Positions 1 through 55,097 of a DNA stretch of 55,097 nucleotides are shown piece after piece. The translations under genes were made by a program, and so were the position numbers. This stretch comes from Pelomyxa schiedti (lineage: Eukaryota; Protista; Evosea). The stretch spans positions 1 through 55,097 of the forward strand of contig JAHLWZ010000141.1 of assembly GCA_020536535.1 (NCBI GenBank), written 5' to 3'. Positions within the stretch are counted from its first letter, which is position 1. The number at the start of each line of letters is the position of its first letter. The notes under the pieces were generated by a model that had not been told where the DNA came from, did no database searches, and saw only the letters and a list, made by a program, of their open reading frames with translations.

Positions 1-526
1 TCTCTTGTGATTCCTCTGAGGCCCTGTCGTCACTGTCAGAGGAACTTTGGTCGCCACAACTGCTTGATTCGTTGCGATCATCATCAGGCACAACAAAGCT
101 ATCACTTTCCCCACCACTACTACTGCTGTTAGAATCTGATCCCTCTGCCCGGCGATTAGAATTCCTGTGACCAACCAAAAGTCGCGTCTTTGATCCTGGC
201 CAAAAAATAAGTGCGAAAACCAAAGCACACCAATTGCACCTTCATCATCATAATCAGCACCAACTCCTGCGTCTTCGGAATCGCGGCTCGTCTCCCTCCT
301 AAACATTCGTCAGCGACTTGGCCGTTATGTGCAATTAACGCGTTTCACAGACATACTCGAGAGCAACCGTAACAGTTGACGAAGACATAGCAGCGGAGAT
401 GGGGATGGGCAGCGGCAGCGGAAATGGAGCGTCGTTCGTTGTGGAGTTGTTTTTTAGCAGTAGTGACCAGTAGTACCGGTTGTTCATTGTCTCATACAAT
501 CTCCTCAACGACATCCCCGCCTCCAT
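1..526 (-). CDS. 5' part of a spliced hypothetical protein with acidic/Ser-rich segments, truncated at the window edge
   Basis: ATG at 524-526 opens MEAGMSLRRLYETM..., followed by a GTATGT donor near 355. Downstream minus-strand frames read RETSRDSEDAGVGADYDDEG and GESDSFVVPDDDRNESSSCGDQSSSDSDD. No domain recognised. Confidence 0.3.
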
Positions 527-587
527 TTTCTTTCTTTCTTGTTGATTGTCAACTTTCGCCGAAAACCAACAACATCTCTGAGATGAG

Positions 588-1961
588 ATGGGGAACACCA
601 ACGAAACAGCACCAGCGAGTGCATCGGTGCCTAACGAACGACCTCAGGTGATGCCCACTGACCGGTGCTGCCTGTGCTTCACGCCCCGCGTGGCGCCATA
701 CGCCCTCGTGGTGGAGCTGCTGTTGCGCTGCGGCGGCGTGTCTTCGCTGCGCAGGGACGTCTTGCCATCCTCCCACAATACGTCGCCGGTCGGAGGAGAT
801 GCCGATGTGGGCGGCGGTGTGGGGCCATTCGACTTTGCGGTTGCAGTTGTTGCGGAGGATGACCGACACACTTACGAACACGCAAAGAGGGTGGTTGGGC
901 TGGACGCACCAGAGAACATAAAGAAGCCTGTTTTTGATAGCGGGACCAGGGGGCACGAACCGGTGCGCCAGAAATTTGTCATTGTGTATTTGCTTGAAAA
1001 TTGCAGCTGGCGGCTACCTAACTTCGACTGGATTGTCATCGTGCATGGCTCGATTGTTAATGACCTCACGGATGTCGTCGCGCACCATTATTGTATGTAC
1101 TGTGTCGTGCGAGAGTTCAAAAATGTTCTGCTCTACCCACACAACCAAGACCTGCCATTGGTTCCGCTACACAGGCGAGAGTGTTCAGCCGAATGGGGAG
1201 TATTTGGGAAACATATGGATCGGGATGACAGTGTTGCAGGCTGGCATATCTGTTTTTTACTTGTAGCACTGCACAGGATTCCTGGGTTACGCATTGAAAA
1301 TGTTCACTATCTCACGGACCTTCGCCACTGTCAATGCATTGGTTACCTAAACACAATTGATAAATATCTTTCTGAATTCGGGTCACCATTACCTCGTCTG
1401 TCAGTGGATTTTGATGAATTGGATTTGGCCTGGATCCAAACACTGCACAAAGAAGAACTCCTTGTGCGTGACCCATATTCTCCATATGAAAAAGTACGAG
1501 ATGCATTTGTTGACGTCACTGAAGCATTTTATGTCTCCTTGGCCCTTAGCCTCCATCCACAGATGAAAGCCCAAGTTTCAAGGGCTTTAAGTTCCCAAAT
1601 GGGAGACACCAAATTGCCAGCAACTTCTTTACCAACTTCTGCAGTTGAAACCCAACAAACAATTGCTGAGATGACTTCAGAGTGTACATCACTGTTTCAG
1701 ATTGAAGCCGCCAATGTAGAGCAAGTATGTGCTTGGCTCAGACCTCTTGGTGTCACTGAAAACTCCCTAAGTATCATCACAACAAAACAGCTTCAGGGAA
1801 GCATGCTTGTGAATTTCTCTGTGCAGCAGTTGTGTGATCTTGGCCTCACTGTTGGAGATGCTGCGCACATTTCAGAACATGTTTTAGCTAATCTTATGTT
1901 GGAACCTCATCAAGAGCAAGAAGGACAATCTGATGCCAGGGAAAAGGGCAGTCACTTGTGA
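588..1961 (+). CDS. Intronless 457-aa protein with unknown N-terminal/central domain and C-terminal SAM domain
   Basis: Uninterrupted ORF. The C-terminal NVEQVCAWLRPLGVTENSLSIITTKQLQGSMLVNFSVQQLCDLGLTVGDAAHI fits the SAM pattern (W-L-x-x-LG ... I/L-x-G-x-x-L ... L-x-x-LG). Starts with MG, a possible myristoylation site. Confidence 0.7.
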   Translation: MGNTNETAPASASVPNERPQVMPTDRCCLCFTPRVAPYALVVELLLRCGGVSSLRRDVLPSSHNTSPVGGDADVGGGVGPFDFAVAVVAEDDRHTYEHAKRVVGLDAPENIKKPVFDSGTRGHEPVRQKFVIVYLLENCSWRLPNFDWIVIVHGSIVNDLTDVVAHHYCMYCVVREFKNVLLYPHNQDLPLVPLHRRECSAEWGVFGKHMDRDDSVAGWHICFLLVALHRIPGLRIENVHYLTDLRHCQCIGYLNTIDKYLSEFGSPLPRLSVDFDELDLAWIQTLHKEELLVRDPYSPYEKVRDAFVDVTEAFYVSLALSLHPQMKAQVSRALSSQMGDTKLPATSLPTSAVETQQTIAEMTSECTSLFQIEAANVEQVCAWLRPLGVTENSLSIITTKQLQGSMLVNFSVQQLCDLGLTVGDAAHISEHVLANLMLEPHQEQEGQSDAREKGSHL

Positions 1962-2141
1962 GCAGAAACCTCACCTGTGACACCAGTCTCAAAGACAAGT
2001 GACTTCAAAGAAAAAACCCATCAACCAATCCCAGTAGTCATTAAATAACGCATTTGTTTACATTTTATGTTTTACCCAGTAGTGATACCGAACGTGCTTG
2101 TGGAAAACTGGAAAAAACTTTTATGGCACATTTTCTAGCTA

Positions 2142-3791
2142 TCAGTGATTACACAGAGTTTCCAGAGCGACCTTGTTGTTACCCTTTGCCTGCAAGAGAG
2201 CAACAAGTACCTTCCTGTGGTCAAATCCCATGCCCACCAGCTCGTCAAAGGATATTTTCAGTGATTCCACAACTGACCGTTCCCCTTGTGCTACATGCAG
2301 CATCCATTGTGCAAAGTACATGGTCGCCACAGAGCCAAACATGCGCTGAATTTCCGCTACTTGTGCTTTGAGTGAATTCTCAGCTGCATCCACATTGGAA
2401 TTGCTGGCGTTCATAGCTAGGGAAATACTGACGGGGTCGTAGCCCAGGCTCTCCAGATGCTGTGGTAGTGTTTGTTGAATGACACAAGGGAACATTGAGT
2501 AAGGCAAATGTAAGTTTGGGCACAAAACCTGGAAAGCGAAAGCATACACAACAGCATTTTCAGTCTCGTTGTGGGCCTTGATCGCGGCAACAATTGCCAC
2601 TTGGCTTAATTTGTTAGCCAGTAGTTCGGCTACGAACGGTGATACCTGCCAATTGAGATTATTGTGTGCATGTTTATATCTACTCTACCTGTGTTGGAAG
2701 AAGAGGTACTGGCTTCACTTCCGGCCTCTTTTCGAATTCCCGCCACCACTGTTCTTTTTGTTGCTCAATTTGCCGCTGCTCCCACTGCAGTTGTTNNNNN
2801 NNNNNNNNNNNNNNNNNNNNNNNNNNNNNNNNNNNNNNNNNNNNNNNNNNNNNNNNNNNNNNNNNNNNNNNNNNNNNNNNNNNNNNNNNNNNNNNCTCGC
2901 TGTAGTTGCTGCTGTCTCTCTCTTTGCTCCCTTTCTCTCTGCTCTTTTTCTCGCTGTTCCCTCTCTCTCTGCTCTCGGAATTTGTCCACGTGTGACTGGA
3001 CCAGTTGTGTCTGCTGGTCCATGATCATTCGGGCTTGCTGCGCTTTTTGTTCTGCAAGCATCCGCGCTTGCTGCTCTGCTTGAAGCCGTGTTTGTTGTTC
3101 TGCCTGCATCTGCGCTTGCTGCTGTTCCCGCTGCTCAGCGTACTTCTGAGCTTGTTCCTGGGCCAACAATAGGGCCTTCTGTTGCTCTTGCTGGAGTAGC
3201 AGTTGAGCATTGAGAAGCTCAGCCAGACGAGCAGCACGGTTTTCCTCTTCCCTTCGCTCCTCTTCGCACTGCAAAAGATTCCTACGTTAGCACAATTCAC
3301 CCAACCAACCACAGTCATATATCTAATGTAAAAGACAACAAGAAAACAAACAAAGCACAAACTCTCTTCAAGTAGGAGTCCTCAAATGACATGTCCATAA
3401 CGGCGGCCATCAACGAGGGCATCCTAGTCATCTCACAGAGTAACTTGTACCCCTCCCCCGCCAGCTCCCCTCCCCCCAGGTCCTGCTGCGCGGGGGCCAG
3501 CCCCCCCAGCGCCGCCCTGACCCCGCACCACCGGCGCCCCTGGACCGACGGCGGCAGCAGGCTGGGCGAGGAAGACGCCGACGAGGCGGCGAGGCTGGCG
3601 GACAGCGACCAGCGGAGGCCGCAGCCCTGCGGGGGGGGAGGCGGCGGGGAGGAGGACGTGCGGCCGCCGCCCTGGTGCTGCGGCTGCGGCGGAGGGGGCG
3701 ACGTGGACGGCGCGGGCGGCGGCGGCTGCGGCGAGAAGAAGATGTTGTTGGGGGAGACCGTGAGCGCCGACGCGAACAACATGCCCGACAT
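2142..3791 (-). CDS. Pro-rich / Q-E-R coiled-coil protein with two C-terminal UBA domains (spliced, spans an N gap)
   Basis: UBA-like segments HLESLGYDPVSISLAMNASNSNVDAAENSL and FDELVGMGFDHRKVLVALLQAKGNNKVALETL (MGF motif). GT-AG intron 2646-2688 joins ...PLLPTQ to VSPFVAELL. Coiled-coil exon 2896-3274; N-terminal exon starts at ATG 3791. Confidence 0.7.
2796..2895. other. Assembly gap (100 N)
   Basis: Run of 100 N inside the coiled-coil exon of the UBA gene. Confidence 1.
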
Positions 3792-3825
3792 TTTCGTTTT
3801 TTTTTATTATTGTTTGCGAACGTTG

Positions 3826-4312
3826 GGGAGTGTGATGAAATTAAACAAAACAAACGGGATCGGCAAGCGTTGAAACGGTTTTCGTTTCTTCTATTGTTTT
3901 AATAGTTTCAAATTGGGGGGGTGGCTTTGGAACTAGTTCCCTGCGGCACGGGCCAGGAACTTGGATTCCTCAGCGGAATTGCCTATTGCAGCGTAGAAGG
4001 CAGCTATGTTGCGGCAGGCCTTGGATACGTCGGGGTGGCCCGAGGGGAACAGCGAGAAAAAGAGCAGAGAGAAAGGGAGCAAAGAGAGAGACAGCAGCAA
4101 CTACAGCGAGAACNNNNNNNNNNNNNNNNNNNNNNNNNNNNNNNNNNNNNNNNNNNNNNNNNNNNNNNNNNNNNNNNNNNNNNNNNNNNNNNNNNNNNNN
4201 NNNNNNNNNNNNNGGGAGTGTGATGAAATTAAACAAAACAAACGGGATCGGCAAGCGTTGAAACGGTTTTCGTTTCTTCTATTGTTTTAATAGTTTCAAA
4301 TTGGGGGGGTGG
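3826..4312. repeat. 99-bp direct duplication (3826-3924 = 4214-4312) flanking a second 100-N gap (4114-4213), plus an inverted 66-bp copy (4045-4110) of 2896-2961; probable misassembly
   Basis: Both copies match exactly by eye and both abut N gaps. Confidence 0.85.
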
Positions 4313-7300
4313 ATGGGAAGTTACCTCGCCATAGTAGGAACGAAGAATAGAAAGGCTCCTTGAGTACAGAGGAATGATATGTCCAGGATTCCTTGGTGTG
4401 TTGTTGAGTGTGGAAAAAAATTAGGATTTGCTTTGCACACCTCCCTTGGCGCTGATATAGATTAGCCAGTTTCAATAAGGTCTGGCAAATATTAGGGTGC
4501 GACTCCCCAAACTTTTTCTCTGTTGTCTTGAGTGCTTCCTGGAACATAGTCTCTGCTTCAGAGAATAACCCCTTATCAGTCAGAATAGCAGCTACATTGT
4601 TCCTGGCGCAAAAAGTCAGCTAGGAGTGAAATGAAACAATTCGTACATCGATTGTGCGGTATCAGGGTGGTCAGGCCCAAGAACCTGGTGCATGGTAAGG
4701 CCCAAAGTATGTTTTCGTTCTGTTTTGGAGGGGGAAAAAACCTCGCGTCGGATATCAAGGCATTGTTGATAGAGCTGAAGAGCCTTATCGTAGTCGTGCA
4801 TTCTGGCATGAAGCACTCCATAGTCACTTAGAGATTGCGCAACCTAATTTCATAAGAAAGAAGAGGTTGAGAAGGAAGAAGTTACTTCGGGATGACGTTT
4901 TCCGAAAGCTTGTTGTTTGATAGAAATAGCTCTCTCAAACAACGGTTTTGCCTGTAAGTTATAAGAACCAATTTTTAAGATGCAAACTATCACTGAAGCA
5001 CACTTGCAAGTATTTTCCTTTTTCCACCTTTTCAAATTAAGAAGGATTCTATGTATGGGGATCTTACAAATACACCGGCTAAATATGCCAAAGTGTGAGC
5101 AACATCAGGATGTGCCTCTCCATAGACGTCTTCATATATTCTGAGAGCTCTTTCGAAAAGGCGTTCTGCACAGATTAAATGAAAGTAACACGAATTTCGT
5201 TCTACCTGAGTCATCATACCGAGCTTGTGAAAGATACAAAGATGCCATATTAGAAAGTGTCATAGCAACATCGGGGTGATTAGGGCCGTGACAATGTTCC
5301 CTTATTTGCAAAGCTATGGTGAAGTGTTCCTCGGATAACTTACAAAAAAGATTCAGTTGGAATGGTTTGTTGGTTGGAAAGTTCTACCTTGTCTTTCCCT
5401 GTATCCTGATAGAGGCACCCGAGCCCATTGTATGACATACCTGTCTCAGGGTGATTTAAACCAAGTAGCTTGAAAGGATGATGAGAGCCAAGAAAAAATA
5501 GTGAAGGCTTGCCTTTTTACGCAATACACAGGAGCCTGAATAAAGAGGTTCAGCTTTGTCATATTTCCCCATTTTCCTATTTGTTACGGTTTGTTGGCAA
5601 TATATAAGGATGTATGGCGGAGAACCTGAACAGTATAGCTAGACTGCACATAGAAGCAGCTACCTCACGAGATTCGGGTCCATGCAATTGTTTGCGCGTT
5701 TTAAGAGATTCTTCATATATTGGGCATGCTTCTTCATATCTAGCTTGGACTCTGTACAAGTATCCAAGGGCATCCCTTTTCGGTTCAGTATTTTTTTATC
5801 CATTTGAAGAGAAATTACTGCACATCTGCCAGAGCAGATAGGTCAACAGGAGTCTGTGTGGATACGAGGGTAAGAGCAACTTTGAAAAGTTGTTCAGCTG
5901 CAGAAAAGTGGGCTAAGTCTTGAAGGAATTTTCCAGTCTGTCTAATTTTGGCTGCATCATTCCGGAAAGTGGAATGTATAACCCCATTGACAAGTTTTTC
6001 TGCTGGATTTAGTGAAGAACATGCCCTGAAGTATTTGTACCTTTTTAAAAAAAAATTGTTATTCAAGAAGGGAAAATTACCCAACATACAGATCAAACAA
6101 AAACTGCTCTGATGAGAGATAGAAGAAAACCTCTGGAGTGGTGATGAAATTACATAGTTCTGTAATCATGCCAGCTTGGTGGTAGTGGTAAGGAACTTCT
6201 TCACATTTTCTATCCATGTAATTTGAATCACTGTGTAAAGTTAGTCTTGGATTTCACTTCGTTTAGAGGCACACAGGAAGTGGGTAATAATTTTGTTCCG
6301 GTAGACCTGAGATGATGAAGGAGTGATATATTTTGAGGCAACGGACTGCTTTACAAAATCGTGAGAAAAGTTGAGGAGACCTAAAGGACAGTCAATGAAA
6401 CATTAAGAAGGCATTGATGACCTGATCGGGTTGAGAGAAGCTCTGACAGTGCGAGTTGTATCTCACTCCACAAAAATGGGGTAATGTGGAGAATGCTTAG
6501 GATTTCATTTTCAGTCAATCCTCTGCGGCTGATCCAAATCTAATCACAAAATTACTCCAAAGGGGGATAAAGCAGTGGGAATACTGTAGCCATGCAATCC
6601 CCAACGTAATTCTTCTTATCCCCAAAGTCCGTTTCAATACGAGCCAAAACCTAGTGTTTATTAGGATTTCAGAAGTAAAATAGCCAATAAACCTTTCCCA
6701 GAAGGTCTGGAATTCCTGTAGCTGACAAGCACTGTGCTATTCGAGCATTCAGTGTTTCATATGCACCATGAACACGAATTTCGTTAAGCACAGTTTTAAG
6801 GAAAAGGGGATTTGCTGTTTGTGGTGAATCGATAATGCTAACAACAGTTAACGTGTTATAAGCTACAGTGAAAATTACCCATCAATCTGTGAAGAAGACA
6901 AAGACTTGGAACAGTCAGACATGTAGGAAGAAATTAATTCTCTGCGTTCCCGTTCTTCCATTGCTTCAACTTTCAGAGTGCGCCATTTTCTTTCGGTCAA
7001 TATCTATCATCATGAGAAATTAGCAGATAACAAAGAATACCTCAGCAGCGCGAGAAGGTAGCGTTGAAGTTATGAGTTGTACACCAGGTGGGAATTGAAC
7101 TGGTAACCAGTGCAATTCCTGTGCGTGATCTCTGCAATGATGAGAGAGAACAGGGAGAAGAGAAAAATTACTTTTCATCGAGCTGATTCAAGGCATCAAG
7201 AACAAGAAGCATGCCTCCTCGTGATGAGGCCTCCAGTAAAATGGAGGGAAGTAATGTAGAAAGCCCTGATTCAAGCATAAGTTTATGATCAATAAGGAAT

Positions 7301-10001
7301 GAAGTGGTTCACTGTGCCTTCCACATCATTGGGCAAGTCCTTATTAGGAAGTTCGAAGTAGTCAACAATTTCTGAAATTATCCTGTGCAACATTCGACCT
7401 TTATTTTATCAGTACAGTTTGCCTAGTTTTGTTTAGAATTTGTTTCCGTTACCCAGGTCAGTGCTTAAGCCACTGCACCCAATGTAGTGGGCTAATACAA
7501 ATGACTCGGGATGCTCATTTTCGTACCGCACAACATAGTTACAGACAAGAGCACTTTTGCCACTTCCGGAATTTCCTACAATGACTATTGGGCTTGGGTG
7601 TTGATTCTACGAATTATCAGTGAAAATGGACTGTGCTTTTAGTGTCGCTACCTGCGCTTGACTTGCCAGGAAGCAATTTATCTGAAACATGTAATGTTCC
7701 CCACCAACATAAACTCTGGCCCTTGACTGAGCAAATGCATTGTGAACTTCTCTTTCTTTTTCAAGAGGAGTAGGACGATCAGCTTCAGGGAAATCCCTGT
7801 TAATTATGGAGGTTAGAAAACCACAATAAGGCGTTCATACCTGTCAATTAAAGCCATGAGTTGTTTACTAAAGAGAGAGTCTAGCATTGAGGGATTATCA
7901 TAGTGATGAACATTTTCCGGGAAGCGTTGTTCAATGGATTCCTGTATTTCAAATAAGTGAAGTCACTGGTTGTGCTGGTGGTTATACGCACTTTTAGTGA
8001 CTTCAACTTTCGACTAGTCTGGGGGTTTGTTTCTTCGTAATCTGGCCCCTTCCCTTTGGAATAGCTTTCATTTCGGAAAAAGAAGGCACAGTGTTTTTGG
8101 CTTTCGTCAGTGGGGTTGGCTTGGTTCAGGACTGTTTCAAGTTATTTATATTTGGAAGAGGAAAAGGACTTACTAGCATGGCGTATTTCTAATTCTGTGA
8201 TGCTCCTGTCCACGTAGCTCATTATCCATGGAAACTGGGAACTTGCATTGGCAAAAGTCTTTGTGAGGAGATCGTCTAAGTGGAGGGGTGAGCTTTGAAA
8301 AAGTGGTATCCTTCATACCCCTTGCATTATCTGTATGGCTCCAACCATAGCGATCACCAAGCATGCAGAAAAACCAGGGCCGGCACTTGTCAACTTGCAG
8401 AGAGTTAATACCGTGAAAAAGTAGTCTGCCTACTTTCTGAAAGACAAATCGAAATAGTGTTCCCACTTTCAGACTGTTCCGCAGTGATTCCCCAACGTAG
8501 GTCAACCTAACGACGGTATTTAGAAAAAATAAGCGAGGTAAGTCAAGCCTACTTCTCGGACAGAAACTCCGCGTTGGGCACAAAGAATCCGAATTCCAGG
8601 CATCACTCGCTTAATTAAAGTCTCTCTCTCCACTGACATATCTTTGAAGGTGCTACTGATAAAAATTCTAACATCCCGAGACTCCATGTGCCTCCTCTTA
8701 CGCTTTTGTGTGGAAAGATTGTCTGGTACAGGAAGTGCAGAAGCCTGAGGCACTTCAGCGTACTGTAGAAGAGCACAGTTAAGCATCTTCTGTTGTGCTG
8801 CAATATCAGCTTCTCGGTCAGTATCCCCGTCCTGGTAGGGTATTAGTGGGGGGTCACAGCTTCAACATTCAACCTGAATAGAGGAGCCACTAAAAGAGAA
8901 GCTATCCAAAATATTTTGCTGTTGGGCAAAATAGTTCTCTCTATCGAGTTCCATGGCAGATATGTGCTCTAACGATTTTTAAAAGATACTCGAGTATTAA
9001 TCTAGAAATAACCTTGCACAGAAATGCCACATGCAGGTTCCGTTACAGTTGAACCTAAAGTGGGGGAAGGTTCTTCAACGGCGGAGAAAGGGTCAACCGG
9101 TGCTACGTTGGCAATAGGATCCACATTCACATTTAGAGAATCGAAATCCATGACTTCTCTGTGAGACAGACTTACAATATCCGTGTTTTGTGCCATTAAA
9201 AAGTCCATGGGGTCACGGTTGGAAAGAGGAATTTGTGTCAGCTGCGACTGGCCAAAATCCATTGCATTTCGGTGTGACAGGTTAGGTTGAATCATCTGCG
9301 TGGCGCCGAAATTCATGGCCTCGCGGTGGCTAAGAGAGCTGCTCCTGGTCTGTTGAGTTACACGCATCTCCATGGCATCACGGTGATTCAGGGCCGGCTT
9401 TATAGTGCGCTGGGATTCTATCCGTGGCGGGAAATTCATTGCCTCGCGGTGTGAGAGCGCCGACATCGCCGGTTGCTGCGTAACAACATTGAGAGAAGAT
9501 GGCTGCGGCTGCGGAGGTGTGGGAGTAAAGTCCATCGCGCTTCTGTGCGCGAGCCCGCCCAGGCAGATGTTTTGGGCTGCAGTGAAGTCCATTGCCGATC
9601 TGTGGGGCAGAGCAAAGTTCTTCACGTTTGAAATTGACATTGCCTCCCTGTGGGCCAGTGGCGCCGCGGTCGTCTGTTGCTGCTGCTGCATCATCGCCAT
9701 GGTGTTCTGCATCTGGCTTTGAATCATCCTCACTGCGGCTTCTTGCTGCTCGCGCGCCTGTTGCATTGCGAGGTCCTTGTTCGCAGGTGGGAAATCCATT
9801 GCAGCACGGTGCTGCACTGTTTTGGTTTTCAAAATTGTTTTTGTTAGAAGGACAGGTGGGCGTGTGTAGGGAAAAAAAAAAAGGGAGCACACGAGAAGGG
9901 GCGGCTCTGTTGAGCCTCGAGGGCATTGATGGTTGTTGTTGTTGTTGCACATTGTTGAGACTCAGGGGCACGTTGTGGGTGAGCTGGAACGCTTCCATCA
10001 T
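4296..10001 (-). CDS. DUF4062 + NACHT-type P-loop NTPase + TPR protein (NPHP3/TEP1-like architecture) with an N-terminal repeat region; many introns
   Basis: DUF4062 start DVRIFISSTFKDMSVERETLIKRVMP (~8600-8690). Walker A IVGNSGSGKSAL (~7550-7590). Walker B LLVLDALNQLD (~7180-7215). TPRs such as YEEACPIYEESLKTRKQLHGPESREVAASM and LFERALRIYEDVYGEAHPDVAHTL. Start MMEAFQ at 10001. The 3' end is approximate. Confidence 0.85.
9143..9811 (-). repeat. Ten copies of coding peptide motif (L-x)-H-R-x-A-M-[DN]-F in the N-terminus of the DUF4062-NACHT-TPR gene
   Basis: HRAAMDF, HREAMSI, HRSAMDF, HRSAMDF, HREAMNF, HRDAMEM, HREAMNF, HRNAMDF, NRDPMDF, HREVMDF in ORF 9002..9952. Confidence 0.9.
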
Positions 10002-10289
10002 CAAAAGTTTTTTGTTTTTATCGTTTCTGTTTGAAATTAAGTGCTCAACTTGCCGAGTACAAGGCAGACAGCCTTTCAACGGTTTTCCAGGGCAGGAATC
10101 CCATTTGAAGCAGTCCACGTTGTTCCCTGTACTCTTTAGCCGCAACTCGGCACGCACACCCCAACCAACCACTCAATTACTAAGTTCTAGGCGAGAACTG
10201 GTTCCATCTGGGCAATGACAAACTGAAAGTAGCAGATATTAGCCGAAAAATCAATTCCGATCGCGATCTTAATACCCACACAACAGCAG

Positions 10290-10685
10290 ATGGCCGCAAC
10301 TACAACCTCTACTAGCACCGGCGCTGGCGACGCACACATGATAGCAGCGTGCGGCCTCTATTGCGGCTGCTGCAGCTCCAAGACGCGCGGCAAGTGTATC
10401 GGCTGCGCCGCCGACAACACCAAGACGTGGTGCGACATCCGAAAGTGCTGCGTCGCCAAGGGCATACAGTCGTGCGCCCAGTGCGCCGACTTCCCCGCAG
10501 ACCCCAAGATGTGCCCCAAGTTCCACAACGCCATCGGCCGCGTAATTGGGTACTGTCTGGGGTCGGACCGTGCCGCCTGCATCCAGAGAATCAGGGAGGT
10601 CGGCCCGCAGCAGTTCGCCGACGAAATGCAACAGACCAACAGGCAGACGATCAAAAAATCGTCCTGGAATCCGTGGGACTGGTGA
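10290..10685 (+). CDS. DUF3795-family small Cys-rich (metal-binding) protein
   Basis: Intronless ORF. ACGLYCGCC...CIGC...WCDIRKCCVAKGIQSCAQCADFP...C matches the DUF3795 Cys pattern; tail SDRAACIQRIREVGPQQFADEM. Confidence 0.85.
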   Translation: MAATTTSTSTGAGDAHMIAACGLYCGCCSSKTRGKCIGCAADNTKTWCDIRKCCVAKGIQSCAQCADFPADPKMCPKFHNAIGRVIGYCLGSDRAACIQRIREVGPQQFADEMQQTNRQTIKKSSWNPWDW

Positions 10686-10922
10686 TAAGAACTGCGTCCC
10701 TGGTTTAGAAGTTTCGAAAAGACAAAAAAAAAGCTTCACTCCCATAATTCTAGCTGTGGGGAGAAAGCGCCTCCCAAAATCGATCAAGGGTTGGGTGGTT
10801 GTGGTGGCGCTGAGGATCTTAGAAGGGACAACATAAAAACCCTGTTTGATATCTACTTCAACAACTGAGCTTCTTTTTTTTTGTTCTTTGCTTGCTTTTC
10901 TTCCTTGTATCCAGGCACTATC

Positions 10923-12066
10923 TCACATACTGGTTAGTCCTTCCTAGAAGTTATGTTTAGTGTGGGTGTTTAGTGGGAAAGAGTTCTTACCATCTCTAGT
11001 TTTTTCATGAGCTTGGTTGTGAAAGGTGAGTTCTTGTTATTTCTCAGCTCGTTGACGATCCAAGGTATGTCTGCTAGTGGGTTCACAATGTAAGCGGGGT
11101 ACTGTTGCCCTTGGTCAACAATAACCAGCCCTTGTTGTGTAAGCCAGTCCAAAGCCTAATGTTTGTTTCATTAGGGGAAAAGGTGGGGCAAAAAAAAAAA
11201 AGAAAAAAGCAAACATACCCTACTTAAATCATAGCCATATGCCACACAACCAACTTGGGCACAGTATTCCGCGTACTTGTACTAGTTCAAATAAGGGCAA
11301 AATAACTATTCAAGTCACACAATACTCTAATAAGCCCCAGTTCAGCCCGCGTGCCCAACCCCCCCGCTTCTCCCTTGGTCCACATCTTCAGGAAGTTATA
11401 AGCCGTCAAAAATCCGTTGTATTGTGGGACAGCTTCCGCCCCTTGGACGCAAGACGCCATGGTCTGGTGCGGAGGGTAAACTGCGCCCATCCCATAATTC
11501 ACTGGCTGGTTCGTTTGCGTGTAGGTGGCGGCACTGCCGGTTGCAAAGTAACCGGTCGCCGTGGTGTCTGTTCCCGCCCCATAACTTGGGTGCGCGATCT
11601 GCACTCCACCGTGAACTAAAGCCGTCGTCGTGGTCGTGGATGTGGCCGTGGTAGTTGGGGCGTTGTTGGCCGAGGTATCCGCGATCATGGGATGATAGTT
11701 GGCCTCGGGTGACACGTTGCCAGGTGCGCCGGCGTGATTGGCGTCGTGGCTGGTCGGCGTCGAGTACGAGGCATCGGGCACATCGTTGTCTACAGGCCCG
11801 CCCTCGTCGTTGTCTTCGATGGAGTCCTCGGCACCGTTAGTAGCAACAGGGAACCCGCCATGCTGGATTGTGGGAGGTGGCGGTGACGGGGTGTGGGCGT
11901 TGGTGTCGAGGGCGGTTGATGGAGTTATGGTTGGGGGCGCGGGAGAGGCTGGGTCATTGGGGTATGATGTGTCCGGTGACAAAATTGTGGGAGAAAGTCG
12001 TGGCGACAGGGGGTTTCCTTCCTCAAGCACCAAACTCTGGTCCTGTGTGTTATCACTTGTCATCAT
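10923..12066 (-). CDS. Hypothetical protein: disordered Pro/Thr/Asp-rich N-terminus plus a ~110-aa compact C-terminal domain
   Basis: Large first exon, then GT-AG joins giving ...LGLIR|YKYAEYCAQVGCVAYGYDLSR|ALDWLTQQGLVIV...KKLEM|EGLTSM*. Confidence 0.6.
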
Positions 12067-12306
12067 CGGCAGAACATTTAGACGATGAGAGATTGATTCA
12101 GGGAAGAGCATCAAAGCTGCCACCTGTGGTGAATGGACACCCTCCAAAGGATGGCCGCACCAGTCTCAGGTTTTTTCTTCTCTGTCTTCCTCAATTTTGG
12201 GGTCGTTGCAGATCTCGGGCAACTCCAAGTTCGGTCTGTTTTTGTGCACTTTCAGCAGACACAAAGAACAAATTAACAATTCTAACTGCACACAGCGGTC
12301 TAGAAG

Positions 12307-14154
12307 ATGGCCAGCGTAAGTGACTTCGTATTTCAATCCCCTGTTTTCACCTATTCACCTTGATTCAGCCTTTGAACGTGCACGTGTTCATCATTGACGC
12401 CGTTGATCTCATTGCTGGCGATCGCGACGGCTCCACTGCTCCTTACGTTATTCTGGTGTGTAATTATGGGAGCCAATGCGTGTGCACTGAGTGGCACTAA
12501 CTACTTGTTAATTATCCTCCCTGACTTTTGGCTATACTAAATAGAAATATGGTGACAAAAAAAGTAAGAGGCCACAGACAAAGTATTTGCGCAAGTCGTG
12601 GCAATCGAGGGAACACGCAACGGTTGGGTCTCTGTTTGATGAATTACTCTCTTATTGTTTTTGTCAATAGTGGAATGAAAGTTTCGCATTTCGTTACGAT
12701 CCGAACTACAAGTTCATCAAGTTCTCTTTGATGGTGTGTTTGTTTGTTTGTTCGAATCCTTTGTATTAACAGGGCGGGGGACAGGATAAAGATCAGTTTA
12801 AAAGAGATGATAAACTAGGTTGCTGTATACTCACCCTTGTCTGCATTGAAAATAAGTGGCAAGAGTTTATCCTGCGAGTGAAAGTATATCATCTTTCGCA
12901 ACCTTCATGGTAATCATATACAGAAAGCTGAATCTGGGCTTCTTCATGTGATGGTCAAATTTTCCACCTGTCTGAAGGAAGCTCCACCCACACCTGCACA
13001 AGTTCTCGCTAAAGGAACTCCAATTATAGAAAAAGTCACTCAGGAGTTATCAAGGTCGAAGTCTAAAAGTACCGCAGCTTCCACCGAATTTGCAATATCA
13101 GCGCCTCAAAGCTGTTCTCGTGTGATGCACTTGGGGTTCTCCAATGAAGGAACTTTTGAAGTACCCGCTTCCAATAGATGTACTTCGTTGACGAGGTTTT
13201 TTTTGTATAGGCAGAAGGACTGTCTGAAGAATGGAAAGCTTGGCTAAGAGGGGTTGGTGTAAAGAGGAAACACATGGCAAACCCCGAAAAGAGGAGGGCA
13301 ATATTTGAGGTTCACAATATCCTTTCTTCTTAATCACCTTTCCAACGAATTTCCCAAGGTGATATTCAAAGCCATGGTGTCAAGTGATCCAGCTCTACAG
13401 CCCCCAGTGAACGTCTCTTCAGCAACTCCAAGCGCCACTGCAACACCAGCAACCACCCCAACGCCATCCCTTACCCCTACCCCTTCAACTCATACTCCCA
13501 CAGCTACCACTGTTGCATCTCCCGAACCACCGCCTACTCCTGCCAGACCCACACAGCCGCAACAAAACCAATCCACTCACGCAGAGCAACCAATGCCCCC
13601 GGTACTGCCTGCCCGATCTGAACCCCAAGTGAGCCCCCCGGCCCTTCCCCCAAGGAACCTGGATTCCCGCCCACCAACCACAGCTACAGCTACACCTACT
13701 GCTACACCTACTCCCGCTGCTACTCAAACAACCCAGGCCCCACCGCCTCCCCCGCCTCCGCCCATGCATCCTCCTGCTACCTCTGGAGGAGCTCCGCCTC
13801 CGCCGCCCCCGCCGCCGGCCCGGGCTTCTATGGTATGCACAATCCCCCCCTTGTTCTGTCCCGGTTCTCCAGGAATAACCGCATAACACACAAAACAGAT
13901 TGAATCCACTTCTGGTGGTGGTGGAGGAGGGGACCTTGCTCAACAGATACAAGCAGCCAAGTTGAAGTCAGCCAGCGAGAGGCCGCCTCCGCCGCCGCGG
14001 GATTCCCCTGAAGGAGCTGAACTCGTGAGGCGAATCATGAGTGTCATTCGTCCTGCTGTGGTATGCACTGTGTGATTTGTAAAGGGAATACTAACAACAA
14101 ATGCCTCAGGGTGACAGCTCCAGTGAGGACGACGACGGGGCATGGGACGACTAG
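12307..14154 (+). CDS. WASP-like nucleation-promoting factor with architecture C2 - CRIB/GBD - Pro-rich - WH2 - C - A
   Basis: Spliced C2: LNVHVFIIDAVDLIAGDRDGSTAPYVIL|KYGDKK...|WNESFAF...DDKLG...GLLHVMVKF. GBD: ISAPQSCSRVMHLGFSNEGTFE|AEGLSEEWKAWLRGVGVKRKHMANPEKRRAIFE. Poly-Pro tracts. WH2: GDLAQQIQAAKLKSA. Tail: ELVRRIMSVIRPAV|GDSSSEDDDGAWDD*. Confidence 0.85.
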
Positions 14155-14340
14155 ACCAGAATCCCAGATCCAGTGGTGGAGGATTTTTTTACGCAAAACC
14201 CTTCTTTATTCGTCGTGTCAAATTTTTATGGAACCCGAAACTTCGAACTTTCCGTTGTAGAGCGGAGTTTCTAGAAAAAACCGTAACTACCCGGTAGGTG
14301 GGACAGGTCGTTGTGTTGTTGGAGGGCAGATCAAGGAGAG

Positions 14341-17300
14341 ATGAGGAGCATACTGGTGGACAGACTTAAGATGTGGTTTGGGTCACTGCTCCTTTTGATT
14401 GGAGTAGTGTGTGCGGTCGGGGGTTTTGTTGCTGGAATAGGCTTGTTGGTCGCGCGAGAGTCGCTGCCAGATTGGGTCCCATCTTCGATGCCTTTCGCTA
14501 TGTAGCGTTTGCTTTTTTTTCCTGTGACGAGCTGGCATTGTGGGTTCATACTGACTTTTTTTTCATTGTTATTACTAGGTTTGTTGTTTCTGGGGCGGGG
14601 TTTTTGTACATTGGCCACCCCGTTGCCTCTCGGATTAAGGGCTCAAATTGCTTGCTAAGGAATGAAAAACCTAGTGACCATTCGTTGGGATTTTATGCAA
14701 CACCGCCAGAGGGAAAAGCCTGGAACAACATATCAATTGCTGATGTAAGGTAAACAGAGAGTGGATATTATAACTGAGCCATTGTTCCCGCTTCATGCAG
14801 GCTCTCAAGATATTGGAATCAGATAAAATAGTGGGATTACCACACGTGGATGCCATGTCCCGACTTGCTCAGTGTGGCCCAAACGTGATTTTCCCTGAGA
14901 AAAAAGCTACTACAGCTTTGAGTGCCTTTTTGTTGATGTTTCTAAAAGAGGTCCATGAACCAACACAGGTTGGCCCATTGTGAGGTACTCTAGCAAAATG
15001 GTAACTCACTCACAATAGATTCTTCTCCTATTAGTGGCTGTGCTATATTCCCTGGTGGGTGAAGTTGGAGAAGCAATATTTGCACTAAGTATAATATGCC
15101 TCATGATGATGTGTGAAGCCTTAACTGAATTCAGAGCTAAAAGAGCTGTGCAGAACCTTGGAAAAGAAGAGCCACAATTCGCTACTGTCATTAGGGAAGG
15201 TGAAATGAGCCGAATACTGCAAAAACAGGTCGTTCCTGGAGATCTCGTATGCCTGCAGCCTGGCTTTTCGGTGCCAGCTGATGCAATTCTCTTAAGCTCA
15301 TGGGATTTAGTTGTGGATCAATCGGCTATAACGGGCGATTCGGTACCCGAGTCAAAACATCCCATTGACAGTGGAAGTGACACCGAGACTAACTTTGTGC
15401 ATGCGAGTACGACCATTTTCAGGGGAAAAGGGAGAGCTTTAGTGGTGACAACTGGAAGCAAAACTCTTGTTGGCTCTATTGCTGCTACCGTTGACGATCA
15501 GCATAACCGCAAACAGCCCCAAACTCCAATGCAAAAGCAGCTTAAAACACTGGCCCTTATCCTTAGTGGCGTGGCTTTACTCTCTGCCATCTTAATAACA
15601 GTACTGGGAATTGTGTCCCACTTGTACTGGAAGGACATTCTCTTGACTGCCTTCGCAATTCTCTTTGCTACAATACCGGAGGAACTACCTATACTCGTTG
15701 TCGCTGTGCTGGCTGTGGGCGCACAGTCTCTTTCTAGGTCTCAAATTTATATCAAAAGAGTAAGAGCCATGGAGTCTCTTGCATTTGTGGACACTGTGCT
15801 GACTGATAAGACTGGAACTCTTACCACAAATAAGCTCTCTTTGGTGCGCGTGATCCTGCCAGAGCAATCTGGAGGGTTCCACACAATAGAAATGAAATTG
15901 AGTACAAGTGGGACCGGGGATTCTTCGGATTCTCAGCTTGACAATCAGAAAGTGGACTCTTACAGTGGACCTCTTCACCACTTATTTAGTGCCTGGTGGC
16001 ACTTCGTAGTTGACCCGTCTTCTACAGAGTGCCAGGTGTGGTTGGATTCATTTGACACGGCAGTGAACAATGCACTACGCGAACTGCAATTTCCTGGAAA
16101 AGAAACTCTATGCAAACCCATTTCGGGCTCCCTTACACAAGAATCACCCTTTGATCCTGCGAAAAAAATTACCACAAGAGAGTTCCACAATGACAACCAA
16201 GATATTACACTCTATGCAAAAGGTGCGCCAGAGGCTGTGCTTGAATGGTGTGCAATCCCAAAAGGAGAGGAAACGGCACAACTTGTAGAGGCTGTTAATG
16301 CTTCAGCATCACAGGGCGAGAGGGTAGTTGCCTTTGCGTTAAAATCCTCTTCAGTGCACCCAGATAAGGATCTACCTCCTCAAATAGTGGGAATGTTTTG
16401 CTTTGATGACCCCCTCGTACCATTTGCCGAACAAGCCGTGTCACAGTGCATCGATGGCTGTGTGAGAGTTGTAATGGTTACTGGGGACCATCCTAATACT
16501 GCTGGGGCTGTTGCATCCAAAGTAGGGATCACTGGTCCCGTTGTTAACTGTGGTGAAAAGGGCAGTGACTCAGAATGGGTGAGTGAGCTTGTGCCAAATA
16601 CTGGTGCCTTTTCTCGAGCTACACCTTTTAACAAACTGGCCATTGTAGAAAGATTTCAATCCAACGGAAATGTTGTGGCAGTAACTGGAGATGGCGTAAA
16701 CGATGCCCCTGCACTTGCAAGAGCAGATGTTTCCATTGCAGTTGCGAATGCCACTGATATAGCCCGCGAAGCCAGTTCCATGGTTGTTGTTGAGGGTGGA
16801 TTTCCATCTGTGATATCTGCCATGAGGGAAGGGAGGAGACTGTACAATAACTTACTTATGGCACTTGTGTTTTACTTGGGATGTAAACTTGGGGTAATTA
16901 TAATGTTTGTCGTGGGAGTCTTATGGCAAGGCTTTCCTCTCACACCCACGCAATTAATTTTGACAGAACTCTTCATGGATATTGGGGCAAGGTACTGCAT
17001 TTCCGTTGAAAAATTTCAAACTTATACCCAAATAGTACAAGCTTTGTTGCCGAGTCCGCCAGTGGGGATGTAATGAAAAGACCACCAGCAAGAAAGACGA
17101 ATATGCCACTAAGAGGACTTGCTCCTTGTCTCCGTATCATTGCTATCGGCTTGAGCTTAGCCCTATGCGTACTTGGCGGATTTACTGTGGGATTCCTGTC
17201 AGATCATGGTACTAACACAGGAAGCATGTCAAGTTCAAGTTCCTCCATCTCAAGTCTATGGCGGCTCTCATCTTTTTCATTCACTTCCGCATCATCCAGT

Positions 17301-17717
17301 ATTAATGCCGGCCAACCGGAACTCTCCATTTCCAAGGCACAAAGTATGGCATTTGCATGCTGGCTGAGTGGCCACTTCCTTCTCGCTTTCAACTCGCGCA
17401 CAGATACACTCCCACTGCTGAGGCACCCCACTTGCCTCTGGTCAAACAAAATCATCCTAGCCTGGGGCGCCGGCGTGGTACTCGCCGGAATTCTCATCGG
17501 AACAGTTCCGTGGGTGCAAACCGCGATCGGTTTCACCCAGCTTGGCGCCGCCGGCTGGATTACATCACTGGTGATAGCGGCCACAACCACATGCTGGATG
17601 GAGATTGCCAAATGGGCGCACTTTGTATCACCGAGACTGGCCATGCACACCTCCCGATACAATCGATACAGGCCATTCACAACGACGCCCCTGGAAATGC
17701 AGTCTCTTGGGGCTTGA
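14341..17717 (+). CDS. P-type cation-transporting ATPase (P2-like, prokaryote-type TM motifs)
   Basis: DKTGTLT phosphorylation site, TGDS (TGES variant), KGAPE, MVTGDH, GDGVNDAPAL; TM4 ATIPEELP. Intron 16992-17035 joins ELFMDIGA|STSFVAESASGDVMKRPP, linking ORFs 15034..17073 and 17073..17717. Two upstream introns add the GLPHVDAMSRLAQCGPN N-domain and an N-terminal hydrophobic segment. Confidence 0.92.
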
Positions 17718-17936
17718 AGGGGCAAAACGCGTTTCGTTGACTTTTTTTTATCAGACAGTCCCGGGTTTTCGTGGAACCATAGATCTCAAAGCAAATCAAC
17801 GTACGTAGAGACATTTCTTCAAATTTATTTCGCGCCCGTTTATCCCGGAAATGGCCAAATGCCAAATTGACTGTTCCTTCCGCATGTCAGAAACTGCAGT
17901 TCAGTCGATTTTAAAACAACCAAAACGCAAAACGAA

Positions 17937-20900
17937 ATGGAACCAACAAGCACACAACAGGCACCCCAAAGACTACAACAAGAACAGCAGGAGCAACTAC
18001 CACAGCAACAGAATGAAATGTGCAGCGCAGGGGTACTCGTGGAGGTAGCAGGTTCGAACCTGGGTACCTTCAGAAAGGACAACGAACACCTCGTTGGGCT
18101 GTGCGATTCCGGTGTTCTGGTCAGGAACTTCGTCTCAAAGGCTGTGATCGACTCACGTCGCAGCAGCGCCAACAGCCTGTTGTTCCAACACATACCTTCG
18201 AAGGATCACCACACAGACCCTCATATATCACACCTCAAGGACCAGTCTCTGAGAGGAAGCCGCTGCAACAGCGCACAGCAGATAAATGTCGATCATTCTG
18301 GAAACCCACAATTGGAATCGGGGAGCCCTAGAGAGACCGAGAGTGATGGCGACAGTGGGGATGACATCGAGGTGCTGAGGGTAAGGACCTCACGTACTGT
18401 CGGTGCCCTTGAGGGCCAGGATTCTGTGTCCGTAATTATGGGAACTCCGCAGAGGCCTCTCTCCCCTTCTTCTCCTTCTAGAAGGAGGATTCATGTAGTT
18501 GTATCACTTCGGACTGTACTTTTATGTGCCAGTATATCTATTCTGGCTGTTTCTGTGGTGTGTGCAGTTGTCCCCTTGTCAATTGGCTGGATGAAAACAA
18601 TGCAAAACCTGAGCAAGACTGCTGAAAGCAGCTTGGATACAGTATTTTTCCTTACCATTCTTTGGTTCTCCCTTCCTTTGACAAAAAAAATCAAAAAAGG
18701 AATTGGCTGCGCTGCGTACTTCTGTTGTCACATGGGCCAAAGGGAATATTACCTCCAAGTTCAAGGAACCAGTTTGTGTTGGGCTGGGTGAGGCTTTTTC
18801 TAAACTAAAAAAAGGTGGACATTATAAAGCAATTTCAAACTAGTTTGATGACGCAAATTCATCTGCTGGAACAGCCTCTGTTGATACAAGACAATCACCT
18901 GCCAATGCACCCTCTTATAAAGCCTGTTTTTGATGTCTTCTCCAAGGACTTCAGCAATTTTGTACACCTCAGTCTATGGAATCTCAACTTCCTCATATAA
19001 CTACAGAATTTGGGATGGAAAAATTCAATTGGGGAGCATGTAATGTCGGTTCAGAAGGATCTGTTTGGCCTCTTTGATGAGGCTTTTTCCAGCAATGTAA
19101 CTTATCTTATGTACAATGGAACGACCCCAACAACAAAGCGGGCCAGTAAAGTAACAACAAACTACAACCTACGTGACAGGCCATGGTGGTATGAATTTAA
19201 AAAAAAAAAAAAAACCCCTAAAATAATAAAGGGTTACTGCCTGTGCAAATGATGCGGACCTAGTATGGACAGACATCTACCTTTCTGTAATTATGCAAGT
19301 AAATGTCATTTCACTCACTGTCAAACTCCGTCCAACATCCCTGTCTGTGGCCCCTGTGATGCAAACTACAATGGCACTATATGGGCTGGCTCAATTTTTT
19401 TCAGAATGGAATGCAACTTCGCACGGAAGTGCCTTTCTGATGGACAACCGTTTGAATATGGTTGCAGGAACAAAAGGAATAACAGTTCAGGACAGCAAGG
19501 GTGCAATTCCGGCAAACATATCCTCGGTGTCAGCAGTGGTAGATGAAGTAAGCTTTCATTCTTATTCAATCAACTCACTATTTGCCTCTTAGTGGCTCAT
19601 CTATACTGGAGGACAGAAAATTGCTACTAGCTTTATATTTAATGACTCCATTTTTGTGGATGTTACACCAATTGAAGAAGAGGCTGGCCTCCTGCTATGG
19701 CTCGTTCTTCTTACTCCCTCAGAGGTATTCTTGGATTTATGAAAATGGGAAAATGTCTTACAAGAACAAGGATTTCATGGGGGACTTGGTTGCTGAGAAT
19801 AAGGATTCACTTGCGAATGCTAGACTGTGGATGGGGATTGTGGTGTCAATTGAAGCTGCTCTTGGGGTTCTTGTATTTGTTTTGGGACTCATTTTTGTTG
19901 CTGTCATTGTTCATCCCCTCAGGTGAGGTTTCTTCTTCTACTCTTCTCAGGTGACTTGACTTTTCTTGCAGAAAAGTTGTTGGCCAACTTAAACGAGTTT
20001 CAGATGGGGACTTGGATGCGGCCTCAGTAAAATCTGGAACTCAGAGCAAAGTACTCGAGATATCAGAGGTGGTTCTACCTCATTGTGATTTGAGTTAATA
20101 ATTCACCCCACAGCTTGAGGCTCAAGTCCTTATTATGAGAAATGCCCTTGACTCATTCAGCAAGCACGTTATATTACTTCTTCTGCCTCCCCTTACTCTA
20201 ACAGGTACATCCCCTCTGATGCAGTGAAGCACCTGTGCCGAAATAGCATGATAGCCGAAGTTGGGGTTCATAAGCGCTATTGCACCATTTTTTTCCTCGA
20301 CGTGTCAGAATTTGTACTCTCCTTCTTATTTGTATGTAATTTCTTATAAACCCAAGACCAAAATGATGGATCAATATGGAAGTTCCACAGTCATTCCAAT
20401 ACTTCACAACCTCTTTGAGCGGTTTTCGAATGTGCTTGCACAAAATAAAGCAGTAATTGATAAGGTAGTTACCAGCGCTACTTTATGTAACTAACTCCCT
20501 GCATAGTACATAGGGGATGCAATCATGGTCAGTAGCCCACTCTCGATATCAAAAAAAAGTAACATGATCAACATCCACAGGCTGTTTGGGGTGCTCTCGA
20601 TAATTTGGATGGTGCAGAAGGCCTTGCCTGCCGCGCTGCCCTTGAAATTTGTGAAGTACTGGAAAAGGAAAACGTACAGTATCAAAAAAAACTTGGGCTC
20701 GAAATCAAGATAAGGATTGGAATTCATAGCGGATTGTGTTGGTCAGGAAATGTTGGCTGCTCCCATAGACTTAACTATACTGTACTAGGTGGGATAATTC
20801 CCCCTCATGGTTTCTACCTTGAGTCTCCTTATTCCTAAAAAGGGAACTCTGTGAATCTGGCAGCAAGGCTGGAACCACTAAATAAAGAATTAGGGAGCAC

Positions 20901-21312
20901 TATCTGTGTATCCAGTGCTATCCGAAATGCATCCAAAGGGTACACTTCTATCGCGCATTTCCCTTCCACAAACCAACAACATATTCTTGCATTCCTACAA
21001 CTAGGTTTGTATTCAGAGCTGTTGGAAGTTGCCCCATTAGAGGCTTTGCAAACCCGGTTTTGTGTCACGAGCTTCTTGGAATGCAAGAAAAGTTACCCCA
21101 AAAGGCTGAAAATATAGCCAAAAATTTTGGTTTCATTGACGAGGCTTTGATGCAAGGTCTGCCTTTGGAGAAAACATCCCTGTCTTCCTATCTGGAACAG
21201 AACAAATCAGATTTGGTATGTTGAGATCCCAACATTAAGATATTTCTGTCTAATTTTCCCAAAGGTGGCACAGAGACTACTTGCGTTACTAGAGCAGAAT
21301 AAACTATTCTGA
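17937..21312 (+). CDS. Receptor-type class III adenylyl cyclase (TM - extracellular/Cache-like - TM - HAMP - cyclase), multi-exon
   Basis: CTIFFLDVSEF (metal Asp), VIDK|YIGDAIM (Lys = ATP-specifying), IRIGIHSG, RLNYTVLG, VNLAARLE (catalytic N/R). Two TM helices, then a HAMP-like LKRVSDGDLD segment. Confidence 0.88.
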
Positions 21313-21418
21313 AATCCCATCTGTTTGGGTGCCGATTGTTTTTATGCACATAGTCTACATAAAAAAACCATTAAGAAACTGCATTGCATTTTCTATTCCA
21401 AACAAAAGTTCCTACAGT

Positions 21419-24400
21419 TTAGAAGCACTTGCGGTGCACAATAGAGGGGCCAGACTCTTGGGCATCAACCCATGCTGCTTCATGATCCACAACAAGAGTT
21501 TCCACCTCTTTAGTGAGGGCATGATCCGGTCCAAAAACAGCTGTCCTTATTTCTAGTGCCTGCTGGTATCTTGGGTAGTAATCGTCAGCAGAGCGGTCAG
21601 CACAGACTTCGCAGTTGGCAAGGTTTACTAGGTCTGATGCAACTGTCGGGTGCTGGTCCCCATAAACCCTCGTGTTGATATCCAGTGCCTGGTTGTACAG
21701 GTCGATGGCCTTGGCTAGTTCCAACCTCTTCTTGTGTATGTCAGCTAAGTTGGTGTATGCAATTGCTGTTTTCTCGTGGAGATATCCTTGCAACTTCACT
21801 CTGAGCTCCAAGGACTCATTGTAGAGTGCCTCTGCTTCTTCAAGTTTCCCCATTGCGTAATACACCTAGATGTGTGTAAAGGAACGTGAAAAAAAGGAAA
21901 CAAGAACCTGTCCAATGTTCAGAACTAAGTTAGCCACTTCGACATGTTGGTTTCCGTACAATTTCTTAACAATTTTGAGAGCCTCCTGGTACAAGGGAAG
22001 GCTGTCCCAGTATCTCTTTCCGTGATGCAAATGAAAACCAGCGAGATTATTGAGGCTGCAGGAAGCGTTTACTAAAAATATTCAGCAGGGAGCAGTACCT
22101 GAAAGCGATCAGAAGTTCTGGGCACCCTTTAGTTTTCTTTCTTATCTGTAATGCAGCAGTATAATGCTGAAGAGCAAGATCAATTTCTCCTTTTCGCTCG
22201 TAGAGTCTTGCCAAAAGGTTGACTGCGTACGCATGTGCTTGGGTATTTCCATAGTGCAACTATCAATGGAGAGTGAGATCAATTTTTTTCACTCTCAAAT
22301 ACATTGGCACTGAGAGCTTTTGAACGAGTCGTAAATTCCTTGCTTTCATCATACTGAGCGACATAAAAGAGTAGCTCTCCAACTCTAAAATATCTCATTG
22401 CCATTTCCTCTTGTGGAATGTCGGGTGGCTGCATTAGGGATCAAATTAGCGAAGTGACTGAATTAGTTCGGAAGAACCATTGAGTCCAGTGTTTTCTGGT
22501 ATAGTGCTGCCATTGGAGCTTCGCCAGCAGAATGCCACAAGTTGTACAGTGTATACTTTCCCTCCTCTGTGTACCAGTAATCAAATACTTCCCAACGCGA
22601 AAGACATTTTGCTAATCTTGCTGTTTCCCCCATTTTCTGGTGCAAGATGAAAATCGAAAGGAAGACACATCTCTGACCTGCAAAACTCCTGGTAAAACAA
22701 CTGCTCGCCTCATGGGGTCCACGTCGTCGGAATCAAAGAGTGTGGCAACGAGTCCCAAACTTGTTGGAGGAAGACTTTGTCCAATCTCTAAATCAGATGT
22801 CAGTTAAGTGTCGCGCTATAATAATACCTGAAGCATATGTTTGATGAGCAAATGATAGTGAACTTCCTTCAGAGGTTTTCGCCAGGAAAATAGCAAGTGC
22901 TTGCCTATAGGAACCATGAGAAAAGGAGTCATATGTTGAAGGAAACCTGATAGTTGCAAATTCGGAGTTTGATGCCCCAAGTGATAATTGCATTTCAGGC
23001 TCATATAATTCTGATTAGCATTGAATTAGATTTAAGTGCAGGAAGATCAAAGAGAGACCTGTGGGGCAATGGGCAAGTATGCTCAAAAAATTATTTACGG
23101 TTTCTGCCCCGTTTTCGTTCCTTATTCTTCCAATGATTTGGTGAATTAGTTGTTGTAGTGTAGGTTCCAGGTGTTGAATAAAGTTGGTGACCTTAGAAAG
23201 TAAGCCCCATACAATCCTTGAGCAGAGAAAACCTCTTCAAATATGCCAAAAACTCTCAACTCTTCGCAGGCTAATTCCAGGTACAGTGGGTTTGATGCAT
23301 CGGCTTTTTCGCATAAAAGCGCCATCTATACATAGAGGTAGCTTGAATTATAAGTGAGAGGGAAAACCTGTTGAGGATCGAGTTGTTTGTTAATTTCTTG
23401 CAATCGTGCGTTGATCAAGGTCTCAGGTTTACATTGAGGAACGTCAAAGGACCCATTTGAGAACTTGTGCAAAGAGAAATCAACCCGAGTAGAGGTAAAA
23501 AGTAACGACACATTAGTCCAGATCTGGAACCACCAGTCTGGAACGGGATGCTGAAAATCAATTAGAGGGTACTTGGATATTGTTATCTCACTTGGGCACT
23601 CTTGAGTGAATTCAAGTCATCGACACATAACAAGAATTTCTTGGGCGATTTTTCTAACTTCCTAATCACAGAAAGAGCAAGTGCATGTACAGAATCCTCA
23701 TCTTGTCCACTCGTCTTAACAGAACCCCACTCCTAGGAAAGTTACATTTTAAAAAAGAGATGTATTGCAACCATGCAAATGCGCTTCAGTAGAGATAAAC
23801 TTGTGTCAGAACCTGAGCCAGCACCAGAAAAGTGAATTAACACTTTCCAGCCAGGGTCCTGTGAAAGTTTAACCTCTAAACTACTTATGTTTTTGTACCT
23901 TGGTGAAAGCCTTTGCAACCTCAGCTAATAATGTGGACTTCCCTGAACCGACAGGTCCCTCGAGCTTGCAGCTAATTGGGTGCTCGTTCTTCATGTCGTC
24001 TTGTATCTGAGTTACACATTCCCCAAGATTAACAGCTAACGAAGTGAGTCCAGTGAAGTACTAAATAAATTATTACTTAGACGAGTTTTATTTTCAAACT
24101 GAGCAAGGTGAGGAAGTTTGGCAAGTAAAACAGGATCGGGAGGTGCAATATCATCCGGGTACTGGGCAGCAATAGCGCTTTGGAGAGAGTTCAACACCTA
24201 AATATCCATTACAATTACGAGTGGAAAAAGTGTGGAGCAACAGTTGATTCAAACGCGGTCAAATTGGTCATAACGGGTTTCCCATCTGCTCCAACATGAG
24301 AAAATTGGGATGTATACTCAAAGCAGTTGGAAGGGAACCAAAATTTCACCTAGTTGTCCGTTTCACAAGAATTGCACTTGCGTGTTGTGTACCTTTCTTT

Positions 24401-25346
24401 TGAGTTGTCGAGTAAATGAGAGAGCATCCCCTTCATCTCTGAACAACGGATTGAACTGTGCGGGTAGACCAGCAAGGGAGTCGCTTGTCCTCAATAAAAA
24501 TACGGCATTGGGGCTCTTTGTCCTATATACGCCATGCATAATCTCCATTCCTGTTACAGAGAAGCCATCAACCCAGTGGTATTTGGCGTGTAGTGCCTAA
24601 GTCAGAGCTTAAAGGACGACAACTCGAGAAAATCATACTGGAGGAACTTCCTCATGTGCTGGAACCCATCCACACCGGTCACCAAGAAGTCCCACAAAGA
24701 AGGGGTGAACGTTCTCAGACACACACCTGTCAAGCTCTCCCAAGCACACCCGCAGAGTATCCCCTGATGTAGAGTCCTTTGGAACACCCCACCTAAGGTC
24801 ACATTCCACAAGATGAAGGCGGCGTGATTGGCACCACTTGCGCAACACTGGAAATACTCGTTTAACCTAGTTTGCTGTCAATTAGTGGAAAACGTACGTG
24901 AGCCTTACCAAGCACTCTCGCTCACTGTGCATGTCAGTAAATGTACTAGATACGAACACCCTTACTGTCTTCCACCCACGTTGACTGCTCGGTTTCGGTA
25001 TCACAGGGGCAACACCCTGGAAGTCCCCGAAAATTGACTCTGCATGCTCGAACGCGGGCAGCCACTGCTGGGAAACCTCGTGGGAAAATGGAGTGGCGGA
25101 ATGAGAGCCCACAGTGTCTTGAGCACCTCTTACACGTGGCGCAGAAGTAGACCTTGCAGTTGTGTCGGCGGCAGAAGAGCGGACCGTTCTAGTAGAAGTA
25201 GATCCTGTGGATCTTGGATCTGGTTGCCTCGTAAGGTGCGTAGAAGCAGGCTGCCGCCGCTGAGGTTGCTGCCTAATAGGCTTTGCTTTCGCATTTTGCT
25301 GTTGAAACAACGTAAAATCACCACAGAGAGATCCCAACAAGTCCAT
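21419..25346 (-). CDS. Second DUF4062 + NACHT-type NTPase + TPR protein, multi-exon
   Basis: GWKTVRVFVSSTFTDMHSERECLVR and CDLRWGVP...FFVGLLGDRCGWVP (DUF4062). Walker A LEGPVGSGKSTLL (~23930-23970). TPRs LEEAEALYNESLELRVKLQGYLHEKTAIAYTNLA and YQQALEIRTAVFGPDH. ATG at 25346. Confidence 0.87.
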
Positions 25347-25666
25347 TGTTCACTCGTCCTGTTGCTGTGTTTTGGAAAGTATTTTGTTTGTTTTGTTGCT
25401 TCGTTTCGGTTTTTTTCTCAACGGACTGATTTTACCGGCGTGATTTTTGTATCGCGGTGTTGGCACTTTCCTGAGAATCTGAGTGGCCAAGTTATCCCAG
25501 CCACACTGTCCAGCGGACTGGATTCTTCTCACTCCGAGGAAGGTCTTTCCCGGTGAATAAGTCTGGTACGGCACACCATTGAGTCTTCGAACAATCCTGA
25601 TTGCCCAAGTTGGCTCCTCCCTTCGTACATCGAGCGGGAATACAACAACAAAACCAAAAACCGGCA

Positions 25667-27705
25667 ATGAGACGGTGGGGAGCTGTCGTCGCCGTGGGCG
25701 CGTGCGCGCTCCTCGTCTTCGTCACCGCCGTCGTGCTCTCCAGGTCGTCGCTGGGCACCGCCGCGCCCCCGCCGGTCGTCCTGCTCGCCGAAGACACTCC
25801 CGGCGGGGCCCCAACCCAGTCCCCGACGCCCAGCAGGGGGCCCGCGGACACCCCCGCTCGCCCCACGCAACACCAGCAGCAGCCGCCGCCTCAGCCTCTA
25901 GTCCAGCACGAGCGCCAGCAGCAGCGGGGGTGGGTCAACTTGGCTGCCCGCAGCGGGGGTGCTGGGGAAGGGGAAGGGGAAGGGGAGGTGTACATGTACG
26001 ACTGTGGGAGGACCGACGCCCAGCCCGAGCCTCCCCCGTTGCCCGCCGGCTCGCGGACTGAGTATGTTGCTAGTATGTGAACCTCCTTGCCCTGCCGGCC
26101 TCGTTCTTTTTTTTTTTTGTTTTTTCGTGTCGTACTAAATGAAATGCCAAATGAAATATGAACTTGGGTTATTACCAGTATGCAAGTAACATCTCTGGGG
26201 ATTAAAAAAAAAAAAGTTGTTGTCAGACATGGAGATAGAGTGCCTTATGATGTACCGTGCTGGCCAAACTATACTACAAAGTGGGAATGCAATCTGTCTG
26301 TGGTGGAACATCCTATTATTTCTTCCACGAATGATAAGCTCCACAATCCATCAGTACCTAGAACCTACAGAACGCATTTTATGGAAGACAGGAATCTCAT
26401 TCCTGGCAACTGCGAACATGGTTGTGGAAGTGGACAAACCTTCTACCTTTTCTCATGCCGTTACTCCCTCCCTTTCTTATAGCCCAGCTTACTGATATCG
26501 GGCACATGCAACAACAACAACTTGGGACAGCAATGAGGAATTTTTATATTACCCAACGTGGGTTTTTGCCATTGACCCCAAGTGAGGGAGATGTATTTGT
26601 TCGTTACGACACAGACAGCAGAACAAAGCAGACAGCCTTGGTACTCCACCACTTGTTGTGTACAGTTTTCTAATTTCCTCAAAGGCGTTTTACGGTGGGC
26701 TATACCCCTCGTTGCCACCTGGAAAGCCTGTAACATCCCTTCTGAATGTTTTCACGATGGATAGGACTTATGACGACTTGTGGTTCCCCTTCACTTACTG
26801 TTAGATTAACCAACTGAAGATCCCCAAACTCAAACATCTGCCCTTGCGTTGGGATTCTTCAAGATTATGCGCGTGCGTCACCAGAATGGCAGGAGCACTA
26901 TCAAACAGTGTATTTGCCTCTTCAGACTCAAATAGAAGCTATTCTCGGAGCACCAATCGTTCTTGAGAGTAATTTTCTTTTTTCCATTCCTAAAAAAGCT
27001 TGAACTAAAGGAAGTACAAGATATCCATGATTGCTGTGTGTGCATGCAATGTCATAACATGACTTTGCCTGAGGGCATTACCAAAGGCACTGAATATCAA
27101 TAACTCCGCCCCTCCTTACTGAACTAAACACAAGAGTTACTACAGCAAGTGTCTGATTGTTTGCTATGGCAGGAGGTGTATCTGTGGGCATACCCAGACC
27201 CAGTCACCAATGGCAGGTTATCCATGGGATTTCTTCTTTCAGAGATCTTCCAGCAGATGCAGGACAGAAAAGAGGGATCCAGCAATACAAAACTTGCATT
27301 CTTTTCAGTGTGTCCCAACCATATCACATTAAACCCAACCACACATTCCTGTAGGCACATGACTCATCTATGGAAAGTTTGATGAGCCTACTCGGTGTTT
27401 GGGACAATAAATGGGTTCCTTATGCAAGTTACCAGCTATTTGAGGTGTTCACATACCAAGGTACATTTCTCTGCAGCAATTCCAAAAACAAAACGTAAAG
27501 TTCCTTTGCACTCATATCAATAGGTGAGTACAACGTGCGGTATGCCTACAATGGACAGGCGATACTCCTTCCAGGGTGTAAAAATACCACCAGTATGGCC
27601 TGCTCTTGGGCAGAATTCACAGCCCTCATGGAGCAATATACACCCTCTGACCCGGCTACTGAATGTGCCTCCACAACATGTGAAATATACCAAAAACCAC
27701 TGTAG
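25667..27705 (+). CDS. Histidine acid phosphatase (branch 2), type II membrane/secretory, multi-exon
   Basis: N-terminal TM GAVVAVGACALLVFVTAVVL; active-site RHGDR (~26225); QLTDIGHMQQQQLG; R-x-D-x-x-x-RT motif; C-terminal HD in AHDSSMESLMSLLG; last exon YNVRYAYNGQAILLPGC...KPL*. Confidence 0.88.
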
Positions 27706-27836
27706 ATACTTGCCTGTGCAAAGGCCCCCACAAATGACCCTCTTTGTCCTATTCATTGAGATGCTTCTAATTTCAAAGTGACAATAACAAAACAAACTAG
27801 TTTCAGCTTCTTCATTCTTTTTCCAAATAAAAAAAT

Positions 27837-29914
27837 TTACAACATCTGAAGCCTGAAACAAATAAGAGCAAGGCCTCTTGAGAGAGAAAAACCTTGTAAC
27901 TTGCTGAGGACCACAGTCGTAATAACTCACCAGTGCATTATAGTTCTCAATTAGCTCGGTTACAGTCTCTAATGCCTCGTCAAAAAAGGAGATGTCCACA
28001 TATTCAGTGTAGTGGTGAACGTGTGCCTTGTGTAATGTGAAGTTTTTGACTACATAGTTCGAATGGTTTTTGGAACTTACTTTTCTTTTGTACAGGCGTA
28101 GAAATCGCGAGTGTAGGTCCTGGAACGTATTGCAGATGCAACTGTTATTGCTTAGGCAGAGTAGTGATTTTCTCTGTGAAATGGTTCGGGTTTGAGAGAA
28201 AAGAATTTATTCTTTTACCTGGTTCAAGCCGGGAACTGAACAGTGGCCAATTTTCCAGCCTTCACGGTTCCAATGTGGAAACTTCAAGGTTCTTTGGATT
28301 CTACACCAGGTCACAGAGATTTTTGTAAGTGTGCATCCTACCTATCGATGTTTCGGCGAATTGCATGCATATCAATATCACCACGAAGCATCAGGCAGCA
28401 TGCCAGATATAAATGTTGCTTCGGGTCGGCGGTAATAAGCTGCTGCTCACGGGAGAATGCATCACTGAACATTTGTGAAAGACTAGGAAGGAATAAGTGG
28501 AGGTTGACGGTGACAATAATTGCTACTTTCTGACTGGAGATCTGCTGCAACGCTCCATTGTACAGGCGGACAACGACGACAACAAGAATTGCATCCTGGG
28601 GTAAGGAACAAGGTTCATGGTGATTTCGTTGAGATCCACGTTGAGTGTGCCAGCAAATCTCATTGAGCTTATTATGGTTTCAACATATTGAGTCAAAGTA
28701 ATAACGGGGTTCACCTTGTTAAATCCAAAAGTAGTTGGGCAGCGAGTTTGTTCATTTGGTCCCAGGGTTTGGAGGTACTCAGGGAACTTGACTCCGTCTG
28801 AATTAAGTAAGAATAGACCAACGACATTTCAACGAACTTGGGATGTGGCATTCCTGCCAGAACCAGGGGTGGGAGTTTTGCTGCAAATCTATAAAATGTT
28901 AATAGTGACCGCCATTCCAAAACTTTAACCTCAACAAGGGCCTGATTGCATAATGGGAGGACACAGTCTGCGTGCTGTGCCAGCTGTGACAGAGAAAGGA
29001 TACTTCCTAAATGCGTCAAAAGGGCCACCCAATACTAATTTGGAATCACCTATTGTAAGGAGAAGTTACTACATCATCATCTTCAGAGGGAAATACCGGA
29101 ACAACAAAACGATAGATCTGAAAGGGATGTTAAAAACAGTTCACAGTTGAAGTGATTTTGCTAAGGAACATTTGGAAAATTATCCTGGAGGAGTTCAAGC
29201 ATATACGTTCCTACACCTGAACCAGTGCCACCTCCAAGAGAATGGAAAAGCAAAAAACTTTGAATGGAATCACAGTTTTCCACTTCTCTTCTCACCTTGA
29301 ACTACTCAGCCAAAAAAAAAAAAAAAAACACACATACATTCTCAAGAATTTTATCTCTGTATTTTGGGCCATACCACTTAAACCCAGTGGCCCTATTGTC
29401 AATTGAGTTGAAGGACTCTTAGAAGAAGAAGGTCACCAGTTATTGCCAGATCCAGAAACATCAGAAATGAGCTGTTTAGCATCAAAGAGTTCACCTAAAG
29501 AACCCTTCAGGATATGATTCAGTACACCCTCTTCCATATCGATGAGAATTGCCTTGAGTTAACTTAAAAAAAAAACTGAGAGAGTAAAGAGTACCCTCGC
29601 CTTTAGGTGTCGGATTGGATCATGTCCTGATCCAACTGTAATTGTTCTCCCACTTAGAAGAGATACAAAAAAAAATAAGTGATTGAACACCAAAACAAAA
29701 AAATTTGACAAACTCAGGGTCAGTGTTTCTGAAGAAAGTGGACATAGCAGGGTTATAAATAGCCTCACGATTGTTTTCGGCGTGTTCATGCAACGCCATG
29801 TCCCAGAACTTACATCCAATCTAAAGTAATGCGGTTGGCAACGTCTCTCCGTCACTTGGCACCAACCTGGTTGCCGCACTGACCCACTTGAAGCGTTAAC
29901 AGCTCCCGTGGCAT
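27837..29914 (-). CDS. TUBE1: Epsilon-tubulin, multi-exon
   Basis: MPRELLTLQVGQCGNQ; LKARV..DMEEGVLNHIL; DVSGSGNNW; GGGTGSGVG; PSEDDDVVTSPYNS; ADCVLP; KPWDQMNKLAAQLLLDLT|SSMRFAGTLNVDLNEITMNLVPYPRMQFL; VHHYTEY. These are epsilon-type rather than gamma-type signatures. Confidence 0.9.
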
Positions 29915-29984
29915 TCTTCGAACAAATTTCGGATAATCAAAACATACAGGGAGGGACCGCCGATCCTGAGCGACGAGAACAAAA

Positions 29985-30808
29985 ATGACAGCGTTCCTGT
30001 CTGTTGATTTTATTCAGCCATTTCTCAATTCGAGTACTCGAAGGTTGTGGTCGGTGACAAAACGATTCGATTAAAAGGAATTTTGATTACAATCAACTTG
30101 ACATCAAATTCCGATAAAATTGCCAGAAAGCCGTAATTCCCTATCCCTTGTAACTGGTCCTCGTACGCAATGTGTGTGGCTTCAATGAAAGTGTGTCCAT
30201 TGTGTTGTACAAGTCATTGCCAACAATTCACAGGAGTGGGAAGTTGAATCACTTCCTGGGGAGAAAGAGGGTCTGGGAGGTTCATTGAGGTTCACATAGG
30301 AAATCCAAAAAAAAAGATGGACCTCCTGGAAACCAATCCTGCACCCTGGTTCTTTGGAGGATAAACCGTGGAGCAAGTGATCCATGCTTTTTGTTTTTCC
30401 CAACCTCAGAATTTCGCACCAGTAACTCAATCATGGGTAAAAATTGTTGATAAACAAAAAAAAAACTCTTGTGTGGTAGTGGAAGAGAGGCCTGCCAAAT
30501 GAAGGATATTCAGTGGAAGAGGTGGAAACATACTCCCAGGTTTTCATCATGTACAAAAGAGAGTGTGGATAAGTGATGACTTGCTGGAAAGTACAAGTGC
30601 AAACAACAGGCTGAACAGGAATAAAACCAGTAATGAAAGAACTGTCGAAGGAAGGATCACTGAAAGATCAATTGAAGGGAACCAGGTGGAACAGGCCAGA
30701 ATACATACAAAGTCCATGGGCAATGGTGGTGAGGATGTAGTTGCTGTATGGGCAGCTAAACAAAACGTGGAACCTGGCTTTGCTGGGGTCACAAACAGCA
30801 AGTTGTAG
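29985..30808 (+). CDS. Hypothetical spliced protein (exon structure uncertain)
   Basis: ATG 29985 in an AAAAATG context; several open segments bounded by GT/AG; final ORF 30563..30808. No domain recognised. Confidence 0.35.
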
Positions 30809-30920
30809 GAGAGTTTTCCCTTTTTTGGCTATTTTTTCAAGGTGGCTGTGGCTAAAAGGTTGTTGATTTGTGTTTGTGTTGTTGTTTAGGCCACCTTCCA
30901 CCATTTCAAGGCAGGCTAGC

Positions 30921-31428
30921 ATGGCCTACACAATTGAGGATGACTCCAAAACAACTTGTTGTTGTGGTGGTGGTGCAGTTTCAACTTGTTCTTGTTGGTT
31001 CAGGTTTCCATCCAACAGCAGAATTGTTGTCCAGGACATCCAAAGCACCACATCACACAAGAAAACAAAGTACATCAGATGTGTCATGGTTACTGAGAGC
31101 AACCAGGGTATTGGTTGGTTAAGAACTGAGCAAATGTGTTCACAAGGATGTCCAGTGTAAGTATCATGATGATCACCCTGGAGACCTGAATCAACAACTT
31201 GTACAGCTTGGTGTTGCAAAGTTCTGTGATCACCTAATGAACACCACCCTTGCACTTGACCAATCGTGTCAATGCAAGTCACCAATGCAGGAAACAAATG
31301 AAAGGGTGGTGTTCATTAGGTGGTCACAGAACTTTGCAACACCAAGCTGTACAAGTTGTAAAAAGAATCAATGGCAGAAGCATGAGGAATTGACTTTCAC
31401 CAGTATTGAGTTCAGGTCTCCAGGGTGA
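30921..31428 (+). CDS. Small hypothetical Cys-containing protein whose 3' part is an inverted copy of the neighbouring gene's end
   Basis: ATG 30921 MAYTIEDDSKTTCCCGGG...; putative intron 31157-31206 (GTAAGT...TACAG). The stop position depends on splicing. Confidence 0.4.
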
Positions 31429-31471
31429 TCATCATGATACTTACGTTGGACATCCTTATGAACACATTTGC
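31131..31471. repeat. Long imperfect inverted repeat (arms 31131-31190/31411-31470 and 31194-31251/31302-31359)
   Basis: About 60 bp + 58 bp reverse-complement matches with 4 substitutions in total, a ~50-nt central spacer and a 48-nt indel between the arms. Confidence 0.95.
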
Positions 31472-32946
31472 ATAGCATTCTGTAATGTACTGAGAGGGGT
31501 CAAATCTAATTTCTAGTGAGGTATGTGTTTATGGCATCAAAGTTTTCAACCAACTTTGACCAATCCTTCAACCAATTAGTCAGTAAGTTTCCTTCTTGGC
31601 ACCACAAGCCTCTGGGGTGCTAGTGAAGAAGCAGGACAGCACTGATTCTGCAAAATGATGTGATTCCCGTGATCTTTGTAGAGTGTCAACAACCAACCTT
31701 TTGTTCCCACCATGGAATGCCAGGCTTAACCCAGTGATGGAACTCTTGGCCACTGCTTTGAGTAATAATTCTCCATGAGGTTGATGTTGTGCATCAGCGG
31801 AGCTCTTTGGTTGTGGAGCACAGCAGCTGCTCCCATTGCCGTCACACCCGACTGTGGTGGGGTGATGAATGGAGCTGCTAGCTCCAACAATGAGTGCAGA
31901 TTGCACTGTAATTGCCTCGGATATCTCTAAAGAATACACAGCAGCGATTTTGCCACAGTTGCTATGGAACGTGTCCATCATGCTGGCTGCAGCAGCATCA
32001 TCCCCTTGCTGCAGGATTTTGGTGACAACTGCACCAACCACTCAGCCACCAGCAGCCTTGTTTGCACCTCCAATAACATCACAAAAGCACTGGATGGTGT
32101 GAATGTTGTGGGTAGATAAGACGAAGACGAACTTTTCAATGAATTCCTCAATGTAATAGTACGAACGAATTGTCATTTCCTTTTCCAGTGTAGTCATAGT
32201 TGTGTTTGAACCATTGTGCCTCTCAGCAGACTTCTGACATATTCCCCGAGCAAGAGAAAGTAACATCTCAGAAGAAGCTGCACTTGCCTTAACAGCAATC
32301 AGTGGAAGAATAATAAACACCAACAAAATGAAAAAAAAAAAAAAGCACACTAACACAAACCTCTGGTAGATTGTATATCTGGAGAAGTTCTTGTCCCCAA
32401 AAGTGAACACACGTGCAACTTTAGCAGGATCGAAGTCCAGTTCCCTGCCTTCTCCAAGAACGGCTTGCCTTGTAGTCCTGACAGTACTTTCGAATTCCTT
32501 GTCAGGGTTCAGAATCTCTTGATCTTCCTGGAAGTCATACTCGTTCTCATACTCAAAGTCCCCCTCCTCCATCTCCCCATAAGATTCGTTGCCAACAACA
32601 GCAGCCAAGTCACGGCCGGCGAGATCGCCGCCGTCGCCGCCGCAGCCATCGTAGTTGTCATGGGATTCGCTGTAGTCATTGTCTTGTTGTCGTTGTTGCT
32701 GCTGTTGCGCTGTGGTGCCCCAGGGTTGCGCACAACCACCTGGAGAGCGCTTGCGGGGTCGCTCGTCGAACGGGATGATGTCCTCGGGGCCGCCGGCGCC
32801 CAGCCCCGTCCTCCTCTCCCCCTCGGGGGCGGCAGTCTCTCCTTGGGGCGGCTGCAGTTGGCACTGCTGGGTGCCGCCCCCGACCGCCCCCGGTGCTAGT
32901 GCTGTTGCTGTTGCTGTCGCTGTTGCTGTGGCACTCGTCGTTGTGG

Positions 32947-32986
<40 letters not shown>

Positions 32987-33116
32987 GGCTGTGCCCGGTG
33001 GTGCCGCGGGCGCGGCAGCGGGAGGAGGGGTAGCGGGGGGGTGCAGCCTCCCCAGGGGGGCAGAGCCGCGTGAGAGGGGGGGTCGGGACCCAGCGTCGCT
33101 GTCTCTTGTCGGACAT
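31269..33116 (-). CDS. Hypothetical low-complexity protein; gene or pseudogene (start-frame problem and in-frame UGA)
   Basis: ORFs 32042..33136 and 31580..32041 are in the same frame, separated only by TGA. Further GT-AG joins give ...IRFDPSQYITECYANVFIRMSN|LGVAKFCDHLMNTTLSFVSCIGDLH* (intron 31347-31444). The only nearby ATG (33116) is out of frame with the long ORF. Confidence 0.5.
32946..32984. repeat. (GTT)13 microsatellite (poly-Thr or poly-Asn on the minus strand)
   Basis: Perfect trinucleotide run. Confidence 0.95.
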
Positions 33117-33647
33117 ATCGCAATTAAAATGTTCAAGTGTTCTCTTACTGGGCACTCAGGATCAGGAATTTTTTCTTCTCAGCTTTTTGCGGTAATATCC
33201 CACCGGCGTGACAGGATCTTGGAAAACAGATGATCCTTGATCCTTCAACACCCCTCAGAGCTCTGGGTTTGTTTGTGTTATTACAAAAGAATCAAAATGA
33301 ATGCAAGTGACTGTGGTCGGTGACGGGGTATTTCTCGCCTGCTGCATGTGTCACTGTCACTCTCCAGGATAAAAAGGAGGAGAAAAAAAAAAAAAAAGGG
33401 AATAAAAAAAGGAAGTGGTTATTTGTGAAGGATGGTCGAGACAGATACAAGCAGGTTTTACGGGAACTTCGGCAGTTACGTCCTCCATAAGCCGTTACTC
33501 CCAGCTCCCCTCCCATGCCCTCTGAGGAATAAATTTGTCGCTGATTGAGTTCCTCCCTCCTCCCGGTTTTCCTGGCCACACAAAATTATGGGATCGAGAA
33601 ACCCGCAGTTCCAAATTCATCTGATCATTTTCCTCCTTCGAAATAAG

Positions 33648-36219
33648 ATGAGCAGCCTTGGTTCTGCAGATGGTACTCCGGCACCGCAGTTTATACCACA
33701 CCAGGACTTTGTTGGTATGATCGGATCTACGGCCGAAATCACGCACCAGAACGCTGACACAACTTCATCCCCGTTGTTTTCTGACGACGGATCTAACGTC
33801 GCTGCAACAAACGGCACCAGTAACAATACCTCCAATAATGACACAGCATCTGCGACAAATTTTCCCTCAAACACCACGTCACTCAGCCCCTCGCACCAGC
33901 AACAGCAGCAACAATCGGCGTCCAATGGTACACATATTGGCACGGAGACACAGGGAGGAATGCCATTTGGTGGAAGATCTGTTCCTACAAAAGTGCTGTT
34001 CATTCGAGATATTCCTCCCCACGTGGACGGTCAGCAACTTACGAGATTGTTTGGTTCCGTCCCAGGTTTTTTGACGCTTCGAAAGGTGACATGCAACTCT
34101 AAAAAAAACAAAAAGTGGCTAATACCATTACAGTTACCCAATTTCGCTTTTGCGGAGTATGATACTGTCTCTAATGCTGTGAATGCTCTCTATGCACTGA
34201 AGAATTACCGCTTTAGAGTTTTTGACCGGCCTATTTATGTTGACTTTGATAGGGTAAAAATTATAAACTGTGACTATCGGAATTTTACATTAATGTTATG
34301 TGCAGGACAGTGGCACAGGATCTTCAAAGGGGCACTTTAGGTGAGTGAGATCAAATGAAAATTGAGTTTTCTTAGTTCCTTCACAGAAAAAGGACACCAT
34401 CAGAATTTGAAGATGACTATGATAGAAAGCGGCGAAGGAGAGATGGATCCCCTTCTAAAAGAGCCAGGAGTAGAAGCAGAGACAGGCCAAGCCGAAGTAA
34501 GAGTAGGAGTTCCAGCAGAGATAGAAATTGGAGTAAGAGAAAGTCTAGCAAGTCTCCAAGTACAAGTGGGGGGAGGGGCTCACAAACTGGTGCAGCAGGA
34601 ACTTCGGTAGGTAGCTCAAATTCAGCTCAAATAGCAGCACGAGCAGCAGCAGCACAAGCAGCAGCAGCACAAGCAGCAGCACAACAAGCAGTACAGCAAG
34701 CAGAGTTAGCTTTAAAAGCAAGCCATAGTAGAAAGCGAGCACCCCTTCCTCTTTAGTTTCTTTTTCATCATCCTCACTCCCTCTCTATCACCCAATAGTT
34801 CAGAGCAAACGGCAGATGCGAAAAAAGAAAGTTCAGACCATAGTAGGAGTCCAAACCCACAATTCTCATCTTCATCTGGGGTGCGTCAAGGCGAACCTGG
34901 CAATGACGAGCAGTACGACGCGGCCCGCTTCTCATCTGGGAATTTGTCTGAAGGAGTGGATGGAGACGATTTAAAGCACCGGAGTAGGCAGCGGGATTTG
35001 ACTCCTGAGCTAAAGCACAACTCTGATTCCATAGAAGCACAGGAGCCCAAGAACCATGAGAAAGGGAAAGACTATGACAAAGATAGACATCACCATGATG
35101 GGAGAGACAGAGACCGGGACAGAGAACGAGACCGAGATCGGGATAGAGATAGAGATCGAGACAGAGATAGAGATAGAGAGAGAGATAGGGAGCGGGACAG
35201 GGACAGGGACCGAGACAGAGACAGAGACAGAACGGACAGAGACAGGGAGAGAGAAAGGGAACTAAGGTACAGAGAACATTTTCAGGATAGAGATTCTATG
35301 TATACTGGGTATAACAGTGCCGCACAGGACTATAGGTACTCCTTACACCCCATCAATGAAACTAACATTCGATGTAGATATCCATACGGACTCCCACGTT
35401 GGGACATGAATTCTTCCTATTCCGTAATTTTCGCGTCCACTTCTTCTAGCTAATGCCTGAAATAGAGAGGTTATGGTTTCCCTGTTCAAACACTTGCTTC
35501 TCCAATTGGCTTCGGGTTACTATATGAGTAACAGAAGATGTAAAACTCACTATTTACTAGGATGGGCTTTGAAGAGCCGTGTCCTACGTTGTTTATTAGT
35601 AACCTTCCCCCTGATGTCACAGAAAGAGTATGTAAGAAGGAAGTGTACATGTAACTGAGGGAATGAAGGAATTGAATCTGCTTTTTCGATTTGCTCCTGG
35701 CTTCCTCCGTTTGAGGTTGGTTACCCGGGAATCACGACCCACCGTGTGTTTTGCCGATTTTGTGGATACAAATACAGCTGCCATGGCACGTTCTTCACTA
35801 CACGTAACAGTCCAAACAATGGTAATCAATCTCACCCAACAAACTAGGGTTTCCAACTAGATCCCTCCAAGAAAGAGAGCACCTTACGAGTAGAGTTTGA
35901 TCGAGGAACGCGTGCAAGTAGATCTTTACCACCTTTACCTCCAAACACATCTCCGGCTGCAATTGCTGCCACAGCGGCAGCGGCTGCTGCTGCCGTTTCC
36001 CAAAGCTCACCTCCAAATGTAAACACCCAGATGGTCCCTCACCATTTGCCCCAAAACATGATGATGCAGGGAGGAGTCATGGTCCCTGGGGTTCCTACCT
36101 CCCAGCCTAATTTGCCCATGCTAGGGCAAGCACCAACCACTTCTTCGACTGGCACAATACAGAGGAGCCATCAATACAGCCAAGTACCGCTAATACCCAG
36201 GTCTTTGCTTCGTTTTTAA
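33648..36219 (+). CDS. Two-RRM RNA-binding protein (U1A/RBPMS/NSR-like RRMs) with RS-rich and RD-repeat linker
   Basis: RRM1: PTKVLFIRDIPPHVDGQQLTRLFGSVPGFLTLRK|..NFAFAEYDTVSNAVNALYALKNYRF. RRM2: PCPTLFISNLPPDVTER|ELNLLFRFAPGFLRLRLV...VCFADFVDTNTAAMARSSL. The 3' end is approximate. Confidence 0.82.
35098..35272 (+). repeat. Degenerate hexamer repeat encoding an (RD/RE)n dipeptide tract
   Basis: DGRDRDRDRERDRDRDRDRDRDRDRERDRERDRDRDRDRDRDRTDRDRERERELR in ORF 34881..35453. Confidence 0.9.
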
Positions 36220-36411
36220 TCAATCACCCAACTAATTTTTACCAGTTCATGTGGACGCACAGGTTGGAGTTAGTCCCAAAGTTTTGTATCTTTGCATCAG
36301 CAATGCATAAGGTAGATAGAAAAGAAGAGTAGAAGCAAAGCAAGAAAAGGAATGAGAAATAAGAAAAAAAGTAAAGAAAGAAAAAAACCTCTTGCCTTTG
36401 CACAAACACAG

Positions 36412-39400
36412 CTACAACAACCAGCACAGCCACACACAGCACACAACAAACCAGTTCAGAACAAGTAGCCGGCTGGAAGCAGAAATTGACTCCCCTGAAG
36501 GAGGATTGACTGGAGTGTACAGCACCACTGTAGGTGCAACATAGACACCCGCCTGCCAAGTGCCTGAATTTTCTGCGTATGTTGGTGTATTACAGGTCTC
36601 AAAAGAGAAAGACTCCCCTGAGAGTCTCCATGCCTTTGTGGGTGTTCCTTTTTATTTGTTTTTGAATGTTAGGCGTTTGGAAAATAATGAGGGAAAGTAT
36701 TAATTGTAGAAATACCCCAGAGAGTGAAGGATATTGGTGTGTTTGCTGACACAGATGCATCAGTAGGTAGCCACATTACTACGAAAGTGCTGTACTCATT
36801 CTCAACATTGTATACCCATGCCCTAGAAGATTTAATATGGTAGGAATAGTTTAGTGTTGGCTTTGTTTTTTTTTGGTTTTTGGACTTGGTGTAGGAAGAA
36901 GAAAGGATGGAGGTTCATACTCATCATCCTCCTTGGTTGTTCCAGTAAAAGTGCTGTTGCCCAGTAGTGATACGAGGGAGGATAACGCCTTTAAGGTTGA
37001 CTTGGGTGTGAAAGCTAACTGGCTTTGTTGGGACAGTCCGGATCTGGATTTGTATGAGAAGATATGGAAAACCACTGCAGCAGAAGTTCCAATACCGGCA
37101 GTAAAGGGTATTGCAATCATCACCATCAGCATAGAAAAACCATGTAAGTCGTTCCACTCCAAAGCGGATAAACATCAATGCTCCTCGTATTGAATACACC
37201 GCGGCGGCAAATTCATTAACGCACTCAGTTGTAGCGCAAGAGACCCCAGTAGAGGCACTGTCCCAACCCCACTAGTGTACTACTAAATGGGTAAATATGT
37301 TGCAGAAGATAAACACCTCTGTCAAGAAAACAGGTTTGCCAGGCATATTGGCATTGCGGAATCTAATCATAGACTTCACTGACTGCGTACTGCTGCCAAA
37401 GTTTTCAGGGTATGTACCAATTCTAGAACCAGTAAAATTCGAAATGTAGCTATAGGCATGGACATTCAAGCCATCGAGGTATGAGGCCTACTCTTTGTGG
37501 GAGGAAAAAATAGAAGGGGTGATGCTCCTACCACTCCTTCTATTACGTGAGTGCCAACATAGTTCCCAGAAGATGCATTAAAGTCCTCTTCCGAGGACGC
37601 CTGAAAGGCTCCAGGGATTACGAAGAGCAAAGGGTCTCCTGCTTTAGCTCCTGTGATTTGTTGTTATACTAGACTAGCCAACAATAAAGGTGAATAACCT
37701 GAGGCCATTCCTTGTAGAACGAGTCTGTAAAACGGGGTACTGTAATCCCAAGGTTCGTTTCCAACTTCTAACACCTATAAAATTTGAATGGATAAAGTAC
37801 AATCTCCAAATAACCTTGACAATGCCTGTACTACTCGGACCAAAATGTTGTGCAAAAGCGTACCCATAATTGTACCCAGCTAATTGAGGATTATCCCAAA
37901 CACTCTCGGGAAACATGTCATTAGTAAACTGGGTTGGTTAAAACTAGATCAATTCTTTTCGTTGTGCAACCTGGATAGAAGCTTCTACTTCCAGGCCACT
38001 CTGATTCCATGCAATGTACTCAGTATCCCTAGAAGAATTACAGCGATATTTCTTCAATGAGAAATAAATACCAATTCAACCACCATTGGGCCTCAGTCCC
38101 ATTTCCTGCTGCCATTCCTTCGTAATCAGGAATATCGTCAGGATCCAAGACATCCCAACTCATACTGTGGTAATTTCTTCCTATTAAGTCTTGTTATTTT
38201 CTTGATGGCTTCTCTTCGAGTAAAGGATACCATGTGTGGAGCAAGATGTATAAAGTGATGGGCCAACAGCAGGATTTGTAGGAGTGGAGTATGCCTTGGT
38301 TCCCCAACCCCAGATTCCGTTTACCCCAAGAATATCTGCTATAGTCCTTGTCGCCTTGGTAGCTTCAGGGGGAGGACCATATGGACCGTAATAGTCGTAT
38401 GCTGCAATTTCCCAGATGCTTGCCTTTGCCCAGTCTTTGGTGGTGAGCTTGATGTTCATTAGATAGCAGCAGTTGGATGTTCGTATGCTTGAACCTGATG
38501 GACAATACGAATATACCGCGTGGTTGTTACACGAGGTAAACGAGTAGGGACTGATGGTATAGCATGTGGATAGAGTAAAGCAATGAACTGCCAGTTGATG
38601 TTATCTGTGCTAAAGTGCAGCGAAGCATCTACCTCAAAATATGAGAGGAAGATATCATGTGAAAAACTGTACTTAAAGATGAGGAGCCAGTATAGATTCG
38701 AGCATCAATCCAACCAACATCATGAAGGGAACCCATATCTGCCGTTATATATTCAAACGGCGCTGAGGAAATAGCACACAACTCTGTTAGGGTGAAACCC
38801 GTTGCGGTTGAATTGACGTACAGTGCTTCAACATGCTTTTTGACCATTATTTTTATTCACAACAAGTTATAGTACAATTTCAGAGAGATCACTGCCAAGT
38901 ATCCAATATACATACTGGTAGTTTTTGGTACTGTTCAGTTCACCAACAAAAAAGTGTTGGCCAGACTCACTTTCTAAGAAAACTCGAACTAATAAAATCG
39001 TGAGAACGTTGCTGGTAGTGTGAATATTGAACTTGGGCTGGACGATGTGGAGATTCTGCATCCAACACCATAGAGAGGAGCAGCATTTAGAAGTTGAACA
39101 CGCATCCAAGAAGACTGTCCATCAGAGGATATAGTTTCTCCCGTCATAAAAGAGCCATCTGTTGATCCATACAAGTCGCCCCCACCTGTGTTACTGAATT
39201 TTTTTTTGTTGGAATTAAATTGATAGTGTTTAATTGTAACATTCACCTAGAAGTGCATCTAGTAGTGTCATTACACCCCCACAGTGCTGAATTAGCATCA
39301 ACCCTAGACACATGCCCAGTAGGGAAAAAAGCACCTGACTATATCCAGTCAGTTGCTTTAGTATATTGTTCAATCCCAGATCCATCATAACCTGCCAAAA

Positions 39401-39577
39401 GGTGTCCTGGTTTCCATCAATGGCATTGTAACAAGTCTCAACTGAGGATGAGGCTGTGGCTCCAGTCATTGGAAACCCATAAGTCAGTCCTGCGTTCGAA
39501 TCCCAGCCCCATGCCACTGCGACACCGCCAAATTACCAATGAAAACACATAAAAGGACGGGGGGGGGGGAGGAACAT
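36412..39577 (-). CDS. Probable GPI-anchored clan GH-A glycoside hydrolase with N-terminal F5/8-type-C (discoidin)-like module, multi-exon
   Basis: ATASSSVETCYNAIDGNQDTFWQ (discoidin-like); acid/base VLEVGNEPWDY (~37740-37780); nucleophile KPVFLTE|WGWD; ends SASSRLLVLNWFVVCCVWLCWLL* (hydrophobic tail at the stop). The N-terminal splice/start is unresolved. Confidence 0.75.
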
Positions 39578-39654
39578 TTTGGGGAGCACAGAACGACGAC
39601 TACAGCCAATACGAGGGACAAGGATAATCTTAGTCTCAACATCCCTCAGGGATC

Positions 39655-42458
39655 GTGGGTGCACAAAATTTCAAGTGGTTCCCTTGCACTGAACACGGAA
39701 ATTATGCGAAGGAACTCAAAAAGGACTTTGTTGAGGTTAGAGTTCTCAACTCAGTGAGAGAAATTTGTGCGGGTGTTGTGCGGTGCCCAACCCGCAAGAA
39801 ACGATGGGAAGACTGGGCTGAGACAACAAAAAGAGTGATCGAGGAGTTTGATCGTCAACCAATGAAAAAAAAGATCGGTTCTTTTCCGGAAAAAGGAAAC
39901 AACTCCAATAAATAGCCACCAACAGGCTCGATGGCCACATCCCCGGTACCAACCTCTTCTCGGTCCCACAATCCATTTTCCTAAAAAAGCATCGAACGCT
40001 CGTAGCCTTTGGTTTTTTGTTTTTTTTTTTTTCATTTTTGTATTAACGCTAACAAAACCAAACCTCTGTAGAAAGAGGTTGAGACATTGAGAGGGGGACC
40101 TCCTGAAATACCCAGGGAATCTATTATCTACAACCCAGCGACTGATAGGCTTGGTGGGGGTGCTTTTGGCGATGTGTAAGTTTTCTTTCTTTTTTTTTTT
40201 TTTTAAGCTCTATACTGAGCCCACTCTGTGGCTTCTTGTCATAATTCTTTCACAGCTTCAAAGGTATTTTTTTTTTCCTTCCAAAAAAAAAACTTATGTT
40301 TTGGAAGCAATTGTGCAAGGGATAAAGGTTGCTGTGAAAGTTCCAAAAAAACAACAATGGGCAAGTCCGGCTGAACTTAAAGCATTTAAAGACGAAGTAG
40401 AAATACTCAAGTAAGTACAATTTAATTTCAAAACAAGTAACCCTTTCTTAGAACAATCTTCCACACTAATGTTGTGCTCTTCCTTGGTTAAACGCCTCTT
40501 CCAATATAAACTACAACCAATGAATCAAAAAGGTGCTTGCACTACCCCAGGGAATGTTATGATTGTTCTAGAGAAAATGCTCTGTGATGTTGAACGCCTT
40601 ATTCATAAACCAATCGTGCAGCTGCCAGCTGAGCTTCAGCCACACTTGCAGGATGGTTTATCCCTTTATAGAAAATTGAAGATTGCCCACGACACAGTGT
40701 GATGTTCTTAGACAAATAAAATTCTAATATACTATTACCTTCCTTACCAGGTTCTGGGCGTAAGCTGGTTGCATGATATTTGCAATATTGTGCATAGGGA
40801 CTTGAAGCCAGCTAACCTATTAGTTTCCCTCCTGTCTTTTTTTTATTATTCCTAACACTTTCTTCAAATACACCTAGTTGGATGAAAATTTCCATGTGAA
40901 AGTAACTGACTTTGGTTTCTCTGAAATCTACAGACCTGAGAAGAGACAAATACAAATGAAGGGCACTGGTATGTTTACTCTATAAACCACACGTAAACCG
41001 ATTTTGTCTCTGCACAGCACTGTACACTGCACCTGAAGTATGGAGAATGGAGGCGTGCTCCAAGGCTTCCGACGTGTAGTTTCCTTAGCCAAAAAGTGTA
41101 TCATTTATTTCTGACAGGTACTCGTTTGGTCTTATTCTGTGGGAGCTTTTCACTGAGGAAGATCCTTTTGCTTCGTATAGTGATGTCGAGCCTTTTTATG
41201 AGGTTTGTTTCATTCTCACAGGCTTAAGAGAGATAATTTTTTTCCAGGATATCATTGTAGGAGGCTTGCGACCTTCAATACCCCTCTTTGTACCAAACAA
41301 ACGTGGTCCACCCGAAGCTCGAATTCCTTTCCCTCCAGCCCTTGTACGTTTGCTCTCACAATTTGGTGAGCTCAACAATGCCTTAACAGTCTGCTCTTAT
41401 GCAAGCCTGTTGGAATCAAGACCCAGCTAGGCGTCCTACTATGCCCAGGATCAGGACAATCTTGGAATCGATAATTCTTGAAACAAATATCGAGTCACCT
41501 GCTGGTCGCACTTTCTGGACGAATAATTTCAAAACATCGTCTGGGGTAAGGACTTCAGAACACTGAATTTATAACGTAACTTAAACAAGGAAGGAGGAAG
41601 CTTAAAGGAGGTTATCTCCTTTGAAGAATTCATTGCCGTACTTTCTCGAACTGTGGGAGTGCCAGTGGCAGATTTAAGGCCGCTGCAGTCCTTGTTTTGT
41701 CGTAAGTCTCAGTTCCGCAGTCATTGGCACTCAATTAACTTGTTCAATGAAAGCTGGCGATCACCCAGAAAAAAATCACTGTGGAACTCTCGTGACGATG
41801 TCACAATTTGATTTGTGCCAAAAGTGGTTTGGCAACTTTTTCATACATGCAGAGGGCATTCCTGTTCTGCAAGAGGTATTGTCCCTCATTTGCACAAAAA
41901 ACTTACCGCGGTATTTTTTCCAGATGATTCAATTGCAAGGAGAACCGTAATTATTTTCCTCTCGAAAAAGATTGGTCAATAACCCAGTATTGTACAGGTG
42001 GTTTATGCAAGATTTAAACAAAGATATAACTGACCTGTGGCTTGGGGACCGTGAGGAAGGATACTTCCTCGTTAGGCTGAGCAAAAGCACTGCCTCCTCA
42101 CACCCATTTACCATTTCCAAGCGCAAATCTGGTGTCATTGTCCATCGAAGGTAATTTCCCCAATGTTACGGCATCACTCCTCCACCACACTGCTATTCAA
42201 AACAAGCCCATAACAATAACCATTCCACACAGAGTCCAGAGGCTCGCCTACGACCCACAGGCACCAGAACGCTACTCCGTTGAGACTGGAATTCCGCCGG
42301 GATACCTGAATTCATCCAACATGGTGCACTTGGTAAATCACCTCAGGGACATGCGGAGCCTCACACACGTGTGCCCACGTGAGAGGGAGGTCAGAAGCAG
42401 TGTCTATGTTGATGTGAGCCTCAATAGAGCCAAACCCCTTCCCTCAGGACACAGTTAA
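39655..42458 (+). CDS. shk: Shk-type TKL protein kinase with C-terminal SH2 domain, multi-exon (start uncertain)
   Basis: LGGGAFGDV, VAVK, HRDLKPANLL, DFG, APE, SDVYSFGLILWE, CWNQDPARRP; then an SH2 with GYFLVRLSKS (Arg betaB5). This kinase-then-SH2 order is as in Dictyostelium Shk kinases. Confidence 0.87.
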
Positions 42459-42652
42459 CTCATACAACCACAATAACAACAACCCTAACACACCACGAAA
42501 CTTCGAAAACCAACAAAAAAAACAAACAAAACAAAAAACCCTCAGATTCGCTTTCTTTCTTTTTCGCCGCTGAAGTGTCAATCACCGAACGTTAAAAATT
42601 CGATGGTTGTTAGATAAATTAAATAATTAAACACTAGGAAAGAGGGGTGATA

Positions 42653-43440
42653 ATGTCGGCGACAGCCTCGGCATTGCCGAACCCGCCGCGACTGGTTGAG
42701 TACGAACAGTTGAGGTTTCTGGTTTTCGAAGAGCCTTCTGACGAGTTGTTGCCGTTGTTTATCAAAGTATGTAAGATCTTGCTTTTCGTATGTGGGCCGA
42801 AAACCCGAGTGAGAGTTGGTGGGTATCAAATTAACAAAGACCAAAAAAAAAATATGGTAGGAATTCACAAAATACGGTGTGCAACACATTGTTTCGGCTT
42901 GTGCTATATGTTATGATAAGGCTGCATTGGAGTCCAAGGGGTACATTCACCACGTAGTCTATATTTCCTCCTCTTTTTGCGTTTTCGACAGTTTCACTCG
43001 TGTTTATCAATGTATACTGAAAAACGGCCAAGAGTACTCACATTTAGAAAGGAACTCAAGTTCACTGATGGAGCCGCACCACCTGATGATGTGATTACCG
43101 AGTGGATAGAGCTAGTCTTCAGCGTTTTTGGAAAAGACGAGGGTGTAAAGGCGACCCAGGCCATTGGGGTCCATTGTGCCGCTGGATTGGGCAGGTACTT
43201 CGTTTAACTACAACAAACACTAAGTTACAATAGGGCTCCTGTTCTTGTAGCCATAGCAATGATTGAACAAGGAGCAGAACCATTAGAGGCCGTATCCCTT
43301 ATACGAGAAAAGTGCCCTGGGGCAATAAATACCCCGCAAATAAGGGTAATATTCCACTCTCATATTTATGTACCCAACAAAATATACAGTTCTTGCAAAA
43401 CTACAAGCGCAGGAACAAATCCAAGTGTAATATATGTTGA
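42653..43440 (+). CDS. PTP4A: PRL/PTP4A-family prenylated phosphatase
   Basis: LRFLVFEEPSD; FTDGAAPPDDVITEW; VHCAAGLGR|APVLVAIAMIEQG; GAINTPQ; C-terminal polybasic stretch plus CaaX KRRNKSKCNIC*. Confidence 0.92.
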
Positions 43441-43589
43441 TCAAGGTGTAAAAAAAAATAAATCTCCTATGCTTTGCCGCGTTGCATTATGTATGCCCGA
43501 GTTTTCTTATTCACCAAAAAAAAAAAGAAGTAGTCCATCTTTTTCCTCTGTTAAGGCACAGTGTTTCAACAACTGTAAGTCAAAGGCCC

Positions 43590-44326
43590 TCAGACACTGT
43601 TTTCTGATTTAAGTGGTACAGCAAGTGATACAACTTGGTGATTGGCCTCGTAAAGGGCAACAGCAGGATAGTACTTCTCAGCTGTAAGTACGTCAGGTCC
43701 AGCAGCTGTACCAACCTACAATCACTGATCAGTGACGGGAGAAAAAAAAGCAATACTTACCCTGGTTCCATTGAGGTAGAATGTGCAGGTCTTGGCTTCC
43801 ATATTGAGGTAGATGCCAATCACAGCACCCTTTCCAAAGATTGGGCCGAAGGACACATTCTCTGACATCCTCCATGCGCATCCAGTGCCAGAGTGGTAAG
43901 AGCAGCCGTCCTTCTGAGCTCCAGGATAGAAACTCACTGTGAAGCAAAGCTTGAAAATACCCTCACACACACCAGGCAATATGGTACTACTACCCATTTC
44001 CCCAGTCTGTTTCAAAAAAAGGTTAGGTTCTAGAAACACACATTCAAAAAAAAAAAAAAAAAAGGGAACCAATTGCACACAATTTTTAGTGCCCAGAAGT
44101 GATGACCCGAGGCGAAGCCCTCAGTTCCAATGACACACCGGTGTCCAGTGATGGTAGTAGTGGGATGAGCAACTGTGACAACAGTGTTGGCACGGTCGAA
44201 AACGAGGAGAGAAGCGGCCTTGGAGGGGTCCCAGTGCACTTGGTGCAAGTGGAGATGAGGAACCCAACATAGGTCTGAAGGGACTGTGAAGCACTCTATC
44301 TCGGTGGCGGCTGTTGTGGTTGCCAT
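43590..44326 (-). CDS. SPRY/B30.2-domain protein
   Basis: CVIGTEGFASGHHFW; FGPIFGKGAVIGIYLNMEAKTCTFYLNG; last exon KYYPAVALY...ENSV*. Confidence 0.82.
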
Positions 44327-44672
44327 CTTGTTCTCGACTGTTTATTCTTGTTGTTTTGTAGTTCGAACGGATGAAGTTAAGTTTTAAGCACAGAAAAACG
44401 AATTGCAGGAATTCATGGGAACTTTCGAAAAGCCGTTGATTTTGGCATTCTGGTAAGGCCCAAAGATTCTTCTCCCAAAACAGACACACCAACCCCCACC
44501 TGCTGGCAACTCTTGGTCCTACGAATACAAGAAGGTCGTGAGTGTGCTCAGAGAGTTCCCCTGTATCCACGGTTCTTCCTGAAAAAGCTTGTGGCATGAT
44601 GCTTCGCTTAACGTCATCAGAGAAGTTTTCGTTGAGTGCCAAATCCTTTCACGATTTTTTATCCATCTCGAG

Positions 44673-47600
44673 ATGTCTACCACCAAAACCGACAAGTCTG
44701 AACGAGTGCAAGTCGTTGTGAGGTGTGATCGTGTGTTGTACCACACACGCGCGTCGTTATATCTAACAGTACCAAGATGTCGACCAATGACGAGCAAAGA
44801 GGTGACAATGAAATGCAGAAGGTTCATTTTACCTGGGAGACATGCCCCTTCCTTCTTAATTTTTTTTTTTTTTTTTTACAATATAGTTGTGTGGATGTTA
44901 ATAAGTTGGACGGCTCTATCACCATAACAAGACCTGATAAAGTGGCTGGGTATAACGCCAGCAACCCAAAGTCTGCCCTAGAGGAGTTCTCTTCACTTCC
45001 AAAGACAAAATCCTTCACATTTGACTCTGTGTATGGTCCAGAGTGAGTACCTCATTGAGACCGACGAAAAATCTTATTTTCTTGCACCCAGATCCACGCA
45101 AAGGGAGATTTATGAGGAAACAGCTGCACAAATTATTGATGCTGTATTTAAAGGCTTCAATGGGACCATATTTGCTTATGGTTTCCCCGCTTCTATAGTT
45201 ATACCATATAATTTCTCCCCCAGGGCAAACTGGGTCTGGGAAGACTTGGACAATGGAGGGGAAACCAACTGCCGAGTTACAGGGCATTATGCCCAATGCT
45301 TTTGATCACATATTCAATAAGATCATTCTTGCCGAGCAATCAGTTTGTAATTTACTCCCGTCTTCCCAAACTCCAACATATAAAGCAATATCTTGTGAGA
45401 GCATCTTACCTCGAAATTTACAACGACGAGGTGTCTGATTTGCTTGCTAAAAATCAACCAAAGCTTGAAGTCAAACAACTCATTCATGAGAATGGAAATA
45501 CGGAGTTTTACGCCAAAGTAAATTGTGTCTGATATAGGTCCTATTGACAATTTCCAGGGGAAAAGTGAGGTAGATGTGAGCCAAAAAGAGGAGTTAGATA
45601 GACTTCTTGAAATAGGTCACTCACATCGGCACGTAGCAGAGACACTCATGAACGACCGTTCTTCCCGGTCTCATGCAATATTCATCATTACTGTGGAGGT
45701 TTGCTCAATAATTCTAGCTGTTTTAATTCCTTGAAGTGCAGCACTCCAGGTCCGACTGGAAAACCCATTGTCACCAAAGGAGTGCTGAATATGGTTGACT
45801 TAGCTGGTTCTGAGCGTCAAAAGAAGACACAAGCAGAGGTTAGGGTTAAATTCAGCATGAAATTGTAAATATATGTCAGGGTGATGTATTGAAACAAGGA
45901 GCAAAAATAAATTTATCACTTTCTGCTCTGGCCAATGTAATAAGGTACCTGCAAGCCAGAAAATATTCGTACTAATATTCATTTTATATTCCACCTCTAG
46001 TGCATTGGTTGCCGCCAAGGATAGGCACATTCCATATAGGGACTCACGTAGGACTTTACTTCTGTGTGTTTTATAGACTAACTGGGAATAAGAATTGACT
46101 AAGCTATTGATGCATTCGCTGGGAGGATCTTGCAAAACAGTTATGATTGCAAACTTGTCACCAGCGGATTATAACTTTGAAGAGTCTTTAACAACGTTAC
46201 GGTATCTTTTTGAGGTTGTATCCTTCCTATTCATCTCCTTATCAGATATGCACACAATGCAAAAGACATAAAAAATACACCTACAGTAAACGCAAATCCG
46301 AAAGATGTACTCATATCGGAGTACCAGGCAATAGTTAAAAAGTTTTATTGCACAGGCTCCAAATAGTCCATTTAAATTTGCTTTCAGATTACAGGACGAA
46401 ATTGCTGCTCGTAGGTCAGGAATCTTCCCTAGCCCTTCCGGTTCCGTTCCGGGAACCCCAGGAGTGGAGGGGATTTCTCCCGATTTACTGCAAGACCTTC
46501 AGAAGGAAACTGAATCTGAAGTTTCAAGAATTCTACAAGAGAAGGGATATGCTGAGGAAGTACGTTTGCTTTTTGCTTTCTTTGTGTAATGCCCAACAGG
46601 AGATAAACAGAATACAAGACCAACTGAAACACGTGGCTGCAATAACTCAACAACAGCAACGCGAGCGCGCAGACTTGGAGGCTCAGCTTAGAAAAATTCA
46701 ACAGAAACTTTCTGGAGGTGGTACCAGAGCACTAATAGACGAAAACAGGAGACAAAAAGCCTTGCTGCAGCAGCACCGTTTGCAGCTTGAAGCCAAGCAG
46801 GTTAGCGCCATTTGAGATGGAAATTCTAATACCTTTCCTTAGATGGAAGAATTGCGTTTAAGACGGCAGGTACAATCACAGCGACAACAAGTTGAACTTC
46901 TTGTCGATAAGTGTACAGACCTCACATCAAGACGAGATAACATTTCCAAGAGTCTTAAAACTGTATAGTTTCTCTTTGCTAATCTTTGCTTAAATACCAC
47001 AGTTATATGCCAAGTATGTTTCCGCTAAACAGGAAATTTCCGATTTACAAGAAGAAGTATTAGACCAATGTTTTACTTGCGGTATTGTCTAATGTTACCC
47101 TGAAGTTTCAACGTGACCGTGAATATATGAATGAGGAAATCCGGAAACTAACAAGTGCTCTTCAGCTGAAGATGATAATAGTTTCCAGTTTCATACCCAA
47201 GCATGAGGCTTGTCATATTCATTGGAAGTTGATGAAAAATAATAGTGACTTAAGGTCGAAAAAATCAAAGCAAGAGCACAGTGGGATGACGAGAAGTTGA
47301 CATGGAAGCTTCTGCCTCTCAAAGATGACCCAAAGTACGCAAATTTCGGCTCAAAAACTGCGTACTAATACACTTCAAGAACACTTGAAATCACGCGGAA
47401 TTTGATAGGAAGACCTAAAATTTCCCCAGCCACTCAACCAGTCAAGGTACCTCCCTAATGCACAGTGCAAATTCAGCTGACTAAACACATATTAAGTTCA
47501 CCCTTGACATGCCATCACGGCATACACAAGATTACACAGAACCACCTCCATCTCTTAGAAATGAAGTTCAATCCGTTGTGCGGGAACTCGCTACACCAGA

Positions 47601-47823
47601 AAATATGCCCCGGGTTTCCGCGTATGCATATTCCCATCAGCTTATTTTTCTATCCTCTTACATCTTTCTTTTTTCAGTGAGAGCTTTCCTAGTGTTGTTC
47701 CCAATACCAAGTATACCCATTCATTCTCCCTTCATCTCACCACAACTCAACAAATACAAAGGAAACATGGCAAAAGCTGAAACCCGAACCCATTTCTGTA
47801 ATAAATGTCAAAATTTTATGTGA
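44673..47823 (+). CDS. KIF3: Kinesin-2 (KIF3/FLA10-like) motor subunit, multi-exon; 3' end approximate
   Basis: ERVQVVVR|CRP; FTFDSVY; [10 protein letters not shown]|QTGSGKT; NDRSSRSH; VDLAGSER; neck [13 protein letters not shown]; stalk [10 protein letters not shown]|[15 protein letters not shown]...[14 protein letters not shown], typical of kinesin-2. Confidence 0.87.
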
Positions 47824-47858
47824 ATAACAAGTGACTCGAATTGAAGTTTTCTTTTTCT

Positions 47859-49580
47859 TTAGTAGGCTGAAAGCCAGCGAATAATGTTTATCATAACAGC
47901 AGACCCCAAACAACGCAAAGGGGTGCGGGATTGGTTTTGTCCAAAGCAAGTCATTAGAACCCATACAATTTCCTTGAAAGAGGGTAGCATTATGAAATGC
48001 AACTCTGGGCTCCACATCACTCTCATTACCGCCGTGATACATCTATCAGAGCATGCAAGGTGTTCTATCTGATTGGTTTTTTTTTTTTTTTGATTCAAGT
48101 TATGAAAGAGAGGGAGACTGGACATACCGTGGCATCGGGAATAGGTGGTAATACTATCCTGGTTGAATTGTCTCTCCAAAGTACTATTTGGTTTGAGGTG
48201 GAAGCAACAGCCTGTGTTCTGCTGCAGGCAATATGTGTAAATGGTGGTGTAATTCCGTCAGTTGCATCAGCTGGAAGCCGGTCAATTTTAGCTGGTAGGA
48301 TTGGAGACCCAGTTCTGCCTAGCATATCACCACCCCAGGAGTAAACGTCGCCATCCAGAGACAGTGCAAATGCAGTTCGTACTGAAAAAATAGAGTTTCA
48401 CAGAGTCCTTTGGTTAGGGAATGAATTAATACAGGCTCATACCCGATTGAGCAATGTCAACTACATGCACATCATTCAAGGTTGTTATTGGTACAGGATT
48501 TTCTGCCCATGACATGTTGAACTGTGTGTAGGAGTGCTTGCCAAGCCCAAGCCTTTCTTTGGGTTTGTAATATTTCGATAGGTAAGATTCACCTATATGA
48601 AAAGTCTCTTCCTTGTACAAAAGCTTTCCCTGTTCGTGGATTCCAAAAGAATGTATACGTGTACGCTCCTCCAGGGCCCATATCAGAATAGGAACTGACC
48701 TGAATAAAGTAAGATACAATAAAGAAACCTCTTCTCAAGTAGCACCTTGGACACTCCAGCGGAAATCAAATCAGGGGGCACTGCCTTGCTGTGCCCCACG
48801 GTATTTGTGCAACACATAAATAGTTTTGAACCACCTCTTGTAAGTGGGTTAAAGTTTTTCAGGTTGATTAGTGTACTTGTGCAGTGCAGTCATGTAGTGG
48901 TCCCCGGAACTAATGGATAAAACCGGCGAATTTACGCAGCCATGGGTGGAGACAATATCCAGAGAATGAACTACGTGGATATTATCCTCTTCTCTCCTTC
49001 TACCTGCCAGATAGAACTTGGGGGATTTAGGCTGAGCTATTACAGCCATAAATTGATCAGTTGCTGTCATTGTAATCACAGGTTGCGCTGTAGGTAGCAC
49101 AATTTCACTGGAAGCAAGCAACCCCTATTATTTTGGTATGTTTAGTGCTGTTATCTCCCATCCTCTGTTCTAATTCTAATTTGGTTTTAATAGAAATTCC
49201 ATGCAAACCTCCTCTTCAGCTCTACTCTGCAGTTGCATTGTATATTGGTCGCGCACAGTCGAAAGGGGCATAGGCTCGGCCGGTGCTGGCCAGACAACAA
49301 TCCTGCCACATCCCGATTGTGGGATGCGGTCGCCGCCGTCGTGGGCATCGCCATCCCCTCGTGTCCCATAATTCTCTTCGCCTAGATCCAACAAGGCCGC
49401 CGCCCAACCGTCGTGCGTGCAGCACAGCCGCGACACGCGAGGCCAAGACATAAACGCCGTAGGTGGAGGATTCCCACAATTGAGGCGCCGCTGCGCCCCC
49501 ACCACGCACGCCACCCCGCGGAATCCCCAGTGCCTGAGGGTCGAAGGGTCTGAGGAACCGCCTCCAGTGGGTGCTCCCAT
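47859..49580 (-). CDS. Divergent RCC1-like beta-propeller protein, multi-exon; 3' end approximate
   Basis: Segments VLSISSGDHYMTAL, RLGLG...PVPITTLNDVHVVDIAQS, FALSLDGDVYSWGG...LGR, FTHIACS. ATG at 49580. Confidence 0.65.
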
Positions 49581-49742
49581 AATGTCGTCCACTTCCACAG
49601 TCCCAGTGCCTGTCGGTGCACGTGCAGCCTGTGCAGCCAGTGCGCAATCAACAACGACAACGCAACGCACCATTGAACAACAAAAAAACCCAAAGAAAAA
49701 TTGTTTGTTTCGCTGGAGTGTCGGTTGAAGGGACGTTACGAA

Positions 49743-52700
49743 ATGGGTGATCACTTTAACATGATGATGCTGGGAGACTCTGGGGTTGGGAAAACATGTG
49801 CAATTCTGCGGTAAAGTCTATGTGATTTTGTGTGTTCATTTAAATTGGTTGCGCTAACTGGGAAAAAGATTGTGCCCTCCAAGTGAGAACTACATTCCCG
49901 ACATATGGGAACCTGTACATTTTTTTTTTTTTGTTTTTTTTTGTTTTGTTTTTCCCCCTTTTTTTTTTTTTTATCCTGCCACTAAACAGCCTGTATTTTC
50001 ATTTTTTTATTCTCTACTTTGAAGCCTGGGAAGAGCACTGTTGTTGATGGCAAAGTGTGCTACTTGGAATTGCGGGAAGGGTGAGTTTGTTCCACATACT
50101 GCCTTTTCTCAATGATGCCCAATTTCCAATCCATACAGGTGTGGCTGTGAGGATTATGATAGACTGAGACCTCTAGAGTATATTTTTTTCTTTTTTTTTT
50201 TCTTGTACAACTTAGTGAAGGAATGGCAGGTATCCAGTAATTGACATATTTTGTTTATGCTTCTCTATACAGTGCCGCCCTTCATTTGTCAATGCAACCA
50301 CCAAATGGATACGAGAGATCCGGAAGTTTTGTCCACAGGTAACCATTTCAACGTTTTTAAATACATTAACGTCTTTGATATAAGATTCCCGTCATTCTAG
50401 TTGGAATGAAATCCGATCTGATTGGAGTTATTTCTTCCCAAGAGCAGGTGCTTTATACCATCGGTTTTAGACGCTAATTTCTTACAGACAAATGAACGTG
50501 GTTGGGGCCCACAAGTAAAATTTGAAGAAGGCATTCTTGAAGCTAAGAAAATGCAGGCATATGGTTACATTCAGTGCAGGTGAGCAACAAAAGAGTTTAT
50601 TCAATTGTCTGAATACTTTTACAGTGCAATTACACAAAGTGGACTTGAGCTCCTTGCCAATGAAGCAGTGAGAGTCTGTCGCTTTCCAGTCGAGACTGCA
50701 TCATGGCTCGGTTTTTCTTGGTTATCAAGGACTAACACAGGAGAAACCCAGCAAGAGCTTTCAACAGATCGGACAAGGAAAACTGTCAATACAGATCTTT
50801 CTGTTTGGACAAATCTTGAGCCCAGCATACCGCGGTTGTAGACTTATCATCACATTTTCTCTATTTTAGCTCATATCATCCATTTTGAAACCAGATTTGG
50901 CCATGCTGCTGTGGTAATTGGTCCTATAATGTTCATTCCAGTTTTTACTATTTGAGACATTGATTCCATAAAGGTACATCTTGGGTGGAAGCAATTTTTA
51001 CCACTTGACACAAAACTGTGAGGTTGTGTGGCCTTCTTTTTTGGAGGTACTACTGGCTGATTCACCTGCTCAAAAAAGGTCCTGCGGTTCGATACAGTAG
51101 CAGAGAAATGGCTTCCCTCTATGCCATTGCCAGTTGATTTCTGTGGTACAGTGTTTCCATGTGCAATTGCGCACCTGGGTTCTTTCTTTGCATTTGGTAC
51201 CAATCTCTTATTGGCCTTTAATAACTCTGATGTCTTCTTTTTAGGTGGGAGAAGTTCAAGATATTCCAATCAACTTCTTGTTGGAACACCAGATAGGGTG
51301 GAGTTAGTTTTCTTGCAACCCATAGTGGCCTCTTACATTACATCCTCATATCCAGGCCATATTTGCATATTAAGTTCATCAGCTGTGGGTCGTCTCCCCC
51401 ACCGAGATTTGGTGCTTCAACTGTATCCTATGGAAAAAATATGGTTATATTCGGAGGATTTGACTCTGTTACCAGCGTGCCTTGTAATGATATTTTCTCT
51501 CTTTCTTTTTCAGACTTTTCTTGGAAAACTTTGGTATGCTGCTTTTATTGACATTAGATGTCATGCCCAAATTTTCTTTAGGAACACACTGACCCTTTTC
51601 CTGCACCAAGATACCATCACACTTCTGTATTATTCAAATCCACAATGATAATGTGGTTCTGCTGTGTCGGGTTGAATCAAGACTAAGCATTCCCTCTTTT
51701 TTTTTTTTTTTTATTCAGATATGGCGGACTTGGAGAAACGGGATGGCTTGGTGACCTATGGGTAATTGATCTTGACAAAATGGTCCAAAGTACCATTATG
51801 ATAAATTCCTAAATCTAAAAAAAAAAGTCTTGCGTACCACTACTCACAAGTGGAAATGCCCCACCACCTATGAGAGGACATGCTGCATGTGTCGCTCAAG
51901 GATCCATGTTCATCTTTGGGTTTGACATCCCCCCATTTTTTTGCAGTGGGGAAAAGGAGAAAGAATTATGTTTAACGTAGAAATACAGCTGTGCACAGAA
52001 TAGCTCTGTTGGGAAACTTTTCCGGCTAGCTTTGCACCAGTATGTGTTTCTTTTTTAGAGGAGAGTTCTGAAGAGATTAGATATGTGTGGACAGAAATTT
52101 CTGTTGGGGGCACTCCAATTGGACGAGACTTTCATTCTATGGTGTGCCTCAAAGATCGATTCTTGATTATGTAAGCCACACTTTCTTGGCTATTTCATCG
52201 GACCTATCCTAGATTTGGGGGTCAAATGAGAACCTCCAGAGCAGAAGACGTCCTTGGCGATTGCTGTTCCCTGGATATTGGACCAGGGACACTCGTTTTT
52301 GATGTTCTTCCTGAGGAAATATGGAAAGGTATCACGAAGTACTTGACTTTCATAAAGCCCAAGCTTTTCCTTTCTTGAAGACATTCTACACTACTTGACA
52401 TTTGCGGAGTTAATTCGAGTTTCGCGTACCTGCCGAACACTTCATAGAATTGCTAAAAGTGAGCCGTTGTGGACCAACGCGTACAATGGAGATTGGGGGA
52501 TACCTTCTGTTGATGGAGCACGAATATTTTGGAAGAACTCTACATTTATCAATGGGAAGAAGCCGCCACCAGTAGAGTCCAAGGCCGGTTTTCTTGTATG
52601 TTTTATCCCCTGGAAACATCCTAATGAAAGCAACAACTGTTGTAATTCAGAACTTTCTCAAATTTGGGAATCCTGCTGAACAGTCTGTATGCTTCGGGCC

Positions 52701-53230
52701 ACAATGCACAGTGAAAATGTGGGATGGGTCGCGCAAGAAAATGAAGAACCTTCTTGTTGGAGATGCAGTAGAAACAGGGGACAGGTGCAGAGCCCAAGTG
52801 ATATGCATTTGGAGGTCAGGGGCAGATTGTTATTTAATTAAAAAACAAACTCACTATTCCCAGGAATGTGGTATCTGGACCCACTGGTATAATCACACGC
52901 AGATTTGACAGTAACGATACATTGGAAATAACTCCGGACCACCCGATCCTCCACAATTCCAAATGGGTTCTGCCATCGGCTCTCAACATTCCCACCTGCA
53001 ACCGCGACATTCCATTCCTCTATAACATTGTTGTCAAACCAGAATCCGAGGCCACTCTCACAGCAACAGCCACAACAGTAATGGCAGGTGGGATTATTTG
53101 CAGTACTCTGGGTACACCGGTTCCTGAACCACTCTTTGATCCGTTTTGGAGTTCCAATCAAGTAATTGAATGGTTACATTTGCGTCCAGACTTCCCAAAT
53201 GTTGTCACTACCCCCGCACCTTTCTTGTGA
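49743..53230 (+). CDS. Multidomain protein: atypical Rho-like GTPase - Kelch repeats - F-box - Hint (Vint-type) domain
   Basis: GTPase: GDSGVGKT, YIPD, EDYDRLRPL|YP, KWIREIRKFCP, LVGMKSDL, C|SA. Intron 50835-50894 joins WTNLEPSIPR|FGHAAVVIGPI|MYILGG (Kelch). Further blades PPPRFGAS..IFGG, PAPRYHHT..YGG, PPPMRGHA, PIGRDFHS..FGG. F-box FDVLPEEIWK|DILHYLTFAELIRVSRTCRTLHRIAKSEPLW. Hint: CFGPQCTVKMWDGSRKKMKNLLVGDAV...LEITPDHPI...LYNIVV...GGIICSTLG. Confidence 0.8.
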
Positions 53231-53289
53231 TTGAGAGGAAAGAATGACCCACCATACAAGATACTACAACAATTTTTCCTTTTTTTTTT

Positions 53290-54589
53290 CTATGCTTTAC
53301 CAGACCAAACTGGCACAACATTTTCCATCATAAACTCAGCAACTCCGGGAGGCAGTGATTGATTCAATAACTCCAGGTTGCCTTCCCTTGCGGCATTTCT
53401 CACAGCAGTTGAGCTGATGTCCTGCAAGTCACCTGGTATGAGTGTGATGCCGTTGTTCTTTTGCACAGGCAGGCAGTGGTGGAAGCTGCTTTTAAGAATG
53501 TTCTCCAGCTCTTGTGTGTGACTTGGGCGGCCTAAAACGACCCAGCTGCAATGCGGCCGTGCCCACGCAGAGCACCTCAGCACAACATCAGCGCCATGCA
53601 TTTCTCTCACAGTTATATTCTGGCCTGCGTAGCATACATACATTGATAAGGATAAGAGGGCCATTACGATAGGAAAAAAGGAAAAAAGGGAAGGGGGAAG
53701 GAATAGAATAATATACCAGGAAAATCACGAGCGAGTTGCTTTTCTATGAGGTCTCTGGTTTTTCCTCCACTGGCATAACCCCAAGGGCATACATCAATCC
53801 AGGTGGACTGGGAGGCAGCGATTCTGACTGGAATTGGCGACGAAAACAATTCAGAGGGGAGGGAGGTGGGAAGTACTGGCACATCGAATTTCGGGCAGGA
53901 AGGTTGATGAAATCATTGCCCAGTTTGGAGGCAACATACTGATCTGAAGATGGACAAAGAAATCCCCCAACAACCTGTGCATAATTTGGGATGTATCATG
54001 GAAAAAAACAAAGTGGGAGGGAAGGAAAAAAAAGAAAGAGATTTTATATTTCAAAGACAGAGGAACCTTTGTCATACTATCACTGGATTCTATGAAATCC
54101 TTAGCCCGTGCAAACATTTCCAGGTGCATCCTATGTACTACACAAGAATAAAATGGGGTTTACAAAAAAAGGAAAAAGAAAAATACAAGTTCAAAGAAAT
54201 AGAGAGGAGAAAAACATCCACAAGTAACAGCCACAGCCACAGCCACAGCCACAGCAACACAAACCTGGAGCAAATGAGCCTGAGCTCATCAGCACCACAA
54301 GCCGCCACCTTGTCCCTTTGCCCTTGCCCCCGCCCCTGCTCGTGCCGCCACTACCGCACGACGACGACGTGGTGCTGCTGCTGGTGGTGGTGGAGGAGGA
54401 GGACGAAGTGGTGGTGGCGGTGGGGGGAGCGGGAGGGGGGCGCGGGGCCAGGAGGGCGGAGAGGGCAGAGGACAGCTTGGTGGTGGGCACGGGGTGGGCG
54501 CCGGGGTTGGCCTCCGTGTTGTGTGACCGGAATCCCCTGCCGCCGCCGCTGCTGCTGCCGCCTACGTAGCGTGGGGGTGCTGCTGCCAT
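53290..54589 (-). CDS. NMNAT: NMN/NaMN adenylyltransferase-like nucleotidyltransferase with low-complexity N-terminal extension
   Basis: RLVVLMSSGSFAP|VHRMHLEMFARAKDFIE (GSFxP-x-HxxH); STWIDVCPW; GAD; DISSTAVR (ISST motif). ATG at 54589. Confidence 0.82.
54229..54255. repeat. (AGCCAC)n hexamer microsatellite within an NMNAT intron
   Basis: agccacagccacagccacagccacagc downstream of the minus-strand GTTTGT donor. Confidence 0.8.
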
Positions 54590-54629
54590 GTCCACTCTTT
54601 CGGGAAGGTACCCCAAACGACAACAATCA

Positions 54630-55097
54630 AGCTAAGGTGTGGCCAAGTTGGTGTGACCTGCGGTTCTGGGGTGAAGGGAAGACTGATCAGGTACCGCAGC
54701 TACGGTGCACAAAGGTGTGCCAATTAGAGGAAGGGATCCTGCATAGTTTTTGACAAAGACCGAGAAACTGTGAAGATTTCCCTTTTTGTAACCTGTAGCC
54801 CGAACAGCGGGGAAACCCGGTGCATGCGGATGCCTAAGTTGCCGTGGACTCAGTCACCTCAATGCCCCCAATGAAGATAATTTTTTCTTTTTTTTTTTTT
54901 TTTTGTCTGTTCTGGCTACTGGAAAACAACAGCAACAACAAGGGTGTTTCACCTTTGTGTCAAAAAAAGGTCTGTCTCCTCTTTTGTTGTGTGAGGGGGA
55001 GGAAGCAACAAGAAAAGAAAAAAAAAGGGCATACTGGACGGTTGCAGTTGGGAATCATGGTGCAAGCTGAATAATTTGGAACTGGGTTAGTTGCGGA
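54630..55097 (-). CDS. Possible 3' end of a spliced gene truncated by the window edge
   Basis: Minus-strand GTATGC donor near 55030 followed by a poly-T tract; open frame ...GNLHSFSVFVKNYAGSLPLIGTP...LATP*. No domain recognised. Confidence 0.25.

Follow-up and report, generated by a model that had tools for sequence, protein, structure and literature searches.

The main difference between members of the WASP family lies in the module at the N-terminus, which sets where and when the Arp2/3 complex is switched on and may be a WH1 domain, a SCAR homology domain, the WASH domains, an IMD (WAML) or no module at all (WAWH). In WASP and N-WASP the order is WH1-B-GBD-PRD-VCA. The WAWHs ("WASP without WH1") were divided by Kollmar, Lbik & Enge 2012 (PMC3298513) into three types. 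In type I a basic region precedes the GBD and no folded domain stands at the N-terminus, type II carries CxxC motifs together with a coiled coil, and type III carries a charged region of ~800 residues. Entamoeba, a fellow archamoeba of Pelomyxa, encodes three WAWHs and no WASP (PMC3298513). It also has WAML (IMD-WAID-PRD-VCA), in which a membrane module precedes the proline-rich region and VCA, and which is without a Rho-GTPase-binding (CRIB) part (PMC3298513). Outside this family, the Dictyostelium formin ForA is an amoebozoan actin nucleator placed by a C2 domain binding PI(4,5)P2 as well as by a GTPase-binding site (PMC7183788).

Here we describe Pelo_1646, a gene of the anaerobic amoeba Pelomyxa schiedti in a window of 55,097 nucleotides (the whole stretch of DNA analysed; contig JAHLWZ010000141.1, assembly GCA_020536535.1). 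The closest known kind are the WAWHs of Amoebozoa, especially type I (PMC3298513), which share with it the absence of WH1, the GBD-proline-rich-VCA order, a Trp near the end and an amoebozoan host. The WAWH core (GBD-PRD-VCA, no WH1) is present, but the N-terminus fits none of the type I-III descriptions. Unlike type I, Pelo_1646 has a complete N-terminal C2 domain and no basic region. A C2 domain occurs in none of the three WAWH types, with which Pelo_1646 was compared by their published descriptions, and the term "C2 domain" is absent from PMC3298513. A reading made earlier from the sequence alone (the sequence-only reading) had placed the C2 "in place of WH1". The C2 is indeed present and WH1 absent, but the WAWH family already lacks WH1, and the protein seems best described as WAWH-like with a gained C2 rather than as a WASP with a swapped WH1.

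Likeness to WASP/N-WASP lies in a GBD profile match, a WH2, an acidic tail with Trp and poly-proline runs. Compared with these proteins, Pelo_1646 has no WH1 or basic region, a single WH2, a divergent C helix and a CRIB without the Phe and first His. WAML likewise carries a membrane module ahead of the proline-rich region and VCA and likewise comes from Archamoebae, but its module is an IMD/I-BAR, not a C2, and it has no CRIB (PMC3298513). Pelo_1646 supports a picture in which Archamoebae (canonical WASP and SCAR are lost in Entamoeba) rebuilt Arp2/3 control via membrane modules ahead of VCA. The control logic also resembles that of ForA (C2, GTPase-binding site, FH1-FH2; PMC7183788), although ForA is a formin, which nucleates and elongates unbranched filaments, not an Arp2/3 activator, and the likeness drawn here is one of control logic.

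Gene structure and transcript evidence

Pelo_1646 lies on the forward strand, as do all features given below, at positions 12307-14154, the same range as in the annotation. It comprises ten exons, nine introns and 450 codons plus the stop. The product of our hand-built model is identical in sequence to the deposited 450-residue hypothetical protein. The exons are at 12307-12315, 12369-12455, 12545-12622, 12671-12733, 12785-12883, 12924-13160, 13211-13309, 13359-13832, 13899-14060 and 14110-14154. In this list 12924-13160 stands sixth; it is called exon 5 here, and the exons that encode the C2 domain are called exons 2-5. A shorter exon 3, running from Lys45 directly to Trp59, was ruled out, the sole in-phase GT donor being 12623 and the longer exon aligning with C2 strands 3-4.

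All nine introns are GT-AG and 40-89 nt long. Four lie in the C2 region (12456-12544, 12623-12670, 12734-12784 and 12884-12923), two within the GBD (13161-13210 and 13310-13358) and the others at 12316-12368, 13833-13898 and 14061-14109. The model contains each of the four introns proposed by the sequence-only reading (12316-12368, 13161-13210, 13833-13898, 14061-14109), and the five absent from that reading are those of the C2 region and 13310-13358. Contigs from a single-cell transcriptome contain the joints 12883/12924, 13309/13359 and 14060/14110 and so confirm three of the nine introns. For the introns proposed earlier, this means that 14061-14109 is confirmed and that 13161-13210 fits a contig starting 2 nt ahead of 13211, as expected for the joint 13160/13211; coverage elsewhere is fragmentary, with exons 1-3 uncovered.

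Exon 5, linked to the preceding C2 exons by the RNA-supported joint 12883/12924, encodes without interruption the last C2 strand (aa 113-127), a linker (aa 128-168) and the N-terminal half of the GBD, in which the CRIB lies. The frame of this exon is open, with no stop or splice signal between the C2 strand and the CRIB. Pelo_1646 is therefore a single transcribed and spliced gene that joins a C2 domain to a GBD and a WASP-type tail. The C2, CRIB/GBD, poly-Pro tracts, WH2, C helix (as a motif and a predicted helix) and acidic tail listed by the sequence-only reading were all recovered in place, in that order, within this one gene.

N-terminal C2 domain

The C2 domain (aa 4-127; 12369-12968) is recognised by Pfam PF00168 at aa 7-99 with 54.6 bits (cut-off 22; E 1.4e-14). 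In searches against the PDB it matches 66 C2 chains at E<=1, and comparison with the structures of synaptotagmin-7, PKC-alpha and NEDD4L gives E values from 1e-11 to 1e-6. Searches of Pfam and the PDB with single exons, which are short pieces, returned one 13.5-bit C2 hint and nothing else. The sequence-only reading had WH1 missing, and the Pfam search agrees, with no match to WH1 (EVH1; PF00568) at E<=10 and an N-terminus taken up wholly by the C2.

Divergent GTPase-binding domain

Downstream of the linker, we identified a GTPase-binding/autoinhibitory domain (aa 170-232; 13095-13382). It scores 20.7 bits with Pfam PBD, 0.6 bit below the cut-off of 21.3. A profile of 38 metazoan WASP GBDs recognises aa 170-228 within the whole protein (22.3 bits; E 5.9e-9 for one comparison), and aa 160-240 reach 27.7 bits with the profile, a score equalled by none of 5000 shuffles. 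By this profile the region is a GBD with a CRIB and autoinhibitory helices, as in WASP/N-WASP and WAWH type I. Single-sequence PDB searches gave PAK1 as the best match (E 0.3), with WASP chains absent.

The CRIB motif (aa 170-183; 13095-13136), aligned to the PAK1 CRIB and 36 WASP CRIBs, is partly degenerate. Ile170, Pro173, His181 and Gly183 match columns invariant among the 36 WASPs, and relative to the consensus I-S-x-P-x2-4-F-x-H-x2-H-V-G the motif keeps Ile, Ser, Pro, the second His and Gly. The departures from the full consensus bear out the degeneracy pointed out by the sequence-only reading: Phe is replaced by Cys176, the first His by Arg178 and Val by Leu182. The ten residues that precede the CRIB in the 36 WASPs are rich in Lys and Arg, and they include Lys and Asp columns that hardly vary. 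This basic region is missing from Pelo_1646, which has Glu167 and Ala169 in those columns and only three basic residues in aa 153-169.

AlphaFold run with a WASP alignment predicts the GBD as a hairpin and three helices (pLDDT 72-85), the only confidently folded part of that model; the prediction is not independent of the profile result, as the alignment came from WASPs. From the single sequence, mean pLDDT is 44. Foldseek and VIA match the GBD model weakly to the GBDs of N-WASP, PAK2 and WASP (E>1, Z 3-4), with PAK2 and N-WASP best and the matches covering the GBD only. No confident contact between the GBD and the C helix appears in the AlphaFold models, which speak neither for nor against docking.

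Proline-rich region and C-terminal tail

The GBD is followed by a Pro/Thr-rich region (aa 233-390; 13383-13922, containing the intron 13833-13898) with 49 Pro and 28 Thr in 158 residues, predicted to be disordered. Two runs of eight prolines, at aa 352-359 (13740-13763) and aa 370-377 (13794-13817), lie in it, so that a proline-rich region stands ahead of the VCA.

Against 46 WASP VCAs, hhalign weakly detected a WH2-like actin-monomer-binding motif (aa 393-407; 13929-13973) with a probability of 77% and E 2.1e-5. Ile399 and Leu404 occupy invariant columns, a helix is predicted at 396-403, and the spacing from helix to LK is one residue below the consensus. The Pfam search gave no WH2 match. 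A candidate C (central/connector) helix (aa 421-436; 14013-14060) is proposed from its motif and from helices predicted at 419-432 and 421-436; hhalign did not detect it on its own. The C-domain pattern consists of three large hydrophobic residues spaced by three and then one or more basic residues (Kollmar 2012, PMC3298513). Leu424, Ile428 and Ile432 (i, i+4, i+8) followed by Arg433 fit this pattern with one basic residue only. The helix diverges from the metazoan consensus, and together with the start of the acidic segment it is presumably nearer to the C region of SCAR/WAVE than to that of N-WASP.

The acidic tail (aa 437-450, then the stop; 14110-14154), preceded by an intron confirmed by RNA, has seven Asp/Glu among its 14 residues. 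The third-last residue, Trp448, occupies an invariant column, and hhalign aligns the segment locally to the acidic/Trp end of WASPs (E 4.3e-4). The alignment of the tail to WASPs is collinear through WH2, C, A and Trp. Against a profile of 46 WASP tails the whole tail scores 6.3 bits, a value matched by 8 of 5000 composition-preserving shuffles. The VCA matches metazoan WASP weakly (1.5-6 bits), with neither a Pfam WH2 nor a PDB match.

Search for relatives

No orthologue was found by HMMER with exon 12924-13160, by word searches with aa 1-240 and aa 160-450, or with patterns in JGI metagenomes. HMMER with that exon only retrieved Pelo_1646 itself at 100% identity, a result that says little on distant relatives. 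The word searches returned the protein itself and matches at E~1 to Caenorhabditis WSP-1, due in part to proline runs; as BLASTP evidence of relationship, WSP-1 was set aside as low-complexity noise, except for one collinear WH2 alignment. The metagenome scan yielded 600 pattern matches, of which none was confirmed, and an ESM Atlas search by features gave no usable match. No described C2-WASP subfamily was known to the sequence-only reading, and the combination is likewise absent from the papers searched and from the exon and part-protein searches. Against these partial-protein searches and this literature, we found no other protein that combines C2, GBD and a WASP-type tail, and so far Pelo_1646 represents one gene from one species. 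Because no orthologue was found, its function is not vouched for by conservation.

Proposed membrane-recruited activation of Arp2/3

Judging from domain content and from better-known relatives, Pelo_1646 is probably a WASP-family (WAWH-like) nucleation-promoting factor (NPF) that is recruited by its C2 domain to anionic membrane and activates Arp2/3. The basic C2 (pI 9.4) would dock on anionic lipids, such as PS or phosphoinositides, and would assume the membrane-reading job done in N-WASP by the basic region. Direct membrane targeting had been proposed from the sequence and remains a reasonable reading for a protein with a basic C2 and no WASP-like basic region before the CRIB. The GBD helices may hold the C helix until it is freed by membrane binding, by a Rho-family GTPase or by the two together. 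The proline runs could recruit profilin-actin or SH3 proteins, and the WH2-C-A tail would hand an actin monomer to the Arp2/3 complex and activate branching. That a C2 and a GTPase-binding site could together steer an actin nucleator is a logic already shown for Dictyostelium ForA. The CRIB counts against this reading, since the I173A/F179A double change in Dictyostelium WASP abolishes Rac binding and in Pelo_1646 neither the Phe nor the first His is present. However, loss of a functional CRIB does not stop Dictyostelium WASP from activating Arp2/3 at clathrin pits (PMC6926487), and a degenerate CRIB is therefore compatible with NPF activity.

It is highly improbable that the annotation wrongly merged an adjacent small C2 gene with a WAWH-type GBD-VCA gene. 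Although no RNA contig spans the whole gene and 13039-13210, with the CRIB site, is uncovered, the last C2 strand, linker and CRIB share one open exon, and a contig that crosses into this exon from C2 exon 4 continues to 13038, within 57 nt of the CRIB. The spacing to the neighbours also speaks against a merger: just 240 nt lie between the start codon and the divergent gene upstream, and 186 nt between the stop and the following gene. A real gene might still be a decayed or repurposed relative whose tail does not activate Arp2/3, being either a scaffold bound to the membrane that serves profilin, SH3 proteins, actin monomers or a Rho GTPase, or else a young, low-function fusion of this lineage. 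The marginal VCA similarity, the C helix missed by profile comparison, the degenerate CRIB and the orphan status in partial-protein searches would suit this explanation. We nevertheless consider it quite unlikely: the ten-exon frame is intact, the gene is expressed with correct splicing, and the three tail elements retain their order and spacing as well as the key residues (Ile399, Leu404, Leu424/Ile428/Ile432/Arg433, Trp448) exactly at the C-terminus.

Another explanation makes Pelo_1646 a Ca2+-switched activator, in which the C2 docks on the membrane only upon a rise in cytosolic Ca2+ and Ca2+ transients directly trigger Arp2/3 branching. In sequence the C2 groups with Ca2+-dependent C2 domains, its best matches being synaptotagmin-7, synaptotagmin-1, PKC-alpha and NEDD4L. 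We took five acidic ligands as the mark of a Ca2+-dependent C2 (D187, D193, D246, D248 and D254 in PKC-alpha; D172, D178, D230, D232 and D238 in synaptotagmin-1). Four of the five Asp are kept in Pelo_1646 (D21, D80, D82 and D88), and D23 and D87 are further acidic residues in the loops. The remaining position, equivalent to synaptotagmin-1 D178 and PKC-alpha D193, is Ala27, and D178N abolishes the Ca2+-dependent liposome binding of synaptotagmin-1 C2A (PMC2726280). This substitution speaks against the Ca2+ targeting suggested by the sequence-only reading and leaves a Ca2+ switch unlikely. Control by Ca2+ appears doubtful; because one ligand Asp is Ala, lipid binding by the C2 is more likely to be Ca2+-independent or weakly Ca2+-dependent.

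The preferred reading, a C2-recruited WAWH-like activator, could be extended, tentatively and with rather less than even likelihood, to a separate, undescribed subclass of the WASP family. In such proteins a classical C2 would replace both WH1 and the basic region, and the C2 (sensing lipid, perhaps with some remaining sensitivity to Ca2+) and the divergent GBD would form a coincidence detector for Arp2/3 branching at membranes, an Arp2/3-side counterpart of the control of ForA by C2 and GBD that arose independently in Archamoebae. A C2 as N-terminal module would represent a new class of input, the direct reading of phospholipid and perhaps Ca2+, and the 450 residues of Pelo_1646 would offer a compact natural test case for the cooperation of membrane binding and GBD release. 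Accessions for both Arp2 and Arp3 of P. schiedti are listed in PMC11673790.

Gene model and transcription

Our hand-built model of Pelo_1646 places 10 exons and 9 introns on the forward strand (ATG at 12307, stop codon at 14152-14154) and gives a product of 450 residues. Introns across the stretch are short, GT-AG and of eukaryotic type; those of Pelo_1646 measure 40-89 nt each (n=9). A shorter exon 3 was ruled out: only the longer form has an in-phase GT donor, and alignments to solved C2 domains favour it. Exon 5 alone, searched against a library of 1.84 billion proteins, retrieved one 450-residue protein at 100% identity, with the exon as its residues 113-191. This protein, named in GenBank "hypothetical protein Pelo_1646 [Pelomyxa schiedti]", is identical letter for letter to our model and is annotated at exactly 12307-14154 of contig JAHLWZ010000141.1 (GCA_020536535.1).

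One exon unites the C2 domain and the GBD (a CRIB followed by helices). Exon 5, open throughout, encodes the last C2 beta-strand region (aa 113-127) and the CRIB (aa 170-183), with a linker of 41 residues between them. Parts of the gene occur in two single-cell transcriptome runs that come from the study which produced the genome. RNA contigs aligned to the window omit exactly 12884-12923, 13310-13358 and 14061-14109, and one contig starts 2 nt before 13211, as expected for sequence leaving exon 5. Among the introns proposed in the sequence-only reading, 14061-14109 is thus spliced and 13161-13210 fits that contig start. The joint over 12884-12923 is the most important, because it connects exon 4, within the C2 domain, with exon 5; the contig across it ends no more than 57 nt short of the CRIB, and the exon sequence in between contains neither a stop nor a splice signal. 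Two adjacent genes wrongly merged would be compatible with the fragmentary RNA coverage, in which no contig spans Pelo_1646 and none in these runs covers exons 1-3. However, the end of the C2 and the CRIB share an open exon that RNA enters from exon 4, and we therefore consider a merger very improbable; the single gene claimed earlier stands. The whole stretch is also present in two DNA runs, but the assembly was probably built from these, and they give no independent support.

Domain architecture

The N-terminus is an unambiguous C2 domain match (Pfam PF00168, 54.6 bits, E 1.4e-14, aa 7-99). Among solved structures, 66 C2 chains match it at E<=1, and synaptotagmin-7, plant SYT1, PKC-alpha and NEDD4L rank first, in line with the complete spliced C2 read from the sequence. 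The domain is basic (pI 9.4; 23 Lys/Arg versus 15 Asp/Glu). A Pfam search found no WH1 in Pelo_1646, and a hidden WH1 exon has no room, since the gaps to the neighbouring genes are only 240 nt upstream and 186 nt downstream; WH1 is missing, as had been claimed.

On aa 160-240 the Pfam PBD model gives 20.7 bits, 0.6 bit below its curated cut-off. We built a WASP-GBD profile from 38 non-redundant GBDs, drawn from 120 fetched WASP/N-WASP proteins. On the whole protein it matches aa 170-228 (22.3 bits, E 5.9e-9 as a single comparison), covering the CRIB and then the helices that grip the C region in autoinhibited WASP. The excised piece scores 27.7 bits, and none of 5000 composition-preserving shuffles came close (best 6.8). 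AlphaFold, given a WASP GBD alignment, models aa 181-231 as a hairpin and three helices (pLDDT 72-85). Its best structural matches are the PAK2, N-WASP and WASP GBDs, at Z of only 2.8-3.8, a likeness that is not independent evidence because the input alignment came from WASPs. In a single-sequence PDB comparison, the best match is a PAK1 CRIB/inhibitory-switch fragment at E 0.3 only, and no WASP GBD chain appears at E<=10; there, aa 170-232 (13095-13382, forward strand) lie nearer the PAK1 switch, via G-L-S-E-E-W and N-P-E, than WASP GBDs. The ancestor of this GBD may have been of PAK type or of WASP type.

The CRIB is degenerate, as first described: Ile170, Ser, Pro173, His181 and Gly183 are kept, Cys176 replaces Phe and Arg178 replaces the first His. 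The Lys/Arg-rich stretch before the CRIB, present in 36/36 aligned WASPs, is absent. Canonical GTPase binding appears doubtful, because the I173A/F179A double change eliminates Rac binding in Dictyostelium WASP; in the same paper, loss of a working CRIB does not stop WASP from activating Arp2/3 at clathrin pits.

The proline-rich region (aa 233-390) contains 49 Pro and 28 Thr, and its two runs of eight prolines account for the reported poly-Pro tracts. Its first two thirds (aa 233-351; 13383-13739, forward strand) consist of short repeats rich in Thr, Pro and Ala (units T-P, A-T-P and T-A-T) and differ in this from metazoan WASPs, whose poly-proline is plain.

The tail is the weakest-supported part of Pelo_1646. 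Against a profile built from 46 WASP tails its elements line up in the same order (WH2, C, acidic, Trp), but the score is low: 1.5-2.9 bits for the whole protein and 6.3 bits for the tail piece, the latter reached by 8/5000 shuffles. Profile-profile comparison matches the WH2 (aa 393-407; E 2.1e-5, probability 77%) and the acidic/Trp end (E 4.3e-4), with no match for the C helix. Of the tail elements claimed earlier, these two hold, while the C helix is a candidate by motif and predicted helix: Leu424/Ile428/Ile432 then Arg433 follow the pattern of Kollmar et al. for C domains (PMC3298513), and predicted helices cover aa 419-436. We accept the tail as a putative VCA (WH2, C helix and acidic tail) by architecture, namely its order, spacing and extreme C-terminal place after the GBD and poly-proline. 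From this we infer an Arp2/3-activating function.

Proposed mechanism

A single mechanism joining these parts seems somewhat favoured. The basic C2 would put Pelo_1646 on anionic membrane, standing in for the absent basic region, and the GBD would occupy the C helix until membrane binding and/or a Rho-family GTPase releases it. The proline runs could supply profilin-actin or engage SH3 proteins, and the WH2-C-A tail would then switch on the Arp2/3 complex, which exists in P. schiedti (accessions in PMC11673790). Strict Ca2+ gating is possible but less likely, because of Ala27: the five Ca2+-ligand positions are D21, A27, D80, D82 and D88, and synaptotagmin-1 has D178 where the Ala stands, D178N eliminating Ca2+-dependent liposome binding by its C2A (PMC2726280). 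The Ca2+ targeting first suggested is weakened accordingly. The main other alternative, a decayed or scaffold-only protein, is unlikely.

Relation to known families

The closest described kind, set beside Pelo_1646 by description, is the WAWH ("WASP without WH1") of amoebae, which is B-GBD-PRD-VCA in type I, with extra CxxC motifs and a coiled coil in type II and an extra long charged region in type III (PMC3298513). In Entamoeba, the sequenced Pelomyxa relative, WASP and SCAR have been lost, and WAWHs and WAMLs (IMD-WAID-PRD-VCA) are present (PMC3298513). We rate Pelo_1646 as a putative WAWH-like activator carrying an N-terminal C2. The term "C2 domain" does not occur in the WAWH/WASP-family paper (PMC3298513), and C2 is not among the partner domains of CRIB proteins in an InterPro-based survey of Dictyostelium, Acanthamoeba and Entamoeba (PMC8847673). 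PF00168 is found in none of the 120 WASP relatives among the matches listed. In the literature searched, only five papers mention a C2 domain and a WH2 domain alongside Arp2, and the titles and abstract openings of the four listed point to no such protein. Within this scope the architecture still appears undescribed. No relatives came from an HMMER search with 79 residues as query, from word-index searches (two, each needing shared 5-mers), from one metagenome scan or from the literature, a soft absence. The nearest functional precedent is ForA, a Dictyostelium formin placed by a PI(4,5)P2-binding C2 and a GTPase-binding site (PMC7183788).

Neighbouring genes

Starting 186 nt past the Pelo_1646 stop, a 1007-aa P-type cation ATPase (Cation_ATPase_N, E1-E2_ATPase, Cation_ATPase_C) is encoded at 14341-17717 on the forward strand; a cation pump adjoining a C2 protein is probably coincidence. 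The gene after it (17937-21312, forward) codes for a protein of 884 aa that carries a guanylate/adenylate cyclase domain (PF00211). Giant DUF4062-NACHT-TPR genes (3933-10001 and from 21419, both reverse) flank the cyclase gene and the whole neighbourhood. The product of the divergent upstream gene (10923-12066, reverse) is 329 aa long, is rich in Ser, Thr and Pro and matches no Pfam family; the 240-nt upstream region is common to this gene and Pelo_1646.

Follow-up and report, generated by a model that had tools for sequence, protein, structure and literature searches.

Of the three Hint lineages of eukaryotes, Vint is understood least well, and published work places it only after VWA domains. 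In the VWA-Vint proteins (PF14623; Burglin 2008, PMC2362128; 8R2C, Tetrahymena thermophila), Vint forms the C-terminal domain of a cytosolic protein with several domains, and some of these proteins bear a U-box, which had already connected Vint to an E3 ligase module (PMC2362128). The protein described here (P0001) resembles them in this arrangement, in its Vint sequence and predicted fold, and in the Cys of motif A and the TxxH of motif B. However, it has neither VWA nor Vwaint, its upstream part consists of a GTPase, Kelch repeats, and an F-box, and the Pelomyxa Vint domains form a clade of their own.

P0001 also resembles RhoBTB, a Cul3 adaptor, in carrying an N-terminal, CaaX-less, atypical Rho domain with non-canonical GTPase residues on a predicted cullin-RING adaptor. 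In RhoBTB, the Rho domain is followed by tandem BTB domains, whereas P0001 has an F-box (Cul1/Skp1 type) with the Kelch repeats in between and a Hint domain after it. BTB gave no Pfam match on P0001 and was present on P0082, a Rho-Kelch-BTB protein that is encoded on a single transcript in another protist transcriptome and is a closer relative of RhoBTB than P0001. Like the F-box/Kelch proteins of plants (FBK) and animals (FBXO42), P0001 pairs an F-box with a Kelch propeller of six blades that probably binds the substrate. It differs from them in that the propeller precedes the F-box, the opposite of their order, and in that a GTPase at the N-terminus and Vint at the C-terminus are added. Hedgehog (Hog) proteins share with P0001 a C-terminal Hint domain with an N-terminal Cys and TxxH, and release of the N-terminal part via a thioester is predicted; P0001 differs in that no signal peptide was noted, the position of Asp46 is occupied by Arg or Lys, and the similarity is weak (E about 1e-6, profile level). 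A further point of comparison is provided by the BIL domains of the Tetrahymena BUBL loci, Hint-type domains that are connected with the ubiquitin system. BIL domains (PDB 6TMM and 6Y75) were the second-best structural matches to the P0001 Vint domain, with a TM of about 0.48. In the BUBL loci, they flank ubiquitin-like domains and no E3 adaptor is needed, whereas P0001 has no Ubl domain.

The locus lies in the window, the whole 55,097-nt stretch of Pelomyxa schiedti DNA that was analysed, in which no paralog of the gene was detected by tblastn. A hand-built gene model gave a CDS of 2352 nt with a single ORF from the ATG at 49743 to the stop codon at 53228-53230, interrupted by 21 introns of 40-110 nt, each GT..AG. 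Its translation, P0001, matched KAH3766495.1 residue for residue over 783 aa; the GenBank label of this entry is "rac gtpase [Pelomyxa schiedti]" and nothing more. The features are as follows (hyphens within peptide and donor motifs mark exon boundaries).

49743..53230, plus strand: complete CDS, 22 exons, 783 aa (hand-built model, introns all GT-AG)
49743-49810, 49869-49914, 50025-50080, 50139-50177, 50230-50338, 50385-50447, 50488-50579, 50625-50834, plus strand: exons 1-8
50895-50930, 50974-51022, 51079-51196, 51245-51302, 51356-51533, 51582-51652, 51719-51782, 51828-51919, plus strand: exons 9-16
51989-52039, 52081-52170, 52213-52328, 52381-52595, 52651-52814, 52864-53230, plus strand: exons 17-22
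49761..50688, plus strand: predicted Rho/Rac-derived GTPase, aa 7-179, atypical (Pfam Ras, 79 bits)
50689..50799, plus strand: low-confidence linker from GTPase to propeller, aa 180-216, inside exon 8 (AF2 pLDDT 23-25 at 181-210; no Pfam match)
50800..52246, plus strand: predicted six-bladed Kelch beta-propeller, aa 217-508, exons 8-19 (Pfam Kelch_KLHDC2_KLHL20_DRC7, 165 bits, and Kelch_1/3/4)
50835..50894, plus strand: intron 8, 60 nt, GT..AG, at the GTPase tail/Kelch junction (spliced in X2 contig 6, retained in X1 contig 3)
51920..52080, plus strand: intron 16 (51920-51988), 51-nt exon 17 (51989-52039), and intron 17 (52040-52080)
52171..52212, plus strand: intron 18, 42 nt, from the last Kelch blade (FLII-FGG) towards the F-box (spliced in X1 contig 4)
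52301..52484, plus strand: predicted F-box, aa 527-570, interrupted by intron 19 (52329-52380) (Pfam)
52485..52689, plus strand: post-F-box linker, aa 571-620 (family alignments A1 and A2; AF2)
52596..52650, plus strand: intron 20, 55 nt, at the F-box exon/Vint exon junction (spliced in X1 contig 5, short side 110 nt)
52687..53227, plus strand: predicted Vint-type Hint domain, aa 620-783, exons 21-22 (Pfam Vint, 53 bits; cutoff 27)
52690..52692, plus strand: codon of Cys621, predicted nucleophile of Hint motif A (aligned to Cys1 of the hedgehog autoprocessing domain)
52931..52942, plus strand: Hint motif B, T685-P-D-H688 (TxxH motif)

The region 49743-53230 is one transcribed, spliced P. schiedti gene with a single four-domain product. 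Contigs from two single-cell RNA runs (X1 and X2) showed splicing of 11 of the 21 introns, including all three inter-domain junctions. The joints were found at 50081-50138, 50339-50384, 50448-50487, 50835-50894, 51023-51078, and 51197-51244 in the 5′ part and at 52171-52212, 52596-52650, and 52815-52863 in the 3′ part, and two loose contig ends implied the introns at 50931-50973 and 52040-52080. The GTPase-to-Kelch joint (50835-50894) was carried by one contig with a short side of 28 nt. The remaining 10 introns had no RNA support, coverage was zero at 49656-49983 and 51378-51846, and no single contig covered the entire gene. Intron 8 and the following intron were unspliced together in X1 contig 3, and introns 12 (51303-51355), 16, and 19 were retained in some other contigs, so that a truncated protein would result from such transcripts; retention of intron 8 leads to a stop at 50839-50841. 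The three coding differences between the RNA runs were all synonymous. Exon 8 is one open exon that contains the last GTPase helix together with the first Kelch strand, and the motif PR-[FY]GH across the intron 8 junction is kept in four paralogs in the alignment.

The initial annotation had read this region as plus-strand exons joined in frame by GT-AG introns and encoding a GTPase without CaaX, Kelch blades, a more C-terminal F-box, and a Hint domain. The 22-exon model agrees with this reading, and in the full 783-aa protein Pfam recovered Ras (7-174), the Kelch propeller (227-508), the F-box (527-570), and Vint (620-748) in that order, all above cutoffs; single exons gave nothing but sub-threshold Ras matches. 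The junctions 50835-50894, 52171-52212, and 52596-52650, which the annotation had stressed, were the three seen spliced between domains. It had also considered transcripts that stop after the GTPase (50841); X1 contig 3 retains intron 8, and X2 contig 6 splices it. The junction that it could not place, at about 51920-52060, was resolved as two introns around a 51-nt exon. Intron 17 is implied by RNA, where the loose end of X2 contig 8, GGACAGAAA, fits a GT..AG cut at 52040-52080 with one mismatch. Intron 16, itself without RNA support, is placed by paralog conservation: the peptide over the region, FIFG-CAQNSSVGKLFRLALHQ-YVWTEI, is conserved among paralogs, and FIFGCAQNS is kept in P0004, P0077, and P0078. 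A 21-nt intron at 52041-52061 was dropped in favor of 52040-52080. A micro-exon within 51947-51970 was dropped because a phase-compatible acceptor is absent. Early joins for exons 9-11 (donors GTG-gtaatt or ATT G-gtccta; FFFGGTTG exon) were also dropped, because the RNA cuts lie at 50931-50973 and 51023-51078.

The closest solved structures to the GTPase domain were those of Rac1 (E 5e-38), with a near gap-free alignment over residues 7-179, and the top 50 solved matches were Rac1/2/3, RhoG, and RhoA. The P-loop is present as GDSGVGKT, of the form GxxxxGK[ST]. Switch I reads YIPDIWEP where Rac1 has YIPTVFDN (T35D), and in switch II WDTAGQE is replaced by REGCGCE, in which Gly60 alone is retained and Asp57 and the catalytic Gln61 are lost. 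TKLD is changed to MKSD, and CSAI is retained. Among the paralogs, G12S, T35D, and the change of DTAGQ to EGCGC were seen only in P0001, and P0035 and P0077 carry canonical switch residues. The length of the Rho insert between G4 and G5 is retained (residues 107-179 vs 108-179 of Rac1, with one gap of 1 residue). The sequence of the insert has diverged, and AF2 modelled positions 117-132 with low confidence. Because Thr35 and the catalytic Gln are lost, the GTPase of P0001 is probably no longer a cycling switch and would be at most a locked nucleotide binder. For the GTPase-fold sensor suggested by the initial annotation, GTP gating is therefore doubtful in P0001. A CaaX motif is absent: the GTPase is followed by the Kelch propeller in the same chain, and the C-terminus of P0001 reads ...TTPAPFL.

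The propeller has six Kelch repeats with a period of about 52 aa, with GG doublets at 244, 296, 348, 400, and 499 and FG at about 450, and AF2 predicted four-strand blades with strands across 220-518 at a pLDDT of 70-90. The F-box scored 43.7 bits for Pfam F-box-like (cutoff 24.3) and 35.8 for F-box (cutoff 20.5), the nearest solved F-box was that of Skp2 (1FS1, E 1e-4), and AF2 placed three helices at 531-560. These matches suggest an SCF-type adaptor role of P0001, with docking on Skp1/Cul1. The start of the post-F-box linker is conserved in the family (EPLW..A.NG.W..P....WKN..F), and the linker is predicted to be disordered towards the putative cleavage site (AF2 pLDDT <50 at 572-619). The AF2 model of the whole protein was of moderate quality (pLDDT 67.6, pTM 0.44), with 55-60 in the F-box region.

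The Hint fold named in the initial annotation was recovered and can be refined: judged by profile and predicted structure, the Hint domain of P0001 is of the Vint type and not of the hedgehog/Hog type. The family Vint profile matched PDB 8R2C with an E value of 4.6e-27. The AF2 model of the Vint domain had a pLDDT of 91.5, and its top Foldseek match was again 8R2C (E 3e-10, TM 0.76/0.80, rmsd 2.5 A), followed by BIL, intein, and hedgehog domains. Pfam Hint (Hog) reached 21.5 bits on P0001, below its cutoff of 29.7 and over the first 40 residues only. VWA and Vwaint, which were both present on the control proteins P0013 and P0032, gave no match on P0001. The CFGP motif that includes the predicted nucleophile occurs in 13 of the 14 family members, and T, H, and P of motif B are invariant in 26/26 aligned Vint sequences. 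These features point to self-cleavage at the predicted scissile bond between Val620 and Cys621. In inteins, a beta-branched residue at position -1 slows N-terminal cleavage. The column of hedgehog Asp46 is Arg or Lys in the family, so that the second processing step, as predicted from the alignment, cannot be hedgehog-like, and no hedgehog-type sterol-recognition region was detected in the Vint domain.

By sequence, P0001 is a member of an undescribed multigene family that shares an F-box-linker-Vint cassette. The order GTPase-Kelch-F-box-Vint was found in at least four P. schiedti genes (P0001, P0004, P0035, and P0077), and the transcriptome sequence P0078 (Kelch-F-box-Vint) is one further member beside the P. 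schiedti genes; so far, the family has been seen in this species and in that one transcript. A short type, GTPase-F-box-Vint without Kelch, is encoded by at least eight genes (P0003, P0005, P0009, P0010, P0018, P0024, P0030, and P0052). The predicted domains showed that the heads before the cassette vary among Rho plus Kelch, a Ras-like GTPase alone, and other sequence; the Vint domains of the family formed one clade in the tree (support 95/91). RNA contig L001 codes for residues 252-800 of P0035 in one uninterrupted frame from Kelch to stop.

Paralogs with Rho, Kelch, and F-box but no Vint stop about 43 residues past the F-box, in ...GDWIFVP. This end point lies near the predicted cut in the Vint-bearing members. 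A CaaX end on these paralogs, which would support substitution of a lipid anchor, was ruled out by the same terminus.

No paper describing the GTPase-Kelch-F-box-Vint architecture was found in the literature; for Vint with F-box, Vint autoprocessing, 8R2C, and the four-domain combination, Burglin 2008 alone was found, and the family is unmentioned in the P. schiedti and Mastigamoeba balamuthi genome papers. This agrees with the initial annotation, to which no described protein with this domain order was known, but P0001 is not unique, being one of a P. schiedti family and already deposited in GenBank. Word-index homologue searches gave blanks outside Pelomyxa; these searches were insensitive and missed known family members too, so the blanks mean little. 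An Atlas search returned stand-alone Vint and Hint clusters only, all with scores <0.75, and stand-alone Vint clusters were common in giant viruses.

The explanation that we consider somewhat more probable than its competitors taken together is that P0001 is a Vint-processed SCF-type adaptor, the four-domain product of one gene. The F-box would dock the protein on Skp1-Cul1, and the propeller and the GTPase-fold domain would form the target-binding or regulatory end. Vint would perform an N-to-S acyl shift at Val620-Cys621, and the thioester would be resolved by water or another nucleophile, yielding a Vint fragment of 163 residues and a GTPase-Kelch-F-box protein of 620 residues that possibly carries an adduct at its C-terminus. 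By these steps, processing would be a single-turnover maturation of an SCF-type adaptor, and it may, as the initial annotation proposed, bear on the half-life of the protein. Points against this explanation are the Val at -1, the Arg or Lys in the Asp46 column, the moderate AF2 model of the whole protein, the intron-retaining contigs, and the lack of a gene-spanning contig. That Vint might transfer the thioester-activated C-terminus of GTPase-Kelch-F-box to a membrane lipid, replacing a CaaX anchor, or to a protein amine, giving a self-conjugating E3 adaptor, is a more specific proposal that we regard as distinctly unlikely.

Both the gene and the four-domain protein could be real and Vint non-cleaving, serving as a binding or dimerisation module or a ligand sensor on a full-length F-box adaptor. 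We hold this to be rather unlikely. No paper documenting Vint autoprocessing was found in the searchable literature, and the Val at -1, the missing Asp at the hedgehog D46 position, and the last 40 residues, whose conservation in distant Vint proteins also fits ligand binding, agree with such a role. However, Cys621 and T..H are kept in essentially all paralogs at an overall identity of only 30-50%, the pattern expected of catalysis, and the disorder predicted for the linker before Cys621 is usual for a cleavage site. Another reading, to which we assign little probability, takes the GTPase-headed F-box-Vint cassette as a conflict or immunity module, in which the Rho/Ras-like heads would be bait or decoys for GTPase-targeting factors (e.g. 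of endosymbionts, prey, or viruses) and binding to the head would trigger ubiquitination or Vint-mediated release. It draws on circumstantial evidence, namely on the expansion and rapid divergence of the family in one lineage, with heads ranging from canonical (P0035 and P0077) to degenerate (P0001), on the swapping of heads before a monophyletic cassette, and on the giant-virus Vint clusters.

The RNA data bear on the view that the four-domain ORF stems from faulty prediction or represents a minor isoform and that the main products are separate or truncated, such as a 230-aa GTPase made by intron 8 retention. X1 contig 3, unspliced through 50835-50894 and 50931-50973, the retention of introns 12, 16, and 19 elsewhere, the 28-nt side of the spliced GTPase-Kelch contig, and the absence of a gene-spanning contig would fit this view. 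It is nevertheless very improbable, given that 11 introns are spliced in the same libraries, exon 8 alone joins GTPase and Kelch sequence with a junction motif kept in four paralogs, the paralog cDNA contig L001 is continuous from Kelch to stop, and Rho and Kelch share the single transcript of P0082. Scarcely any weight is given to P0001 being a decaying paralog on its way to a pseudogene: its private GTPase substitutions could be so explained, but the ORF runs unbroken through its 22 exons, the splice sites are canonical, transcription and splicing of the gene are seen, the coding variants are 3/3 synonymous, and the motifs of Kelch, F-box, and Vint are preserved.

In a single amoeba, at least a dozen paralogous genes place Vint after an F-box, with small-GTPase heads without a lipid-anchor signal. 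Annotation-based surveys miss the family because its members carry no other labels than "rac gtpase" or "hypothetical protein" in their database entries. Its architecture would bring to the Cul1 branch what is known from RhoBTB, the connection of an atypical Rho domain with a cullin adaptor, and the Rho-Kelch-F-box and Rho-Kelch-BTB relatives show that this theme recurs. If the transfer of the activated C-terminus to a lipid or amine were true, Hint chemistry would give an expanded family of amoebal proteins a new route to the localisation or covalent coupling of cullin-RING adaptors. The F-box-Vint genes provide a concrete, testable setting for Vint chemistry, and they suggest that autoprocessing is coupled to adaptors of SCF-type ubiquitin ligases, a connection that had not been reported before.

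The gene under study comes from a 55,097-nt contig of the anaerobic amoeba Pelomyxa schiedti (Archamoebae), and exact-sequence look-up identified its product as KAH3766495.1 (hereafter P0001), which was already public and annotated only as "rac gtpase [Pelomyxa schiedti]". The gene model, built by hand on the three-frame translation and then corrected with RNA, comprises 22 exons and 21 introns (40–110 nt each, GT..AG throughout), with a coding sequence of 2352 nt from the ATG at 49743 to the stop codon at 53228–53230 and a product of 783 residues. With the last exon as query, exhaustive searching by HMMER recovered the 783-aa P0001, whose sequence is identical to the hand-built model; the coordinates and reading frame of the initial annotation are therefore correct. 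Pfam, run on the complete protein, matched all four domains that had been proposed, with the F-box C-terminal to the Kelch repeats.

Pfam matches on P0001
Residues 7–174: Ras, 79 bits
Residues 227–508: Kelch propeller models, 165 bits
Residues 527–570: F-box-like, 43.7 bits (cutoff 24.3)
Residues 620–748: Vint, 53 bits (cutoff 27)

Repeat spacing and the strands of the AF2 model point to six Kelch blades. In the AF2 model of the whole protein (pLDDT 67.6, moderate), all four modules were folded and residues 180–215 and 572–619 were disordered, so that the Vint domain would be tethered flexibly by the latter segment.

Splicing was analyzed over 49000–53900 using two single-cell RNA runs (X1 and X2) and two DNA-like runs (X3 and X4). 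The DNA-like contigs were collinear with the window, and nine spliced joints were observed in the RNA contigs (50081–50138, 50339–50384, 50448–50487, 50835–50894, 51023–51078, 51197–51244, 52171–52212, 52596–52650, and 52815–52863). A loose end, GTCCTATAAT, before 50974 indicated removal of the intron 50931–50973, and another, GGACAGAAA, after 52047, together with the sole mismatch of the same contig, fitted a canonical cut at 52040–52080. Removal was seen for 11 of the 21 introns (nine joints and two loose ends), including all three inter-domain junctions stressed in the initial annotation (GTPase–Kelch, Kelch–F-box, and F-box–Hint). The X1 and X2 contigs gave no coverage of 49656–49983 and 51378–51846, and none spanned the whole gene. 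Long T-rich tracts lie at 49911–49978, 50174–50210, and 51687–51722 inside introns 2, 4, and 14 and interrupt the public contigs in each of the four runs. All three coding differences between the runs (52731, 52737, and 53068) were synonymous. The stretch around 51920–52060, which had previously been left without a junction, was found to hold two introns flanking a 51-nt exon.

51920–51988, plus strand: intron 16
51989–52039, plus strand: exon 17, 51 nt
52040–52080, plus strand: intron 17; an X2 loose end with one mismatch fits the GT..AG cut

The peptide across exon 17, MFIFG-CAQNSSVGKLFRLALHQ-YVWTEISVGG, forms the fifth Kelch blade and has close counterparts in paralogs, such as MFVFGCAQNSTVGKLFCLDL in P0078, a Trinity transcript of another data set. 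Outside the gene, a divergent upstream neighbor on the minus strand (49000–49556) was transcribed, and its 84-nt intron (49124–49207, CT..AC on the plus strand) was spliced in X1; compared with the window, the X1 contig was 3 nt shorter at 49331 and 1 nt shorter at 49502. A short simple repeat at about 54160–54300, translated as HSHSHS from one strand and as VAVAVAV from the opposite one, lies in a GC-richer region downstream of a neighboring minus-strand gene.

Introns 8 and 9 together, 12, 16, and 19 were retained in some RNA contigs, and retention of any one would truncate the protein. Since spliced forms occur in the same libraries, these contigs were taken for pre-mRNA or for DNA carried over into the libraries; regulated retention is a possible alternative. 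The donor of intron 8 is immediately followed by an in-frame stop (CG/GTTGTAG, 50835–50841), and without splicing, as in X1 contig 3, a 230-aa CaaX-less GTPase ending in ...PSIPRL would result. Intron 19 (52329–52380) begins with what resembles a degraded version of the opening codons of exon 20 (G-ITKYLTF on read-through, D-ILHYLTF in the exon); X1 contig 4 retained it, with the preceding intron spliced, giving a stop within the F-box. A rival reading takes the four-domain protein as an isoform or artefact, and the GTPase–Kelch joint was found in a single contig with a short side of 28 nt. On the other side stands evidence independent of splicing. Exon 8 (50625–50834), a single open exon, reaches from the GTPase, whose G5 motif and final helix it includes (CS-AITQSGLELLANEAVRV), over a linker into the propeller, of which it codes for the first strand and for the beginning of the Kelch motif (SVWTNLEPSIPR), and the PR-[FY]GH motif across intron 8 is kept in the paralogs P0004, P0035, and P0077. 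The RNA contig L001 (run SRR23919877) matched P0035 residues 252–800 with 100% identity in a single frame from Kelch through F-box and Vint to the stop, and P0078 carries Kelch–F-box–Vint on one molecule. A further Trinity transcript, P0082, joins Rho, Kelch, and BTB, and the synonymous character of the three coding differences counts on the same side. The single ORF, the spliced joints, and exon 8 bear out one gene with the order GTPase–Kelch–F-box–Hint.

The solved proteins nearest to the GTPase domain were Rac1/2/3, RhoG, and RhoA (E 5e-38), with a nearly gap-free alignment and the Rho insert length kept. Compared with Rac1, P0001 carries G12S, A13G, T35D, W56R, D57E, T58G, A59C, and Q61C, as well as MKSD for TKLD and CSAI for CSAL. 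Nucleotide binding is possible because P0001 keeps the Lys/Thr of the P-loop, the Asp that specifies guanine, and the SA motif. It has lost the residues needed for GTP-dependent switching and hydrolysis, and a built-in GTP sensor is doubtful for this copy; the idea may hold for the family, in which P0035 and P0077 retain GDGxVGKT, Thr35, and DTAGQE and P0004 is intermediate.

The Hint domain had been correctly recognized, and profile, AF2 model, Foldseek, and motifs specify it as a Vint, the third eukaryotic Hint lineage. Vint was defined in VWA-Vwaint-Vint proteins, and only motifs A and B of the Hint motifs are conserved (Burglin, 2008; PMC2362128). A profile from 26 Vint regions gave E 4.6e-27 against 8R2C, the Vint structure solved for Tetrahymena thermophila, and about 4e-6 against hedgehog. 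AF2 on residues 606–783 with the alignment of these regions gave a pLDDT of 91.5 and a pTM of 0.87, and Foldseek placed 8R2C at the top (E 3e-10, TM 0.76/0.80, rmsd 2.5 Å), ahead of BIL2 from the BUBL1 locus of Tetrahymena and then inteins and hedgehog. Cys621 (VCFGP) aligned to the hedgehog nucleophile, and T685 and H688 (ITPDHP) were invariant in 26 of 26 Vint sequences. The hedgehog Asp46 position is Arg/Lys in the alignment, and for this reason a cholesterol-type second step would not be expected. The 2024 paper on 8R2C reportedly discusses ligand-regulated cleavage by Vint.

Related proteins of P. schiedti fell into the following groups.

Rho-Kelch-F-box-Vint: P0001, P0004, P0035, P0077
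GTPase-F-box-Vint without Kelch (head equidistant from Ras and Rac, without insert): P0005, P0009, P0010, P0018, P0024, P0030, P0003, P0052
F-box-Vint: P0037
Vint behind an unrelated head: P0008, P0012
Rho-Kelch-F-box without Vint (other F-box subfamily, ending about 43 residues past the F-box): P0080, P0084, P0085, P0089

Within the last group, F-box and tail (LPHELWMNIFSFCDPK...GDWIFVP) are almost the same in all members, and P0085 has additional Kelch repeats. In a maximum-likelihood tree, the family Vint domains, including that of P0078, formed a single clade (support 95/91) separate from haptophyte, cryptophyte, Rhizamoeba, and environmental Vint domains; P0008 and P0012 carry same-clade Vint behind an N-terminal region of about 300 residues without a Pfam match. 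The simplest history would be one F-box-linker-Vint cassette that acquired different heads later. One 40,561-nt contig carries both P0003, a Ras-F-box protein of 362 aa without Vint, and P0053, a Ras-F-box-Vint protein of 402 aa that is truncated at the N-terminus and has no CFGP; the two may represent tandem copies or gene models that were wrongly split. Environmental sequences (P0019 cluster) have Vint behind a discoidin (F5/8 type C) domain, and stand-alone Vint of about 175 aa occurs in Atlas clusters attributed to giant viruses (Nucleocytoviricota). Outside the family clade, the exhaustive last-exon search found Vint only behind other N-termini, such as VWA-Vwaint, discoidin, or regions without Pfam hits; this absence is provisional because that search queried the last exon only and word-index searches are insensitive. 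Literature searches found no published description of the Rho-Kelch-F-box-Vint architecture, in agreement with the supposed novelty of the order, although P0001 is not alone, at least three further P. schiedti genes sharing it.

F-boxes bind Skp1, Kelch propellers bind targets, and a Hint domain that has Cys1 and TxxH converts the peptide bond before it into a thioester. From these activities, we infer that P0001 would act as an SCF-type adaptor whose C-terminal Vint domain would remove itself at the predicted site Val620/Cys621, leaving GTPase-Kelch-F-box with a tail of about 50 residues. Transfer of this product by Vint to a lipid or protein, providing an anchor or covalent partner for the CaaX-less GTPase heads, is improbable. 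It is established that the architecture exists, is transcribed and spliced, and recurs and that the catalytic motifs are intact; these motifs are to be weighed against the rival readings that the Vint domain is inert or that P0001 is a decaying copy, the latter being in line with its GTPase sequence, by which P0001 is the most degenerate member of its group. A further rival to self-removal from an SCF-type adaptor is a role as decoy or in immunity.

By the tests run, P0001 belongs to the Vint and F-box domain families and is none of a VWA-Vint protein, a RhoBTB, or a Hog protein. By analogy, it would be a Cul1-side counterpart of RhoBTB, from which it differs in its Cul1 side and its extra autoprocessing module. 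The EukProt/Trinity transcript P0082 encodes an 863-aa protein in which a Rac domain close to canonical is combined with a Kelch propeller and a BTB domain; this protein corresponds, on the Cul3 side, to the Rho-Kelch-F-box proteins of Pelomyxa. The function proposed here is wholly inferred, and amoebae often shuffle domains in a lineage-specific manner; the domain combination is genuine, recurrent, and undescribed, and it renders the function of Vint testable.

Follow-up and report, generated by a model that had tools for sequence, protein, structure and literature searches.

Why should a domain of the Hint type stand at the C-terminus of an F-box protein, and could it still cleave there? Known substrates of Hint processing are hedgehog morphogens, inteins and a small number of protist or bacterial proteins, and the VWA-Vwaint-Vint family, to which the domain discussed here is related, was defined by an N-terminal VWA domain followed by Vwaint (Burglin, 2008; PMC2362128). 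An earlier note on the window, that is, the whole 55,097-nucleotide stretch of Pelomyxa schiedti contig JAHLWZ010000141.1 that was analysed, had claimed an intact-looking Vint-type Hint domain at 52690-53230 on an F-box protein instead of a VWA protein. The protein concerned, KAH3766495.1 (783 aa, annotated as 'rac gtpase'), is 100% identical to exon 2 of the Hint region and is encoded by 22 exons at 49743..53230 on the forward strand, as are all features below. From its N-terminus it reads as a Rho-like GTPase domain, then a Kelch propeller and an F-box, with some 50 disordered residues leading on to a C-terminal Vint domain.

The family assignment is secure. The Vint-type domain spans 163 aa (residues 621-783; 52690..53227), interrupted by an intron at 52815-52863, and the Pfam Vint profile (PF14623) matches residues 620-748 at E 4.6e-14, its score of 53 bits exceeding the cutoff of 27. 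The AF2 model of the domain has a pLDDT of 93.2 and a pTM of 0.88, and Foldseek matches this model best, among PDB entries, to the Vint crystal structure of Tetrahymena thermophila, 8r2c (E 2.2e-10, TM 0.79/0.80, rmsd 2.4 A), followed by BIL domains (BIL2), inteins and hedgehog. A family profile finds the 8r2c chain at E 1.3e-28 and hedgehog at E 6e-5, the latter with Cys1 and the T-x-x-H motif aligned. The Vint match of 52690-53227 is far beyond chance, and the claim of a Hint fold is thus borne out by both profile and modelled structure.

The residues expected of Hint chemistry are also in place. Cys1 (C621, TGC at 52690..52692, context EQSV/CFGP), the presumed nucleophile for an N-to-S acyl shift at V620-C621, stands at the very start of the fold, where active Hint domains also have it; it aligns with C1 of the hedgehog chains 6tyy and 1at0. 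The block-B motif T685-P-D-H688-P (52931..52945, with T685 at 52931 and H688 at 52940, within ITPDHP at 52928-52945) aligns with hedgehog TPAH (T69/H72), and each of 28 Vint domains has its T, H and P, Cys1 being at least 90% conserved among them. Toward the end of the core, a late cysteine, C741 (53099..53101), lies in GGIICSTLG (residues 737-745) on the last core strand, which corresponds to strand 128-131 of the model, and is invariant in the F-box-Vint alignments. From its position only, it may correspond to hedgehog C143 and to the intein C+1. These motifs, together with LYNIVV (residues 714-719) and the PDFPNVV of the tail, all lie where the earlier note had placed them.

One element of that note did not survive. 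The roughly 40 residues that follow GGIICSTLG had been taken as a stand-in for the end of an intein; the conserved part of this tail, DPFWSSNQVIEWLHLRPDFPNV (residues 754-775; 53138..53203; as DPFWSSNQVIEWL...RPDFPNVV it covers residues 754-776), forms a helix and then a strand (149-156 and 163-166 in the AF2 model) and aligns with the tail of 8r2c and with those of two VWA-Vint proteins, P0032 and P0013. Its pattern here, DPFWG..V..L..P.FP after the C-x-x-L-G strand, has HPYLGSQAVVEDLK as its equivalent in 8r2c. Judged by these alignments, the segment is a tail common to Vint domains generally and not peculiar to KAH3766495.1. The protein itself closes with ...TTPAPFL and a stop codon at 53228-53230. 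Because the Vint domain ends the protein and no C-extein follows, only N-terminal cleavage is conceivable, as had been proposed, and an intein is ruled out by the same lack of a C-extein and by the lack of a terminal Asn.

The cargo ahead of the Vint domain proved to be larger than the F-box first recognized. A Rho/Ras-like GTPase domain (residues 7-174; 49761..50673, with introns; Pfam Ras E 3.3e-22) carries an atypical switch II, REGCGCE, the counterpart in Rac being WDTAGQE. It is followed by a Kelch beta-propeller (residues 227-508; 50830..52246, with introns), detected by Pfam Kelch_KLHDC2_KLHL20_DRC7 at E 1.7e-48 and also by Kelch_1, Kelch_3 and Kelch_4. The F-box itself (residues 527-570; 52301..52484) contains a 52-nt intron (52329-52380) and is matched by Pfam F-box-like (E 2.3e-11; 43.7 bits against a gathering score of 24.3) and F-box (E 6.3e-9; 35.8 bits against 20.5), its downstream exon alone reaching E 3.4e-9. 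The Vint, F-box-like, Kelch and Ras matches all lie above their curated cutoffs. No VWA or Vwaint domain was matched by Pfam on KAH3766495.1 at E up to 0.01, in a search that detected both domains in each of the control VWA-Vint proteins, P0013 and P0032. The attachment of a Hint domain to an F-box protein, and not to a VWA protein, is therefore upheld, with the cargo now extended to GTPase, Kelch and F-box. Together, F-box and Kelch resemble a substrate receptor of an SCF ubiquitin ligase, and KAH3766495.1, in which no signal peptide is seen on inspection, is a cytosolic multidomain protein.

Between F-box and Vint runs a linker (residues 571-620; 52485..52689, containing an intron at 52596-52650) that is predicted to be disordered and ends in ...AEQSV just before Cys1. 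In an AF2 model of residues 520-783, pLDDT stays below 50 across residues 570-618 and no confident contact between F-box and Vint is seen, so that a model of autoinhibition is left without structural support.

What, then, might the Vint domain do? The best explanation, and a reasonably probable one, is that KAH3766495.1 is a GTPase-Kelch-F-box protein whose C-terminal Vint domain acts once, in cis, the bond between Val620 and Cys621 undergoing an N-to-S acyl shift. For hedgehog autoprocessing, the parts played by C1, T69, H72 and C143 have been described (PMC12054796), and intracellular processing was expected of Vint proteins (PMC2362128). By analogy, T685 and H688 of block B would promote the shift of the Val620-Cys621 bond onto the Cys621 thiol, and the acyl group might then be handed to the invariant C741, as to C143 in hedgehog. 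The thioester would be resolved by a nucleophile, be it water, a thiol or perhaps some particular molecule to which the conserved C-terminal tail binds. Cleavage would yield a 163-aa Vint fragment and a 620-aa GTPase-Kelch-F-box protein whose new C-terminus might carry an adduct, and could mature or switch an SCF-type substrate receptor irreversibly.

Two features speak against such an acyl shift, and both favor the alternative that the domain is a non-cleaving 'pseudo-Hint', a module for binding or scaffolding whose Cys, Thr and His are conserved for a structural part or for a role in sensing ligands or redox state. Most paralogues have Val ahead of Cys1 (V620 here), and in inteins a beta-branched residue at this position often slows the acyl shift. 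The position of hedgehog D46 aligns, in the profile alignment to 6tyy (D46H), with the conserved K/R of CIW[KR], which is R662 here, so that a basic residue stands where an acidic one would be expected from hedgehog. In addition, the C-terminal tail is conserved in the manner of a binding surface. Yet in 13 F-box-Vint paralogues that share only 30-56% identity, CFGP (and with it Cys1), CIW, T-D-H-P and the late Cys are invariant, and invariance of the catalytic set despite low identity is the pattern expected of maintained chemistry; moreover, Cys1 begins the fold, as it does in active Hint domains. The one gene model that seemed to lack Cys1, P0003, has EIVCFGA in its genomic DNA. We consider a non-cleaving module unlikely, and favor cleavage in cis.

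If cleavage does occur, it is tempting to imagine that the thioester C-terminus is passed to a specific acceptor, such as a membrane-anchoring lipid or an amine of another protein, which would make these proteins a family of 'self-conjugating' F-box proteins; this extension of the cleavage model we hold to be distinctly unlikely. Lipidation in the manner of hedgehog would place the C-terminus of the F-box protein on a sterol or another lipid, perhaps as a membrane anchor in place of CAAX prenylation, and appears improbable. An activated C-terminus is indeed a product of Hint chemistry (PMC12054796), the conserved tail past the Hint core sits where hedgehog has its sterol-recognition region, and the Rho-like domain, being N-terminal, has no CAAX box. 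However, the hedgehog-type Pfam Hint profile (PF01079) reaches only 21.5 bits against a cutoff of 29.7 and covers no more than the first 40 residues (616-655). The tail has no detected similarity to a hedgehog sterol-recognition region, in alignments to hedgehog that reach as far as profile position 80. Since the position of D46, which activates cholesterol, is occupied by Arg/Lys, sterol transfer by the same chemistry as in hedgehog is not expected, and no result points to a lipid.

Is the gene itself real as modelled? Among the 21 introns of KAH3766495.1, nine are removed in RNA contigs. The intron at 52815-52863 (49 nt, GT..AG), which had been predicted from the DNA, is absent from RNA contigs of two single-cell transcriptome runs, and the one at 52596-52650 from contigs of one of the two. 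A single RNA contig joins 52486-52595, 52651-52814 and 52864-53260, and so extends from the last stretch of the F-box exon into the 3' UTR. The intron within the F-box (52329-52380) is retained in the sole RNA contig that crosses it, in a form that introduces a stop ahead of F-box and Vint, so that the full-length frame is backed at this junction by homology and not by RNA. Although this retention and the single-cell origin of the assembly might suggest that an F-box gene and a separate Vint reading frame, or a pseudogene fragment, had been wrongly merged, such an artefact is hardly credible and is rejected in view of RNA and paralogues together, given that the contig from 52486 continues from the last F-box exon through both exons of Vint into the 3' UTR by way of two in-phase GT..AG splices, that the exons contain no stops or frameshifts, and that the order F-box, linker, Vint recurs at no fewer than 14 loci of the genome. 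All three differences between RNA and DNA within the Vint exons are synonymous.

The gene is not a singleton: F-box and Vint occur together in 14 or more P. schiedti genes, which share Cys1, CIW, T-x-D-H-P and a late Cys at an identity of only 30-48%. In a tree, all 17 Pelomyxa proteins fall into one group by their Vint domains (support 90/83), a topology that fits a single fusion followed by expansion under selection. The F-box-Vint subgroup, marked by CIW[KR] and T-P-D-H-P, clusters with Vint domains from metagenomes and apart from the VWA-Vints (support 95/93). Protein searches with the F-box-Vint region, with an alignment of full-length family members lacking Kelch (six Ras-F-box-Vint proteins, P0008, P0012 and one metagenome Vint) and with a profile built from F-box-Vint only all returned nothing but P. 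schiedti proteins; these word-indexed searches are of limited sensitivity, and absence of the combination elsewhere is unproven. The 28-sequence Vint alignment offers no conserved stretch usable for scanning metagenome DNA, and a scan with the family alignment matched 60 patterns with no confirmed relative. In the literature searched, no paper was found that describes the F-box-Vint architecture, and the P. schiedti genome paper makes no mention of Hint or F-box proteins. Within the searches made, the combination was found in no other organism and no paper.

Comparison with known systems places the protein between several of them. With the VWA-Vwaint-Vint proteins (8r2c) it shares the Pfam family, fold, motif A Cys1, motif B T-x-x-H, tail, C-terminal position without C-extein and lack of a signal peptide, but its cargo is a Rho-like GTPase, Kelch and F-box in place of VWA and Vwaint. 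With the Hog domain of hedgehog (HhC; 1at0, 6tyy) it has in common the Hint fold, the aligned Cys1 and T-x-x-H and, by position only, the late Cys, and both would be C-terminal domains that cleave off an N-terminal cargo. Hedgehog, however, has Gly before Cys1, D46, a secreted cargo and a sterol-recognition region, whereas KAH3766495.1 has Val, Arg/Lys and a cytosolic cargo, and in alignments that reach profile position 80 no such region was detected in it.

Links to the ubiquitin system recur in this comparison. The BUBL/BIL domains of Tetrahymena (6y75, 6tmm), the second-best structural matches (TM about 0.50-0.57, 13-14% identity), are likewise Hint domains of a protist that are tied to the ubiquitin system. 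BIL domains flank ubiquitin-like domains, and these, rather than an E3 adaptor as in KAH3766495.1, form their cargo; BIL2, moreover, possesses a C-terminal Asn (mutated in the crystallised form, N143A, according to the PDB title). An atypical Rho-like GTPase joined to a cullin-adaptor module is known from RhoBTB, in which the module is a BTB domain and not, as here, an F-box of the Cul1/Skp1 type. Among substrate receptors the pairing of F-box with Kelch is common; the order Kelch then F-box is unusual. We know of no RhoBTB or Kelch-type cullin adaptor that carries a Hint domain. Another pairing of Vint with an E3 ubiquitin-ligase domain is found in the four reported U-box-VWA-Vint proteins (PMC2362128), in which the U-box stands at the N-terminus of a VWA protein, whereas the F-box here lies directly upstream of Vint; clusters named 'U-box domain-containing' are also among the Vint matches in the AlphaFold DB.

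In one anaerobic amoeba, 14 or more genes, expressed or predicted, have a Vint domain that is apparently active, by its conserved residues, immediately after an F-box; together with the U-box-VWA-Vint proteins, this would amount to a repeated link between Vint and E3 ubiquitin ligases. The fragment of about 260 residues that holds F-box and Vint offers a simple system for Vint cleavage, for the residues that it requires (including a possible C143-like second Cys) and for any C-terminal adduct. If cleavage is all that occurs, the family would be a modest addition to catalogues of domain architectures; if conjugation is true, it would represent a new kind of post-translational coupling, in which Hint chemistry is joined to the ubiquitin-ligase system.

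Among the candidates for further Vint proteins, P0011 (1598 aa) was set aside as a compositional match only. It carries a Por secretion tail, which is a bacterial-type sorting domain, and gave seven matches to the Thr/Ala-rich loop, with no Vint motif of its own. That Vint comes after VWA is the rule under the family's original definition (PMC2362128), but several of the Vint matches depart from it: these follow F5/8-type-C, U-box or ankyrin domains or N-termini that are not recognized, and some stand as proteins on their own.

The C-terminal domain of P0001 (KAH3766495.1; 783 aa; annotated 'rac gtpase'), a protein of the anaerobic amoeba Pelomyxa schiedti (Archamoebae), belongs to the Vint family. 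On full-length P0001, the Pfam Vint model (PF14623) scored 53 bits (E = 4.6e-14), above its cutoff of 27, and the hedgehog-type Hint model, spanning the first 40 residues only, fell below its cutoff (21.5 vs. 29.7). A profile of 28 Vint domains matched PDB chain 8r2c at E = 1.3e-28; for the hedgehog chains 6tyy and 1at0, E was about 1e-4, and both Cys1 and T-x-x-H lined up. Residues 612-783 yielded a very confident AlphaFold2 model (pLDDT 93.2, pTM 0.88), whose top match among solved structures was 8r2c, 'Crystal structure of the Vint domain from Tetrahymena thermophila' (TM 0.79/0.80; rmsd 2.4 Å over 168 columns), with Tetrahymena BIL2, many inteins and hedgehog below it; AlphaFold DB clusters named Vint, Hint, VWFA or U-box domain-containing had TM values of 0.7-0.78 to the model. 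The Hint domain proposed in an earlier note thus passes both the profile and the fold checks named there.

In hedgehog, C1 forms a thioester, aided by T69 and H72, D46 activates cholesterol, and C143 reportedly receives the acyl group in a branched intermediate (PMC12054796). By alignment, the counterparts of C1, T69 and H72 are C621 (TGC at 52690, in EQSV/CFGP) and, within ITPDHP, T685 (52931) and H688 (52940), all on the forward strand. LYNIVV and then GGIICSTLG follow, the latter containing C741 (53099), which is invariant and lies on the last core strand. By position only, C741 may be equivalent to hedgehog C143 and to intein C+1, inteins having C+1 at the corresponding place.

From this conservation and homology, we favour a Cys621-dependent cleavage, in cis, of the Val620-Cys621 bond. 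The released GTPase-Kelch-F-box protein would be 620 aa long and end in a flexible tail, and resolution could be by water, a thiol, or a putative acceptor held by the conserved Vint tail. The likeliest rival is a pseudo-Hint, i.e., a Vint domain that does not cleave, to which the same conserved residues run counter. Ranked second is a hedgehog-like lipidation replacing the CAAX box that the Rho-like domain lacks; here a conserved Arg/Lys, that of CIW[KR], is aligned with D46, and given this substitution together with the C621, T685 and H688 counterparts, cis cleavage appears preferable to sterol transfer of the hedgehog type.

P0001 maps onto the window as a coding region of 22 exons (49743-53230, forward strand), with its stop codon at 53228-53230; in an exhaustive phmmer search, the second Hint exon retrieved P0001 at 100% identity over residues 663-783. 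The motifs and tail listed in the earlier note are all present in the DNA. The locus is represented in two single-cell transcriptome runs. Among the RNA contigs aligned to window positions 49500-53500, a single contig joins the last F-box exon to the Vint exons and 3' UTR; because it covers 52486-52595, 52651-52814 and 52864-53260, the GT..AG introns flanking the Hint region (52596-52650) and within it (52815-52863) are spliced out. The latter splice is independently supported by the second run, and seven additional introns of the gene are spliced in RNA. Over the Vint exons, RNA and DNA differ at three positions (52731, 52737 and 53068), all synonymous. The 52-nt F-box intron 52329-52380 is kept in the sole RNA contig crossing it (record 3 of the aligned set, 52213-52489), from which the upstream intron 52171-52212 is removed; its retention, which introduces an early stop ahead of the F-box helices and Vint domain, may reflect unspliced RNA or regulated intron retention. 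Support for the spliced F-box comes from the annotated model and the uninterrupted F-boxes of paralogues rather than from RNA. A gene annotation artefact, the last of the rivals, is unlikely because of the RNA and paralogue evidence.

The tail downstream of GGIICSTLG (DPFWSSNQVIEWLHLRPDFPNVV, forward strand) was listed in the earlier note as standing in place of an intein His-Asn end; it is not peculiar to this protein. Its approximately 40 residues carry the motif D/H-P-F-W/F-G-S/T ... V/I ... L ... P-x-F/Y-P, which aligns across Pelomyxa proteins, unnamed metagenome Vints, the canonical VWA-Vwaint-Vint proteins P0032 and P0013, and 8r2c, and in the AlphaFold2 model it forms a helix and short strand packed with high confidence. 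The tail is a canonical part of the Vint domain.

Upstream, Pfam identifies a Ras/Rho-type GTPase (residues 7-174), a Kelch propeller (227-508) and an F-box-like domain (527-570; 43.7 bits vs. a cutoff of 24.3), and detects neither VWA nor Vwaint, both of which it finds in the controls P0013 and P0032; the claim of a Vint domain on an F-box protein lacking VWA therefore stands. In an AlphaFold2 model of residues 520-783, the F-box is helical and the Vint domain is confidently modelled; because the linker (570-618) has pLDDT <50, no packing between the two is predicted. The GTPase is atypical in its switch II, REGCGCE within LELREGCGCEDYDRL (window 50025-50181 encodes residues 39-71), vs. WDTAGQE within LWDTAGQEDYDRL in Rac. 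Both the catalytic Gln and the Asp of DxxG are substituted, which suggests that the GTPase domains are atypical or hydrolysis-deficient. Switch II varies among paralogues too (WDTMGYDDY in P0004).

At least 14 proteins of P. schiedti combine an F-box and a Vint domain, four with a Kelch propeller (P0001, P0035, P0004 and P0052) and ten without (P0003, P0005, P0009, P0010, P0018, P0024, P0030, P0037, P0050 and P0051). The earlier reading was largely right, but needs correcting in that the family is large and lineage-specific and the cargo exceeds the F-box alone. In a 13-sequence F-box-Vint alignment, C-F-G-P, C-I-W, T-x-D-H-P, the late Cys and tail residues are invariant at 30-56% identity. 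Apparent loss of Cys1 from P0003 was ruled out, as the locus DNA encodes EIVCFGAHST... in frame; the annotated model leaves out the stretch of an exon in which EIVCFGAHSTILLANNKECCMKDLEVGD is encoded, a gene-model error. Two Ras-F-box-Vint genes lie in tandem on JAHLWZ010000387.1 (1-3172), the extra copy directly upstream of P0003.

Three further Pelomyxa proteins bear Vint domains behind other or unrecognised N-termini. P0008 and P0012 have intact Vint domains and N-terminal regions of ~300 aa without a Pfam match or recognisable F-box, and P0053 (990 aa) has ankyrin repeats and a Vint domain nesting beside that of the F-box paralogue P0024. The adjoining gene on the same 146,757-base contig encodes P0055, which matches part of the F-box-Vint profile; possible explanations are swapping of a domain and a gene model that is split or merged. 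In a maximum-likelihood tree (midpoint-rooted for display only), all 17 Pelomyxa Vint domains cluster (90/83 support), 11 unnamed metagenome Vints adjoin them, and VWA-Vints fall outside (95/93), a grouping that fits a single fusion with later expansion of the family.

No F-box-Vint protein outside P. schiedti was found in an exhaustive representative search (34 matches), nor in word-indexed protein searches or a metagenome scan; the sensitivity of all these searches is insufficient to prove absence. The literature searched held no description of an F-box-Vint or Rho-Kelch-F-box-Vint architecture, and the P. schiedti genome paper makes no mention of one.

The VWA-Vwaint-Vint gene family was first defined by its VWA and Vwaint domains (PMC2362128); lacking both, the P0001 gene is not a member. 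That Vint follows VWA holds as the original definition but not as an exclusive rule: matches include the F5/8-type-C protein P0019 and the ankyrin protein P0053, and other settings comprise U-box-named AlphaFold DB entries, unrecognised N-termini and ~175-aa clusters labelled giant-virus. Vint is therefore less bound to VWA than the first definition suggests. U-box-VWA-Vint proteins were noted by Bürglin (PMC2362128), and proteins with an F-box immediately ahead of Vint connect the Vint domain to E3 ligases a second time, independently. In the VWA-Vwaint protein P0013 (880 aa), Vint occurs twice in tandem, at 449-624 and at 670-849; the latter copy shows no upstream Cys1 context in the alignment. 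The stand-alone ~175-aa Vint clusters, from the ESM Atlas, are mostly labelled Nucleocytoviricota, so that free Vint domains may occur in giant viruses.
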